A DNA stretch of 62,267 nt, the filler included, from Nitrospirae bacterium CG2_30_53_67 (GTDB lineage: Bacteria > CG2-30-53-67), in assembly GCA_001873285.1 (NCBI GenBank). It is 5 parts of 5 records of this genome, joined end to end, with 100 filler letters (N's around TTAATTAATTAA, not from the genome) between each part and the next. Parts side by side here need not be neighbours in the genome. Positions count along the whole stretch, not along the records: positions 39,074 to 50,606 come from MNYV01000022.1; 4 more parts are not named here. The stretch is one strand, 5' to 3'. Below, piece by piece: positions 1 through 62,267 of this stretch. Under the pieces are notes generated by a model. That model did not search any database and had not been told where the DNA came from. It saw only the letters and a program-made list of their open reading frames with translations. The first letter of the stretch is position 1. Every line of letters starts with the position of its first letter. Position numbers and translations under genes: made by a program.

Positions 1-4
1 CCCC

Positions 5-850
5 ATGCAGCCTCTTCTCTCCCGTCTCATCGTCCACTTCCGAACCCCAAAGGTTATTGAAAATTACAGGAAGATCGGAGGCGGCTCACCTCTATTGAAG
101 ATCACCAGGGCACAGGCAGAGGCCCTGGAAGCGGCGCTTCGCGGGATGGGTCTCGACGCGCCGGTATTCGTGGCCATGCGGTATACAGCCCCGCGCTCGG
201 ATGATGCGGTGCGCGAAGCATTATCCCAAGGGGCAAAAACGATCCTCGCACTCCCGCTATACCCGCATTTCTCACAGGCCACCACCGGGTCGAGCCTGAG
301 CGACCTTAACCGGGCCGCGGCCGCGGTATCTGAGGCGGTCCGCATCCAGGAGATCAAGAGTTTCTGCGATCATCCGGCCTATCTGGATGTGCTTGCCGAC
401 AAGGTCAGGCAGGGATTGAATTCCTTTTCGCCGGAACATCACGGAAAGGTAGAGGTGATCTTCTCAGCCCATGCCCTCCCGCAGAAGATGATTGATCAGG
501 GGGATCCCTATCTTTCGGAGATTCAAAAGACCATTCAAGGTGTAGTGCAGAGGGTCGGACCCGTTTTCCATCACCTCGCCTTCCAGAGCCGGAGCGGTCC
601 GGTTCGCTGGATGAAACCCGGAACCGATGAGGTCATCCGCGGCCTCGCCGCGCAAGGAAAGAAGGCCCTGCTCATGGTCCCCGTGAGTTTCGTCTCGGAC
701 CATATCGAGACCCTCTACGAAATCGATATCCTCTACAAGGAACTGGCCATGTCATCGGGGATTCTGGAATACAGAAGGACCGAATCCCTGAACACCGACC
801 CCGCCTTCATCTCCGCACTCGCGAAGATTGTGATGGAAAGACTATCGTAA
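5..850 (+). CDS. hemH: Ferrochelatase (5' end probably outside the window)
   Basis: Motifs GGGSPL, AMRY, PLYPHFS, FSAHALP, FQSR-GP-W-P, FVSDHIETL. Confidence 0.95.
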   Translation: MQPLLSRLIVHFRTPKVIENYRKIGGGSPLLKITRAQAEALEAALRGMGLDAPVFVAMRYTAPRSDDAVREALSQGAKTILALPLYPHFSQATTGSSLSDLNRAAAAVSEAVRIQEIKSFCDHPAYLDVLADKVRQGLNSFSPEHHGKVEVIFSAHALPQKMIDQGDPYLSEIQKTIQGVVQRVGPVFHHLAFQSRSGPVRWMKPGTDEVIRGLAAQGKKALLMVPVSFVSDHIETLYEIDILYKELAMSSGILEYRRTESLNTDPAFISALAKIVMERLS

Positions 851-872
851 ATTGCTTGTTTCTTTGTTTCTT

Positions 873-1239
873 GGGGTCGGACCACGGTAACCTCTTGATA
901 CTTATTGGTTCAAGCTCCAATAATAAGTGTTTTGAGCGCTTAGAACCGTATTTTCAGGGGCTAAATGAGTCCCATAAGAAACAATTGGTTCCCGAAGCTC
1001 AAATGAATCTTCCTTCTCTATAATTTTTCGCCCTTTGACTTTGAGGCCAAGTTTCTCTTTGGTCTGAAGGACAAACGCTTCACTTCCTACGGCAACGCTC
1101 TCTGTCCAACGGCTCTCACGAATATGATTTCTTTTTTGGACGGCATCTTCGATCCAGTCCTTGTATGTACGCTTCAAATCATCCTGACTGATCACATCTA
1201 TCAAGCCCATTAAGCAAACACTTGCCGTGGTCCGACCCC
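873..1239. mobile_element. Internally deleted mini-element with 18-bp terminal inverted repeats
   Basis: GGGGTCGGACCACGGTAA (873-890) and TTGCCGTGGTCCGACCCC (1222-1239) are inverted, 17/18 identical. Confidence 0.75.
902..1220 (-). pseudogene. C-terminal remnant of a probable Y1/HUH (RAYT-like) transposase
   Basis: RESRWTESVAVGS-FV...LREP...ENT-L...NTYYW resembles, from recall, the C-terminus of deltaproteobacterial Y1-type transposases; no catalytic N-terminus; lies inside the inverted repeats. Confidence 0.55.
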
Positions 1240-1256
1240 GCAAACGAAACGACCAA

Positions 1257-1787
1257 TTATTGCTTATGAATGATTACTTTCAAATCCGCATCAAGAAATT
1301 CCCAAAGATGAGGATGGCTTTCTACCAAGCGGGCAATATCGCCAAGGTCTTTTAGCTTTTTACTTTGTCTTCTTTCCGTATCTCGCCAGGCTTTAATTTT
1401 TCCCCGCAAGGTGTCTTCCAAAGACGCAACTCGCATCAGAATTCCATGTATGTCTGCTGGAACAGACCTATTTGGAAAATCTTTATAAAAATCTTCCGTG
1501 CTCAATTGAATGCTTACCTTGGAATGACCACGAAAATTGATTGACCATGGAAAACGTTCCGATTTAAATCCGGCCTCCTCAAGAAGCTTCTTGGCAAGTT
1601 CCACTGATTCTGTGGCAACAACAAAGTCCACATCTTGAGTGACCATGGGTTCATCGGCCCAATGATTAACAGCTATGCCTCCTATTGCGCACCATGTAAG
1701 ATCTGCTCTCTCAAGACAATCAACAAAGCGCATGACATCGTCTGTGCCACCTGCCGTCTGCCAGTCATAAAATTTTTTTGGGGTCAT
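1257..1787 (-). CDS. Nucleotidyltransferase (AbiEii/AbiGii-like, Pol-beta superfamily)
   Basis: IGGIAV...TQDVDF motif; C-terminal K...KDLGD motif. Confidence 0.8.
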   Translation of the reverse strand: MTPKKFYDWQTAGGTDDVMRFVDCLERADLTWCAIGGIAVNHWADEPMVTQDVDFVVATESVELAKKLLEEAGFKSERFPWSINFRGHSKVSIQLSTEDFYKDFPNRSVPADIHGILMRVASLEDTLRGKIKAWRDTERRQSKKLKDLGDIARLVESHPHLWEFLDADLKVIIHKQ

Positions 1788-1827
1788 GTTATGATCCTTG
1801 ATTAAGTTTTCCGTTCACCATCGGTCC

Positions 1828-1930
1828 GGGTCGGACCACGTTAACTCAATGATAACCAAGAATAAACGTTCAAAATATAAGTGTTTTCAGGCCTTAGAGC
1901 CCCGCTTTCATAGGCAAAATGGAACAACAT
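1828..1930 (-). pseudogene. Second, diverged transposase 3'-end remnant with its terminal repeat
   Basis: GGGTCGGACCACGTTAA at 1828-1844; minus strand reads HFAYESGALRPENTY versus HLAPENTVLSAQNTY in the 902-1220 remnant. Confidence 0.6.
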
Positions 1931-1994
1931 GCTCATAATAATGAAATTGGGGAGAACAAGTCAACATTTAATGTTTTGGAAGTAACCTCATTAG

Positions 1995-2180
1995 AGTCCT
2001 TCAGCATTCATCGTGAACATCATCTTGACCATCTATATCATCGTTGGAACATTCCTTGAAGAGCGAAAGCTCCTGTTCGAGTTCGGTGACGCCTATCGGG
2101 AATATCAAAGGAGGGTGCCCATGCTCATCCCCTTTTCGCGGATCCTATGGGAACGTTTAATAAAATCGAGGAGACACTGA
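1995..2180 (+). pseudogene. C-terminal fragment of an isoprenylcysteine carboxylmethyltransferase (ICMT/PEMT) family membrane protein
   Basis: Manual translation IVNIILTIYIIVGTFLEERKLLFEFGDAYREYQRRVPMLIP; in-frame stop at 1992-1994, N-terminal part missing. Confidence 0.75.
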
Positions 2181-2202
2181 GGATCTGCCTTTTTATATTT
2201 AA

Positions 2203-2406
2203 GGTTCTTCTCCTCTACGAGCCATCGGCCATTTAGTGGGTAAAAAGGGTTCGAGGATTCGAGGGGTCAAGGGGTCAAGTGAAATACTGATACCGGTAAA
2301 CCGAGTACAAGAACGCAAGCAAAATCTCCAGAGAAAAGCACTCGACCCCTTGACCCCTCGGACCTTCGGCCCCTGATGTTTTCACCCACTCTTTTGGAGA
2401 TGATCC
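2203..2406. mobile_element. MITE-like GGGTCAAG-repeat element, copy A
   Basis: Ends GGTTCTTCTCC... and ...GGAGATGATCC; exact 8-bp direct repeat ATATTTAA at 2195-2202 and 2407-2414; inner inverted GGGTCAAG/CTTGACCC arrays. Confidence 0.85.
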
Positions 2407-2451
2407 ATATTTAATTTTATGGGGGAAAGGACTGTTACTTCATTTTTATTC

Positions 2452-2490
2452 TTGACATAGTGTTTACGTAAATATACAATTATGTATATT
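2452..2490 (+). promoter_or_regulatory. Sigma70 promoter of the AbiE pair with overlapping palindromes
   Basis: TTGACA (2452-2457), 17 nt, TACAAT (2475-2480); palindromes TTTACGTAAA (2463-2472) and AATATACA-atta-TGTATATT (2471-2490). Confidence 0.65.
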
Positions 2491-2508
2491 AAAATAAAAG
2501 GATCGCCC

Positions 2509-3363
2509 ATGAAGCCCTTTTCGTCACGCTTGATTCAAGACCTGGAGATTTTCCAGCTTCTCATCCTGGATATGATTTATTCTCAACCGATCTCCCTTAA
2601 GCTCCTGTTTCAGGGGGGCACGTGTCTGCGCTGGGCCTACTCCGGGACGCGGTATTCCGAAGATCTGGATTTTTTGGGGAAGACTTTGGAGAAACAGGAG
2701 ATCCGAGTCCTCACACAGACCCTTGAAAAAGGACTGGAGAAAAAGATCCCGGTGCAGTTCGGCCCCGGTTCACTCGAGATCACCGGAGGGGAAAAGGTAA
2801 AGGGATCGCTTCACACGATCTGGGTCAAGTACCGGCGTGAGGGAGAGCGAAGCAAAATGGCGGTGAAAATCGAGATACAGGAGGCCGAGTGGAGGGAGGC
2901 CGAGCGCTTTGTTCTCCGTCAGATCCCGGAAGTCAACCGCTTTCTGCGTGAGGCGGCGATCCGTGTGCCCTTCGGCAGAAGTGTCGTTCTCTGCGCACCG
3001 GCGCCGGAGATCCTGGCGGAGAAGATCAAAGCGCTGGTGGAGCGGCCCTATGTGAAGGGAAGGGACCTGTACGATATCTGGTTCCTGACGCGTACACTTC
3101 GCGTGGCCGCGCCGCCCGAATTGATTGTGGAGAGGACAAAGGCATATCCGGGGAGGTTTGCTCCCAAACGGAGCCTGCGCTTCTTCCTGGATCCCAAGGA
3201 AAGCAGGAGACTGCTGAATGGAGTGGATGAACTGCGCCGGTTCCTTCCTCCGGAGGAGTTGGAATACTTTAAAGAGCGGGGCTACAAAGAGATCCTGTCG
3301 GCGGTTGAAACAACCCTGAAGGATCTGTTGGAGCAGGGACTTCATGAAAGGATCATCGGCTGA
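2509..3363 (+). CDS. abiEii: Type IV TA toxin, AbiEii-family nucleotidyltransferase
   Basis: FQGGTCLR..Y...RYSEDLDF, AEKIKAL, KGRDLYD; ATG 2509 follows an AAAGGA RBS. Confidence 0.9.
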   Translation: MKPFSSRLIQDLEIFQLLILDMIYSQPISLKLLFQGGTCLRWAYSGTRYSEDLDFLGKTLEKQEIRVLTQTLEKGLEKKIPVQFGPGSLEITGGEKVKGSLHTIWVKYRREGERSKMAVKIEIQEAEWREAERFVLRQIPEVNRFLREAAIRVPFGRSVVLCAPAPEILAEKIKALVERPYVKGRDLYDIWFLTRTLRVAAPPELIVERTKAYPGRFAPKRSLRFFLDPKESRRLLNGVDELRRFLPPEELEYFKERGYKEILSAVETTLKDLLEQGLHERIIG

Positions 3364-3943
3364 GATGAAACATAGGGGCCGAACACCGGCGGGCGAACTT
3401 CTTTCACGGCTTCCTGAAGTGTTCGGAGTCAGGGAGCTTGAAAAGTTTCTCCGTTATCCGGCCCAATGGCTGGTCCGCTCTACCGCTTCAGGAAAGATCG
3501 TTCGTCTCCAACGGGGGACCTATTGGAACCGATACCGGTATCCGGGCCTGACCGTTCCCTATCTTGCCTGCCACATCAGGGAGGCCCCTTCCTATATCTC
3601 CTGCGAGTGGGCGCTTCATGACAGAGGGATTCTGCTTCAACGCCCGTTTGTCTGCTCGGTGGTTACACTGAGTACATCCGTGGGGCGGGAACGGCAGATC
3701 CGCCTGATGGGTGAGATCATCGAATTCTCCCACATTTCAAAGAGACTTTTCTGGGGTTTTGAGTCCGTTGAGGGATATTTCCTGGCCACGGCGGAAAAGG
3801 CGTATCTCGACACGCTCTATTACGGCAGAGACCCGGAAGAGTGGGGAGAACTGGAGAAAGACGCTCTCAACCCTGAAGCGCTCCGGGACATGGCGGAGAA
3901 GTTTCCGCAGTGGGTCGTAAAATTTCTTGGGGTCAGACATTGA
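3344..3943 (+). CDS. abiEi: Type IV TA antitoxin, AbiEi family
   Basis: GKIVRLQRGTY, PSYISCEWAL..GIL.Q, ATAEKAYLDTLY; overlaps the abiEii stop. Confidence 0.85.
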   Translation: MKGSSAEMKHRGRTPAGELLSRLPEVFGVRELEKFLRYPAQWLVRSTASGKIVRLQRGTYWNRYRYPGLTVPYLACHIREAPSYISCEWALHDRGILLQRPFVCSVVTLSTSVGRERQIRLMGEIIEFSHISKRLFWGFESVEGYFLATAEKAYLDTLYYGRDPEEWGELEKDALNPEALRDMAEKFPQWVVKFLGVRH

Positions 3944-4087
3944 TAATTAGATATTAAAACAACACGCATGCATCCATAAATATATGTTGAAGAAGATCGT
4001 TGAAAGATTTTGAGATGATCCTAAATTATTAAAGCGCTTCTGGAGGGGCAATAGATTAAATATCAAATTATCAATGTCTGACCCCAA
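3927..4087. mobile_element. 161-bp mini-element with perfect 22-bp inverted repeats
   Basis: TTGGGGTCAGACATTGATAATT (3927-3948) and AATTATCAATGTCTGACCCCAA (4066-4087); AT-rich core. Confidence 0.75.
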
Positions 4088-4090
4088 ACA

Positions 4091-5656
4091 TTATGCCTCC
4101 ACGGCAAACAGGATTTCCTTTTCTGCCCTGGATACAACATCTCCCTTCTCTGAAGAATCGATCCGGATGTAGTTCTCAGTCGGGACCTCGGTGACGGGTT
4201 CCGCGATCTGCTTCTGTGCCTGATAGATATCCCACCTTCCGTCCGAAGGGACGCCGGCTTGCTGCAGGCGGAGTGACAGCCGCCGCTCGACCTCCTGTTC
4301 CGGGCAGGTGACCTCGATGATGAAGAAGGGGACCCCGATCTGCTCTGCGATCCGGCAAGCCCGCATCCTGTCATCTCTTTTCAGGAAGGTTGCATCCAGA
4401 ATCACGGACTGTTCTTTTTTTAATGTTTCCTCGGCCTTCTGCATGAGGGTCTGATAGTTCCGCCGGGTGAACTCCGGAGAGTAGATCCCCTGGTCGAAGG
4501 ATTCAAACCGGTGTTCCTCCAAGGGAATACCGGCAAGCTCCTTTCGGATCCGGTCACTCTGAAACAGGGCTGCATTGAGTTCCCTGGAAAGGGGCTCGGC
4601 CACCGAGGTCTTCCCTGCCCCGGTCAGGCCGGTCATAATCATGAGGTACGGTTTGGAAGATGCATATGAATCGGCTAGGGTGAAATAGGCCTGGGCCGAG
4701 GCGAGAGCGGCCTTCCGCTCCTCGTCGGATGTGTATATGTCATTGTAGTTGAAGCTTTCCACCTTGCCCCGAACGTAGGCGCGGTAGCACTTGTAAAAAC
4801 GGATCAGTTTGAGCAGGTCGAGGTCATGCGTATAATCCACATAGGTCCGGACCAGATGGCGGGAGAGGCCTCTTGCCTCATGGAAGTCGAGATCCATGGC
4901 GAGAAACGCCAGGTCCGAGGCCACGTCAATATACCGGAACCTGCGGTTGAATTCCACGCAGTCGAAGATCACGATGGGATCTTCAATGCAGATGTGTTCC
5001 ATGCGGATGTCGCCGTGGCCGTCGCGGATCTTGTTCTCCTGCATTCTCTTCCGCAGGAGGGGGGCGTGTTGCTCGATGAAGCGGCGGGTGAAATCTGAGA
5101 TGCGGTGATATGCTTCGGGGCTGACGCAGGCGCCTACGAAGGATTCGCTCTGGCTGAAATTCTCTTCGGTGTTCTTGGATATGCGCTGGGGAGATCCGTA
5201 GATTGCGATCTCCGGGTCGGTATGGGCGCGGCTGTGAAATCCGATCAGGAGCAGGGCGATCTCACGGATCGTCTCTTCCCGGATCCCGCCTTCCTGGAGA
5301 AGGACATCCATCATCCGATCTTTGGGAAGGCGCCGCATCTTTACGGCGTATTCCACGGCGGCCCCCCCGGGCGCGAGGGTGAACCCGATGCCGGTCTTTC
5401 GGATCTCCACGACGTCGAGATAGACATTGGGGGAGAGCCGCTGGTTCAGCAGCACTTCCTGCTCACAGAAGAACTTTCGGGCGGACAGGCCGGTAAAATC
5501 CAGGAAGCCGAAATTCACGGGCTTCTTGACTTTATAGACAAACCGGTCGGTGACGAAGAGCGTGGAGATATGGGTCTTCAAAATCTCCACCCGGGAAGGA
5601 TGCTCAGGGTAAAACACGGGGTCCTGCATGGCCTTCAGGAGTTCGGATTGATCCAT
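4091..5656 (-). CDS. Bifunctional aminoglycoside-phosphotransferase-like / AAA_33 P-loop kinase
   Basis: THIS...YKVKKPVNFGFLDF, GHGD, FDCVEFN, C-terminal GLTGAGKT; likely start MDQSE after GGAGG. Confidence 0.88.
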   Translation of the reverse strand: MDQSELLKAMQDPVFYPEHPSRVEILKTHISTLFVTDRFVYKVKKPVNFGFLDFTGLSARKFFCEQEVLLNQRLSPNVYLDVVEIRKTGIGFTLAPGGAAVEYAVKMRRLPKDRMMDVLLQEGGIREETIREIALLLIGFHSRAHTDPEIAIYGSPQRISKNTEENFSQSESFVGACVSPEAYHRISDFTRRFIEQHAPLLRKRMQENKIRDGHGDIRMEHICIEDPIVIFDCVEFNRRFRYIDVASDLAFLAMDLDFHEARGLSRHLVRTYVDYTHDLDLLKLIRFYKCYRAYVRGKVESFNYNDIYTSDEERKAALASAQAYFTLADSYASSKPYLMIMTGLTGAGKTSVAEPLSRELNAALFQSDRIRKELAGIPLEEHRFESFDQGIYSPEFTRRNYQTLMQKAEETLKKEQSVILDATFLKRDDRMRACRIAEQIGVPFFIIEVTCPEQEVERRLSLRLQQAGVPSDGRWDIYQAQKQIAEPVTEVPTENYIRIDSSEKGDVVSRAEKEILFAVEA

Positions 5657-5686
5657 ATTTTTCTTTTCCTCCAGAAAAGAAAAATG

Positions 5687-6049
5687 TCCCAAGCAGATCT
5701 ATAAGCCGGGTTCTGTATCCCATTTTCATGGGATGGTAATCATTCCTCTAGCCCTGATGTCGCCATCAGGGTCAAGCGACCTAACCCGGAGGCATCGGGC
5801 GGGCCACCCTCAAGCGCCTCCCTATTTGGTCTTGCTCCGGATGGGGTTTGCCAGGCTGCCCGGTCACCCGGACACCGGTGGGCTCTTACCCCGCCATTTC
5901 ACCTTTACCCCGGACCAAGCCGGGGCTGTGTATTTTCTGTTGCACTTTCCTTCCCGTCACCGAGACTTCCCGTTAGGAAGCATCCTGCCCTGTGGAGCCC
6001 GGACTTTCCTCCCCGGTAAAACCGGGGCGATTACCCGATCTGCTTGGGA
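5687..6049 (-). ncRNA. rnpB: RNase P RNA, class A
   Basis: GAGGAAAGTCC near the 5' end, ACAGAACCCGGCTTAT near the 3' end; P1 helix TCCCAAGCAGATC / GATCTGCTTGGGA. Confidence 0.96.
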
Positions 6050-6251
6050 TGGTGTCATTGTAGCGCGAAATGCGGATTTCGTAAAGGGATAAAGATCCAC
6101 AGGGTCTGCGGACCCATAAAATAGAGAAACCGGCTTCAATGGTTGATTCAGTCAGGGATAACTTGATAAAAGTCATTTGACTTTTTGAAGGAAGCCGTAT
6201 AAAAATGAATCAATTTCACCGCAATACGCTGGCATCTTTGAAGGAGAGATT

Positions 6252-8045
6252 TTGCCTGGAGCCGTCAGGGCCGCCGGAACCGACCGTTTCCGGAAACTGG
6301 TCAATGAAAAATTAAAACTCTTTAGAATATCGGATCAAACCTTCCTGATCATCACCGCCATTGCCGTGGGGCTGCTCAGCAGCGGGGCCTACATCCTGCT
6401 TAGAAAAGCCGTGGACTGGGTTCATGCCGTCATCTTCGTCGGGGGGCACGAGCTCCTGGGAATCGTCCAGGGCCATTGGACCCTGATTCTGGTCCCCCTG
6501 CTCCCTGTCGCCGGCGCCGTTCTCCTGATCCCCCTGTCGCTGATCTTCCCCGGAGAGGTCAACGGGTATGGATTCCCGAAGTTTTTGGAAAAGGTCAACA
6601 TCAAGGGGGGGATCATCCGTTTGAGAAGTATCGTGATCAGCATCGCGGCCCCGGCCTTGACCATCGGAAGCGGGGGCTCAGCCGGACTCGAAGGCCCTAT
6701 TGCGGTGATCGGCGGCGCGATCGGTTCGAATACGGGACAGCTCTTCAAGGTGTCGGGCAACCGGATGAAGGTGATGATCGCCTGCGGCACGGCCGGGGGG
6801 ATCGCCGCGGCCTTCAACGCCCCCATCGCGGGGATCTTCTTCGCACTGGAGATCGTGCTCCTGGGGGACTTCACCCTATTGAGCTTCAGCCCGATCGTGA
6901 TCTCCTCAGGCATCGCCACCGTGGTCTCCCGAGGATACTTCGGTGAGAACCCCATCTTTCAGGTCAGAACCTATTCCATGGTCAGCAACTGGGAACTCCT
7001 CCTCTACGTGATCATGGGGGTTGAGATCGGGATCTTGGCCGTGATCTATATCTACATGTTTTACCGCACCTCTGATTTCTTCACCTGCATGAAGCTTCAC
7101 CCGCTGGCCAAACCGGTCCTCGGCGCGTCCCTTGTGGGATTGATCGGCATCTTCTTCCCTGAGGTCATGGGGCACGGGTATGAAACCATCAACAACGCCC
7201 TGCGAGGGGAGATCTTCTACGGGATCATGATCCTCCTCGCCTTCCTGAAGATCACGGCCACCTCCCTGACCCTGGGGTCCGGAGGTTCCGGTGGGATGTT
7301 CGGCCCATCCCTCTATATCGGGCTGATGATCGGCGGCGGATTCGGAGGGATCGTCCACCAGTTCTTTCCGGCCCACACCGCTCCCGTAGGGGCCTATGCC
7401 CTGGTCGGGATGGGGGCCTTTCTCTCCGCGGTGACCCACGCCCCGCTGACCGCGATCTTCCTCCTCTTCGAGATCACGCACGACTACCGCATCATCCTTC
7501 CCATTATGTTTGCAAGCGTGGTGGGGACCCTGATCGCCAGGACGATCAAGCACGAATCCATGGACACCGAGACCCTGACACGAAAGGGAATCAATCTCCA
7601 TGCCGGAAAGGAGGTCAACATTCTCCGTTCCATCCAGGTCCGGGAGGTCATGAGCAAGGAGATGACCCTGATCCAGGAGGATATGCCCTTTGACGAGATC
7701 GTGAGGGTGGCCACAAGGAGCCACACCCTCTATTTCCCGGTAGTGAACCACAAAGGGAAAATGACCGGCATCCTCTCCTTTCAGGATATCAAGGAGTCGC
7801 TCTTCGAGGACGAGCTGAAAAAGTTCATCGTGGCCAAGGATATCTCCTATACGAATGTCATCACAGTCACCCCGGATGAGAACCTCGATTCCGTCATGGA
7901 GAAATTCGGGCGCATCGACATCGAAGTCCTCCCCGTGGTCGACCGGTCCGACCCTCAGAAAATTATCGGCATGGTCACCCGAGGGGACGTGGTCAGGACC
8001 TATAACCAGTCTATTCTGAAAAGAAAGATGTCCTATGGAGCATAA
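6252..8045 (+). CDS. ClC chloride channel/antiporter with CBS pair
   Basis: GYGFP, GGSAGLEGP, AFNAPIAG, GGSGGMFGP; C-terminal CBS domains. Confidence 0.92.
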   Translation: MPGAVRAAGTDRFRKLVNEKLKLFRISDQTFLIITAIAVGLLSSGAYILLRKAVDWVHAVIFVGGHELLGIVQGHWTLILVPLLPVAGAVLLIPLSLIFPGEVNGYGFPKFLEKVNIKGGIIRLRSIVISIAAPALTIGSGGSAGLEGPIAVIGGAIGSNTGQLFKVSGNRMKVMIACGTAGGIAAAFNAPIAGIFFALEIVLLGDFTLLSFSPIVISSGIATVVSRGYFGENPIFQVRTYSMVSNWELLLYVIMGVEIGILAVIYIYMFYRTSDFFTCMKLHPLAKPVLGASLVGLIGIFFPEVMGHGYETINNALRGEIFYGIMILLAFLKITATSLTLGSGGSGGMFGPSLYIGLMIGGGFGGIVHQFFPAHTAPVGAYALVGMGAFLSAVTHAPLTAIFLLFEITHDYRIILPIMFASVVGTLIARTIKHESMDTETLTRKGINLHAGKEVNILRSIQVREVMSKEMTLIQEDMPFDEIVRVATRSHTLYFPVVNHKGKMTGILSFQDIKESLFEDELKKFIVAKDISYTNVITVTPDENLDSVMEKFGRIDIEVLPVVDRSDPQKIIGMVTRGDVVRTYNQSILKRKMSYGA

Positions 8046-10209
8046 TACAAACCCGGCACATCTCCTCGACGGCCTCAATCCCGAGCAGCGGGAGGCGGTC
8101 CTCCACGAGCAAGGGCCTCTTTTGATCCTAGCCGGGGCCGGGAGCGGGAAGACCCGCGTGATCACGCACAGGATCGCCTGTCTAATTCAGGAAAGGGGGG
8201 TCGGCCCCATGCAGGTCCTGGCCGTAACCTTCACGAACAAGGCGGCCGGCGAGATGCGGGAGAGGGTGGAGCGCCTGCTCAAACGCGACTGCCGGGGTCT
8301 CTGGATCAGCACCTTCCATGCCTCCTGCGCCAGGATCCTCCGGAGCCATATCTCCCTGCTCGGATATGCATCCAATTATGTGATCTACGATACGCAGGAC
8401 CAGAAGGCCCTGATCCGCTCCTGCGTGAAGGAGCTGAATATCAATGAAAAGCTTTTTTCAGGCGATGCGATCCTCTCCAGAATCAGCCAGGCCAAGAACA
8501 GGCTCCTCGGTCCTTCGGAGTATGCCGCAGATGCCAAGAAATTCGGAGTAGAGGCCAAGACCGCCCAGGTCTTCGATCTCTATCAGAGACGGCTCAAGGA
8601 AAATAATGCCCTGGACTTTGACGACCTTCTCATGCTCACGGTCCGGCTCTTTCAGAACCATCCCGAGGTTCTGAGCATCTACCAGGAGCGGTTCCGGCAC
8701 ATCCTTGTGGACGAGTACCAGGACACCAACCACGCCCAGTACCGGCTCATCCGCCTCCTCTCGGAGAAGCGCCGCAACCTCTGCGTGGTGGGGGACGACG
8801 ACCAGGGGATCTACAGCTGGCGGGGCGCCGACATCGGAAACATTCTCTCCTTCCGAAAGGATTATCCGGATCTCAAGGTCATCCACCTGGAAGAGAACTA
8901 CCGGTCCACACAAACCATCCTGACCGCGGCCTGGCATGTGGTGCAGCAGAACCTTCAAAGAGAGCCCAAGAAGCTCTGGACCCGAGCCGGCCAAGGGGAA
9001 CAGATCGAATACCATGAGGCTCCCGACGACGTAGAGGAGGCTGAAGCCGTCTCCCTGAAGATCCGGAATTTTCAGGCCGCCGGCAGGAGCCTTTCGGAGA
9101 TCGCCGTCTTCTACCGGACCAATGCCCAGTCCCGAGTGCTCGAAGACGCCATGCGCCGTCACAGCCTCCCCTATGCCGTGATCGGAGGCTTCCGCTTCTA
9201 TGATAGGAAAGAGGTCCGGGACCTCCTATCCTATCTCCGGGTGATTGCGAACCCGAACGACTCCGTCAATCTGCGGCGCATCCTCAATGTCCCGCCGAGG
9301 GGGATCGGGGCCGCCACACTAAGCCGGCTTTCGTCCTATGCCTCGGAACGCCGGATGCCTCTGTTTTCAGCCATGGACGAGATGGCCGCACGGAACCTGA
9401 TCGTCGGCCGAGCAGGCAGGGAGGCCGGAGAATTCATACGGATGATCAAAAACCTGATCCGGGAAAAAGAACGGTCCGCCCCGTCTGAGATTCTCCAACA
9501 AATCGACAAGGCGATCCACTATACCGGCAGGCTGCAGGAATCCCGTGATCCCGTGGAAATCAGCAGGGCGGAAAATATCCGGGAACTCTACTCGGCCATC
9601 CGAGAGTTCGAAGAGATATCCGATGAAAAGACCCTGGAGGCATTCCTGGAGAGGGTCGCCCTGGTCTCGGATACGGACCAGATCGACCCCTCGCTTGGGA
9701 CCGTCACCCTCATGACCCTGCACAGCGCCAAGGGCCTGGAATTCCCCGTGGTCTTCATGACCGGCATGGAAGAGGGGCTCTTTCCCCATAACAACAGCCT
9801 GAAGAGTGAATCAGGACTGGAGGAGGAACGAAGACTCTGTTACGTAGGACTCACCCGAGCCAAGGAGAAGGTCTTCCTCTCCTCGGCGGAATCCAGAAGG
9901 ATCTACGGCTCCTACCGCGCCTGTATCCCGTCGAGGTTCATAGATGAGATCCCCAGAGAGTTCATATCCCGACCGGCCCGCACCCGGCGTCAGACTCCTT
10001 CGGCATCGCCGGAATTCAGCCGGATCGTCCCTTCGGTCCGGATCGAGAACGGTTTCCCCGTGGGGGTGCGTGTCCATCATCCCCTCTGGGGCATCGGCAC
10101 CATCACCGAATCCGGCGCTTCCGACAAGGGGGCCAAGGTCACGGTCTATTTCCAGCGCGTGGGAACCAAGAAGCTCATCGCCGAACTTGCCGGATTGAAA
10201 CGGATCTGA
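8035..10209 (+). CDS. pcrA: ATP-dependent DNA helicase PcrA/UvrD
   Basis: AGAGSGKT, VDEYQDTN, VGDDDQ.IY.WRGA, TLHSAKGLEF, EEERRL.YV. Confidence 0.95.
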   Translation: MEHNTNPAHLLDGLNPEQREAVLHEQGPLLILAGAGSGKTRVITHRIACLIQERGVGPMQVLAVTFTNKAAGEMRERVERLLKRDCRGLWISTFHASCARILRSHISLLGYASNYVIYDTQDQKALIRSCVKELNINEKLFSGDAILSRISQAKNRLLGPSEYAADAKKFGVEAKTAQVFDLYQRRLKENNALDFDDLLMLTVRLFQNHPEVLSIYQERFRHILVDEYQDTNHAQYRLIRLLSEKRRNLCVVGDDDQGIYSWRGADIGNILSFRKDYPDLKVIHLEENYRSTQTILTAAWHVVQQNLQREPKKLWTRAGQGEQIEYHEAPDDVEEAEAVSLKIRNFQAAGRSLSEIAVFYRTNAQSRVLEDAMRRHSLPYAVIGGFRFYDRKEVRDLLSYLRVIANPNDSVNLRRILNVPPRGIGAATLSRLSSYASERRMPLFSAMDEMAARNLIVGRAGREAGEFIRMIKNLIREKERSAPSEILQQIDKAIHYTGRLQESRDPVEISRAENIRELYSAIREFEEISDEKTLEAFLERVALVSDTDQIDPSLGTVTLMTLHSAKGLEFPVVFMTGMEEGLFPHNNSLKSESGLEEERRLCYVGLTRAKEKVFLSSAESRRIYGSYRACIPSRFIDEIPREFISRPARTRRQTPSASPEFSRIVPSVRIENGFPVGVRVHHPLWGIGTITESGASDKGAKVTVYFQRVGTKKLIAELAGLKRI

Positions 10210-10211
10210 AA

Positions 10212-11555
10212 CTATTCTTTTCGGATCAGCCTTGCTGCAAAAAAACCATCCGTGTGATGGAGATGCGGATAGGCATGGAAGTAACCCTGCTCATCGAACA
10301 TTTCGAGGATAGCCGCTTCCAATTCTTTGGGCTTCTTCTCGATCGTAAATTCCGGTCTCTCTCCAAGGAATCTCCCGATGACCTCTTCATTCTCCTCGGG
10401 CTCCGTGGAGCAGGTGGCATAGATTAGCGTCCCCCCATCCCGGACAAACCGGCTGACATTCCGAAGAATGGATAACTGTCTTTCCTGATGCCGGATGAGA
10501 TCCTCTGCGCTCTTGATCCACTTGGCCTCTGGGTGGCGCCGGATGGTGCCGAGCCCGGAGCACGGGGCATCGATCAGAATCCGGTCAAAGGGCTGAGCAA
10601 ACTCGACGCGTGACGCGTCCCCGGTTTGCAGCGTCACACTTCGTATGTCGAGGCGTTTCAGGTTCTCCTGCATGCGCGCGATCTTGCCCTCTTCCATTTC
10701 GAGGGCGACAATCTCCCCGCGGTCTTGCATGAGCTGCGCAAGATGCGAAGCCTTGCCGCCGGGCGCGGCGCAGGCGTCCAGTATCCTTTCCCCGGGCTTG
10801 GCTCCGGACAAATGGGCCACGATCATGGACCCTGGGTCCTGGACATAGAACCATCCCTGTTGATAGCCGGGAAGGGTTGTGAGATCTCCTTGACCTGACA
10901 CCTCGACTCCTTCAGGAACCAGGGGATGGGGGCGGGCCCCCTCGGCCTGCCCGGAGATCCGGCTGATCCATTCCTCTCTCGATATCTTCAGGGTATTGAC
11001 CCGCAGGAAAAGCGGAGGGGGGAGGTTGGAGGCTTCCAAAAGACGCTCAGCCGTCCCGGCGCCGAAACGTCGGACCCAGCGTTCCACCAGCCATTCCGGA
11101 AAGGAATACGCGGCTTGGAGATAGGAGATGGTCAGAGATGGATCCGGAAGGGAGAGGTCTTCCCTTCTCCGGATCAGGTTCCTAAGGACTGCGTTCACAA
11201 ACCGGACATGACCTTCATGCCCATACCTCCTGGCCAGTTCAGCCGCCTGGTCCACGGCCGCCCAGTCCGGGACCCGGTCCAGGAAAAGAATCTGGTAGGC
11301 GGCGAGCCGGAGGATGTTCCTGATCCTGACCGGCATCGCTTCAAGGGGGCGGCTTGCGATCTGTTGGAGAAAATAATCCACCCTCCCTCTCCACCGGAGC
11401 GTCCCCTTGATCAGGTTGAAGAGAAAATTCCTATCCTTTTCCCCGATGCCCCCTGCTCTGGAGAGATGCCGGTTCAGGACCTCGTCGGCAAAGCACGCCT
11501 CGGTTTCGACTTCCGTCAGGACATCGAGGGCGATCTGCCGGGAGGTCTCAGCCAC
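10212..11555 (-). CDS. rsmB: 16S rRNA m5C967 methyltransferase
   Basis: N-terminal NusB-like domain, [21 protein letters not shown]. Confidence 0.93.
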
Positions 11556-12387
11556 GCATGGCCTCGAGCCTTCGGATCCTCTCCTCGATGGGAGGATGCG
11601 TGGAGAAGAGCGTGGCGATCCCCACGCCCCGCAGAGGATTCACAATGAACATGTGCGCCGTGGAGGGGCTGGCCTGCATGGGAATCCGCTGGGCGCTATG
11701 TGCAAGTTTTGAAAGGGCGCCGGCGAGATATCGGGGATTGCCGGAAAATTCGGCTCCGCCTCGGTCAGCGGCATACTCCCTGGACCGGGAGATGGCCATC
11801 TGAATGAGCATGGCCGCGATCGGGGCCAGGATCATCATGGCAATGGCGGCAATCCCTCCTCCGTCTCGGTCATTATCCCTGCGGCCGCCGAAGATCAGGG
11901 CCCACTTGGCCATGCTGGCGAGCATGGTGATCGCGCCGGCCAGGGTGGCCGCCATGGTCCCGATTAGAATATCCCGATGCTTGACATGTGAAAGTTCGTG
12001 GCCCAGGACGCCCATGAGTTCATTCCTGTCCAGGATCTGCAGGATGCCGGTGGTCACGGCCACGGCGGCATGGTTTGGGTTCCTCCCCGTGGCAAAGGCA
12101 TTGGCCGCAGGATTTTCGATGATATACACCCTGGGCATGGGAAGCTCCGCCTTTCTCGTGAGCTGTTCCACCATCCCATACAGGTCCGGGGCCTCCGCCC
12201 TGGTCACCTCCTTGGCCTTGTACATGGCGAGCACGATCTTGTCCGAAAACCAGTAGGACCCGAAATTCATGACCAGCGCAAAGATCAAGGCGATCTTCAT
12301 GCCGGAGGGACCGGCCATGGCGTTCCCGGCCAGGACCAGGAGAACAGTCAGGGCCGTCATGAGCAATGTAGTGCGAAAAACATTCAT
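11548..12387 (-). CDS. htpX: Zinc metalloprotease HtpX
   Basis: [28 protein letters not shown]. Confidence 0.95.
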
Positions 12388-12410
12388 GATGATGACTCCT
12401 TATGCATTGA

Positions 12411-12430
12411 GTAAAAGGGTTTGAGGGTTC
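12411..12430. repeat. Probable start of another GGGTCAAG-element copy, cut by the gap
   Basis: GTAAAAGGGTTTGAGGGTTC resembles GTAAAAAAGGGTTCGAGGGTTC of copy B. Confidence 0.5.
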
Positions 12431-12530
12431 NNNNNNNNNNNNNNNNNNNNNNNNNNNNNNNNNNNNNNNNNNNNTTAATTAATTAANNNNNNNNNNNNNN
12501 NNNNNNNNNNNNNNNNNNNNNNNNNNNNNN
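12431..12530. other. Assembly gap spacer
   Basis: N44-TTAATTAATTAA-N44, an artificial all-frame stop linker. Confidence 0.98.
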
Positions 12531-13040
12531 CGCGGAGGCCTTTGTGATCTTGTCGAAGAGATCCCGTGCGGTATCCTCAGGCCCGATGAAGATCTTCTTC
12601 TGTCCTACGATGCCGCCGGCATCGGGCTTCGGAACCATGTCATGCAGGGTGACGCCGGTTTCGCTCTCGCCATGGATCAGCGCCCAGTTGACCGGGCATC
12701 GCCCCCTGTACTTTGGAAGATAGGAGCCGTGCATGTTCATGGATCCGAGGCGGGGGATCTTCAAAATCTCCCCAGGGAGCATGTTCCGATAATAAAAGGA
12801 GAAGATCACGTCCGGCTTGAGTGATTCGACCCATCGGATAAATGCTTGGGTCCTCACGTCAGAAGGGGTATGGACCGGGATGCGGTTCCTGCGGGCGAGG
12901 TCTGCTGCCGACCGGAACCAGATCTCTTCCCTTGGATCATCCTCGTGGGTGACCACGGCGATCACCTCGGTCCCCTCATTGATCAGGACCTCAAGGCATG
13001 CGTGGCCCACATTATGATAAGCAAAGACCAGGGCTCGCAT
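12531..13040 (-). CDS. ArnA-type formyltransferase (3' end in gap)
   Basis: VFAYHNVG, FSFYYR, NMHGS.LP.YRGR.P.NW. Confidence 0.88.
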
Positions 13041-13044
13041 CGGG

Positions 13045-14043
13045 CTATTTCCCATATCCATATATCTTCCGTATGACGAATCTCGGTCTCCTCCGCACCT
13101 CCTGGTAGATCCGGCCCACGTATTCCCCCATGATCCCGACGCTGAACATCAGGATGCCGATCAGGAAAAAGAGGATGTCGAAAAGGGTGAAAAGTCCTTC
13201 AGCCTCCGGGCCTACGATGATTCTCCGGACCGCCAGAAAGATGCCGAAGGCCACGCTCAGCATGGCAATAATAAATCCGAGAAAGGTGAATATCTGGAGC
13301 GGAACAACCGAGAATCCGGTCATGAGATCAAAATTCAGGCGGATGAGTTTGTAGAGGGTGTACTTGGATTCTCCGGTAAGCCGTTCCTCATGCCCCACCT
13401 CGACTTCCGTGGGATTGGAGGCGAAGGAATGCGCCAGGGCCGGGATGAAGGTGGTCGTCTCATGACACTTGTTGATGTTCTCGATGATCCGCCTGTGATA
13501 GGCCCGGAGCATGCAGCCGTAATCCTTGAGCTCGATGCCGGTGATCCGGCTCGTGATCTTGTTGACGGCCCAGGAAGGAATCTTTCTGAAAAGGGAATCC
13601 CGGCGCTGCTTCCGGTATCCTCCCACGGCGTCGAAACCGGCCTCGATGCTCTTGACCAGTTTCGGGATCTCTTCCGGAGGGTTCTGCAGGTCTGCGTCTA
13701 TGGTGATGATGATCTCCCCGCGGCATTTCTCAAAGGCGGACATGATCGCCATGTGCTGGCCGAAGTTCCCGTTGAACTCGATGATCACCACCTCCCCGGG
13801 GCAGCGGTTCAGAAAATCCCTCAGAATGTCCATGGATCGGTCCACACTGCCGTCGTCCACAAAGATGATCTCAAAGGGCTTCCCTATGTTTTTAAGAACC
13901 GGATAGAGGCGCCCGAAGAGCCTCTCCAAGGTGGCTTCCTCGTTGTAGACCGGAACCACCACGGATAGGTAGGCGGCGGACGGATTCATCCCGGCAGGTT
14001 CCGGGTGCGCCTTGTGCTCTCGTATCTCCCGATCCATCTTCAT
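13045..14043 (-). CDS. arnC: Undecaprenyl-phosphate 4-deoxy-4-formamido-L-arabinose transferase (GT2)
   Basis: VVPVYNE, DDGS, NFGQH.A, DADLQNPPEEI, DYGCMLRAY; two C-terminal TM helices. Confidence 0.88.
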   Translation of the reverse strand: MKMDREIREHKAHPEPAGMNPSAAYLSVVVPVYNEEATLERLFGRLYPVLKNIGKPFEIIFVDDGSVDRSMDILRDFLNRCPGEVVIIEFNGNFGQHMAIMSAFEKCRGEIIITIDADLQNPPEEIPKLVKSIEAGFDAVGGYRKQRRDSLFRKIPSWAVNKITSRITGIELKDYGCMLRAYHRRIIENINKCHETTTFIPALAHSFASNPTEVEVGHEERLTGESKYTLYKLIRLNFDLMTGFSVVPLQIFTFLGFIIAMLSVAFGIFLAVRRIIVGPEAEGLFTLFDILFFLIGILMFSVGIMGEYVGRIYQEVRRRPRFVIRKIYGYGK

Positions 14044-15239
14044 GTCCTCCTCCTGTGCTGCCGGCAGACCTTCCTGACGGCGGCGATCACGTCCTCCTGA
14101 TCCTTATCCGTCATCGCGGGATAAAGAGGCAAAGAGAGAATCCGGTCCGAGACATACTCGGCGTGCGGCAGGTCTCCCCGGCGGTAAGGAAAATGTTTCC
14201 GATAATAGTCGTGAAGGTGAACCGCGATGAAATGAATCCCTGTGCCGATCTTTTCCATCTTGAGCGCATCCATGAATCCGTCACGGTCCAGGGTCAGTTT
14301 TTCAGGCCGCACCAGTATGACATAGAGATGCCAGGCGTGAAGGTGAGGATAAGAGACCTCCTGGGGCAGTTCGATCTCATCCAGATCGGCGAAGGCCTGG
14401 TGGTATCGCTCCGCCATCTCCTTTCGCCTCCGGTTGAATGTCGGAATCCTTCTCAACTGGTGGATCCCCAATGCGGCCTGGATGTCCATGAGGTTGTATT
14501 TGAAACCGGGGGCCAGGACGTCGTAATGCGGCGTCCCCTTTTCATCGTAGCGTTTCCAGGCGTCTTTGGATATGCCGTGAAACTTGAGCATGCGGATGGT
14601 CTCGGCCAGGTCTTCGTGGTTTGTGGTGACCATCCCTCCCTCTCCGGTGGTCATATTCTTGATCGGGTGAAAGGAGAAGACCGTGAGCTCGCTTCCGGCG
14701 CCGATCCGCTTCCCTCGGTATTCCGTCCCTATTGCATGCGCGGCATCCTCGATGACCTTAAGATGGTGAGCGCCGGCAATCTCGTGGATCCGGTCCATAT
14801 CGCAAGGCTGCCCTGCGAAGTGCACAGGAATGACGGCCTTGGTCCTGCCGGTGACCTTCTCTTTTATTTTTTCGGGGTCGATCTGCAGGGTCTGCGGGTT
14901 GATATCCGCAAAGACCGGCGTGGCCCCGTTGGCTACGATCATGTTCACGGTGGCCACGAAGGTCATCGGCGTCGTTATCACCTCGTCCCCGGGACCGATG
15001 CCCAGGGCCATCATGGAAAGATGCAGTCCGGCTGTGGCCGAAGAGAGCCCCACGGCATATTTGGAGCCTACGTATTCGGCGAAGTCCTTTTCGAATTGAT
15101 GGGCCTTGGGCCCGGTGGTGATCCATCCGGATCGGAGTGAGTCGGAAACCTCCGCAATCTCCTCTTCGCCGATGGATGGGAGGGAAAAGGGGAGAAAGGT
15201 GAGCCGCCCGGGGGGCGATTGCTCTATATTTTTGGTCAT
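14040..15239 (-). CDS. arnB: DegT/ArnB-type aminotransferase
   Basis: SGWITTGP, EDAAHA, FSFHPIKNMTTGEGG; arn context. Confidence 0.85.
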   Translation of the reverse strand: MTKNIEQSPPGRLTFLPFSLPSIGEEEIAEVSDSLRSGWITTGPKAHQFEKDFAEYVGSKYAVGLSSATAGLHLSMMALGIGPGDEVITTPMTFVATVNMIVANGATPVFADINPQTLQIDPEKIKEKVTGRTKAVIPVHFAGQPCDMDRIHEIAGAHHLKVIEDAAHAIGTEYRGKRIGAGSELTVFSFHPIKNMTTGEGGMVTTNHEDLAETIRMLKFHGISKDAWKRYDEKGTPHYDVLAPGFKYNLMDIQAALGIHQLRRIPTFNRRRKEMAERYHQAFADLDEIELPQEVSYPHLHAWHLYVILVRPEKLTLDRDGFMDALKMEKIGTGIHFIAVHLHDYYRKHFPYRRGDLPHAEYVSDRILSLPLYPAMTDKDQEDVIAAVRKVCRQHRRRT

Positions 15240-15305
15240 AAATCCCCTTCAGCTTTGGGTAACAGACTGAATATATCAATCTCAAATCTCAAATTTGAAA
15301 TCTCT

Positions 15306-16967
15306 TTATATCGGCGTCTGCTCCCCTTGATTATGGTTGGTGAGAAAAACCAGATCCCACTTCCATCCCTTGAGGGGGAGATCCGGTATATAGAGCTGTA
15401 TGCTGACTTTTTCCAGGCGTTCTTTTTCACGTTTATAGATGGATCGGTTCATCAGGCAGTATACGGTTTTCCCCTGTTTGAGAAATGAGATTCCATCCTC
15501 GATCCTGTACTCGAAATCCTTGAGGGGGCGGTTTCGCTCCCGGTTGATGTAAAAGACGGCGCTGGGCGGGTGAAAGCCCACGCAGCCGAGATCGCTGTCA
15601 CCGGCTTTTTCCGCCGCCATCCGGCAGAGCTTCTTGGATGAACGGCTTCGGGCGTCCAGTTCCGGATAGACCACGCCGGCAGAGAAGAACTCCATCGAGA
15701 AGGCGAGAACAAAAAAGGCCGTCAGCATCCTTGTTGCCTCGCTCCGTTTGATGAACCGGAACATCAAGGCCGACCAGATCGTGATGAAAAGGAGCGCTGT
15801 TAGCGTCTGCAATACGAGACCGGAGAGTTTTACCAGGACAAAAACCGTCCCTGCCGTTCCAACCAGAATCAGGAGGACAATCAGAAAGATTCCGCCGCCC
15901 CTCACCCAGCGCATCAAGCTGATGAATTTATTTTCATAAAAAATTTGATGAAGCGCCTCACCCACAAGGAGAGAGAGGGCCGGATAAAGAGGAAGAATAT
16001 AGATGGAACGTTTGCTTTGCGACAGGCTGAAAAAGATCAGCATCGAAAGAAACCAGATCAGGAGAAAGATCCTCCCCGGATTTTTTTCCTTGTCTTTTTG
16101 AAACCAGTAGGACATGGTGGCCGGCAGGAGAATCGTCCATGGCATGAAGTGCAGGGGAAGTTTCACCAGGTAATAATAGAAAGGCTGCAGATGATCAAAG
16201 GCATGGAAGAACCTCTCTATGTTCTGCCGGAAAAAGAACTCGGTTCCGAAGGCCTTTCCCTCCAGAATGAACCATGGGGATGCGACCAGCAGGATCAGGA
16301 GCAAGCCCGTCAAAGGTTTCATGCGGGCGACGGCCTTGATATCCTTCTGAACGAGAAGATAGAGCCCGGCGACCATCACGGGAACCATGACTCCGAGCGG
16401 GCCTTTGGCCAGAACGGCCAGTCCCATTGCGAGGTAGGCGGCAAGGATGTTTCTTTGAGGAAGGATGCCGTGATAACATGAATAAAAAACAAACAGGGAG
16501 AAGGTCAGCAGAAGGCAGAGGATCATATCAATCTCCGCGGACCGGGCCTGCTCAAAGATCATATGGTTGCTGATGAAGATCAGGGCGCCCAGGAACGCGG
16601 CGCTGTGGCCGAAGATGATCCTTCCCAGGAGGAAGACCAGCAAGGCCGTCCCGATCCCCGCCAGGGCCGAGGGGGCCCGAGCCGAGAACTCATCCACCTT
16701 CCCCTGGAATGCGGAAAAGGCGGCGATGCTCCAGTAATAGAGCGGCGGCTTGACCAGGGCGGGTTTGTTGGTGATGGGCTCGCCGTTGTAGCTGAGATGA
16801 ATCCAGTCCTTGCTTTTCAGCATCTCATAGGCGATGACCGCCCCCCTTGGTTCGTCCGGATCCCAGAGAGAGATCTTCCCAAGGTTATAGAAGAAAACAG
16901 ACCCTGAGAGGGCAAGAATGAGGATGACGGATAACCAGTATTTAATCAGCCATTTGTCTGATGACAT
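15306..16967 (-). CDS. arnT: ArnT-family (GT83) lipid A aminoarabinose transferase
   Basis: DPDEPR, KPPLYYW, LAKGP, H.QPFYYY; many TM helices; likely start MSSDK. Confidence 0.85.
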   Translation of the reverse strand: MSSDKWLIKYWLSVILILALSGSVFFYNLGKISLWDPDEPRGAVIAYEMLKSKDWIHLSYNGEPITNKPALVKPPLYYWSIAAFSAFQGKVDEFSARAPSALAGIGTALLVFLLGRIIFGHSAAFLGALIFISNHMIFEQARSAEIDMILCLLLTFSLFVFYSCYHGILPQRNILAAYLAMGLAVLAKGPLGVMVPVMVAGLYLLVQKDIKAVARMKPLTGLLLILLVASPWFILEGKAFGTEFFFRQNIERFFHAFDHLQPFYYYLVKLPLHFMPWTILLPATMSYWFQKDKEKNPGRIFLLIWFLSMLIFFSLSQSKRSIYILPLYPALSLLVGEALHQIFYENKFISLMRWVRGGGIFLIVLLILVGTAGTVFVLVKLSGLVLQTLTALLFITIWSALMFRFIKRSEATRMLTAFFVLAFSMEFFSAGVVYPELDARSRSSKKLCRMAAEKAGDSDLGCVGFHPPSAVFYINRERNRPLKDFEYRIEDGISFLKQGKTVYCLMNRSIYKREKERLEKVSIQLYIPDLPLKGWKWDLVFLTNHNQGEQTPI

Positions 16968-16976
16968 TAATTTCTT

Positions 16977-17005
16977 CCTGATGTTTTCACCCACTCTTTT
17001 AGAGA
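16977..17005. repeat. Solo end of the GGGTCAAG element
   Basis: CCTGATGTTTTCACCCACTCTTTTAGAGA matches the end of copy B. Confidence 0.8.
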
Positions 17006-17069
17006 GAATTTAAAAAAATAAAACTAACATAAAACCCTTCATTCTGCAAGATTTTTCATGTTCAAGGCA

Positions 17070-17099
17070 TTGACAGAAAGCCGTTCCTTCGGATAGAAT
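17070..17099 (+). promoter_or_regulatory. Putative sigma70 promoter of the GH13 gene
   Basis: TTGACA, 18 nt, TAGAAT. Confidence 0.45.
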
Positions 17100-17124
17100 C
17101 CTATAATTTTAGAAAAGGATCGGC

Positions 17125-18432
17125 ATGCAGAAAAAAAGACCTTTTAAGCAAGGGGCAAGGATCTACAACCTCTTCCCGCTCCTTGCCGGCGTCATAGATC
17201 TATGGCCCGCCCATCTGCGCCGGGCCAGGGATATGGAGTTCAATTGGGTTTTTGTAAACCCGTTCCATTATCCGGGCTTTTCAGGAAGCCTCTATTCCAT
17301 CAAGGATTACTACAAAATCAATCCCCTGCTTGTTTCCGAGCGATCGTCAAAAAGTCCGATGGATCAATTAAAGAAGACGGTGGAGGAGACGAAAAAACTG
17401 GGGCTGAATATGATCATGGATCTGGTCATCAACCATACGGCCGTGGACTCGCTTCTGGTTAAGCATCATCCGGCATGGTATCTTTGGAACCCTGAGGGTA
17501 CGGTGAAGAATCCTTCGGTATGGGAAGGGGACCGGTGTGTGGCGGTCTGGGGGGACCTGGCTGAAATCAACAACGAAAACTCTCCGGATCGGGAGAATCT
17601 TTGGAGATACTGGGAGGAGCTTGCGCTCTTTTACTGCGGGGTCGGGTTCAAAGGGTTTCGATGCGATGCGGCCTACCAGGTGACGGACGCTCTCTGGAAA
17701 CGGCTGATCCATCGGGTCAAGGAATCCTATCCCGGCGCCCTTTTCTTCGCCGAGACCCTGGGCTGCGAGATTGAGGATGTGGTGAGGCTGGGGAAGGCCG
17801 GATTCGATTATACCTTTAACAGCTCCAAGTACTGGGATTTTGAGGAGCCGTGGTGCCTGAGCCAGTACCGGGAGAATTCATGCTGGACACCGTCCGTGAG
17901 TTTTGCCGAATCCCACGACACCCTGCGTCTCGCAGAGGAACTCCATGGGGATGAACAAGAAATCAAACAGCGTTATCTCTTCTCAGCGCTCTTCTCAACG
18001 GGCGTGATGATGCCCATGGGTTTTGAGTTCGGGTTTCAAAAAAGGCTGCACGTGGTTTCAACCAGGCCTGCTGACTGGGAAGAGACCCATACGGATCTGA
18101 CCGGTTTTATCCGGGAGGTGAATGGTTTAAAAAAAAGCCATCCGGTTTTCAATCAAGACGGCCCCATGGAGATCGTAGACGTGGAGAACCCGAGAGTCCT
18201 CTGTTTAAAGAAGAAGACCTTTGAAGGAGACGAATGCGCCCTGATCCTCCTGAACAAGGATCAAAAAACGCCCCAGGCTTTTCGCATCCCCTCCCTTGTC
18301 TCCCTCCTTTCCGAGGAGGGCCCGGCCATGGATATGACGCCGGAACATTTGAGGACTGTTCTTCCCGATGATTTTCGGGAAGAGATCCCTCCCGCAGGTT
18401 ACCGGGTCATCCATAGCGGGCCTTGTTTCTGA
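17125..18432 (+). CDS. Alpha-amylase family (GH13) glycoside hydrolase
   Basis: DLVINHT, GFRCDAA, FAETL, ESHD catalytic regions. Confidence 0.9.
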   Translation: MQKKRPFKQGARIYNLFPLLAGVIDLWPAHLRRARDMEFNWVFVNPFHYPGFSGSLYSIKDYYKINPLLVSERSSKSPMDQLKKTVEETKKLGLNMIMDLVINHTAVDSLLVKHHPAWYLWNPEGTVKNPSVWEGDRCVAVWGDLAEINNENSPDRENLWRYWEELALFYCGVGFKGFRCDAAYQVTDALWKRLIHRVKESYPGALFFAETLGCEIEDVVRLGKAGFDYTFNSSKYWDFEEPWCLSQYRENSCWTPSVSFAESHDTLRLAEELHGDEQEIKQRYLFSALFSTGVMMPMGFEFGFQKRLHVVSTRPADWEETHTDLTGFIREVNGLKKSHPVFNQDGPMEIVDVENPRVLCLKKKTFEGDECALILLNKDQKTPQAFRIPSLVSLLSEEGPAMDMTPEHLRTVLPDDFREEIPPAGYRVIHSGPCF

Positions 18433-18511
18433 TTTTTATCCTCCCTTTGTCATTCATCCGGCAGATATTAAGGATCTCAAAATAGATTTAAGACCATTAA
18501 TAAATCGGAAT

Positions 18512-19135
18512 TCAGGAGATCGTGCTGGACAGTTTCTTAAAGAGATACTCTCGAAGCCTGTTTTTGTGGTAATAGGATTTCACGACTTCAAACTGGCAGA
18601 AGAGCTGCATGATCTCCCGGTTCTTGTAATGGCAAGCCGTGGACGGAATCTCTTGGGCGGGTTCATGGATGACCATCTCCTGGTCGATGATCTTGTGGCG
18701 CATCACGTGCTTTGCATGGAGTTCTTCCCGGGCATCAAAGAGGGCGATGATGAATCCCCCGCCTTTGAGGAGGACAAAGAGCCTTTCAATCAGGATCCCG
18801 GCATCTTCCGGCTTCATGGCTTCAAAGATGTCCCAGCAAAGGATCCCGTCAAAGGAGGAGAGGGGATAGTTCTGGAGAAATTTCGGTTCGGACGGGGCAT
18901 CCTCTACGGAAGAATTCAGGTAATCGCTCAGGAAGTCCTCCACGTAGATTTTAAAACCTTTTAGTCCGAAGAAACGGATATTGGAATTGCAGGCCGATCC
19001 CATATCCAAAAGGGCCGGATGCTCAAGATGGGAGGTGTTTTCAAAGAAGAAGTCTAAGGTCCGAAGAGGGCTCTTGGTGCACGGTTCGGGTTCCGGAATG
19101 TGGAGCCGGCTTTCTGATCGTGTACTCCATTGCAT
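18512..19135 (-). CDS. Class I SAM-dependent methyltransferase-like protein
   Basis: LLDMG, FDGILCWD, LKGGG. Confidence 0.65.
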   Translation of the reverse strand: MQWSTRSESRLHIPEPEPCTKSPLRTLDFFFENTSHLEHPALLDMGSACNSNIRFFGLKGFKIYVEDFLSDYLNSSVEDAPSEPKFLQNYPLSSFDGILCWDIFEAMKPEDAGILIERLFVLLKGGGFIIALFDAREELHAKHVMRHKIIDQEMVIHEPAQEIPSTACHYKNREIMQLFCQFEVVKSYYHKNRLREYLFKKLSSTIS

Positions 19136-19229
19136 AAACGTTCTTTCAGGTCAATGGCCGCATCATACGTCCGTCCATGCCGGGGGTCTCCCTGAAAACC
19201 ATCGCCATCCGGGAGCGAAAAAATTGTGA

Positions 19230-19748
19230 TTAATGGGCGCCCGCTTTTGCAGCCGAGAGGGAAATGGGTTCCATGGTCTCTTTGATCTTTTCCTTGCCGT
19301 TCTTGCCTTTGAATTCGACATTCAAATTCATGGGTTTTCTTTCGCTTTCCATCTCTATGCTCCCCTTGAATTTGGCGCCGTCTTCAATGACCACACGCGG
19401 GGCGATGATGTTTCCTCTGAGGCTTCCGGTTTTTGTGATCTCGATTTTGTCCTCAGCATAGACATTCCCTTGGACCTCGCCCATGATGGTGATGTTCTTG
19501 GCAAAGACTTCGGCTTCAATCCTTCCATTGGAACCGATGGTCAAATTGTGGTCCTTGAGTTCAATGTTCCCATCCACCTTCCCCTCAACGGTCAGGTCTT
19601 CATTCCCGGTCAGTTCACCCTTGATATAGATGGACTGCCCGATAAAGACGCTTTTCTTTGACAGGTTCTGATCAGGAGCGGGCGTCGAGAATGGGCGCTG
19701 CGGTTCGGGATCCGTTTTCTTGAATGGGGCTTCTTTTCTTTCAAACAT
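19230..19748 (-). CDS. Bactofilin (polymer-forming cytoskeletal protein)
   Basis: IGQSIYIKGEL...L.VEGKVDGNI...IEDGAKFKGSI beta-helix repeats. Confidence 0.92.
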   Translation of the reverse strand: MFERKEAPFKKTDPEPQRPFSTPAPDQNLSKKSVFIGQSIYIKGELTGNEDLTVEGKVDGNIELKDHNLTIGSNGRIEAEVFAKNITIMGEVQGNVYAEDKIEITKTGSLRGNIIAPRVVIEDGAKFKGSIEMESERKPMNLNVEFKGKNGKEKIKETMEPISLSAAKAGAH

Positions 19749-19972
19749 GGGGAATTCCTCCTGAAATGAATAGAAAAAAAGAGCGGGACCCAGGCCTTCT
19801 TTCAGATCCCGTTTATATATATATTTTATTTCAATATCCCCTTATGCGCAAGGGCTCCCTTGCAGGGGATAGAGGATATGATGGGATGATTGGGGATGAT
19901 AGGGATGATTTTTGGTGTAAAACGGACAAGTTACGGTCATTTTAAGAAAAATGAAGTCATGCTAAGAAATCA

Positions 19973-20000
19973 TTGACTTTTCTGAAAGCTCTGGTAGTAT
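19973..20000 (+). promoter_or_regulatory. Putative tRNA promoter
   Basis: TTGACT, 16 nt, TAGTAT, just upstream of the tRNA. Confidence 0.5.
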
Positions 20001-20014
20001 TTGCAGCAGAGAGT

Positions 20015-20089
20015 GGGCGATTAACTCAGCGGTAGAGTGCCATCTTCACACGGTGGAAGTCGCCGGTTCGAACCCGGCATCGCCCACCA
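20015..20089 (+). tRNA. tRNA-Val (CAC)
   Basis: Acceptor stem GGGCGAT/ATCGCCC, anticodon arm CCATC-TTCACAC-GGTGG, GGTTCGAA T-loop, encoded CCA. Confidence 0.96.
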
Positions 20090-20138
20090 TTTTTATTACT
20101 TCCTGAGATGTGATGGTTCTTCATTCCTGAATGCACTT

Positions 20139-22190
20139 TCATCCCCGGCCGGACTTCATGGACGAGATCTTCTTGAGCCACGAGACCACGCCGGGGGTTG
20201 CGAGCCAGACTTCGCGCATCTGCTCACGGTAGAACCAGGCCTCATCGTCTCCACCCAAGGTTACCCAACTCGGATGCATTTCGGGCTTGCGTACACGTTT
20301 TGCGATCAGATAATGAAGGACTTTGGGGCGTGATTTTACAGCCCGTCGTGCTGCCTCCCCGGCCTCCACGAGACGGTCCATCCGGTAGAGGGCCAGGACG
20401 CGGCCATAAAGCAGTTCCGGACTTCCGTCATCGGGATACCGGTCGGCAAGTTGCAAAGCCTTCTGTTCCTCCCCTGATCGAAGACAATGATCCATGACCA
20501 GGCAGCGGAAACCGTGATTGTCATTCGGATTCAAGGCGAGCATCTGCTCAGCGAGTTTCATCGCCTCCCGGTCATCACCGCGCTGCACGCAGAGCGACGT
20601 CAGCCGCGCAAGAAGTCGAAGAGGAGGCCGGTTTTCCACAAAGCCCCAGTTGAGACGCAGGCCGGGATGTTTACGCAAAACGGCATCTATGATCGCATGC
20701 GCACGGCGGAGCAAAGGTTCCAAAAGCACATTTTCCAGAAATGGGAGGTCGGATTCGGGATGCATATAAACCGCAGTGGCCAGATCGTCTATGATCTCCA
20801 GGCTGTCAAAGGCCTGCGGATGATCTTCAAGGAATTCCATCCAGTCATCCTCCTCGCCGGGGTCCCAGATATCTTGGTTTTCAAAGGGATAAGGGTTGAC
20901 GGAAAAGGGCTTGCCCAAGGGGACAACCTCTTGCCATCCCTCTTCAAGTTCCTCGATCTCCTCGGAAGGCATAAGAAGCATTTCGGGATCCCGGCTCCGG
21001 GATTCCTCATCGCCGGTTTCATCTTCCAGCGCTTTAAACTGTCTTTGCCATGCCGCCTCCAGTTTTGGAATCTGGCCCAAAGGGATTCCCAATTTTTTCA
21101 TTCGATCCGCTGTGCCGGACAAGGAATCTCCCATTAGATCGGATCCAGGCGTATCCGTCACCACAAAATAGAGCGGCACAGGGCGGTCAGCCGCTTTCCG
21201 GATCCACTGTTTGAGCCTTTCCACGGCGCTCCCTGTGGTCTCAGAACCCACGTTAGATAGAGCCGCCACAGGGTCTTGACTCGCTTCTATCAGGAAATTG
21301 AGAGGAGTTTCATCCTCTTTGTAGCCAAGCCTTTGCAGGCGTTTGGCCGGAAACCGAGACCGCTCTCGAGCCTCATCCGTTCTTTTCTCCGCGACCAATA
21401 AATGGACCTCGAGAACGCCGATCATGGGATTGTCAGGGTCATCACTTCGGGCTTTTTGAAAAGCGTCCCATGCCCCCTGATGATCCCCCTGATCCATGCG
21501 AATGGCGGCCAGGCGCTGGTAAGCCCCGGCGCGAAGGGGGGAAGCAGGCGCAGTGCCGATGACTTGTTGAATGAGCTTTTGCTTTTTCGCGTAGGAGCCA
21601 AGCTCATCATAAAGATTGAAGACCATCTCCAAAGCGAATTCATGCAGACTGTCCGTGCCGGCCATTTCACCGTGAAATAGCGGCAGAAGGAGCGACAAGG
21701 CCTTTTTGGGCTGTCCGTGATCCCGGAGGTCTTCCGCCTTATCCACAAGAGATTCAATGGGGATCTTCCGCGCTGCCAAAAGCTGCTGCACCGTATCCCG
21801 GGGCAGCTTCTCCAGCACCAGGGGCCACAGGGTCTGCACATGAAGCGGCGGCAGCGCAGGAAGCGACGCGCAGCACTTCTTGTATTTTGCTCCGGACCCA
21901 CAGGGGCAGGGGTCGTTCCTGCCCGGAGTGGGAAGTGGGGAAGGCCGGAAACCGTTTCCGGGGAGCGGGACGGCGTTCCAGACCGCACGGGATAGAATTG
22001 TCGCCAGGGCGTGAAGAGCTTGCGGCGCCTCTAAGGGGAACATCCCCTCCCCCATGTAGTCAGGCAGCTTCACCTGAAGCCATTGCCTGTATCGTTCATA
22101 GTCCTCGTGTTTTAAAATCTCCGAAACGGAATTACTCAGCAGCTTTTCAGATTTGATCTCTTTGAAGTTATCCATACCCGTATTCATCAT
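20139..22190 (-). CDS. SEC-C motif and TPR-like repeat protein
   Basis: GRNDPCPCGSGAKYKKCC; helical repeats; LNPNDNHGFR motif. Confidence 0.75.
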   Translation of the reverse strand: MMNTGMDNFKEIKSEKLLSNSVSEILKHEDYERYRQWLQVKLPDYMGEGMFPLEAPQALHALATILSRAVWNAVPLPGNGFRPSPLPTPGRNDPCPCGSGAKYKKCCASLPALPPLHVQTLWPLVLEKLPRDTVQQLLAARKIPIESLVDKAEDLRDHGQPKKALSLLLPLFHGEMAGTDSLHEFALEMVFNLYDELGSYAKKQKLIQQVIGTAPASPLRAGAYQRLAAIRMDQGDHQGAWDAFQKARSDDPDNPMIGVLEVHLLVAEKRTDEARERSRFPAKRLQRLGYKEDETPLNFLIEASQDPVAALSNVGSETTGSAVERLKQWIRKAADRPVPLYFVVTDTPGSDLMGDSLSGTADRMKKLGIPLGQIPKLEAAWQRQFKALEDETGDEESRSRDPEMLLMPSEEIEELEEGWQEVVPLGKPFSVNPYPFENQDIWDPGEEDDWMEFLEDHPQAFDSLEIIDDLATAVYMHPESDLPFLENVLLEPLLRRAHAIIDAVLRKHPGLRLNWGFVENRPPLRLLARLTSLCVQRGDDREAMKLAEQMLALNPNDNHGFRCLVMDHCLRSGEEQKALQLADRYPDDGSPELLYGRVLALYRMDRLVEAGEAARRAVKSRPKVLHYLIAKRVRKPEMHPSWVTLGGDDEAWFYREQMREVWLATPGVVSWLKKISSMKSGRG

Positions 22191-22389
22191 TCACGCTCCT
22201 CTTTATGACCGGGAGGCTAACCCGTCTTTTTTCCCCTTGATCCCCTCATGCAGTCTGGCCGACTTGCCCTCCTTGTCCCGATCTATCGGGACGTTTTACC
22301 GGGGAATGTTTTTTAAAAAGATCCTCTAACCGTAAAATACCCTATCATAAAAAAGCCGTACATTAAAGATGAATTTGCCTTTTGCAGAC

Positions 22390-23207
22390 TCAGAAGGTCA
22401 GATTCTCAAGCGGGGTATACGGGAGGCCCAGGGATTTGGAGACCAGGGGATGGGTCAGATGCCCTTTGTGTGTGTTAACCCCCTTATACAATGCCTTTGA
22501 CTTTTTCAGGGCCTTGGCGAGGCCGGCATCAGCGATCTCCGAAAGGTAGGGGAGGGTCACATTGGTCAGGGCGAATGTGGAGGTCTTGGCTACGGCGCTG
22601 GGGATATTGGTGACGGCGTAGTGGATGACATTGTCCACTTCATAGACCGGGTCGGAGTGCGTGGTGGGCCGGGTGGTCTCGATGCAGCCCCCCTGGTCCA
22701 CGGCCACATCCACCACCACGGAGCCCCCTTCCATGGAGCGGATCATCTCTCTCGTCACCACCTTGGGCGCTCTCGCGCCGGCGATGAGCACGGCGCCGAT
22801 CAGGAGGTCGGCCCTGGCCACGGCGTTTGATATATTTTTCTTGATTGCCGTCAGGGTGGTGATGTTTCCCTGAAAATAATCATCATGAGAAATTCGGTGA
22901 GGGAGGGGTTTGCAGCCAGGTGGAGGAAGGTGAAGAGGGTCTGTCCTTCCCTGAAGAGGTCGTATTCAGCAGGGAGGGGCTCCTTGACCTTGAGGATCAG
23001 TTCCGATTCGCTGAACAGGGTGCGAAGGTCGGTCAGGATCTTCCCCCCGGCCTCTTCAAATTCATGATCCGGGATCCCGCTTCCCACGCCGGCCCCCTCC
23101 TGGATCAGGACCTGATGGCCGGATTCGGTAAGGTCTTCCACCCCCGCGGGTGTAATGGATACGCGGCGCTCGCCGTCCTTGATCTCCCTTGGGACCCCGA
23201 TGATCAT
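22390..23207 (-). pseudogene. ald: Alanine dehydrogenase with internal deletion and frameshift
   Basis: N-part MIIGVPREIK..E.RV, KVKEP, FTFLHLAA; C-part DDYFQGNITTL...DVAVDQGGCIET..PTTH in another frame; junction near 22884. Confidence 0.9.
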
Positions 23208-24034
23208 CGGATCTCCTGTTCCTCCTTGAGGACCAGATTCCCATACAGATTCATCCGCCGGTCCTTAAAGAAGCCGCTCTGCGTCCTGGCCTCGGCGATT
23301 ATGGAGAGGTCAATATCAACCAGCGAGATGCCTTCCTGAATGCCGATGGGATCGGCGAGCAGTTCGCCGTAGGGATTTACACAAAAACTCCCGCCGTAGA
23401 AATCAAGGCCATGGTCGTGTCCTGCCCGGTTGACCCGAAAAACAAAAAGGTTGTTGACGAAGGCGTTGGCGGAGATGACGTGGAGCCATCTCTCCTGCGA
23501 GGCATAGGCCGCCGCGGTCGGAGCGAAGATGATTTCGGCCCCGCCGAGGGCCAGGGCCCTCGATCCTTCGGGGAAGAAATTATCCCAGCAGAGCTGAATG
23601 CCGATCTTCCCGCAGGCTGTGTCCATCACAAGGAACCCGGACTCGCCGGGTTGAAAATAATATTTTTCATTCCAGCCGGGGATAGAGGGGATATGGGCTT
23701 TTTGATAAACCCCGATGGCCGTCCCGTTCGCATCAAAGACCGCGGCCGAGCTGAAGGTTTTTTCCCCCTTCCTTTCAAAGAAGGGACAGATCAGCACGAC
23801 CTTATGGTCACGCGCCGCCTCACGAAACGGGTTAAGAATTTCGTGATCAAGGGGAATGGCATGATTGAATGCCTCTGGGGTTTCCTCTTTCAGAAACCAG
23901 GGGAGGAAGAAGATCTGAGGAAAACAGATGATCCTGGCCCCACTCTCGGCGGCATGGCCGATATAACGGACGGCCTTCCGGATGTTTCGATCAATATCAT
24001 CGGAACAGAAAATCTGTATGCCGGCGATCTTGAT
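23204..24034 (-). CDS. Carbon-nitrogen hydrolase (nitrilase superfamily, AguB-like)
   Basis: Frame extends upstream of the track start to IKIAGIQ...IICFPQ; YQKAHIP, EKYYF.PG, QLCWD.FFPE. Confidence 0.85.
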   Translation of the reverse strand: MKIAGIQIFCSDDIDRNIRKAVRYIGHAAESGARIICFPQIFFLPWFLKEETPEAFNHAIPLDHEILNPFREAARDHKVVLICPFFERKGEKTFSSAAVFDANGTAIGVYQKAHIPSIPGWNEKYYFQPGESGFLVMDTACGKIGIQLCWDNFFPEGSRALALGGAEIIFAPTAAAYASQERWLHVISANAFVNNLFVFRVNRAGHDHGLDFYGGSFCVNPYGELLADPIGIQEGISLVDIDLSIIAEARTQSGFFKDRRMNLYGNLVLKEEQEIR

Positions 24035-24105
24035 GGCGGCTCTCCTTGTAACAGGTTGACTTATCTTCGCCGCTCTGCACGGAGCGACTGAATTCGTAAT
24101 TACAT

Positions 24106-24268
24106 GTCATTGTCCGGCTCGACCTGTCTGCCGTGACATCGGCACAGGCAGGCCGGACAATCCATGGTTCGACAAGCTCACCATGACAATTGTCACCCTG
24201 AGCCTGTCGAAGGGTGGATTCCCCGATCAAGCATGCCCTCCGACTTGATCGGAGGGTCGGGGAATGAC
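24106..24268. repeat. Nested REP-like palindromic composite
   Basis: Outer GTCATTGTCCGGCTCGA..CCGGACAATCCA and TGGATTCCCCGATCAAG..GTCGGGGAATGAC; inner TTCGACAAGCTCACCATGAC / GTCACCCTGAGCCTGTCGAA pair; two small palindromic inserts. Confidence 0.8.
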
Positions 24269-24312
24269 GTTGTTTGTTGATTCATGGCGCCATGCACAGT
24301 TCTGCTTCGGCC

Positions 24313-26937
24313 TCATTTCCCGCAGCATTTCTTGTATTTTTTCCCGCTCCCGCAGGTGCAGGGTTCGTTTCTGCCGATCTTCTTTCCCTTGACCACGGTC
24401 TGTACCTTGGCGGCCCCGCCGCCCTCGCCGCGGCTGTAATAGACCTCCTGTGAGTGTTTCGGCTTCTCCATCTCTACGGCTTCAGGGCGTTCGATCTTGA
24501 GGTGGAAAAGCAGGGTCAGGGCATTTTCATTGATCCGGTCCAGGGTCTCCTGGAACATGTTGAACCCTTCTTTCTTGTACTCTAAGAGGGGGTCCCTCTG
24601 CCCGTAGCCTCGGAGGCCGATCCCTTCTTTGAGATGGTCCATGGCCAGAAGGTGGTCCTTCCACTGGGTATCGAGAGATTGGAGCAGGACCATCTGCTCG
24701 ACCTGACGCATGAAGGACTCCCCGAGCTCAAGTTCCTTCTGATAATGCGTATTGGCGACATGGGTCTTGAGTTTTTCCGATAGATCTTCAGGCTCCATCC
24801 CCTGAATTTCATTTTCGTCAAAGGGGAGCTGAAGATGAAAGACCCTGTGATAAAAATCCTTCAGCCCGTCAACGTCCCATCGGCGGCCTTTTTTCTTATC
24901 TTCCGTGTAGGTCTGAATGGACCTCTGTAAAACTTCACCAATGGTTTCCTGGATGATATCCTTGACATATTCTCCCTCAATGATCTCTTTACGCAGGGCG
25001 TAGATCGACTCCCGCTGCTGGTTCATGACATTATCGTATTCCAGGAGCTGCTTTCTGATGTTGAAGTTCTGGGATTCGACCTTCTTCTGGGCATTCTCGA
25101 TGGCCTTGGTCACCATCCGGTTCTCGATGGGGACGTCCTCCTCGATGCCGAGACGGTTCATGATGGAGGAAATCCTCTCCGCGCCGAAGATCCGAAGGAG
25201 ATCGTCTTCCAGGGAAAGGTAGAACCGGGAAGATCCCGGATCGCCCTGGCGGCCGCATCGGCCTCGGAGCTGGTTGTCGATTCTCCGGCTTTCGTGCCTT
25301 TCGGTGCCCAATATATGAAGCCCGCCCTCTTTGACGACCTTCTCGTGCTCTTCCCGGCACTGGACTCTGAAGTGTTCAAGGAGGGTCTCATATTTTTCGG
25401 TTCCCTCCTCGGCGGAGGCTGTGGCCAGGAACTCAGGGTTGCCGCCGAGCACAATATCGGTGCCCCGGCCTGCCATATTGGTGGCGATGGTGACCGATCC
25501 GAACCGCCCGGCCTGGGCTACGATCTCGGCTTCTTTTTCGTGATGTTTTGCATTCAGCACATGGTGGGAGATGCTGGACTTTTTAAGGTAGGCGGAGAGC
25601 TTTTCGGAATTTTCGATGGAGATGGTGCCGACCAGGACCGGCTGTCCGCGCCTCCGGCATTCCTCGATCTCGGTGACAACCGCCTTGAACTTTTCTTTTT
25701 CGGTCTTGTAGATCAAATCGTGAAAGTCGTTCCGGATCATGGGCTGATTGGTCGGGATGACGATGACCTCGAGGTTATAGATCTTTTGAAACTCCTCGGC
25801 CTCGGTGTCGGCGGTTCCGGTCATGCCCGCCAGTTTTTTGTACATCCGGAAATAATTCTGGAAGGTGATGCTGGCCAGGGTCTGGTTCTCCCGTTCGATC
25901 TTGACTCCTTCCTTGGCCTCCAGGGCCTGATGAAGCCCGTCGCTGTATCTTCTTCCGGGCATGAGGCGCCCGGTGAACTCGTCCACAATGAGCACCTCAT
26001 TGTCCTTGACCACGTAATCCGTGTCCCGTTTGAACAGGGTGTGGGCCTTGAGGGCCTGGTTCACATGGTGGACCAGTTCGATGTTGGATGCATCATAGAG
26101 GTTCTTCACACCGAGGTAGTTTTCTACCTTCTCGTTTCCTTCTTCGGTCAGGGCCGCGGTGCGGGCCTTCTCGTCCACGGTGTAGTCCGTGTCTTTTTCC
26201 AGCCTGGGGATGATTTTGTCGATCTTGTAGTACTTGTCCGTGGATTCTTCGGTCGGACCGGAGATAATGAGCGGCGTGCGGGCCTCGTCGATCAGGATGC
26301 TGTCCACCTCGTCTACGATCGCGTAGTTGAAATCACGCTGAACATAATCCTTCAGACGGAACTTCATGTTGTCCCGCAGATAGTCAAACCCGAATTCGTT
26401 GTTGGTTCCATAGGTGATGTCCGCATGGTAAGCGGTTTTTCTCTCTTCGTCCGACAGGCCATGCACAATACAGCCTACGGTCATCCCGAGGAAGGTATAG
26501 ATCTTTCCCATCCACCGGCTGTCCCTTCCGGCCAGGTAATCGTTTACCGTGACCACGTGGACACCCTTGCCCTCGAGGGCGTTTAAGTAGACCGGAAGGG
26601 TTGCGACCAGGGTCTTTCCTTCCCCGGTCTTCATCTCGGCAATCCGTCCCTGGTGCAGGACGATCCCGCCGATGAGCTGCACATCGAAATGACGCATGGA
26701 GAGGGTCCGGACCGAAGCCTCTCGCACCACGGCAAAGGCCTCGCACAGAAGATCGTCTATGGTCTCCCCTTTTTGCAGGCGGTCTTTAAATTCCAGGGTT
26801 TTTTTGGCGATCTCCGCATCGGACAAGGCTTTAATTCCAGGTTCCAGGGCGTTGATCCGGCCCACAAACGGTTTGATCTTCTTCAGCTCCCGTTCGTTCC
26901 GGGTGCCCATGATTTTTTTCAGGATATAGGCGATCAT
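24313..26937 (-). CDS. secA: Preprotein translocase subunit SecA
   Basis: [40 protein letters not shown]-terminal SEC-C. Confidence 0.98.
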
Positions 26938-26955
26938 TGCATCATTTCCATGTTA

Positions 26956-27219
26956 GGTTCTTCTCCCATTTGGTGGGTAAAAAAGGGTTCGAGGGTTCCA
27001 GAACCTATAGAGATCCAGGGTTCAAGGGTTCCAGGGTTCAAGGATTCAAGTGGTTTTTTTGATTTCTGTTACCCTTCAGTTTTTTCTATGCTTTTCACTT
27101 GGACCCTAAGCCCCTTGACCCCTCGGACCCTTGAGTTTTTAAAAAGCACTTCACTTGACCCCTGGAATCCTTGACCCCTTGACCCCTGATGTTTTCACCC
27201 ACTCTTTTAGAGATGATTC
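26956..27219. mobile_element. GGGTCAAG-repeat element, copy B
   Basis: GGTTCTTCTCCCATTTGGTGGGTAAAAA ... TGATGTTTTCACCCACTCTTTTAGAGATGATTC; internal spacer differs from A/C/E. Confidence 0.85.
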
Positions 27220-27288
27220 TTTTTTTTAAATGGCGGGGTTGGAACCCAAATCCTTACGTCTGATTGGGGACCTGGGACATTTTATTGG

Positions 27289-27388
27289 NNNNNNNNNNNN
27301 NNNNNNNNNNNNNNNNNNNNNNNNNNNNNNNNTTAATTAATTAANNNNNNNNNNNNNNNNNNNNNNNNNNNNNNNNNNNNNNNNNNNN
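27289..27388. other. Assembly gap spacer
   Basis: N44-TTAATTAATTAA-N44. Confidence 0.98.
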
Positions 27389-27574
27389 TGGGTCAAGGGG
27401 TCAAGGATTCCAGGGGTCAAGTGAAGTGCTAAAAACATAAGGGGCCGAGGGTCATAGGGTTCAAGGATTCCAGTGTTTTTCTCTGGAGATTTTGCTTGCG
27501 TTTAAGTATTTCACTTGACCCCTTGAACCCTGGAATCCTCGAACCCTTTTTACCCACTAAATGGGAGAAGAACC
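27389..27574. mobile_element. GGGTCAAG-repeat element, copy C (inverted, truncated by gap)
   Basis: Ends TACCCACTAAATGGGAGAAGAACC; shares spacer CTGGAGATTTTGCTTGCG with copies A and E. Confidence 0.85.
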
Positions 27575-27691
27575 ATATTTTTTAACTTCCTCCCGAAACG
27601 GTGACAGAACACGCCAGGACGGCTTGCTCAAAAAGATGTGTAAACCCCGCCATAAAGCGCTGGAATAACGGTGTAAAAAGGAGATCCGGAA

Positions 27692-27925
27692 TTGCTGATC
27701 GACGGCAGGGGAGAGGATGAATCCGTTCCCTACGAAAGGCTAAGAACATTGATCACCCAGGAGGCCTGTCTCCTGAGCGACTTCATTGAAGTTCTGGTGG
27801 ACCGGGAGAGTTCGGCAAAGAAGATCAACATCCTGGCGAGCCTCGCGGGATATGAGACGGCCATCGAAAAAAGAGAGGGGCACTGGGCACTGAAGGTCGA
27901 TACCCGTCACCGGCGGTGCCGGTAA
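27692..27925 (+). CDS. Small TusA/SirA-like protein lacking the CPxP motif
   Basis: IDGRG...IEVLVD...GY...W pattern; 77 aa; AGGAG RBS before TTG. Confidence 0.5.
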   Translation: MLIDGRGEDESVPYERLRTLITQEACLLSDFIEVLVDRESSAKKINILASLAGYETAIEKREGHWALKVDTRHRRCR

Positions 27926-28003
27926 TGGAGAGTGCATGGAAAATGGTTTGCCCGGCCGTGACCTGCTTTTCTTTTGACGGCCATTAACAGGGAGGGAAAT
28001 CCG

Positions 28004-28297
28004 GTGGAATATCGCAATAAGATCCGGAAACCTGTGAATTTCTCTTTCCAGTACACCCTGAAGGACGATCCTTCCGGATATCAGATCAAGGACGGCAAGG
28101 TTGTGGATCACAGCGAAAAAGGAATCCGTTTTGAAGCTATGGAGAAGCTCCCGATCGGGACAAGGCTCAGGCTGATCTTCAAAAATCCAGACCCCACCAT
28201 CCAGGATTTCCGGCTCAAACCTGAGGGGGTTGTGGTCTGGAGCATCCAGCCCGATCCCAAAGAACCGGTTTTCCGGGTCGGGCTGAAATATCTTTAA
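28004..28297 (+). CDS. PilZ domain protein
   Basis: RxxxR (RNKIR), DxSxxG (DHSEKG), VVW, VGLKY; GTG after GGAGG. Confidence 0.8.
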   Translation: MEYRNKIRKPVNFSFQYTLKDDPSGYQIKDGKVVDHSEKGIRFEAMEKLPIGTRLRLIFKNPDPTIQDFRLKPEGVVVWSIQPDPKEPVFRVGLKYL

Positions 28298-28578
28298 CGA
28301 TCGCTTCCTTCCGGTGTTGCCGCAGCGTCATCCCCGGTTGGTCCTTTCATAGAAGAATCCATCAATTTCTGCCGGCTGGATGCCCCCATGGATGATAGAT
28401 CCGATATAAAATAAAATACACCTGCCAGGATCACGGCAACCAACAGAACGCCGAACCCGAGTTTGGGGCTCCGGTAAAAAATAAAAACAAGGAGCACGGC
28501 TACAACGATGACATAGGGTTGATTGGCGTGGTAATAGTTCACAGCATAGTTCATGATCTGAGTGATATCCATATACAT
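28294..28578 (-). CDS. Small two-TM hypothetical membrane protein
   Basis: Two hydrophobic helices; GGAGG RBS. Confidence 0.65.
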   Translation of the reverse strand: MYMDITQIMNYAVNYYHANQPYVIVVAVLLVFIFYRSPKLGFGVLLVAVILAGVFYFISDLSSMGASSRQKLMDSSMKGPTGDDAAATPEGSDR

Positions 28579-28645
28579 TCCTCCCTGAGTGATTTCATTA
28601 TATCACAGGCCGGTGAAATTTCGAATCAAACAGTGGAGGAAGGGT

Positions 28646-29014
28646 TCACCTCTCATGCCGGTCCGGAAAACTCTCCTTGTATTCCGAATATTTCAGCGCT
28701 TTCCCCCGGACACGTTCCTTGGGATATTTCAGGGCATTCTTGTCCACCTTCCGATGGGCGGCATCTACCAGATCAATGCCGAGTTTCCTCGAAAGTTGAA
28801 CGAGATAGATCAAAACATCCCCTAATTCATCCCGGATCTCGGCTCGCTTCTCATCGGGGAGTTCCATACTCTCAGCCTCAGTGAGCCACTGGAAATGTTC
28901 TACAACCTCAGCAGCCTCAACCGACAGGGCCATGGCAAGATTCTTGGGAGAATGGAAACGATCCCAGTCTCTCTCCTCGACAAACTGCTGGATTTTCTGC
29001 GCCAGATCTTTCAT
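28646..29014 (-). CDS. MazG-like nucleotide pyrophosphohydrolase
   Basis: ERDW..FHSPKNLAMAL.VE..E, ELGDVL.YL, KYP. Confidence 0.92.
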   Translation of the reverse strand: MKDLAQKIQQFVEERDWDRFHSPKNLAMALSVEAAEVVEHFQWLTEAESMELPDEKRAEIRDELGDVLIYLVQLSRKLGIDLVDAAHRKVDKNALKYPKERVRGKALKYSEYKESFPDRHER

Positions 29015-29254
29015 CCCGATCTCCTCATCATTTCAGTAAAAGCCTGTTTTTTCATCCACTTATGACCGGTCTCACGCAGGCTATCATAACGGCGGCCTTT
29101 ACGCAAAATAAAAACCATGCTAACCTGAATATATGATTTAAAGTTTTTCAGCCGGATTGACGATAAGAGCGCTGAGGGTGTACGATTCTTCATATTCGAC
29201 ATGCATCCGGTAAAAGACAACGACGGGAGTGCCCGTCCGAAAAGAGAGCGTTAA

Positions 29255-29707
29255 ATGGAGTTCAGTCTTAGCAAACTGGTGCGATATCTGATCCGAAAAG
29301 CCAGACTCGTCAGGAAGGATACCGGAGCTGTCGTGGAAGTTGACGTGGAAGCCCCGGTCATGGTTCCCAAGGTCTGCGTGGTACGGGCCCTGGTGGACCG
29401 GATGATCCCCGGCCAGCAGATCATTCTGAGGAGCACGGATCTCGAGATGCCTTGGGAGATGCAGCATTTCTGTAACATGTTAGGACATGAACTGATGGAC
29501 GTGGGCAGGGAAGACGACACCTACTTCTTCACCCTCAGGGTGCGGGGAGATGAGGACCGGCTCCCCTCGCAGGATCCTTTCCAGCTTGACCTCAGCCCGC
29601 AAAGCATGATCCGGACCGTGGATATCACCCCGAACAGGGAACCCTGGAGGCTTCAGGGATCCTCACGGCTGCTGCCGGCCTCCCGGCCTGCGCTCAAAGC
29701 AAAGTGA
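29255..29707 (+). CDS. TusA/SirA-like domain protein
   Basis: PGQ.I...STD.....FC...GHEL.......YFF. Confidence 0.55.
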   Translation: MEFSLSKLVRYLIRKARLVRKDTGAVVEVDVEAPVMVPKVCVVRALVDRMIPGQQIILRSTDLEMPWEMQHFCNMLGHELMDVGREDDTYFFTLRVRGDEDRLPSQDPFQLDLSPQSMIRTVDITPNREPWRLQGSSRLLPASRPALKAK

Positions 29708-29838
29708 CGTCATCTCCAAACCTGCTGTGCAGAAAATTACTGATTCCGTTCCCATAGAATCTCTTACCCATACTTTCCACATCCAATAAAAACTTGACTT
29801 TTGATGATGCAATCATCAAAATTTGGGATATTCAATAA

Positions 29839-30921
29839 TCATGCCAGCTTACGCACCGCCTTTTTCATGGCCTGGATCAGGAGGAGGTTTTCCTCGTGCA
29901 TCCGTACGGCCACGCGGAAAAAAACGGGACCGAGGCCTGGGAATGAGGCGCAGTTGCGCACCAGGATCCCGGACCGGAGCAGGGACTCAAAGAGACGTTC
30001 CGGTTCGGGGAGGGGAGGGGAGGTCTCAATGAGCAGAAAGTTTGCTTGTGAAGGGAAGACCCGGACACCGGGGATGCCGCCCAGTTCATGAATCAGATAA
30101 TCCCTTTGCTCGCGGACCAGGGCGACCGCAGCCTGGCGGTACGCTTCATCGCTGAGTGCGGCGATTGCGGCCGCCTGGGAGAGGCGATTGACCGTCCAAG
30201 GTTCCTGGTGGATCCTGATCCTCTCCATGAGAGGTTCAGAACCGTACAAGGCGCCCGATCTGAGACCCGGTATCCCATAAAACTTGGTCAACGAACGGAG
30301 GACCAGGAGATTCTCGTATTCAGTCACCCGGAACCGGAACGACTCGCCCAGGACAAAGTCCATGAACGCCTCGTCAATCACAAGGGTGACCTTTGAGTCT
30401 CCGGACGCGGAAAGGATCTTTTTCATCTCACCGCAAGGAACCAAGCCGCCGGTAGGGTTGTTGGGATTGCAGATCAGGACCAGGTCCACATCCTTCTGCA
30501 TCTGCTGGATGAACCGGTCCGTATCGAGGGCGAACGCCTCTTCCTTGCGGAGGGGAAAATGAACCACGGCAGACCCGGCCAAGGAAAGGGCACTCTCATA
30601 GTCCGAATAGGAGGGCATGGGGATCAGCGCCCTCTTGGGGCGGAGCACCCTTGGGATCAGATAGATGAATTCGGTGCTCCCGTTCCCCGCAAGGATATTC
30701 TCAGGCGGGATGCGGTCCCTTGAAGATAGAGTCTCCCTCAGGGTCATCGCATCGGTTTCCGGGTATTGCACCAGCCGGTCCATCTCCTGCAGGACGGCCT
30801 TGATCGCTGTTTTGGGCGTACCCAGGGGATTGATATTCGATGAAAAATCGAGGATCTCCTTCTCCGGGACACCGTACCGCCTCGATATCTCTCTGAGATT
30901 TCCCCCGTGTTTTTGCTGCAT
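29839..30921 (-). CDS. cobD: Threonine-phosphate decarboxylase
   Basis: HGGN, DFSSNINPLG, CNPNNPTG, DEAFMDF, SLTKFYGIPGLR. Confidence 0.92.
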   Translation of the reverse strand: MQQKHGGNLREISRRYGVPEKEILDFSSNINPLGTPKTAIKAVLQEMDRLVQYPETDAMTLRETLSSRDRIPPENILAGNGSTEFIYLIPRVLRPKRALIPMPSYSDYESALSLAGSAVVHFPLRKEEAFALDTDRFIQQMQKDVDLVLICNPNNPTGGLVPCGEMKKILSASGDSKVTLVIDEAFMDFVLGESFRFRVTEYENLLVLRSLTKFYGIPGLRSGALYGSEPLMERIRIHQEPWTVNRLSQAAAIAALSDEAYRQAAVALVREQRDYLIHELGGIPGVRVFPSQANFLLIETSPPLPEPERLFESLLRSGILVRNCASFPGLGPVFFRVAVRMHEENLLLIQAMKKAVRKLA

Positions 30922-30957
30922 GATGCCAACACCCCCTATTTTAAACAACCGGCCATA

Positions 30958-31914
30958 TTAGTGAGAAAGAAGGAACCGGATGAAAACCGAGAAAGCGATC
31001 ATTAACAAAGAGCTCGCATACATCAGGGAGACGGCCTCCCGGATACACTTCACGTGGAGTGGCCTTTTGGGGTCGCCGAGATGAAGCTTCGGCCTCGCCG
31101 CCCCCATGTAGACATTCGTACCGCCGAGCTGCACGCCCAGCGCACCGGCTGCAGCCGCCTCGGGAATCCCCGCATTGGGGCTGTCGTGTTTTCTCCCATC
31201 CCGCCGCATGATCCGCAAAGCCCCCGGCGCCGAGAGATTCAAGAAAAGGGAGCCCAGTACCATGAGCAGGCCCGTGATCCTGGCTGGAATAAAGTTCGCA
31301 AAGTCATCAAACCGAGCTGGAAACCACCCGAGATCCCGGAAATGTTCGTGCTTGTATCCCAGCATGGAATCCAGCGTGCTGACGGCCTTGTAGGCCATGG
31401 CCGCGGGCGGCCCTCCGATGAGCAGATAAAAAAGAGGGGCGATGACCCCATCCGAGGTGTTCTCGCTCACAGTCTCGACCGCAGCGCGGATGATCTCCTG
31501 CTCCGTAAGATCCTGCGTCTCTCTCCCTACGATCCCGGAGAGGAACCTGCGGGCCTCCTCTATGCGGCCTTGTTCCAGACATCTTTTGACCCTGTCTGCC
31601 TCCTGGTGCAGGCTTCTTGCAGACAGAGTGGTGTAGGCCAGAAATACGGCAACTCCCCATCCCAGAACAGGGTGAATCCCGGCGGCCCCGTGTATCAGCA
31701 GGAGGCTCAGCCCGTAACACAGAAAAACCAGAAACAGTGTGATCATGATACCGGCCAGGCGTCTCCCTTGCGATGAATGCGTAATGCTTCGTGCAAAACC
31801 TTCCAGTCCGGCGATGAGCCTCCCCATCAGGACCACGGGGTGCGGGAACCCCTCTGGATCGCCGAAGATCAGGTCCAGGAAGCAGGCAGCAATCAGAGCC
31901 AAAGGCGTCATCAT
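30958..31914 (-). CDS. cbiB: Adenosylcobinamide-phosphate synthase
   Basis: GDP..HPV, ETVSENTSDG, YKA..TLDSM.GY, SPNAG.PEA. Confidence 0.95.
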   Translation of the reverse strand: MMTPLALIAACFLDLIFGDPEGFPHPVVLMGRLIAGLEGFARSITHSSQGRRLAGIMITLFLVFLCYGLSLLLIHGAAGIHPVLGWGVAVFLAYTTLSARSLHQEADRVKRCLEQGRIEEARRFLSGIVGRETQDLTEQEIIRAAVETVSENTSDGVIAPLFYLLIGGPPAAMAYKAVSTLDSMLGYKHEHFRDLGWFPARFDDFANFIPARITGLLMVLGSLFLNLSAPGALRIMRRDGRKHDSPNAGIPEAAAAGALGVQLGGTNVYMGAARPKLHLGDPKRPLHVKCIREAVSLMYASSLLMIAFSVFIRFLLSH

Positions 31915-31921
31915 TCAATTC

Positions 31922-33109
31922 CTAATTGCCGGCATGAACATCTATCAGGCGCTTGAATATCAGCGTATCGATTCTGTCGATTATCGACTTGAAGAGTCCT
32001 CCGTAGCTCTTGCGATCCGAGAACATCCTGGAACGCAGGGCCTTTATCTCACTGTCGGAGGTCTTTGAGAAGGTGATCGCCTCCCCTCGCTGGAGTACCT
32101 GCCTTTCAAGTTTGAGAAGCCTCCCCGCCTTTGATACAAAATCCCTCACGTCCTCTGCAAGACCACCGGGCTCATCAGTTCCCTCCCCATAGAGCACAGC
32201 GAGTTCCCTGACCATCCTAAAAAGTGTGTAATATTCCCAACCCCTTATCCCCCTTCGCCATTGTATAAAGGGGCTTCTCTCAAACCAGAGGAAGTTCCGC
32301 TTCCCGAACTTGAAGAGATCCTCCACAGCGTTATAAAGCGCTCCCGCAGGGGGAGTATCTTTGAGGACACGCGGGACACCTAAGGCAAGCCCGAGATGCT
32401 TCCAGAGGTTCCTGAGCGCCAGCTCCCCGTTTTCGTCGCCGGGGGTATCGAAGTGCAGGAGCGAAGCGAAAACTTTCCCTCTGCCATAGAGACCTTCGAC
32501 CACAAGCGGGTCGCCCTCCATCCTTTCGGGATTCAGGTTTATGCCATATGCCTTCTCAATGGTCTCCCATCCGCAGGACTTCATATCTCCGACGTTGAGG
32601 TCGGAACTGAAGGCATCGTCTGAAGCTTGCTCGAACGAGGCCAGGGTCCTCATTCCGCCCTCCTTTATAACGAATTGGGATGGCCACCAGATTGTGAATA
32701 AGGGCTCTTTCAAGCCCTCCCAGAGGGCATGGCCTTCTGTCTTTATCTGTATACGGCCTGAGAGGCTGGGTACCCTCTGCTTCAGAGGCTTTCTCCGTAT
32801 GTCCAGAAGTCCGAGCCCCTCGGCTGTTGCAAGTCCGGCGCCACCGCATATCCCGATGTATGAGCCGCCGGAAGCTACAAATCTCCTTATGCCTTCCGCC
32901 CCATCCCTGCCCAAGGCCCTCATTTTGTTAGAGGCCCATCCTCCGGGGACGAAGAGCGCCTTAAACTCATCAAGCCTTCCGGCCCTTATTTCCTCGGAGC
33001 TGACAAGGGAAAACCCGGCCCCGAGACATCGCAGGCTCTTGTAGGATACCAGTGCCCAGAGAAAGGACTCGTCCCAGAAAAGCGCCGTATCAGAACTCAT
33101 ATCAGCCAT
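31922..33109 (-). CDS. Class I glutamine-amidotransferase-like (BPL_N-type) protein
   Basis: VPGG...FV..GG.YIGICGGA nucleophile elbow. Confidence 0.65.
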   Translation of the reverse strand: MADMSSDTALFWDESFLWALVSYKSLRCLGAGFSLVSSEEIRAGRLDEFKALFVPGGWASNKMRALGRDGAEGIRRFVASGGSYIGICGGAGLATAEGLGLLDIRRKPLKQRVPSLSGRIQIKTEGHALWEGLKEPLFTIWWPSQFVIKEGGMRTLASFEQASDDAFSSDLNVGDMKSCGWETIEKAYGINLNPERMEGDPLVVEGLYGRGKVFASLLHFDTPGDENGELALRNLWKHLGLALGVPRVLKDTPPAGALYNAVEDLFKFGKRNFLWFERSPFIQWRRGIRGWEYYTLFRMVRELAVLYGEGTDEPGGLAEDVRDFVSKAGRLLKLERQVLQRGEAITFSKTSDSEIKALRSRMFSDRKSYGGLFKSIIDRIDTLIFKRLIDVHAGN

Positions 33110-33115
33110 GACAAA

Positions 33116-34615
33116 CTATCCCAATCCAGCCGCTTGCAAGATGGCATCCATATCCACATACTCCCGGAAGAGGCCGGCCAGACGAGCAAACTCACGGGAT
33201 TTCAACTCATGATAATCGGTCAGTTCGCTGCTGCATGCGTGGTGGTCTTTCCGGATCGAATCCAAAAGCCGCCGTCGGATGGGAGCATTTTCGAATATAC
33301 CGTGGATATAGGTCCCCCAGACATTCCCCTTCGAACTCTGTGCCCCATCCTCCTCATCCACTGACCGGCCATTCCTCTTGGTGATGCGAAACATGCCCGA
33401 ACATCCATTCAAACGAATGCTCTTCCCCATATGAATCTCATATCCGGTCAGATTCGGGAGACCATCCATGGACACAGCTTGGACTTGAGCCGTAACTTTT
33501 CCCCATGCCAGAACGGTCTCCACAGGAAGAAGCCCAAGACCGGCTTCTGCACTCTTTGCGCTCTCCACTCCATGAGGATCTTCAATGGTCTTACCGAGCA
33601 TCTGAAAACCGCCGCAGAGACCGATGACCTGGCCCCCGTTATTTGAATAATCACAGATCGCATGGGCCATACCCGTCTCTTTCAAATATCGGAGATCCCC
33701 GATCGTATCTTTGCTCCCCGGGATGATCACCACATCCAGTCCACGAATGGTTTCCTTGTCATCGACATAGATGACGTCCATGCCCGGATCTCCTTCCAGG
33801 GGATCCAGGTCCGTGTAGTTGGATAGGCGAGGCAGTCTGACCACCCCGACACGGACCTTACCATCCGGTTCCATGCTTCTGCTCCTTTTCTCCGACAGGG
33901 CCACACTGTCTTCCTGTTCGATACGGAGATCTCTTATGTAAGGGAGCACACCGAACACGGGTTTCCCGGTCCGCTCCTCTATTTGCTTCAACCCCGGAGC
34001 GAGAAGACTCCGATCACCGCGGAACTTATTGATGAGAAACCCTCTGACCCGTTCTCTTTGTTGATCCTTCAGCAGGGCCATGGTCCCGATCAAAGAAGCA
34101 AAAACCCCGCCCCGGTCAATATCAGAAACCAGGATCACCGGGGCGTCGGCCAATTCGGCCATCCGCATGTTAACAATATCCTGCTCAGCGAGATTGATCT
34201 CGGCAGGACTGCCCGCCCCTTCCAGAACAATCAGATCGAACCGCTCACAGAGGGATTCATAAGCCTCCCGAATGACATCGAGAGCCCTCTCCTTCATGGC
34301 ATAATATTCCCGTGCCTTTGCGTTCCCCACAGGTCTCCCCATAAAAATGACCTGCGAACCTAAATCCGTGGTCGGTTTCAAGAGGATCGGGTTCATCTCC
34401 ACACAGGGATCGATCCTTGCAGCCTCGGCTTGCACAGCCTGAGCCCTTCCGATCTCTTTGCCGTCTTTGGTGATAAAAGAGTTCAAGGCCATATTCTGGG
34501 CCTTAAAAGGAGCGACCTTCACTCCCATGTCCGAAAAGATCCGACAAAGGGCCGTCACCACAATGCTCTTCCCCACATGGGAAGCCGTCCCCTGGATCAT
34601 GATGGATTTACACAC
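33116..34615 (-). CDS. cobQ: Cobyric acid synthase
   Basis: QGTAS.VGKS, PFKAQNMALNS, EGAGSPAEINL, GLCGGFQMLG, GTYIHG. Confidence 0.96.
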   Translation of the reverse strand: MCKSIMIQGTASHVGKSIVVTALCRIFSDMGVKVAPFKAQNMALNSFITKDGKEIGRAQAVQAEAARIDPCVEMNPILLKPTTDLGSQVIFMGRPVGNAKAREYYAMKERALDVIREAYESLCERFDLIVLEGAGSPAEINLAEQDIVNMRMAELADAPVILVSDIDRGGVFASLIGTMALLKDQQRERVRGFLINKFRGDRSLLAPGLKQIEERTGKPVFGVLPYIRDLRIEQEDSVALSEKRSRSMEPDGKVRVGVVRLPRLSNYTDLDPLEGDPGMDVIYVDDKETIRGLDVVIIPGSKDTIGDLRYLKETGMAHAICDYSNNGGQVIGLCGGFQMLGKTIEDPHGVESAKSAEAGLGLLPVETVLAWGKVTAQVQAVSMDGLPNLTGYEIHMGKSIRLNGCSGMFRITKRNGRSVDEEDGAQSSKGNVWGTYIHGIFENAPIRRRLLDSIRKDHHACSSELTDYHELKSREFARLAGLFREYVDMDAILQAAGLG

Positions 34616-34694
34616 TGGTTTTCCCTTATATTCTGTCCCCTGATTTTTTGTCTACCGCCTACTGTCTACTGATTGATCTGTCTTCTGTCGTCCG

Positions 34695-35453
34695 TCATCT
34701 GCCTTCTGTCCGATACCCCCGACTCGTAACCAAAACCTCTCCGAACTTTTTGGTGTCCGAGTTTCCGATGATCACGGTGGTCAGCATATCGATCTCGTGA
34801 TCGAGCATATGGTCGAGGTCTGCGATCACGATCCTGCTCTCTCCCCGCAGGGCCGAGCGCACCAGGCCTACCGGGACATCCCCGCTTCTTGACTCTCGAA
34901 TAATCTTCCGGGCCTCAACAATTTGTTCTGTTCTTCCCTTGCTCTTGGGATTGATCAAGACAATCACAAAATCACCTTGGGCTGCGGCATGAAGTCTCTT
35001 TTGGATGGTCTCCCAATCCGTTAACAGATCACTGAGAGAGATCACGGCATAATCGTTCATAAGAGGCGCGCCCAGAAGGCTCGCCGCGGCCTGCCCGGCC
35101 GTGACCCCTGGGACCACCTCCAGGTAGATCTTGGACCGCGGATAATCCCGTTGCAGGTCATGGATCATCTCCAGCGCCGGTCCGGCCATACCGTAGACCC
35201 CGGCGTCCCCACTCGAGATCAATGCCACCCTGCGCCCGAAAAAAGTCTCCCGCACCGCCTCCTCGCACCGTTTGATCTCACTCCTCATCCCCGATTCCCG
35301 GAACTCTTTCCCGGGAAATGCATTGGAGAGGAGGCGCAGATAGGTCCGGTACCCGACAATCACCTCGCACTCGTCCAGGACCTCCCTGGCTCGGCCGGTC
35401 ATCTGGTCCAGGTCTCCGGGTCCGATCCCTACGAGGTAGAGGCGCCCCTTGAC
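34695..35453 (-). CDS. cbiH: Cobalt-precorrin-3B C17-methyltransferase domain (probably fused to CbiG)
   Basis: LYLVGIGPG, SSGDAGVYGMAG, ISLSDLLT; no canonical start at the domain N-terminus. Confidence 0.9.
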   Translation of the reverse strand, partial: VKGRLYLVGIGPGDLDQMTGRAREVLDECEVIVGYRTYLRLLSNAFPGKEFRESGMRSEIKRCEEAVRETFFGRRVALISSGDAGVYGMAGPALEMIHDLQRDYPRSKIYLEVVPGVTAGQAAASLLGAPLMNDYAVISLSDLLTDWETIQKRLHAAAQGDFVIVLINPKSKGRTEQIVEARKIIRESRSGDVPVGLVRSALRGESRIVIADLDHMLDHEIDMLTTVIIGNSDTKKFGEVLVTSRGYRTEGR

Positions 35454-36502
35454 TCGGCCAGCGCCGCCGTCACATTGCCGGATACGGCCTTCGAAATCAC
35501 AAGTGAATCCGCGCCTGCGCCTTTCATGGCCGCCTGTTCGCATACCCCTTTTACCCCCAATTCCTTCTCTGCCCATACCGAAGGGCCCGAGCCGTCCGGC
35601 ATGGCATTGAGTTCATCTCTGGTATAGAAGACCAGAGGAACGCCGAGCTTCGCCGCAAAATTCAGGAGCCCGGCCTCATCCTTTTTCACATCGATGGTGG
35701 CGATCCGCCCCACGGACTGCAGGGCAAATCCCTCCCGTTTCAGGAGCTCCGTAACCACCTCATGGATCTCCGTCCCGGAGGTCCCCCGGTTGCACCCGAT
35801 CCCCAGGACCAGGTTCCTCGGCCGGAGGATGAGGGTCCCGGGGTCCTGTTCCACTTGCCTGATCCTCCGGCTGCTGACGATGATTCGGGCTTCACATGAC
35901 GAACCAAGAAGCCCCTCCAGGGTATCAAAAGAGACCCACGAGCCGTCCGCATCCCCAATCCACGGAACCCCCTCCCTGAAGATCCCCACACATAAACCGT
36001 TTACAAGAGAGGCGTTGATCTTCTTGACGGCCTCAGGATTTTCGACCGCAAGGCCCATCTCCCCGGCCCAGAGTTCCACAGCCGGAAAACCGGAGAGGTC
36101 CGTGGCCGTGGTAATCACGGGATCGGCCCCGATGGCTTGCGCGGCCTTCCTGCAGAGGGCATTGGCTCCACCGACATGCCCGGATACGAGGCTGATGACA
36201 TGCTCTCCCTTCTCGTCGATGACCAGGACCGCCGGATCCGTGCGCTTGTCCTCAAGCAGGGGAGCAATCACTCGTACCACGATCCCGGCGGCCATGACAA
36301 AAATCATCGAGCGGTACCGGCCCCAGATCCTTGCGACCAGATCCGAAAGCGGCGGATCAAAGGGGATGAGGTTCTCACCTTCCCCTGCAAGGTTTGAGAG
36401 CGTATAACCATGGCATGCGGGAAGTGCTTCGCATAGACGTTTCCCGATCTCCCTGCCGTTCCTGGTCACGGACAATACGGCTATGTCAGCTTCAGTTTTC
36501 AT
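35429..36502 (-). CDS. cbiG: Cobalt-precorrin-5A hydrolase
   Basis: GIVVR.IAPL..DK..DPAV, SGHVGGAN, VITTATD, GIGCNRG, GVCE. Confidence 0.92.
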   Translation of the reverse strand: MKTEADIAVLSVTRNGREIGKRLCEALPACHGYTLSNLAGEGENLIPFDPPLSDLVARIWGRYRSMIFVMAAGIVVRVIAPLLEDKRTDPAVLVIDEKGEHVISLVSGHVGGANALCRKAAQAIGADPVITTATDLSGFPAVELWAGEMGLAVENPEAVKKINASLVNGLCVGIFREGVPWIGDADGSWVSFDTLEGLLGSSCEARIIVSSRRIRQVEQDPGTLILRPRNLVLGIGCNRGTSGTEIHEVVTELLKREGFALQSVGRIATIDVKKDEAGLLNFAAKLGVPLVFYTRDELNAMPDGSGPSVWAEKELGVKGVCEQAAMKGAGADSLVISKAVSGNVTAALAESRGASTS

Positions 36503-37280
36503 CTTCTCCCTGGGCCTCCCGGTACCCGTGTGAAAAGTCTTCATCATAGAGCAGGGACCGGGGTGCGCTCTCCATGGAGCGGAGGATCGGATCCAGGACG
36601 TCTCCCACAATGATCAGGGCCTGGCGTTTGATCCCCTCCCGCTCCGTCTGCCCTGCGATCTCCGAGAGTTCCCCCCGGAGGATCTTCTGGTCCGGCCACG
36701 TGGCTCGATAGACCACGGCCGCCGGCGTATCCCCTCGGTAATGCTCCATGAGTTCCGAAACCACCTCCCGGATCATCCCCATACTGAGGAAGATCACCAT
36801 GGTGGCGTTGTGGCTTGCGAGCAGGGAAAGGCGCTCTTTCTGAGGGACCGGCGTCCTCCCGCCCCGCCTCGTCAGGATCACGGTCTGGGAGATGTTGGGA
36901 AGAGTCAGTTCCTGGCGCAGGGCCGCTGCGGCCGCTGACCATGAACTCACCCCGGGCACCATATCAAAGGAGATCCGGTATTTCTCCAGTTCCACCATCT
37001 GCTCGAAGATCGCTCCATAGATGGACGGGTCCCCGGAATGGATGCGGACCACCTGGCGCCCTTGTAGCGCATCGGCCACCATGGCCTTGATGATCTCTTC
37101 GAGGGTCATCTTAGCGGTGTCTTGGATCCTGGCCCCCTCTTTGGCCCATTTCAGGATGTCGGGATTGACGAGTGAGCCCGCATAGAGGATGGTATCCGCT
37201 TCAGAGATCAGCCGCCTGGCCCGCAGGGTCAGGAGTTCCGGGTCTCCGGGCCCGGCCCCCACAAAATAGACCTTAGACAT
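36492..37280 (-). CDS. cbiF: Cobalt-precorrin-4 C11-methyltransferase
   Basis: VGAGPGDPELLT, YAGSLV, HSGDPSIYGA, SQTVILTR. Confidence 0.95.
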   Translation of the reverse strand: MSKVYFVGAGPGDPELLTLRARRLISEADTILYAGSLVNPDILKWAKEGARIQDTAKMTLEEIIKAMVADALQGRQVVRIHSGDPSIYGAIFEQMVELEKYRISFDMVPGVSSWSAAAAALRQELTLPNISQTVILTRRGGRTPVPQKERLSLLASHNATMVIFLSMGMIREVVSELMEHYRGDTPAAVVYRATWPDQKILRGELSEIAGQTEREGIKRQALIIVGDVLDPILRSMESAPRSLLYDEDFSHGYREAQGEDEN

Positions 37281-37327
37281 TCGTCAATCCCCCTCATCTC
37301 TCGCCCACTACACAGTGGTAAACTCTC

Positions 37328-37365
37328 TGCCACAGAGCCCACAGAGCTCTGTGTTCTCTGTGGCA
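37328..37365. repeat. Loopless palindrome of CACAGAG units
   Basis: TGCCACAGAG-CC-CACAGAG|CTCTGTG-TT-CTCTGTGGCA. Confidence 0.75.
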
Positions 37366-37374
37366 ATAGGTTTT

Positions 37375-38097
37375 TCATTCGTGTTGAGATGTCACGATCA
37401 AGGTGGAAAGGTAGTCCACTTGATCAGGATTTACTGCCGAAAGGTCCCGGTAAATCTTCTCCTCCGGGGTCCCGCACCGGGAGACCAGGACGGCCCGGTC
37501 CATCATCCCCATCTCCCTGAGAAGTTCGATCACTTCTCCAAGCACACGGTGGACCTTGATCAGGACCACGGTCTCGTACTTCTCCAGCGCCTCACGGATC
37601 TCGTCCATTCTGTAAGTCGCAGGGAGGATCAGGACACGTCCTCCGGTACGGGCCAGGGGGACTTGGGCCGCCGCCGCCGAGGCCGTGATCGAACTGACCC
37701 CCGGGATGATCTTGCAGGTCACATCCGGATGCTGCTTCTGCATCCGGCCGAGGACATACCCAAAGGTGCTGTAAAGCAGGGGATCGCCCAGAGTAAGAAA
37801 TGCCGCGTCGCTGCCTTTGGAAAGGACATGATAAATCTTTTCCACGGCATCCATCCATACTTTTTCCAAAACCTCGGGTTCCCTCTTCATGGGAAAGGAA
37901 AGGAATTCTACCTTCTGCCACGCCGGATTTAAAATCTTCTTCACGACTTCGAATGCGTGGCTCCCCGAATCGGATCTCGCCTCCGGGCAAAAGATGACCG
38001 GCACCTGCTGAAGGATCCGGGCTCCCTTGAGGGTCAGAAGTTCCGGATCCCCCGGCCCCACGCCGATACCGTAAAATGTCCTTTGAAGTTTAGACAT
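37375..38097 (-). CDS. cbiL: Cobalt-precorrin-2 C20-methyltransferase
   Basis: GIGVGPGDPELLTLK, FPM, TLGDPLLYSTF, YLS.LIV. Confidence 0.93.
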   Translation of the reverse strand: MSKLQRTFYGIGVGPGDPELLTLKGARILQQVPVIFCPEARSDSGSHAFEVVKKILNPAWQKVEFLSFPMKREPEVLEKVWMDAVEKIYHVLSKGSDAAFLTLGDPLLYSTFGYVLGRMQKQHPDVTCKIIPGVSSITASAAAAQVPLARTGGRVLILPATYRMDEIREALEKYETVVLIKVHRVLGEVIELLREMGMMDRAVLVSRCGTPEEKIYRDLSAVNPDQVDYLSTLIVTSQHE

Positions 38098-38144
38098 GTT
38101 CTTCCATATAATTTTTTATTTATAATAAATTATTCTTTTCCGCT

Positions 38145-38973
38145 CTACGAGCCATCGGCCGAGATGATGAACACGGGATTTTCCGCCTGCATCATGACCT
38201 TTCCCTTGAGGTCGTGCCCCCGGCCGATCTGGACCGAGACCACATCAAGAGAGAGTCCCCGTTTCTTCAGGAACGCCACGGTCTGGTGCAGGGTCTCCAG
38301 GGTCACGGCATTGACCACGATCCTCCCGCCTGGACAAAGCCTCCGGACCGCGTTCCTGAGGATCTCTTCCAGATGCCCGCCGCTTCCGCCGATGAAGACC
38401 CGGTCAGGATCGGCAAGCCCCTTGAGCACGGAAGGGGCCTCACCCCGGACGACTCGGATATTCCCGGACCCGAAGCGCAGAATGTTCCGTTTCAGCATGG
38501 AGATCCGCTTGGCCGACTTCTCCACGGCATAGACCGTAACCCCCCGGGCCAGCCTGGCGGCCTCGATCGAGACCGAACCGGATCCGGCGCCCACGTCCCA
38601 GAGGATATGGCCCGGCCCGATCCTGAGCTTCCCAAGGGTCACGGCCCTGACCTCGGACCGGGTGATCATCCCCTTGTCGTGGGCCAAGACATGATCCGGG
38701 ATCCCGAATCCCTCCTCCCCGGCCCGGTCGTTCAGGATAATCATCACGTTCAGATCGGGAAACCGCTTCCCGGTCAGTGAAGAGAGGTTCCCCTGCCAGA
38801 CCTTCTCATCCGGTCCTCCCAACCGGCTGCAGACATAGACCGTCGTGTCCGGAAGACCGGCTTTCAGCAGGGCCCTCGCGATCCGCGACGGATGGTTCTT
38901 CGGATCCGTGAGCACGGCCACCTTGGTGCGGCTCCTGACCGTATGAATCACCGAGAGGAGATCCCGTCCATGG
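38145..38973 (-). CDS. cbiET: Bifunctional CbiE/CbiT (5' part in gap)
   Basis: CbiE C-terminus (LTDP, RLG..DE) followed by MITRSEVR, WDVGAGSGSVSIE, FIGGSG, NPVF. Confidence 0.9.
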
Positions 38974-39073
38974 NNNNNNNNNNNNNNNNNNNNNNNNNNN
39001 NNNNNNNNNNNNNNNNNTTAATTAATTAANNNNNNNNNNNNNNNNNNNNNNNNNNNNNNNNNNNNNNNNNNNN
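38974..39073. other. Assembly gap spacer
   Basis: N44-TTAATTAATTAA-N44. Confidence 0.98.
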
Positions 39074-39318
39074 AAAGGAAGGGCCCCAGTCTTATCAATT
39101 ATGCTTGGAGATTTACAAATTGCGAATTGGAGACACAAGTATTACTCGCTGGAGATCTTGGTTATATCAGGGATGAGAAGTTAAAGAGACTTAAGAGTGA
39201 TATCGAGGAGGTTGAGCGGATGCTCAAGGCACTGATCAAATCACTGGAAAACAAACACTTGACCCCTTGAACCCTGGAATCCTCGAACCCTTTTTACCCA
39301 CTCGATGGGAGAAGAACC
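39074..39318. mobile_element. GGGTCAAG-repeat element, copy D (carries the four-helix-bundle remnant)
   Basis: Gene runs into CACTTGACCCCTTGAACCCTGGAATCCTCGAACCC...GGGAGAAGAACC. Confidence 0.8.
39087..39270 (+). pseudogene. Four-helix-bundle protein (23S-IVP/TIGR02436-like), internally deleted
   Basis: QSYQLCLEIYK joined out of frame to CELETQVLLAGDLGYI...EEVERMLKALIKSLENKHLTP*; central region absent. Confidence 0.8.
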
Positions 39319-39343
39319 AAAAATATAAAGATCAAAAATCAAA

Positions 39344-40222
39344 ATGATAAAAAATTCAGCAATCAAAACCCTGATTATCGGCGGAAGCGGGGCCTATGAG
39401 ATTCCGGTGGAAAAATTCGGCCGGGAGAAAGAGACCGTAACCTTAAAGACACCTTACGGCCAGGCCTCTCCCATCCGTGTCCTGGAGATAGAGGGAGCCA
39501 AAGTCGGATTCCTCTCGCGTCATGGGGTCACCGGATACCACCTCACCGCGCCGTATATCAACTACCGAGCGAACATTTACGCCGCCAAGGAATTGGGGGC
39601 TGAACGGATCCTGTCATGGTCCGGGCCCGGGGCCATGCATGAGACCTATCACCCCGGAGACCTCGTCCTTCCGGACGATCTCATCGACCTCACACGGCAG
39701 CGCATCTCAACCTTTTTCCAGGGAAAAGGGATCGGTTTCATCCGGCAGAGCCCGGTCTTCTGCCCGGAAATCCATCTCTCGTTTCAAAATGCATTAAAAG
39801 AGCTCGGCCTTCCTTGCCGTCCCAAAGGGACTTACGTCTGTACCGAAGGACCGAGGCTGGAGACGCCGGCTGAGATCCGTTACATGAAGCAGATGGGAGG
39901 AGACTTGGTGGGCATGACCCTGGTCCCGGAGTCATTCCTGGCCCGTGAGCTTGAAATCTGTTACGCCCCGATCTGCTATATCTCCAATTATGCCGAAGGG
40001 GTGCGTCCGCTTCCCTATGAGAAAGGGATCCTCTTCGAGGGGACGCTCCCCGCGAAGGACAGGGAAAAAGTAAAACAGACCCTATCACTCTTTCCGGAAA
40101 TCATCAGGAAAACCCTTGATCACCTGGAGACTCTCAAACACAAATGCCCGTGCAGGGATGCCATGCTTCGTTATAAACTGCGAGGGGATATCCAGGAAGA
40201 CTGGCATACCTGGATCGGGTAG
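39344..40222 (+). CDS. MTAP-family purine nucleoside phosphorylase
   Basis: IIGGSG, TPYG, RHG, NYRANI, EGPRLET.AE, VGMT..PE..LAREL. Confidence 0.92.
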   Translation: MIKNSAIKTLIIGGSGAYEIPVEKFGREKETVTLKTPYGQASPIRVLEIEGAKVGFLSRHGVTGYHLTAPYINYRANIYAAKELGAERILSWSGPGAMHETYHPGDLVLPDDLIDLTRQRISTFFQGKGIGFIRQSPVFCPEIHLSFQNALKELGLPCRPKGTYVCTEGPRLETPAEIRYMKQMGGDLVGMTLVPESFLARELEICYAPICYISNYAEGVRPLPYEKGILFEGTLPAKDREKVKQTLSLFPEIIRKTLDHLETLKHKCPCRDAMLRYKLRGDIQEDWHTWIG

Positions 40223-40838
40223 CCGCTCTGAGATAAAAAATCAAATTTTATATTTTGATTGGTCATTTTGATTTTTTATCTTTGATCTTTGATTCTTATT
40301 TCTGCGTGGTCCAACTTAAACACGAAAGAGAAAATAAATTAAACGCCCCTCATTTTTGGTCGAGGGACCCTGAACCCTGTCCGGAACCCTTGTTCATGAT
40401 GATTCACAACCAGTCACATCACCCTGCCTGAAAATCCCCATGATATTTTATGGGGTTATAAGCAATGTCCACAATAAATGTGAAAAGCCTGTGAAAATCT
40501 GTGTGAAAATCCGGATAGGAAAGGCAGTGGACAAGGGTAAAGAGCAATTTGCCTATATTTTAATCACTAAAAATACTTTTAATTTCAAACTGTTATGTAA
40601 TTACCCCGGTTTTCGGAATGAGATCAGACCCATAAGAGTCAAGGTTCTTTTAAATCCACAGAACCTTTAAAAAGATTCTTTTAGTTCGGATTGTGTGATG
40701 ATCAGACCGGGCAGAGCCATGTTTCTCAAAATAAACAGCAAGCCGGCGCCGCTTCGGCCTGAACAACCGGGGCGATTTTAAAACGCGGACAGCATCGTGT
40801 ATTTTTATAGATTCGTTCTGCTTGAACAGGGAAACAAC

Positions 40839-40867
40839 TTGACACTTATATTTCATAAATATAATAT
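40839..40867 (+). promoter_or_regulatory. Putative sigma70 promoter of clpC
   Basis: TTGACA followed by AT-rich -10 candidates (TATAAT at 40860, TAATAT at 40862). Confidence 0.4.
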
Positions 40868-40906
40868 AGAACTATAACTAACAATAAACTTTGGAGTTTT
40901 TAATTT

Positions 40907-43357
40907 ATGTTTGAACGTTTTACAGACAAAGCGAGAAGGACCATCATCCTTGCCCGTGAAGAGGCGGAGAAACATCAGCATGAGTACCTGGGCACGGAGC
41001 ATATCCTGCTCGGAATTCTTCGAGATGAAGAAGGATTGCATAGTAAGGTCTTGAAAAACCTCGGGATCAATCTCGACCACCTCAGGATCGAGGTTGAGAG
41101 AAACCTGCCCAAGGGAACGGATACGCTGACCTTCGGCGAAATCCCCTTTACGCCAAAGGCCAGGAAGGTCCTGGAACTGGCCGTGGAGGAGGCCCGTCTT
41201 CTCAATCACAATTACGTGGGGACCGAGCATATCCTGCTGGGTCTGGTCCGTGAAGAGGAGGGCATCGCAGGGAACATCCTGCGGAGCATGGGGGCAAGCC
41301 TGTTAGGGGCCAGGCAGCAGACCATCAATCTGCTCCATCAGACCTCTATCCGATCCAAGACCCCAAAACCTAAGAGCAATACCCCTGCCCTCGATGAATT
41401 CGGGCGGGATTTCACCGAGCTTGCCCGCAAAGGGGAACTGGATCCCGTAGTGGGGCGCAACGAAGAGATCGAACGGGTCCTGCAGATTCTGAGCCGCAGA
41501 ACCAAGAATAATCCGGTCCTGATCGGGGAACCGGGTGTGGGCAAGACCGCCATTGTGGAAGGGCTGGCCCAACGAATCGTGAATGGAGATGTCCCTCTGG
41601 GTCTGACCAACCGGAAGGTCATCGCCCTGGATCTCGGCTCTCTGGTCGCAGGAACCAAGTACCGGGGTCAGTTCGAGGAGCGCCTGAAGATCGTCCTCAA
41701 AGAGATCATCTCCTCCAACAATCAGATCATCATCTTTATTGATGAACTTCATACGCTGGTCGGCGCCGGAGCGGCAGAAGGATCGCTCGACGCCTCCAAC
41801 ATGCTTAAACCTGCCCTGGCCCGAGGGGAGATCCAGTGCATCGGAGCGACCACCTATGATGAATACCGGAAATATATTGAAAAAGACGGGGCCTTGGAAC
41901 GTCGGTTCCAGACGATTAATGTCCAGGCCCCTTCGGTTGAAGAGACCGTTCGGATCATCAAGGGGCTCAGGAGCCGGTATGAGGAGCACCACAATGCCGT
42001 GATCACGGATGAGGCCATCGGGGCGGCGGCAAGGCTTTCGGACCGCTACATCACCAACAAGTTCCTGCCGGACAAGGCTATTGATGTCATTGACGAGGCG
42101 GGGTCCAGGTCCAAGCTCCAGAAGTTCACCCTGCCTCCGGAGATCAAGGAGTTAAAAAACAAAATCAAGGAGATCACGGAACAAAAGAACCTGCATATCC
42201 ACCTGCAGGAGTTCGAGAAGGCCGCCCGGTTCCGGGACCAGGAAGATAAGATGAAAGAGGAGTTCAACAAGGCACAACAGACCTGGCGCGAGGAGAGGGA
42301 GACTACGAAATCACAAATCGACGAGGAGGACATCGCCTACATCGTCTCAAAGATGACCGGCGTTCCGCTCTACAAACTCGAGGAGAAAGAGAGCGAGAAG
42401 CTTATCCGCATGGAAGAAACCCTCCACTTGCGGGTGGTCGGGCAGGATGAGGCGATCGCCGCGGTTTCGCGCGCCATCCGGCGTTCACGGGCAGGCCTGA
42501 AAAACAGGAAGAAACCCATCGGCTCTTTCATCTTCCTCGGCCCCACCGGTGTGGGAAAGACCGAACTGGCCCGTGTCCTGGCCGAGTTCCTCTTTGACAG
42601 CGAAGATGCCCTGATCCGGATCGACATGTCGGAATACATGGAGCGGTTCAGCGTATCGGGCCTGACCGGCGCGCCCCCTGGATACGTGGGATATGAAGAG
42701 GGAGGCCAGTTGACTGAAAAGGTCAAGCGCAGGCCCTATTCCGTTATCCTTCTGGACGAGATCGAAAAGGCGCATCCTGACCTCTTCAATATCCTGCTGC
42801 AGGTCCTGGACGACGGCCGCTTGACCGACAACTACGGAAGGACCATTGATTTCAACAATACGGTTCTGATCATGACCTCCAATCTCGGAACACGGCAGAT
42901 CGACAAGGGGGCGCCCCTCGGATTTCAGAAGGAAGGGGACTCCACTTCAGCCGAGAAGATCCGGGAAGAGGTCATGTCTGCCGTCAAAAAGACCTTCAAC
43001 CCTGAATTCCTCAATCGTGTGGACGATGTAATCGTCTTCCATACCTTAACCAAGGATCATATCTCCTCGATCATTGACATCATGATCCGGCAGATGAATG
43101 AAGAGATCCAGGACAAAGGGTTCAAGCTGGTTCTGAGTGATGAGACCAAGGAATTTCTCATGGAGAAGGGTTATCAACCCACGTATGGCGCCCGTCCGCT
43201 CAGGCGGGCCATCCAGAAGTATATATCGGACCCGCTTTCCGATGAAATCCTCAAGGGACATTTCAAGGGAGCCTCGATCATCAGGGTCCATGTTCAGAAT
43301 CAGAAGATCACCTTTGAAGAGGTCTCTGAAAAAAAGCTCAGCGAGGCCAAGGCATAA
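40907..43357 (+). CDS. clpC: ATP-dependent Clp protease ATP-binding subunit ClpC
   Basis: MFERFT, Clp N repeats, [11 protein letters not shown] coil ([11 protein letters not shown]), [16 protein letters not shown]. Confidence 0.95.
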
Positions 43358-43379
43358 CCTCGGATACGCATCCATCCTT

Positions 43380-43410
43380 AAGAGAGGGGGGTTCCCCTCT
43401 CTTTTTTTTT
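43380..43410 (+). terminator. Rho-independent terminator after clpC
   Basis: AGAGAGGGG-ggtt-CCCCTCTCT followed by a T tract. Confidence 0.85.
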
Positions 43411-43486
43411 GCCCGCCGACCTTTTCGCCGGCCATGATCAAACCAGAATCCGCCACCAAAATCTGTGAACCACAGAGCACACGGAT

Positions 43487-43516
43487 TTGACATTGAAGTG
43501 AAAAAAAGGATATAGT
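43487..43516 (+). promoter_or_regulatory. Putative sigma70 promoter of the M48 gene
   Basis: TTGACA, 18 nt, TATAGT. Confidence 0.45.
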
Positions 43517-43541
43517 ACAGGCCGCGATCCCGTGGAACGTA

Positions 43542-45161
43542 ATGAATCCTTTTCGTGATCCCATGAAACCCTTGACCATATCCTTTGCCGCCCTGACCTT
43601 TCTCTTCGCGCTCTTTTTGTTCTTCCCGTCCGGCTGCGCCAGGAACCCGGTCACCCGCCACTATGAAGTCACGCTGATGAGTTCCAAAGAGGAGGCCAGG
43701 CTCGGAGAGGAGCAGGATAAGGCGGTCACAAAACTTTACGGCAAATACGAGAACAAGGGCCTTCAGGAATACCTGCAATCCATAGGCTCAAAGCTGGTGA
43801 GCGTTGCCCACACGCGCCCTTTTACCTACCATTTCAACGTCATTGATTCCGGCGAGATCAATGCCTTCGCCCTTCCCGGAGGGTATATCTATGTCACCCG
43901 GGGGATCCTGGCGCAGTGCAATTCCGAGGCGGAACTGGCCGGTGTGGTAGGACATGAGATTGCGCATGTCACCGCCCGGCACCACGCCCAGCAGCAGGTC
44001 CAGGCCATGGGCCTGCAGATCGGATCCCTGATCGCCACCGTCTTCCTGGGGGAAGTGGGGTTCTATCTGCAGCAATATATCGACCTTCTTTTCCAAGGGG
44101 TTTATCAGAGCTTCGGCCGGAGTAAGGAGCTTCAGGCCGATGAGATCGGCCAGGAATATGCCTTTAAGGCCGGCTGGGATCCGAGGGATACCGGCCAATT
44201 TCTCAAGACCCTGAACCGGATCGAGCACGGAAGGGACCGAACGGTGTTTCACGGTTTCTTCGCATCCCATCCGGAGACGGTTGAGCGAATCGAAAAAGCA
44301 GAGATCCGCTCCCGGGATATGATTCAAGGCAGGGAACCGGGAAAACGCGGCCGAAAGGAGTTCCTGAGACTGCTGAATGAAATGCCTTACGGGAACCGTC
44401 CGGAACTTGGAGAATTCGAGAACAACCTCTATCAGAACGCGGAATCCGGGGTTTCCATCCGCTTTCCGGATCACTGGGAGAATTTTTCTTCCGAAGGTAC
44501 GGTGGTTTCAAAGAGACCGGACGAAAGTTATTTCATGCAGCTCATCACCGCCAAACCCAAGGACGAGTCCTCGTCTGAATCAGACCATAGGAGCCATGAT
44601 AGGGGCGACGGTCAGCGGCCTACCCCCAAGCCCAAGGACGATACCTCCCTTGAATCCCTGACCTCAAGAGAGGACTATTTCATCAAATTGCGGGAGATGG
44701 CGGACCGGTTCGAGTCGCAGAGCGGATGGCGCCGATCCTCGGAAGAGCAAATGGTGATTCACGACATTCCGACATTCACCGCCAATTATCAGCTCCAAAG
44801 TTCCCTTGGGCGTTTCTACTCGACCACGGCGCACTTCATGATCATTAAGAAAAACCTGCTCATCCTAATGGCCTTCGCGCCGGTAGATAAGAAAGATCTG
44901 GCCGATTACTATTTTAAACAGGTCTTTGACAGCGTCCGCTTCATGAGCGAACCGGATATAGAGAAGCTCCAACCCAGGCAGGTCGTGATCTATGAGGTCC
45001 GGAAACACGATACCTTTGAGTCGATCTCCGAACATTTTTATGGAACCACGGAAAAGGCGAGAGAAATCGCCGAACTCAACGGCTACCTCTCGAGCCTCTA
45101 CCCGGAATCCGGAGATCTGCTCAAAGTCATTGTTCGGACGAAAAAAGAGGAACATTCGTAA
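43542..45161 (+). CDS. M48-family metalloprotease lipoprotein with C-terminal LysM-like domain
   Basis: Lipobox-like PSGC, NAFALPGG, HEIAH, E..AD, SHP, YEVRKHDTF.SI. Confidence 0.88.
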   Translation: MNPFRDPMKPLTISFAALTFLFALFLFFPSGCARNPVTRHYEVTLMSSKEEARLGEEQDKAVTKLYGKYENKGLQEYLQSIGSKLVSVAHTRPFTYHFNVIDSGEINAFALPGGYIYVTRGILAQCNSEAELAGVVGHEIAHVTARHHAQQQVQAMGLQIGSLIATVFLGEVGFYLQQYIDLLFQGVYQSFGRSKELQADEIGQEYAFKAGWDPRDTGQFLKTLNRIEHGRDRTVFHGFFASHPETVERIEKAEIRSRDMIQGREPGKRGRKEFLRLLNEMPYGNRPELGEFENNLYQNAESGVSIRFPDHWENFSSEGTVVSKRPDESYFMQLITAKPKDESSSESDHRSHDRGDGQRPTPKPKDDTSLESLTSREDYFIKLREMADRFESQSGWRRSSEEQMVIHDIPTFTANYQLQSSLGRFYSTTAHFMIIKKNLLILMAFAPVDKKDLADYYFKQVFDSVRFMSEPDIEKLQPRQVVIYEVRKHDTFESISEHFYGTTEKAREIAELNGYLSSLYPESGDLLKVIVRTKKEEHS

Positions 45162-45438
45162 ATACGGCCGTACTCGAGGGTCGAAGACCCCCGGCAATAA
45201 AATCAGGAAACCCTCTGAAAGATAAGATTTTTATATTCTCGAGCGGTCCCTGCGGTCTGTTGGCGGGCGCTCACTTTTCCGACATTTTCCTTCTCCGCTC
45301 TATTTCATTCAAACTTTTAAAAAAAAACTTAAGTTTCTCCTTCGGGCGGACGATAAAACGCCAGAGAATATCCATTCGGCAATGATCAAAAAGATCCGGC
45401 AGCGGTCCCCAAGGAATGGAGTGACGGCGAAAAACAAA

Positions 45439-45870
45439 ATGGAAGAAATCAGGCCCCTGCTCATCATAGACGACAGTGAAGAGAATCTTTCCGTGCTTGA
45501 ACGGCTGCTCACGCACCTCGGTTATCAGGTGGATCTTTGCAAGGACGGCCTGGAGGCCCTTGACCGGCTCAGCCTCCGGTCTTATGAAATGATCTTCACC
45601 GATGTGAACATGCCCAGGATGAATGGGATCGAATTTCTTCAATCCATTCGTTCCAAGGGGGATTCCACACCCGTGATCATGATCACGGGCTTCCCGTCCA
45701 TCACCCTGGCCGTGGAATCCATGAAAAAAGGGGCCTCGGATTTCATCACCAAACCCTTTCAGGTCGGGCACATCGAACATCTCATCACGCGGACCCTCAA
45801 AGAGAAGTCCCTCAGACAAAAAAACCGTTTCCTTGAAGAGGAACTCAGGGATAAAAAGAAGATTGAATAA
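45439..45870 (+). CDS. Response regulator receiver with coiled-coil tail
   Basis: IIDD, TDVNMP.MNG, MITG, DFITKPF. Confidence 0.85.
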   Translation: MEEIRPLLIIDDSEENLSVLERLLTHLGYQVDLCKDGLEALDRLSLRSYEMIFTDVNMPRMNGIEFLQSIRSKGDSTPVIMITGFPSITLAVESMKKGASDFITKPFQVGHIEHLITRTLKEKSLRQKNRFLEEELRDKKKIE

Positions 45871-45932
45871 TTGTTCTTTGACCGGATCTGATTTTGTGCT
45901 ACACTTTCCCCATTCATGCCCGGAGAAAACCG

Positions 45933-47087
45933 ATGATGCATACCTACGAGAAAGAGCGGCCGGACCTGGCGCCCTATGCGGCCAGGAGCGAGGCATCGAG
46001 AGGAAGACGTTATCCGGAACATTTCAAAGATAACCGGACGGACTTTCAGCGGGACCGGGACCGGATCATCCACTGCGCGGCCTTCCGCCGGCTGGAGTAC
46101 AAGACCCAGGTCTTTGTCAACCACGAAGGAGACTACTACAGAACCCGCCTGACCCATACCCTCGAGGTGTCGCAGATCGCCCGAGGCACGGCACGGGCCA
46201 TGGGCCTGAATGAAGAACTCGCCGAGGCCATCGCCCTGGCACACGACCTGGGGCACACCCCCTTCGGCCATTCCGGCGAGGACCTGTTGAATGAACTGAT
46301 GAAGGACCACGGCGGCTTCGAACACAACCGCCAGAGCCTCAGGATCGTAGAAGAGCTGGAAGAACGCTATCCCAATTTCTCCGGCCTCAACCTCACCTTC
46401 GAGACCCGGGAAGGGATCATCAAGCACACCTCTTTCCATGACCGGCCTGACATCACGGAGATCAAGGACTTCCTTCCAGGGGTGGTCCCCACCCTGGAGG
46501 CCCAGATCATCAACCTGGCCGATGAGATCGCCTACAACAACCATGACATCGACGACGGCCTCACATCGGGCCTGCTCGATCTTTGTGAACTCAGGGAGAC
46601 GGCGCCCATCGTGGACCGGACCTTCCGCCAGATCGAAACCCTATACCCCGGCATTGATGAGACACGCAAGAAATACCAGGCCATCAGCTACCTCATCGGC
46701 TATCTCATCAACGACCTGGTCCATCACACCACGTCCATGCTCAAGGAGCATGACATCCGCACCTTGGACGATCTGCGGGATAAAAATATCCCCGTGGTTT
46801 CCTTCAGCCCGGAGGTCATGCAGGAGAACAGCCGGCTCAAGGAGTTCCTTTCTCAAAACCTCTACACGCACTACCGGGTGGAACGGATGCGGATCAAGGG
46901 GAAGATGGTCCTCTCCGCTCTTTTTAATATCTACCGGGAAAACCCGACGCTTCTGCCCCAGAAATACCAGCGGATGATCGAACAAGCCGGCCGTGAGCGG
47001 GTCATCTGCGACTACATTGCCGGCATGACCGACCGATACGCCCTGGATGAATATAAAAAACTCTTTGAACCTTTTGAACGGACCTGA
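45933..47087 (+). CDS. dgt: Deoxyguanosinetriphosphate triphosphohydrolase
   Basis: RDRDRI, FRRLEYKTQV, RTRLTH, HDLGH.PFGH, DYIAGMTD. Confidence 0.95.
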   Translation: MMHTYEKERPDLAPYAARSEASRGRRYPEHFKDNRTDFQRDRDRIIHCAAFRRLEYKTQVFVNHEGDYYRTRLTHTLEVSQIARGTARAMGLNEELAEAIALAHDLGHTPFGHSGEDLLNELMKDHGGFEHNRQSLRIVEELEERYPNFSGLNLTFETREGIIKHTSFHDRPDITEIKDFLPGVVPTLEAQIINLADEIAYNNHDIDDGLTSGLLDLCELRETAPIVDRTFRQIETLYPGIDETRKKYQAISYLIGYLINDLVHHTTSMLKEHDIRTLDDLRDKNIPVVSFSPEVMQENSRLKEFLSQNLYTHYRVERMRIKGKMVLSALFNIYRENPTLLPQKYQRMIEQAGRERVICDYIAGMTDRYALDEYKKLFEPFERT

Positions 47088-47100
47088 ACAAAGAGACTCC

Positions 47101-50100
47101 ATGTGCAGAGTCGAGATCATCACCGGCCCGCCTGGTTCAGGCAAAACGCAGGCCATCCTCAACGACATCCTTCCGGCCGTCCTGGAAAACCGCTGCCATA
47201 CGATCCTGATCCTGGTCTCCTCCAACCTCAAGGCCGAATCGATCCATGAGGCCATCCTCGCCGGAGCGGGAGTCAAGGGATTCATCGGACTCAGGATCAT
47301 GACCTTTCTCGACCTCTGCATGGAGATTTTTGACGGCTCTTCCCTTCCCGGCAGGGTGGGCGCCCCCCTGGTCCGCAAGTGGATGGTCCAGGCCGTCCTT
47401 GCTGAAATGCCTATGGAGCGCCTTTCAGGGCTCAGAGAGACCCGGGGCCTCATGGACCTGGCATCCGACTTCATTCGCACGCTTAAGGATGCAGGCGTCT
47501 CTTCAGAGGAGTTTCTGGAAAGATCCTCTTCGGCCCGGGCCTCACCCCGGATCATCGAGGCTGCAAACATCTATCATGAGTACGAAACCCGGCGCAGGGC
47601 CAGGGGCCTTCTGGACCGGGAGGATCTCTTTCCGCTGACAGCGGAGAGCCTCGGATTGAACCCCGGGCCCATGGCCGGCCTGCAAAAGATCTTTGTCACG
47701 GGATTCTATGACTTCACTCCGACTCAGCTTCGGCTGCTACTCGCCCTATCGGCCCTTCCAAGCCTGAAAAATCTCGTCATCACCCTGCCCTATCAGCACG
47801 GCGAAGGACCGGGCCCGGCATTCATCCGGCGGACGCTGAACCGGCTGGTCCGCACCTTACCGCATGCTTCGATTTCGACCCTCTCCCCGCTTGGAATAGA
47901 TCCCGGAAGCCCCCTTCATCACCTTGCGAGGCATTTTCTCGACAGCGGACAAACTCCCCTTCGTATCCCGTGCCGGGACTCCATCCGGATCCTGAAAATG
48001 CCCGGAACCTACAGGGAGGTGGAAGAAATCGCGAGAAAAATCCGCAGGCTCCAATGTGACCAGGGCCTCGGCTTCAAGGATTTCGCCGTGGTCTTCCGCA
48101 GCCTCCGGGACTACCAGGACAAGGTCCCGGAGGTCTTCCGCTCCCACGGCATCCCCATCCGCATGGGGAGCGGCCTCCCCCTGGGAAGCAACCCCTTCAT
48201 CCGAACGATCATGGGAATCCTGGAGATTCCCCTGAATGGATACCGGAGGGAATCCATCGTCCGGCTGATCCGCTCAGCCTATATCCGGTTCGACCCCCTC
48301 CTCAAGGAGAATCTTCCTCCCGAGCGGTTCGACACCCTTTCAAGAGAGGCCATGATCCATGGGGGCAAGGAGGAATGGGAGAGCCGATTTGCATCCAGGA
48401 TCCGGTACCTTGACCTGAACCGGAGACTGCTCCAGGAGGGGAACCTCCCGAGCGAGGAACTGGAGCAAAGAGAAGAACGCATAAAAGAAAATATAAAAAA
48501 GATCAAAGACTACCAAGCCTGCATGAAAATCATCCGGGCCCTGCTCAAGGCCATGGCGACCCTGTCCGGTCCGGCCCCACTGACGAGTTTCGTCACCGCC
48601 ATTTCCGACATCATCCGATCCTTCCATATGGAAGAACAGATCTCCGCAGGGAGCGATCTCCGTCTGATCCGCCGTGACCAGCGGGGCCTAAATGCCTTCA
48701 GGGAGCTTCTCATGCACATAGCTTATGAGCATGAGACGGCGCAAACCGGCCGGAAAATTTCGCTCTCCAAGTTTACAGGCATCCTGAACCATACCCTCTC
48801 CGAGGTCCAGTATGTCCCCGACCCGCCCATGGAAGACGCCGTGCTGGTCACCGACGCCCCGGGCATGCGCGGACTCAGAAGGCCCGTGGTCTTCATCGGC
48901 GGGCTCGTGGAAGAAGGCTTCCCTCGGGCCCATCCCTCCGACCCGCTCTTCCGGGAAAAAGACCGGGCCGCCCTGAACAAAACCCTGAGTCAAAACCGGT
49001 GGATCACCCTCGCCTCGGATCGGCGTGAAGAAGAAGAGGTCCTTTTCCTCCTATGCGCCGCCTCGGCGACCCGGGCCCTCTATCTCACCTATCCCCGCAC
49101 CGATGCCGATGGACGGGAGATTCCGGCCTCCCGGTTCTTGGACCGAGTGAGGGACCTTTTTGAAGAGGGCTCCATCCGAGAGCAGGAGATCTCCATCCAT
49201 GATACGCTCCCGGACCGGGAAGAGATCTTCAGGGACAAGGATCTCCTGGAGTACACCTTCCTGAACCTCTGCCGCCCTGCATCTAAAAACCCGGACGTCC
49301 CCTCCCTGTTCAACCTTCTGCTCAGGACACGGCGGGATCAGATCGGAAAGATTCTGCACGGACTCCGGGTGATTGAGGTTAGAAACCAGGGCGAAGGACC
49401 CTACTCGGGTCTTCTCGGACCCGAGGCCGCGGCGCTCCTCCGGAAGGAGGAGGCCCCCTTCTCGGTCACGGCGCTGGAGCGCTACGGGGTATGTCCCTTT
49501 GACTACTTCTGCGAACGAGAGCTTAAGCTCCTGCCCTTGGAAGAGGTGGAAGATGAGGTGGAGGTTAGGGACCTGGGAAGCCTTTACCATCGGATCCTTC
49601 AGCGCTTCTATGCCGGCCATGTCCAGGAAACCGGGACAGGCATCACCGAGAATAACCTTGAACAGGCAAGGAAGAACCTGCACCGGATTGTGGAAGAGGA
49701 GCTCAACAGGGCAGAGGCCAAGGGAGTGCCGGGGCACAGACAGATCTGGAAGATACGGAAAGAGGAGGTCCATCGGACCCTGGACCGGTTCCTCAATCAG
49801 GAGATGGAGGAACACCGGAAAACCGGGGAGGTGCCGTCGCACTTCGAGGTCTGTTTCGGCATGAGACCCTTTTCTCAGAGCGATCCCCTCTCCGCCGCCG
49901 ACCCGCTCACCATCGATTCCGACACCGGATCGGTCCGGATTCTCGGCAAGGTGGACCGGATCGACCTCAGCGCGGCCGGCAGCAGACCGATCTTCTCCAT
50001 CGTGGATTACAAGTCCGGGAACAAAGCCCCGAACAGAGCCGATATTGAGCGGGGTGTGAGCCTTCAGCTCCCGGTCTATGCCGCATGGGCCAGGACGATC

Positions 50101-50328
50101 TTTTCCAATCAACGGGAGATGCAGAGCGGCTCTTTTTATCTTCTTCGCTCCGGGGAAAAGAAGATACAGATCCAGGCCGATGACGCCCTTGACGGCCTCA
50201 TGGAGGCATCCATGCGGCACATCCGGGAATATGCAGGGGCCATCCGGCAGGGCCGGTTCCCCCTCAACCCGAAGAAGTGTGAGGACTTCTGTGACTATCG
50301 GCACATCTGCAGGTTCCGGGAGGCGTGA
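47101..50328 (+). CDS. addB: AddB-like helicase-fold / PD-(D/E)XK nuclease subunit
   Basis: GPPGSGKT, GKVDRID, VDYKSG, LQLPVY, Fe-S cysteines CPF...C..FC.Y..IC. Confidence 0.82.
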   Translation: MCRVEIITGPPGSGKTQAILNDILPAVLENRCHTILILVSSNLKAESIHEAILAGAGVKGFIGLRIMTFLDLCMEIFDGSSLPGRVGAPLVRKWMVQAVLAEMPMERLSGLRETRGLMDLASDFIRTLKDAGVSSEEFLERSSSARASPRIIEAANIYHEYETRRRARGLLDREDLFPLTAESLGLNPGPMAGLQKIFVTGFYDFTPTQLRLLLALSALPSLKNLVITLPYQHGEGPGPAFIRRTLNRLVRTLPHASISTLSPLGIDPGSPLHHLARHFLDSGQTPLRIPCRDSIRILKMPGTYREVEEIARKIRRLQCDQGLGFKDFAVVFRSLRDYQDKVPEVFRSHGIPIRMGSGLPLGSNPFIRTIMGILEIPLNGYRRESIVRLIRSAYIRFDPLLKENLPPERFDTLSREAMIHGGKEEWESRFASRIRYLDLNRRLLQEGNLPSEELEQREERIKENIKKIKDYQACMKIIRALLKAMATLSGPAPLTSFVTAISDIIRSFHMEEQISAGSDLRLIRRDQRGLNAFRELLMHIAYEHETAQTGRKISLSKFTGILNHTLSEVQYVPDPPMEDAVLVTDAPGMRGLRRPVVFIGGLVEEGFPRAHPSDPLFREKDRAALNKTLSQNRWITLASDRREEEEVLFLLCAASATRALYLTYPRTDADGREIPASRFLDRVRDLFEEGSIREQEISIHDTLPDREEIFRDKDLLEYTFLNLCRPASKNPDVPSLFNLLLRTRRDQIGKILHGLRVIEVRNQGEGPYSGLLGPEAAALLRKEEAPFSVTALERYGVCPFDYFCERELKLLPLEEVEDEVEVRDLGSLYHRILQRFYAGHVQETGTGITENNLEQARKNLHRIVEEELNRAEAKGVPGHRQIWKIRKEEVHRTLDRFLNQEMEEHRKTGEVPSHFEVCFGMRPFSQSDPLSAADPLTIDSDTGSVRILGKVDRIDLSAAGSRPIFSIVDYKSGNKAPNRADIERGVSLQLPVYAAWARTIFSNQREMQSGSFYLLRSGEKKIQIQADDALDGLMEASMRHIREYAGAIRQGRFPLNPKKCEDFCDYRHICRFREA

Positions 50329-50425
50329 AGCTCCCGCACCTTTATCCCGTTAGGAGTTATGCAAGTTTGAAGTTTATTAAGACTTCTAACGTGTGAATCT
50401 TCTCCCCAAAGGGGATATGACATAA

Positions 50426-50606
50426 GGATCATCTCCAAAAGAGCGGGTGAAAACATCAGGGGTCAAGGGGTCAAGGATTCCAGGGGTCAAGTGAAGTGCT
50501 AAAATCATAAGGGGCCGAGGATTATAGGGTCCAAGGGTTCCAGTGTTTTTCTCTGAAGATTTTGCTTGCGTTTCAGTATCTCACTTGAACCCTTGACCCC
50601 TCGACC
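50426..50606. mobile_element. GGGTCAAG-repeat element, copy E (truncated by gap)
   Basis: Starts GGATCATCTCCAAAAGAGCGGGTGAAAACATCAGG; near-identical to copy C. Confidence 0.85.
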
Positions 50607-50706
50607 NNNNNNNNNNNNNNNNNNNNNNNNNNNNNNNNNNNNNNNNNNNNTTAATTAATTAANNNNNNNNNNNNNNNNNNNNNNNNNNNNNNNNNNNNNN
50701 NNNNNN
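50607..50706. other. Assembly gap spacer
   Basis: N44-TTAATTAATTAA-N44. Confidence 0.98.
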
Positions 50707-50968
50707 CCGTCGGGTTGTGGGCTGGTCCATGAGTCATCGGATAAACAAGAAACGGGTCATGGATGCGCTGCGCATGGGGATTGGGCACCGTCGTCCGGCC
50801 CCTGGTTTGATCCTGCATTCAGATCGGGGAAGCCAATATTGCAGTCATGCTTTTCAAAAGCTCCTCGAAATGAACGGCATGATTAGCAGCATGAGCCGGA
50901 AAGGTGATTGCTGGGATAACGCAGTGGCTGAAAGTTTCTTTAAACAAATAGGGACAGCGACCATTTAA
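50707..50968 (+). pseudogene. IS3-family transposase (rve/DDE) fragment
   Basis: [31 protein letters not shown], then abrupt end. Confidence 0.9.
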
Positions 50969-51003
50969 ATAACGGTCGCTATCCCTATTTTGGTCCCTAT
51001 TTT
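50946..51003. repeat. GGGAC-type hairpin truncating the IS3 fragment
   Basis: AAATAGGGACAGCGACC, 11 nt, GGTCGCTATCCCTATTT (16/17), then a duplicated TCCCTATTTT. Confidence 0.7.
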
Positions 51004-51357
51004 GCGCGAGTTGGTATTTTAATGGTCAAACTGCGGGATATCTTAATTCATCAGGGAAGTCAGAAAAAGAAAAACATTATAACGATCCGTTGCAGGGATG
51101 TGCATCATATATAAAGAAAGTAATGGAAGACTTAATAAAGACAAAAGAAAAATGAAAGAGGAGATAACCAGTCAGTGCAGCTGAAATCGAACCGGCGGTG
51201 ATGAATTTTGCTTTCGATATTTTTTGATGTTCAAATTGTCATGTTGCATGTTAATATTTATAAGGGTTCGATTCACGGACTTCTACGTTATTGAGTCAAA
51301 ACGTTTATGAATAGTAGATTGTGTCACTATTTCTATCGATGGAACGGAGGGCACCCC

Positions 51358-52605
51358 ATGCGAAATTTATCCCTAACACTCATCATCACAATTGTCCTGG
51401 CAGGCTGCGCCGTGGCCCCGCCCGCTCCCAATACCCCTGCCTACAAACCCACCCAACCGACAACCAAGGTACAGCCGCTCAACACTGAGAAGACGGTACA
51501 GACGGCGGCAACGGGGGATTCGCTGCAGGCCGCTTCGGCCCCCGAGACCAGGCCCCAGGCCACCGGCACGCCCGAGGATGCTCGGCGGCACATACTGCGG
51601 GGAATGGCCGCCATCGAGATGGCCAAGTCCAGTGACGATATGGCGTTGGCCGAGGATGAGTTCCGGATGGCAACGGAGATCGCCCCCCAGATGGGGGTCG
51701 CCTGGTTCAATTTGGGGAAGGTGCAGTCGCAGTTGGGACGGTATGGCGACGCCATCGCCAGTTACCGTCAGTACCTCGCCGTCTCCCCCGGGGCAGAGGA
51801 TGCGCAGAGGGTGCGTGATGAGATCGTCAAGATCGAATTCAAGCAGGAACAGGCGGCGAAGGAAAGGGAGCGGGCCGGTACCTGGGTCGGACGGGACGGT
51901 GCCTGGTACGCGCTGGCCCTGGACGGGAACCGGATGACCCTTAAGACCGACAGCCGGCCGGTGTCCGAGGACGAGTGCCGCTCTACCTATACGCTGGTGG
52001 GCAACGTCCCCATAAACGCCCTCGTCCATGCCGAGTACCAGTTGGTGTTGCGGGGTAACCGTCTCACCGGCACCTGGAGCAGGGGACCGGTCCCGGCGGA
52101 CAAATGCACCATCCCTCCCGATACCGCGGAGGTGGAGGGGGAGTTGAGAGACAAGGACGGTATGATGGTGCTGCGTCATGAGCGCACGAGTTTCAAGGCC
52201 GTGACGCAGATGTCCCTGCTGGGGGACGACAGTTGCGCGGGGGTAGAGCCCGGCGCGAGGAAAATGGTAGAAGACGTTATCTACGGGCCCCTTGGGCCGG
52301 GCGGACTGGGTGTCAGGCTCGATGGCCTCACCTCGTGGTGGGACGGCGGTTTCTCCATGGTCCACTATGGCTGGCAGGGGCGTCTGAAGGTGGGAGTTAA
52401 GGAGGGATCAGCGGCCTATGGGGCGGGGCTGCGGGACGAGGATGAGATCCTGGCCATCGACGGCGTGCCTGTCAACAGCCTCAACGCCGGGGAGGCGGTC
52501 AGGAACCTGCACGGAGAGGTCGGTACCGTTGTCACCCTGGATATCCGGCGCAAGGGGGTAGTGGAGCCGATTTCCCTGACGGTCCAGCGGATCAGTTTGC
52601 AGTAA
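51358..52605 (+). CDS. Lipoprotein with TPR repeats and C-terminal PDZ domain
   Basis: Lipobox LAGC; AWFNLG...A...Y..YL...P; GSAA..AGL...DEILAIDG. Confidence 0.8.
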   Translation: MRNLSLTLIITIVLAGCAVAPPAPNTPAYKPTQPTTKVQPLNTEKTVQTAATGDSLQAASAPETRPQATGTPEDARRHILRGMAAIEMAKSSDDMALAEDEFRMATEIAPQMGVAWFNLGKVQSQLGRYGDAIASYRQYLAVSPGAEDAQRVRDEIVKIEFKQEQAAKERERAGTWVGRDGAWYALALDGNRMTLKTDSRPVSEDECRSTYTLVGNVPINALVHAEYQLVLRGNRLTGTWSRGPVPADKCTIPPDTAEVEGELRDKDGMMVLRHERTSFKAVTQMSLLGDDSCAGVEPGARKMVEDVIYGPLGPGGLGVRLDGLTSWWDGGFSMVHYGWQGRLKVGVKEGSAAYGAGLRDEDEILAIDGVPVNSLNAGEAVRNLHGEVGTVVTLDIRRKGVVEPISLTVQRISLQ

Positions 52606-52662
52606 TCCTTCAGGGCGCTGTCCCGAGCGGCCCATGGATGGGATGGTGAAAGAGGAGGAAGG

Positions 52663-54198
52663 ATGAAGTCGACAACCTCACGGAGGGGCGCCAGTCACGT
52701 TATGGCCGCGGCACTGCTTCTGGCACTTGCGGCTGACCCTCTTTGTACCTACGCCGGGGGCGTCCCGACGGTACCGGGCCCTTCCATGGACTGCGAGGGA
52801 TCTGTGCAGGCCCTGGCGATGCAGGGCTACAACTGTTCCTGTGCCGGGGGGCAGTTGAACTGCGGCGGCTCATCGGTGAAGGGGCACACCCATTCCGATT
52901 CCGCCAACCTGAATGCCATGCTCGTGGGAGGGATCGTCGAGGGGATGCTCTCCTCTATGTTCGCTCCGCCGAAGAAAAACAGCAACTGGCAGGATTCCCT
53001 GCTGGAACAGCATGATGCCGCCGCCCGGGCAGCCCGCCAGGCGGAAGAGTGGCGCCAGTCCAGGGACGATGAGTTCCAGGCCGGCCGTGGGAACATGATG
53101 GGGGCGTTCAAGCAACTGGAGGGGGCGCAGCTCTCCGTCAGCGATGGCGATGGGGAGGGGCTGGACTTCAAGACCCTTGACGGGGAGATGGAGTCCCTGG
53201 CCGCCGGCGCCAAAAAGCCCTTCGACACTGCTGGGGTGATGACGGGACCGGTCCCCGCGGTATCGGCAGGCGCCACCCCCTTCTTCGGGGACACTATGCC
53301 GGAGACGGATCTTCGGCTGCTGGTGGACCCGGAGAACGACCCGAGGGTGGTGGATCTGAGAAGCGCCGTCACCTACGTCGTCGGCAATCTGGAAAAGGAT
53401 GCCTCAACGACGGCCGTCAACAGCAGCCCCCGCCAGCCCAATGGGAACGGCGAACCGATCATCGAACCCCCGGACTGTAAAGGGCTTGCCCGCAAGTTGA
53501 ACGGCTTCATCGAGCAGCGGAGCAGGTTTAACAAGACCATCCTCCTGGCCCAGGGCCAGTTGGACGACTGGAAGTCCACCAACCGCAACGCCTTGGTGAA
53601 TGCCGCCAAGGACGGCATCGAGTACTTTACCGGGAATCTGCTGGAAAGCCTTACCAACCGTGGAAAGGCGGCGGAGCGTCTTCAGATGATCTACACGCGT
53701 AACGCCGCGAAGATGGCGGAGGAAGGCGTCGATATCCTGGCCCTGGAGGCAAAAATCCAGCGCTTGAATATGATCTCCTCGGCGGGCAAGGTTGCCGAGG
53801 TCACCAGCAGCATCAACGACTGGCAGACCTTCATCAAGGACGGTATGTCGGCGCTGATCATGCAACTCAATGCGTCGAACGAGGAGGTGAATCAGATCCT
53901 CGAAGACCCGAAGATGCAGAAGTATTTCGAAACGGAGAGCCCGGAGCTGAAGACGCTGCTGGATATCACCAAGATGGCGGCAGCCCAAAAGGTCTTCGGG
54001 AAGTGGGTTGCCAGGCAGCTGCCCATCATTGGGGGGGTGGAAATCGGGATCAAGCAGTTGTACAACGGCACGGAGTGGGCAACCAGCTTTTACATGATGG
54101 CCGACGCCAACAATATCAACGGCAAGGTCATGAATAGCGCCAGATCCCTCCAGAAGCGGATCGACGATACGCGAATCGAGCTGGGGGCCTGTCCGTAA
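52663..54198 (+). CDS. Hypothetical secreted protein
   Basis: Signal-like N-terminus, four-Cys motif, helical C-terminal half; GAGGAGG RBS. Confidence 0.7.
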   Translation: MKSTTSRRGASHVMAAALLLALAADPLCTYAGGVPTVPGPSMDCEGSVQALAMQGYNCSCAGGQLNCGGSSVKGHTHSDSANLNAMLVGGIVEGMLSSMFAPPKKNSNWQDSLLEQHDAAARAARQAEEWRQSRDDEFQAGRGNMMGAFKQLEGAQLSVSDGDGEGLDFKTLDGEMESLAAGAKKPFDTAGVMTGPVPAVSAGATPFFGDTMPETDLRLLVDPENDPRVVDLRSAVTYVVGNLEKDASTTAVNSSPRQPNGNGEPIIEPPDCKGLARKLNGFIEQRSRFNKTILLAQGQLDDWKSTNRNALVNAAKDGIEYFTGNLLESLTNRGKAAERLQMIYTRNAAKMAEEGVDILALEAKIQRLNMISSAGKVAEVTSSINDWQTFIKDGMSALIMQLNASNEEVNQILEDPKMQKYFETESPELKTLLDITKMAAAQKVFGKWVARQLPIIGGVEIGIKQLYNGTEWATSFYMMADANNINGKVMNSARSLQKRIDDTRIELGACP

Positions 54199-54390
54199 AA
54201 CGGGTGTGGAGGGAAAGAGGGGTCAAGTCTCTGCTTGGCTCATCTTTCGTGCGACAGGAACTAAGAGGACGTCCATAAAATTATAAAATAGTAATCGGGC
54301 GAAAAAAAGAAACTTTTGATTTTATATCCCCCGTCCCACCCTTTATCTTCAAAACATATTATATAGAACGACCGAAGTCTTGGACTGTTT

Positions 54391-54653
54391 GTCATTGTCC
54401 GGCCTGCCCTCGGTTTACCGGGGCTCGACCGGACAATCCGTTTAATGGCTGAATTCCCCGATGGAGAGACGGTGTCGTAATTAGTAGGGCTAATCGTTCT
54501 GATGTCATTCCGGCATGCTTGGAGCCGGAATCCATGGAATTCAAAAGCGATAATTGTTTTGGACCCCGGCTAAAGACTTGCCGGGGTGACAGAACAAATA
54601 TACAATCGGCCTAAGACATGCAATATGATACTGCCTCCGAGTCGAGGAATGAC
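54391..54653. repeat. Three-level nested REP/MITE composite
   Basis: Same outer pair as 24106-24268; inner element GAGACGGTGTCGTAA...ATATGATACTGCCTC holding a GTCATTCCGG..CCGGAATCCA / TGGACCCCGG..CCGGGGTGAC pair. Confidence 0.75.
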
Positions 54654-54706
54654 CAGATGAGGTCTGCTTCTTTCTTCCTGACAGGGCCCGGGTTATTTTA
54701 TCCGGT

Positions 54707-54735
54707 TTGCTAAATCAGGCTTGAATCATTATAAT
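54707..54735 (+). promoter_or_regulatory. Putative sigma70 promoter for the LapA-like gene and tamAB
   Basis: TTGCTA, 17 nt, TATAAT. Confidence 0.55.
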
Positions 54736-54805
54736 AGAATCTTTGGTTCAGCAGGCCAGTAATGAGGCCTTGAACCATGTGACAACCGGAGAGGAGGGAT
54801 TCTAT

Positions 54806-55045
54806 ATGTTTAAATATTTCAAAGGTGACACAGGAAAAACAAGTCTGAAAACGATGATCATCATGGTTTTGCTTCTGATCTTTGCTCTCTTCTTATTCCA
54901 GAATTCAGAGTCTGTTGAGATCCGTTTCTTTTTCTGGGAAATGACCCTGTCGAAAATCTTTTTAGCGCTAATCTCTTTTCTCCTGGGCGGGCTTATCGGG
55001 GTGTGGGCCGGGTGGGGCCTGTTCAGAGAAAAACAAAAAGTATAA
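54806..55045 (+). CDS. LapA/DUF1049-family membrane protein
   Basis: TM-FQN...V.I.FFFW-TM-LGG; GGAGG RBS. Confidence 0.8.
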   Translation: MFKYFKGDTGKTSLKTMIIMVLLLIFALFLFQNSESVEIRFFFWEMTLSKIFLALISFLLGGLIGVWAGWGLFREKQKV

Positions 55046-55075
55046 AAAAATCGATCTTCAGGTGCGGGGACCTCT

Positions 55076-56830
55076 GTGCGGGTGATCTATACCATGCGTG
55101 ACCATGAAAAAATTGTTTTTTTTATGGCCTTTATCGTGATCGTTCTTTCAGTGGGTGCAGAAGCGGGCGTTCAGGTCACGGTTGAAGGGGTTAGCGGGCC
55201 CATGCTGAAAAATGTCCTGGCTTACCTCAGCATTGAACAGCAGAAAAACCATCCTGATCTATCCGAAGGGCTGATCAGGAAGCTGCATGAACGGGCGGCG
55301 GACGAGATCCGGTCTGCACTCCGGCCCTTTGGATACTACATGCCGGGCATCCAGGTGGATCTCTCCGGTAATGATTCACTCTGGCACGTCCGATACAAAA
55401 TAGACCCCGGCGAACCTGTCCGGATCACCCGGGTTGATTTTCGGATGACCGGTCCCGGCGCCGAGGATGAAAGCTTTCAAACTTTGTCTGAGAACTTTCC
55501 CGTCAGGGAGGGCGATGTCCTCGAAGATGCGGTCTATGAAAAGGCAAAGCGCACATTACAGGAACTTGCCGAAAAAAGGGGTTATCTGGATGCAGAACTG
55601 ATCGAGCACCGGGTCGATGTTACGCTGGAGGATAAGTCTGCGGTTATCCATCTGCATATGGATACCGGTCCCCGTTACCATTTCGGAGACGTCACCATCC
55701 ATCAGGAGGTATTCAGACCGGAGTTTATTTCACGATTTGTCCATCTTGAGAGAGGTGATCCCTATACCCTCGATGCACTTTACCATTTGCAGAACGATCT
55801 CAATGACAGTGATTATTTCGACCGGGTCGACATAAAGGCCGGCCGTGATCAGGCCGAGGGGGTGGAGGTTCCTGTGGATGTCACCCTTGAACACAGGAAA
55901 CGGGATAAATATACCGCAGGGGTCGGCTATGGCACGGATACCGGTGTGCGGGGAAGCCTGGGGTGGGAGAACCGATGGGTCAATTCATGGGGCCACAAGA
56001 TGAATGCAGAGCTGAGGCTTTCTGAAATCAAAAACAGCGTGACCACCCGGTATGTCGTTCCTCTTAAGAATCCGACCACCGACCACCTGGATTATACGGC
56101 CGGGTGGTTCAATGAGAGGACCGACACCAGCAGCAGTGAGACGTATCTCATGGGAGTCAGCCATATCCATATTCGCAATGAGTGGAAGCAGACGGTATAT
56201 ATCAATTATCAGGAGGAGAGATTTACCGTAGGCGACCAGGATGGACGCTCCAACCTCCTCCTGCCCGGGATAAGCTGGGCACGGGTCAAGGCAGATAACC
56301 GCATCTACACAACCAGGGGGTACCGGCTCTTTTTCGACATCCGGGGGGCGCATAAAACCCTGCTTTCAGACGCCTCGTTTATCCAGGCAAGAGTTCAGAC
56401 CAAACTGATCCATGGTGTGGGAGAGTCCGGCAGGATCATCCTGCGGGGCGATGGGGGGGCGACCCGGGTCGATAAGTTCTCGGATCTGCCGGCTTCGGTA
56501 CGTTTCTTTGCCGGGGGTGACCAGAGCGTGAGAGGATATGCCTACAATACCCTCGGCCCTACAAACGACGCAGGGGATGTCGTCGGAGGAAAATATCTGC
56601 TTGTCGGGAGCGCGGAATACGAGCATATCATGGTCGGCAAATGGAGTGCCGCAGTATTTTATGATATTGGAAACGCTATCGATAACTTTTCTGACCCGTA
56701 CAAAAAAGGGGCAGGTTTCGGTATCCGGTGGAAGTCCCCTGTGGGGCTGATCCGCTGTGACCTTGCCTCCGGCATCAGCGACCCGGGCCATCCCTGGCGC
56801 CTGCATCTGACCATAGGGCCTGACCTATGA
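55076..56830 (+). CDS. tamA: Translocation and assembly module TamA
   Basis: POTRA region, GYGTDTG, RFFAGGDQSVRGY, SPVG.IR.D, IGPDL. Confidence 0.93.
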   Translation: MRVIYTMRDHEKIVFFMAFIVIVLSVGAEAGVQVTVEGVSGPMLKNVLAYLSIEQQKNHPDLSEGLIRKLHERAADEIRSALRPFGYYMPGIQVDLSGNDSLWHVRYKIDPGEPVRITRVDFRMTGPGAEDESFQTLSENFPVREGDVLEDAVYEKAKRTLQELAEKRGYLDAELIEHRVDVTLEDKSAVIHLHMDTGPRYHFGDVTIHQEVFRPEFISRFVHLERGDPYTLDALYHLQNDLNDSDYFDRVDIKAGRDQAEGVEVPVDVTLEHRKRDKYTAGVGYGTDTGVRGSLGWENRWVNSWGHKMNAELRLSEIKNSVTTRYVVPLKNPTTDHLDYTAGWFNERTDTSSSETYLMGVSHIHIRNEWKQTVYINYQEERFTVGDQDGRSNLLLPGISWARVKADNRIYTTRGYRLFFDIRGAHKTLLSDASFIQARVQTKLIHGVGESGRIILRGDGGATRVDKFSDLPASVRFFAGGDQSVRGYAYNTLGPTNDAGDVVGGKYLLVGSAEYEHIMVGKWSAAVFYDIGNAIDNFSDPYKKGAGFGIRWKSPVGLIRCDLASGISDPGHPWRLHLTIGPDL

Positions 56831-59800
56831 AACGTCTGCTCATATTCATCCTGCTTCTGTTGGGCATCGTCTTCGGCGCGGCCGGATTTCTCTCCTCTAC
56901 ACAAGGGGGCTTGAAGTGGCTCTTTGCGAGAATAGAGAGATTCATTCCGGGAGAGTTTTCCATAGAAAGCCTTGACGGGCGCCTGGTCGGCCCCATAGAG
57001 ATCACCGGCCTCCGCTACCATACGGAAGAGATAACCGTGGACTTGGACCATCTTATCCTCGACTGGAAACCGGCGGACCTTCTTTTTTTAAAAGCGGACA
57101 TCACGGCATTCCATGCCGAGGGATTGAAGATCAGCATCAAAGAGAAAAAGAAAGTCCGTCCGGCTGAAAGAAAGAAGCCCGCTGACATCCGTATCCCGGT
57201 GCATCTGATGTTCGAGGATGCCCGGATCAGGGGCATCTCCATCCTCCGTTCCGGATCCGAGGCCCCCTGGCTGATCGACGAGGTCTCCATGCGCGCCGGC
57301 ATGGGGCCGGAGTCCATCTCCATCGAGGAGATCCGGGTCTCGTCGTCCCGGTTCACGGCGGGCCTCAAGGGCAAACTCAATCCTCATGGGGATTATCCCA
57401 TGGACCTCGGAATAGAATGGACGGGCCAGCCCCATGGGTTCGCCCGGATCAAGGGTCAAGGTGAGATCAAAGGGACATTGAAAGAACTGAGAGTCGTCCA
57501 TGAGCTGGATGGCCCCTCAGCCGCCCGGCTCCAGGGAACGCTCAGAGATATCCTGGACAGCGGGACTTGGGAAGCGACACTCACGGTCCGGAAATTTCCT
57601 GCCGGAGATCTCCATGCAGGATGGCCTCAAATCGTTCTCGGCGGAGAGCTCAAGGGCCAGGGAGGGTTTTCAGATTTTGATTTGGCAGGGTCCCTGACCA
57701 GCTTCGAGCCCAGGTTCGGGAACGTCTCGTGGGATGTTTCTCTTAAAAAGAGGAATGAAACATGGCAGGTCGAAAAGCTCATCCTGTCGGTCCCGGAGCA
57801 AAGCACCCGGCTGGAAGCTCGCGGGGAGTACGCTCCGGTCAATGGTACGAACTCTTTTAAACTGGAAGGCGGGTGGCGTTCCCTCTCCTGGCCGCTGACC
57901 GGGAAGGACTCCCTGGTCAAGAGTTCCAAGGGCGAGGTCAGCATCCAGGGGACTCCCGAGGATTACCGCATCGATCTTACGGCCAGTGTGTCGGGCAAAG
58001 GCATTCCAAGCGGAGACTGGATTCTGAGCGGCAGGGGGTCCCGAAGCGGACTGTCGATCGGCGCGCTTCATGCCCGGGTGCTCAAAGGGGAATTGAGCGG
58101 CAAAGGGGAGGTGAGCTGGGAACCCCGGGTCGCCTGGGACCTTGCATTGAACGGGAAGGGTCTGGATCCCGGAGCGGCCTGGCCGGAGTGGAAAGGGAAT
58201 CTTTCTGTTGATGCGGCATGTTCGGGAAGTGTGGACAAGGGAAAACCGAAAATCTCCCTCGACATCCGGCAGCTCAAAGGCCAGATGCGCGGCCATTCGT
58301 TTCGGGCACGGTCCCTGCTCGGCATCGAAGGGGACCAATATACCCTGTCCGGTCTGGAACTCACTTCAGGGTCAGCCCGTATCACCGCTTCCGGCACGAT
58401 TGCAGAGAACTGGGATGTGAAGTGGGATATCCATGCGGCGAACCTGGCGGATCTCGCTCCCGGTGGAAAAGGAATGATCACGGGCCAGGGGAGTCTCGCC
58501 GGGCCGAGAAGGCTCCCGAGAATCATCGCCCGGCTCGATGCACAGGATGCGGGTTTCGGAAGGTATGAGGCAGGTGAGTTCAAGGCCGACATGGACATTG
58601 ACTTTCTGGACCGGCAGGATTCACGCCTTGACATCGGATCCAAAGGAATCCTCATGGGTACTCACCAGATCGATTCACTCAGCGTGAAAGGCCGGGGAAA
58701 GGTATCGGCCCACGAGGTCACTCTAAAAATGAAAAAAGAGGAAGATCTGCTGGATCTCCGGATCGAAGGGAGTTTCAGGGACAACCGATGGAGCGGCCTG
58801 TTGAAAAAGGCGGACCTTTCTTCAGAGGCTTTCGGAAGCTGGATCCTCGGAAAACCCGGGGCTTTCACACTCTCTTCTGGGGAAGCGGCGGCCGGACCGT
58901 GGTGCTGGAGCCGGGAAGACGCCGCCGCCTGCATTCATGGGGAGCGGCATGGACAAAGGGATGCCCAACTTGAGGTTTCCCTGGCCGATCTGCCGTTGTC
59001 CACCCTGAATCCCCTGCTCCCCCGGTCGACTGTATTGCAGGGAAAGGTCAGCGGGCGCTCCGGCCTCCAGTACAGCAAAGAGAAGGGCATCACCGGAGAG
59101 CTCACACTCCAGACCTCCCCAGGTGCCCTCAACTACACGACAGGCATGGGGAAAAAGATAAGTCTCGGGTTTGCCGAGGGGAAGTTCGACGCCATACTCA
59201 GCGAACAGGCCTTCACTGCCAAGGCGGGCATTTCAACAGAGGATGAAGATTATATTCGAAGCGAACTGACCCTTCCCGGGTTCTCTCTCCTGAAGGCATC
59301 CAAAGAAAATCAGCCGGTCCATGGGTATTTGCGCGCCCGGATGAAATCGCTCAATCTGATACCCGCTTTTATACCGGCCATTGAAAACATAAGCGGGGCC
59401 TTCAATTCCGATCTTACCTGTTCCGGTACGCTCCAGAGGCCGGTTGTCACTGGCGGGTCCTCCATCGAACATGGGGCTCTAAATCTTCCGGATATAGGTA
59501 TCCGACTCAAGGATGTCGGGCTTTCAGTCTTAAGCGATGGCAACGGGGCCCTCGGGATTGAAGGGAAGGCCGGTTCCGGTGAGGGCACGATCCGGATAGA
59601 CGGAGAGACCCAACTGAAGCCTGAAGAGGGATGGCCGATCGTGGTCAGCATCCAGGGGACGAACTTTGAAGCCGTTAAAACACCTGAGGCAAAGGTCGTG
59701 GTCTCACCGGACCTGAAGCTGATGGTGCGGGGGTATCGTGCAGACCTTGAAGGGAAGCTGATCATTCCCAGGGCAAACCTTGCCCCCCGGGATCTTGCAG

Positions 59801-60576
59801 GGACGGCCAGGGTGTCCAAGGATATCGTGATTGTAAATGGATCCGGTGAAACAAAGGAAGAAAAAAAATGGAAAATATACAGCAAGGTCAGGCTGGTCCT
59901 GGGTGACCAGGTGAAGTTTGACGGGTTCGGTCTCAGCGGGGATATCACAGGGGATATCACCGCCGTGGACGTGCCGGGAAAGCTGACGGCCGGCACCGGA
60001 GAATTGCAGGTTATGCAGGGGCTGTACAAGGCCTATGGGCAAAAGCTAAAAATAGAGAAAGGCCGGCTGGTCTTCTCCGGAGGTTCGATTGACAATCCTG
60101 GCCTGGACGTGAGGGCCACACGCCGGACCGGGGATGTGATTGCCGGAGTCAATGTCCGGGGCACCTTGAAAGATCCGCAGCTTGATCTCTTCTCGACACC
60201 CGCCATGGACCAGGGCGATGCGCTTTCCTATCTTCTGTTTGGCCGGCCCATGCGGCAGGCTTCCGGCGCTGAAGGTCAGCAATTGTATAATGCTGCACTC
60301 TCTCTCGGGTTGAGCGGCGGGGAGAAGCTTGCCAAGCGGATCGGTTCACTCTTCGGCCTGGAGCAACTGGAGGTCGAGGGCGGGGTCACGCCGCAGGAGT
60401 CAGTCCTGGTCATCGGCAAGTACCTCTCACCCAGGCTCTATATCAGTTACGGCATCGGGCTCTTCGAGCCGATCAGCACTGTGCGGACCCGCTACCAGGT
60501 CAGTAGAAAATGGCTGGTGCAGACAGAACTCGGTATCCAGAGCGGAGCGGACCTGCTGTATAAGATCGAACGATAG
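56827..60576 (+). CDS. tamB: Translocation and assembly module TamB
   Basis: N-terminal anchor; C-terminal YKAYGQ.L, LSYLLFG, GKYLSPRLY; ATGA overlap with tamA. Confidence 0.93.
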   Translation: MKRLLIFILLLLGIVFGAAGFLSSTQGGLKWLFARIERFIPGEFSIESLDGRLVGPIEITGLRYHTEEITVDLDHLILDWKPADLLFLKADITAFHAEGLKISIKEKKKVRPAERKKPADIRIPVHLMFEDARIRGISILRSGSEAPWLIDEVSMRAGMGPESISIEEIRVSSSRFTAGLKGKLNPHGDYPMDLGIEWTGQPHGFARIKGQGEIKGTLKELRVVHELDGPSAARLQGTLRDILDSGTWEATLTVRKFPAGDLHAGWPQIVLGGELKGQGGFSDFDLAGSLTSFEPRFGNVSWDVSLKKRNETWQVEKLILSVPEQSTRLEARGEYAPVNGTNSFKLEGGWRSLSWPLTGKDSLVKSSKGEVSIQGTPEDYRIDLTASVSGKGIPSGDWILSGRGSRSGLSIGALHARVLKGELSGKGEVSWEPRVAWDLALNGKGLDPGAAWPEWKGNLSVDAACSGSVDKGKPKISLDIRQLKGQMRGHSFRARSLLGIEGDQYTLSGLELTSGSARITASGTIAENWDVKWDIHAANLADLAPGGKGMITGQGSLAGPRRLPRIIARLDAQDAGFGRYEAGEFKADMDIDFLDRQDSRLDIGSKGILMGTHQIDSLSVKGRGKVSAHEVTLKMKKEEDLLDLRIEGSFRDNRWSGLLKKADLSSEAFGSWILGKPGAFTLSSGEAAAGPWCWSREDAAACIHGERHGQRDAQLEVSLADLPLSTLNPLLPRSTVLQGKVSGRSGLQYSKEKGITGELTLQTSPGALNYTTGMGKKISLGFAEGKFDAILSEQAFTAKAGISTEDEDYIRSELTLPGFSLLKASKENQPVHGYLRARMKSLNLIPAFIPAIENISGAFNSDLTCSGTLQRPVVTGGSSIEHGALNLPDIGIRLKDVGLSVLSDGNGALGIEGKAGSGEGTIRIDGETQLKPEEGWPIVVSIQGTNFEAVKTPEAKVVVSPDLKLMVRGYRADLEGKLIIPRANLAPRDLAGTARVSKDIVIVNGSGETKEEKKWKIYSKVRLVLGDQVKFDGFGLSGDITGDITAVDVPGKLTAGTGELQVMQGLYKAYGQKLKIEKGRLVFSGGSIDNPGLDVRATRRTGDVIAGVNVRGTLKDPQLDLFSTPAMDQGDALSYLLFGRPMRQASGAEGQQLYNAALSLGLSGGEKLAKRIGSLFGLEQLEVEGGVTPQESVLVIGKYLSPRLYISYGIGLFEPISTVRTRYQVSRKWLVQTELGIQSGADLLYKIER

Positions 60577-60715
60577 GAATCAGGAACGTGCGCTTGAGAA
60601 ATTATCATTGACATGATGAAAATTGATATTTAGACTTTGCTATGTGAATGGATTGAGGTTTTATATGGATCTGTACATACATTATGTAGCAGATGACAGG
60701 TTTTGCTGATTGCCT

Positions 60716-61945
60716 ATGGGAACGCACACACCTCCCCCAGCCGACAAGGTGCTGAAGCTGCTCCGGGATTTCCTCCGCCTGGAACCTGCGGGTGGATTAT
60801 TATTAATGTTGGCGGCCGTGTTTGCATTGGTTTTCGCTAACTCACCTCTCGCGGTTTACCACGCTACGCTGCTCAATCTTCCCCTCGAGATCAGGATCGG
60901 CACTTTCGGAATTGTCAAACCCCTGTTGCTCTGGATAAATGACGGCCTGATGGCGGTGTTCTTCTTCCTCGTGGGTATGGAACTGAAGCGGGAGGTGGTT
61001 GAGGGGCACTTATCGAGTCTGCGCCGGGTGAGCCTGCCGGCGTTCGCCGCCAGGGGTGGAATGATAGTGCCCGCGACCTTTTACGCGGCGTTCAACTGGG
61101 GTGATCCCGAAGCGATGAGAGGGTGGGCCATCCCGACGGCGACAGACATTGCCTTCGCGTTGGGGGTGCTTTCACTTCTCGGAAAGCGTGTTCCAACCGG
61201 GCTGAAAGCCTTCCTGATGAGTGTCGCCATCTTCGACGACCTTGGAGCTATCGTCGTGATCGCTATATTCTACACGGCCGAGCTGTCCCTGCTTTCGCTC
61301 GCCATCGCGGCTATTCTGATACTTGGCCTCGCATGCCTCAATCGCCTGGGTGTGATGAAGCCCGCTGCCTATTTCCTCTTTGGCGTTCCGCTGTGGGTGG
61401 CGGTGTTGAAGTCCGGCGTGCATGCCACATTGTCAGGCGTCGTCCTGGCGATGTTCATCCCACTGCGTGTGCCGGAGAGATCTCTTTCTGCACACGCACC
61501 TGAATCGCTGCTTCGCCATCTCGAACACATGCTGCATCCGTGGGTGGCTTTTGGCGTACTGCCGGTCTTCGCGTTCGCCAACGCAGGCATCTCGATAACG
61601 GAAATCTCTTTTGCCGAAGTGCTTCATTCTGTTCCGCTTGGCATCGTGACCGGATTATTTCTCGGCAAGCAGATCGGGGTCCTGGCGATGTGCTGGATTA
61701 CGATACGGTTGGGATTCGCGTCACCTCCTGAAGGAGTCGGCTGGTGGCAACTCTATGGCACCGCGTTACTGTGCGGCATCGGCTTCACCATGAGCCTGTT
61801 CATCGCATCGCTGGCATTCGAACAGGGCAACACAGCCTATCTGGGGCTGGAGCGACTCGGTATTCTGATCGGCACGTTTATTTCAGGATTGTTTGGTTAT
61901 GCCGTGCTTCGCGTGAGCTGGGGCAAGCGTGCCAAGGACACATAG
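60716..61945 (+). CDS. nhaA: Na+/H+ antiporter NhaA
   Basis: WINDGLMAVFF, GWAIP.ATDIAF, IFDD, KSGVHAT, CGIGFTMSLFI. Confidence 0.96.
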   Translation: MGTHTPPPADKVLKLLRDFLRLEPAGGLLLMLAAVFALVFANSPLAVYHATLLNLPLEIRIGTFGIVKPLLLWINDGLMAVFFFLVGMELKREVVEGHLSSLRRVSLPAFAARGGMIVPATFYAAFNWGDPEAMRGWAIPTATDIAFALGVLSLLGKRVPTGLKAFLMSVAIFDDLGAIVVIAIFYTAELSLLSLAIAAILILGLACLNRLGVMKPAAYFLFGVPLWVAVLKSGVHATLSGVVLAMFIPLRVPERSLSAHAPESLLRHLEHMLHPWVAFGVLPVFAFANAGISITEISFAEVLHSVPLGIVTGLFLGKQIGVLAMCWITIRLGFASPPEGVGWWQLYGTALLCGIGFTMSLFIASLAFEQGNTAYLGLERLGILIGTFISGLFGYAVLRVSWGKRAKDT

Positions 61946-62003
61946 GATATAGGACGCGAACTTAGCTAAATCATTGGATGCAGAAAGATAAAAGAGGAAC
62001 ATC

Positions 62004-62052
62004 ATGGATATTCCGACGCTGACAAGATTCTTCATGTGGTGCACAATCAAAC
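62004..62052 (+). pseudogene. N-terminus of a small membrane protein interrupted by an IS3 element
   Basis: GAGG RBS, MDIPTLTRFFMWCTI (recalled as DUF6868-like), then the IS left end. Confidence 0.55.
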
Positions 62053-62267
62053 TGAGGTGGTAGAGTATTTCTGGACACTTTCTTAAGAGTGTATTATTAA
62101 TAACTCAGGAGGTGTCCCATGAGCAAGCAAAGAAGACGTAAGCATTCAAAAGAATTCAAAGAAGAAGCAGTAAAGCTGGTAACGGAACAAGGGTATCAAG
62201 TATCTGAGGCCGCCCGGAATTTGGGAATACATCCCAACGTTCTGGGACGCTGGAAGCAGGAATTAGG
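62053..62267 (+). mobile_element. IS3-family element left end with orfA (62119 to window end)
   Basis: TG-start terminus TGAGGTGG...GGACAC; AGGAGG RBS; MSKQRRRKHSKEFKEEAVKLV...VSEAARNLGI...L.RW HTH. Confidence 0.9.

Follow-up and report, generated by a model that had tools for sequence, protein, structure and literature searches.

Non-autonomous transposons with ISL3-type ends as the probable carriers of a four-helix-bundle hairpin cassette in Nitrospirae bacterium CG2_30_53_67 and other bacteria

The dispersed repeats found in the analysed stretch of the Nitrospirae bacterium CG2_30_53_67 draft genome (GCA_001873285.1; 62,267 nucleotides, hereafter the window) are best explained, with a probability that we put at roughly 85%, as a family of non-autonomous ISL3-ended transposons (MITE/MIC) that are mobilised in trans by an ISL3 DDE transposase and carry a four-helix-bundle (4HB) hairpin cassette as cargo. 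According to this reading, the element would be a MITE, or a mobile insertion cassette (about 500 bp) when full-length, with the left and right ends of ISL3, and an ISL3 DDE transposase supplied from elsewhere would move it into A/T-rich 8-bp targets, duplicating them. The place of the transposase gene would be taken by the hairpin cassette, a 123-codon TIGR02436/PF05635 4HB gene whose start codon would follow one array of GGGTCAAG-type units and whose stop would lie inside the inverted array, and the copies in the window would be deletion derivatives that retained the ends and arrays and lost most or all of the gene. The mobility apparatus is the ordinary one of ISL3; the unusual features are the cargo and the selection that it has been under.

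The window consists of five draft contigs joined by linkers of N around TTAATTAATTAA (Table 1), and the gene neighbourhood across a linker carries no biological meaning. The five copies (A to E) and the two end fragments that a preliminary description had listed in this DNA are all real. All copies in the window are intergenic and lie in A/T-rich DNA, several of them just upstream of gene starts, and copy E is located 100 nt downstream of an AddB-like gene. An Rfam scan of the window recovered only RNase P RNA and one tRNA, with no family at any copy and no rRNA in the window. Copy A is found between two ORFs with the AbiEii nucleotidyltransferase toxin domain (1260-1787, minus strand; 2482-3360, plus strand), and its End B is split by 16 nt (2214-2229) between GGTTCTTCTCC and CATTTAGTGGG; given this interruption, copy A is probably immobile now. 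At 50708-50965 (plus strand), a contig starts inside an rve integrase-core domain (PF00665, E 1.8e-15), which is a fragment of an IS3-type transposase; stops come after it, and it is unrelated to the ISL3 ends. The window stretch is present in 23 DNA sequencing runs from aquifer and groundwater metagenomes, and there is no RNA sequencing run among the runs listed.

Table 1. Copies, fragments, gene remnants and contig joins, with positions counted along the whole window.
Feature	Position	Strand	Comment
Copy A	2203-2406	-	Complete 204-bp gene-less derivative; End B left, End A right
8-bp target duplication ATATTTAA of copy A	2195-2202 (left), 2407-2414 (right)	.	
Inner End B and array start	12411-12430	-	Cut at contig join; 24 nt upstream of M48 peptidase gene start
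Solo End A remnant	16977-17010	-	Remainder of element missing
Copy B	26956-27219	-	Complete derivative (264 bp), array modules duplicated; 19 nt upstream of secA start
Copy C	27389-27574	+	Left end lost at contig join; full element 219 bp (L133:60-278)
Copy D	39074-39318	+	Right 245 bp of a ~338-bp derivative with a broken 4HB gene
N-terminal 4HB remnant of copy D, KEGPQSYQLCLEIYK, helix 1	39075-39119	+	Other frame than the C-terminal part
C-terminal 51 codons and stop of the 4HB gene of copy D (TNCELETQ...SLENKHLTP, then stop)	39115-39270	+	
Downstream array of copy D, 8-nt units of CTTGACCC type	39254-39292	+	Contains the stop codon; Tandem Repeats Finder
End B TIR of copy D	39291-39318	+	26 nt upstream of the ATG of a PNP_UDP_1 phosphorylase gene (39344-40222)
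Copy E	50426-50606	+	Right end lost at contig join; full element 243 bp (L106)
TIR pattern matches	2379-2406, 26956-26983, 27192-27219, 27547-27574, 39291-39318, 50426-50453		
Artificial contig-join linkers	12431-12531, 27289-27388, 38974-39073, 50607-50706	.	

The 28-bp pattern of the terminal inverted repeats (TIRs), searched with up to three mismatches, matches the window six times (Table 1), and no match was obtained in 100 dinucleotide shuffles. The two end types, End A and End B, are imperfect inverted repeats that agree at 21 of 28 positions, as initially stated. The arrays are composed of 8-nt units of GGGTCAAG type. They had been described as inverted arrays of 8-9-nt units; the inverted orientation was borne out, but the period given by Tandem Repeats Finder is 8 throughout, with no 9-nt unit. 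The arrays are kept in all derivatives. In copy B (27009-27187) and at a second locus (L141:780-1180), a module made of the array and the first gene bases (GTGAAGTGCT...) is tandemly duplicated two to four times, which points to slippage or recombination between arrays. Separately, the 8-nt arrays in many of the relatives' copies contain an insert of 73-75 nt with a small hairpin of its own, starting with GGTTACGC, which was found at L001:1216-1290 and at 35 other examined loci (e.g., L141, L103, and L010) and is absent from the window. In L077, L179, L131, and L108, another insert, of about 55 nt, interrupts this one. The 73-75-nt insert has the appearance of a second, very small element with the arrays as its target.

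Evidence of transposition comes from the flanks of the elements. Among the 55 distinct complete elements that were extracted (103-493 bp), 28 present 8-nt flanks matching at seven or eight positions, 18 of them perfectly, and shuffled pairs of left and right flanks gave a mean of 0.8 such cases, with a maximum of five in 1000 shuffles. The flanks of the remaining 27 elements agree at six positions or fewer, copy B being among them (three of eight bases, with no clear duplication). Element flanks are 87% A+T. The locus orthologous to that of copy A in bacterium Hainich-H32-bin143-1 (G001:C50) is an empty site, in which flanks 87-88% identical to those of the window are found without the element, 51 nt in G001 corresponding to 262 in the window. 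The insertion polymorphism is a single case, filled in the window and empty in G001:C50; none of the 64 junction queries revealed a further empty site among the examined loci, as expected because those loci were chosen for having the ends. In metagenome loci, five of 22 TIR pairs are 1.2-1.6 kb apart and enclose large non-transposase ORFs. L079 contains a separate 194-bp element at its left end, and two elements 1.2 kb apart surround a host ORF of 278-286 aa in L079:2001-3213, L097:2001-3261, and L113:2001-3253, a possible composite arrangement.

The same ends were recovered from other genomes and from metagenomes. Scanning one genome per species with the exact pattern yielded 19 loci, with 11 in Hainich-H32-bin143-1 (G001), three in the MAG Deltaproteobacteria CG_2015-17_54_20 (G002), of which one contig is identical to window positions 27485-28100, and one each in an Omnitrophica MAG (G003) and a Pseudomonadota MAG (G004); three of the 19 are chance matches without arrays and were rejected. 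When up to three mismatches were allowed, the end pattern was found 32, 6, 1, and 35 times in G001, G002, G003, and G004, respectively, and the reversed-pattern control 0, 0, 0, and 1 times. The metagenome scan for the ends gave at least 126 loci. Among the 40 genomes searched as relatives of G001, the ends occur in pairs only in G001 (29 matches) and G005 (2), and the distribution of the family is patchy. The 8-bp duplications, the empty site, and the dozens of copies across several genomes thus sustain the earlier claim of a TIR-bounded, mobile, non-autonomous family.

The origin of these ends was approached by looking for large ORFs inside the unpaired ends of metagenome loci. ISL3-family transposases lie directly beside the ends in L081, L143, and L148, to which a tblastn search added L186; L143, L148, and L186 present ISL3 transposase fragments beside a matching end. 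L081 is a complete IS of 1267 bp, with the ends GGGTCTTCTCCCAATTAGTTGG... and GGATCTTCTCCCAATTAGTTGG..., an 8/8 duplication (ATTTTGAA), and the Pfam domains Zn_ribbon_ISL3, HTH_Tnp_ISL3, and DDE_Tnp_ISL3. L217 (G049:C138; G049 belongs to the same class as G004) is an ISL3 IS of 1344 bp with an 8/8 duplication (ATAAATTT), whose ends, GGATCATCTCC... on the 5' side of the transposase and GGTTCTTCTCC... on the other side, are asymmetric in the way that End A and End B are in the window element. End A of the window agrees with the left end of L217 at 23 of 28 bases, and End B with L081 and L143 at 25 of 28, and with L148 included the range is 23-25 of 28; this agreement, imperfect as it is, exceeds that between the window's own two ends (21/28). 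The family is therefore no new architecture with a mobility system of its own, as the ISL3 IS copies L081 and L217 share both ends and the 8-bp duplications; the ends largely match a known IS, an outcome that the preliminary description had named as refuting. In the accessible text of PMC11448079, 8 nt is published as the target duplication length for ISL3, and a MITE of Microcystis aeruginosa whose ends start with GGCTCTTCG and which has 8-nt direct repeats is attributed to this family.

In both complete matching IS copies, L081 and L217, the transposase gene is split between frames. No ISL3 transposase match was found in the window and no PF01610 match in G004, a fragmented draft, and the ISL3 transposases of G001 and G002 (L073-L075), both also fragmented drafts, have no matching ends. 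An inverted repeat at L073, considered as an IS end, is a chance match located within coding sequence. Matching ISL3 ISs were seen only in G049 and in metagenome contigs, all of these assemblies being drafts. We infer that the family is mobilised in trans by ISL3.

Regarding the cargo, the translation of 39076-39270 in copy D matches the C-terminal part of TIGR02436 (last 45 positions) with an E-value of 6.4e-8 and 32.8 bits, above the cut-off of 24, but reaches only 28 bits against PF05635, under the cut-off of 33.8; the suggestion that this is a 4HB gene remnant is confirmed. The stop codon (TGA, 39268-39270) is located within the first unit of the downstream array, in agreement with the initial observation. 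A metagenome contig, L107, with 100% identity to the window across 727 nt, extends copy D 81 nt leftward, through the upstream array into End A. Its gene opens with GTG CTC AAA CAC TAC AAG GAG immediately after the upstream array, continues through helix 1 (VLKHYKELKEGPQSYQLCLEIYK), and resumes in another frame with ...NCELETQ.... The GTG CTA AAA of copies C and E, tentatively read before as the first codons of the gene, aligns with this start (VLKHYKEL) in L107, L109, and L172, which supports that reading. The gene of copy D is broken by a frameshift and by an internal deletion, to which the conserved central part of the protein has been lost. Copy D is thus truncated by the assembly and, independently of this, a genuine pseudogene, the remnant of a family member. 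This deletion form is present at no fewer than three loci with differing flanks, namely the window (the same locus as L107), L109/L110, and L088, and its complete 338-bp version is bordered by perfect duplications, AGAATTAC at L109/L110 and AGAAAAAG at L088. Since the same deletion form occurs with different duplications, the broken form transposed after the loss of the gene, and the gene is therefore dispensable in cis.

More complete versions of the gene were found outside the window. Of the 17 TIGR02436 matches in G004, at least 10 have an end no more than about 100 nt away. When the fullest copy known at that stage served as a tblastn query, 46 high-scoring pairs were obtained, in which all matches of the end-bounded family, except the query itself, are partial or stop-bearing. 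L023, a candidate for an intact copy, was rejected because of a one-base frameshift after the start region, the database protein P0001 beginning at an internal Met. In L172, End A and the array are followed by a reading frame that stays open for 65 codons, from the GTG to the contig end. A search in the class of G004, with matches in five of 13 genomes, yielded L212, in which a stop-free gene of 123 codons is located between both ISL3-type ends, with a perfect 8/8 duplication (AAATTAAT); L207 and L214 also have 8/8 duplications, with one stop each in the gene. In the phylum of G001, this query recovered no intact gene from the 13 genomes searched. The intact 123-aa L212 between its ends and the TIR-associated matches of G004 confirm that the cargo is a 4HB gene and not a transposase, as had been proposed.

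Against TIGR02436, the L212 protein reaches 135 bits, and against NF008911 (cut-off 137) it reaches 145 bits; the closest proteins with a solved structure are 2GSC (XCC0516) and 2RLD, both deposited with five chains. Relatives are abundant in the protein database (5448 matches at E <=1e-10); the best 120 of these 5448 are 74-99% identical and mostly 123 aa long, and their named sources are Nitrospirota, Nitrospiraceae, Syntrophaceae, and Pseudomonadota MAGs. All ten relatives whose sequences were examined end in ...KSLE.K.L(T/N)P, and the stop codon is therefore inside the array. The family motif GxxRxxxSxxxNxxE, as quoted in the accessible part of PMC3936711, is deleted from copy D; its R...S...N..E part is present in L212 and L172 (QIRRAVVSVPSNIAEG), with T instead of G at the first motif position. 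The gene is always oriented from End A to End B, like the transposase in L217. In pairwise comparisons among six copies, dN/dS is 0.13-0.37 in the 10 of 15 pairs with estimable dS, dS being saturated in the other five. Therefore, the protein has been under purifying selection for most of its history.

The association of this gene with arrays extends beyond the ISL3-ended elements. Ten of the 23 TIGR02436 matches of G001, G002, and G004 were inspected, nine near-full-length and stop-free plus the partial L025 (G003 has no TIGR02436 match), and inverted short-tandem arrays surround all ten 4HB genes, with a unit that differs for each gene. A cassette that is 57% identical, L211, presents GGCACAAA-type arrays without ISL3 ends. 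Therefore, the gene enclosed in its hairpin of arrays is the general package of the protein family, to which one widespread subfamily has ISL3 ends added on the outside.

ISL3 ISs that have no 4HB gene display those same ends and 8-bp duplications, and this argues against the idea that the 4HB protein is itself the mobility factor, or an essential co-factor, which would drive the spread of the element, recognising the 8-nt arrays in the form of a DNA hairpin or an RNA stem, and for which the ISL3-like ends would be incidental. Such a role would account for the purifying selection in the 10 estimable pairs, for the constant orientation that the gene shares with the L217 transposase, for the retention of the arrays in all derivatives, and for the inverted arrays at all inspected 4HB loci (four genomes searched), and the deposition of 2GSC and 2RLD with five chains each also speaks for it. 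However, gene-less and gene-broken derivatives still transposed, the 123-aa helical bundle contains no recognisable nuclease or recombinase domain, and L211 has the arrays without the ends; we therefore consider it improbable. Trans-mobilisation of an ISL3-ended transposon is the reading that we retain, with the reservation that a pure passenger model does not explain the dN/dS values of 0.13-0.37 or the survival of the arrays in every derivative.

The predicted RNA folds of these elements are very stable, with -95.4 kcal/mol (z -7.1) for the gene-less copy C (219 nt) and a z of -5.3 for a D-type copy (338 nt), and both close from the ends through the arrays. By analogy with rRNA intervening sequences, the long stem may have a role at the RNA level, involving processing by RNase III; in ORF-bearing 23S rRNA intervening sequences, the terminal stem is cleaved by this enzyme, according to the accessible text of PMC4990558. 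Folds of such stability, together with the location of several copies just upstream of gene starts, could also suggest that the copies are structural or regulatory hairpins maintained by the host (REP-, terminator- or insulator-like) and not transposed DNA, an explanation that is contradicted by the target duplications and the empty site. It is also at odds with the patchy occurrence of the pairs, limited to G001 and G005 among the 40 genomes, and with the presence of the same element in MAGs labelled Deltaproteobacteria, Omnitrophica, and Pseudomonadota, and we regard it as very unlikely.

Four of the seven occurrences (copies C, D, and E and the fragment at 12411) abut linkers, and their edge coordinates are assembly truncations for this reason; as assemblies break at dispersed repeats, linker-abutting copies are the expected product of a real repeat family. 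That the repeats are an artefact of assembly or of contig joining, as this abutment might suggest, has a negligible probability, since copies A and B are internal to their contigs, the same loci are found whole in independent metagenome contigs with 99.6-100% identity (99.75% across copy A in L084), and repeats that cause contig breaks are the expected direction of cause.

An ISL3-ended transposon with a 4HB cassette shares features with several known systems. Mobile insertion cassettes (MICs), e.g., MIC231 of the IS231 group, have IS ends around a passenger gene, lack a transposase, and are mobilised in trans. In contrast to these MICs, the IS family here is ISL3, and the passenger is a cassette with a structure of its own, found without IS ends as well. 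The protein is a four-helix bundle distantly homologous to Avd of diversity-generating retroelements (L212 versus NF033474, E 7e-9; copy D versus PF22296, E 0.04), although its 35.9 bits are under the NF033474 cut-off of 80, and no reverse transcriptase was found among 17 neighbouring ORFs in a general Pfam scan. The 23S rRNA intervening sequences of Coxiella burnetii and Leptospira, as far as the accessible text of PMC4990558 presents them, share the S23p/PF05635 protein family and the long stem of terminal inverted repeats around the gene; the same text has them long suspected, and never shown, to be mobile. In contrast, the copies of the window are intergenic, not in rRNA, and carry ISL3 ends and 8-bp duplications. 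The Microcystis aeruginosa MITE (187 nt; PMC11448079) is likewise non-autonomous, with ISL3 ends (GG.TC.TC...), 8-nt direct repeats, and a stem-loop; as described in the accessible text, it has no hairpin-bracketed gene or remnant, whereas the core of the window family is the 4HB cassette with 8-nt arrays, of which L212 is the intact form.

A description of this ISL3-ended, 4HB-carrying architecture was not found in the main texts of the literature searched, and neither was any literature on TIGR02436; the TAACTGA-repeat paper (PMC4679880) contains no mention of four-helix, 23S or intervening. The family does not represent a new transposition mechanism, but a non-autonomous ISL3 mini-transposon with an unusual cargo. 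To our knowledge, no function is known for the PF05635/TIGR02436 protein since its discovery in 23S rRNA intervening sequences. Finding the same gene, still in its stem, on ISL3 ends with duplications provides a concrete DNA route of spread, and several lineages from groundwater and sediment, unrelated to one another, contain intact, selected copies together with many decayed ones. We would venture, as a speculation with more chances of being wrong than right, that the 123-aa 4HB protein is an element-encoded nucleic-acid binder of its own flanking 8-nt arrays, in DNA hairpin or RNA stem form, that aids persistence or movement as Avd does, and that the ISL3 form seeded rRNA and operon intervening sequences across phyla. 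The family also accounts for a class of contig breaks and of "four helix bundle protein" fragments in metagenome-assembled genomes. Together, the transposase, the element, and the protein constitute an experimental system.
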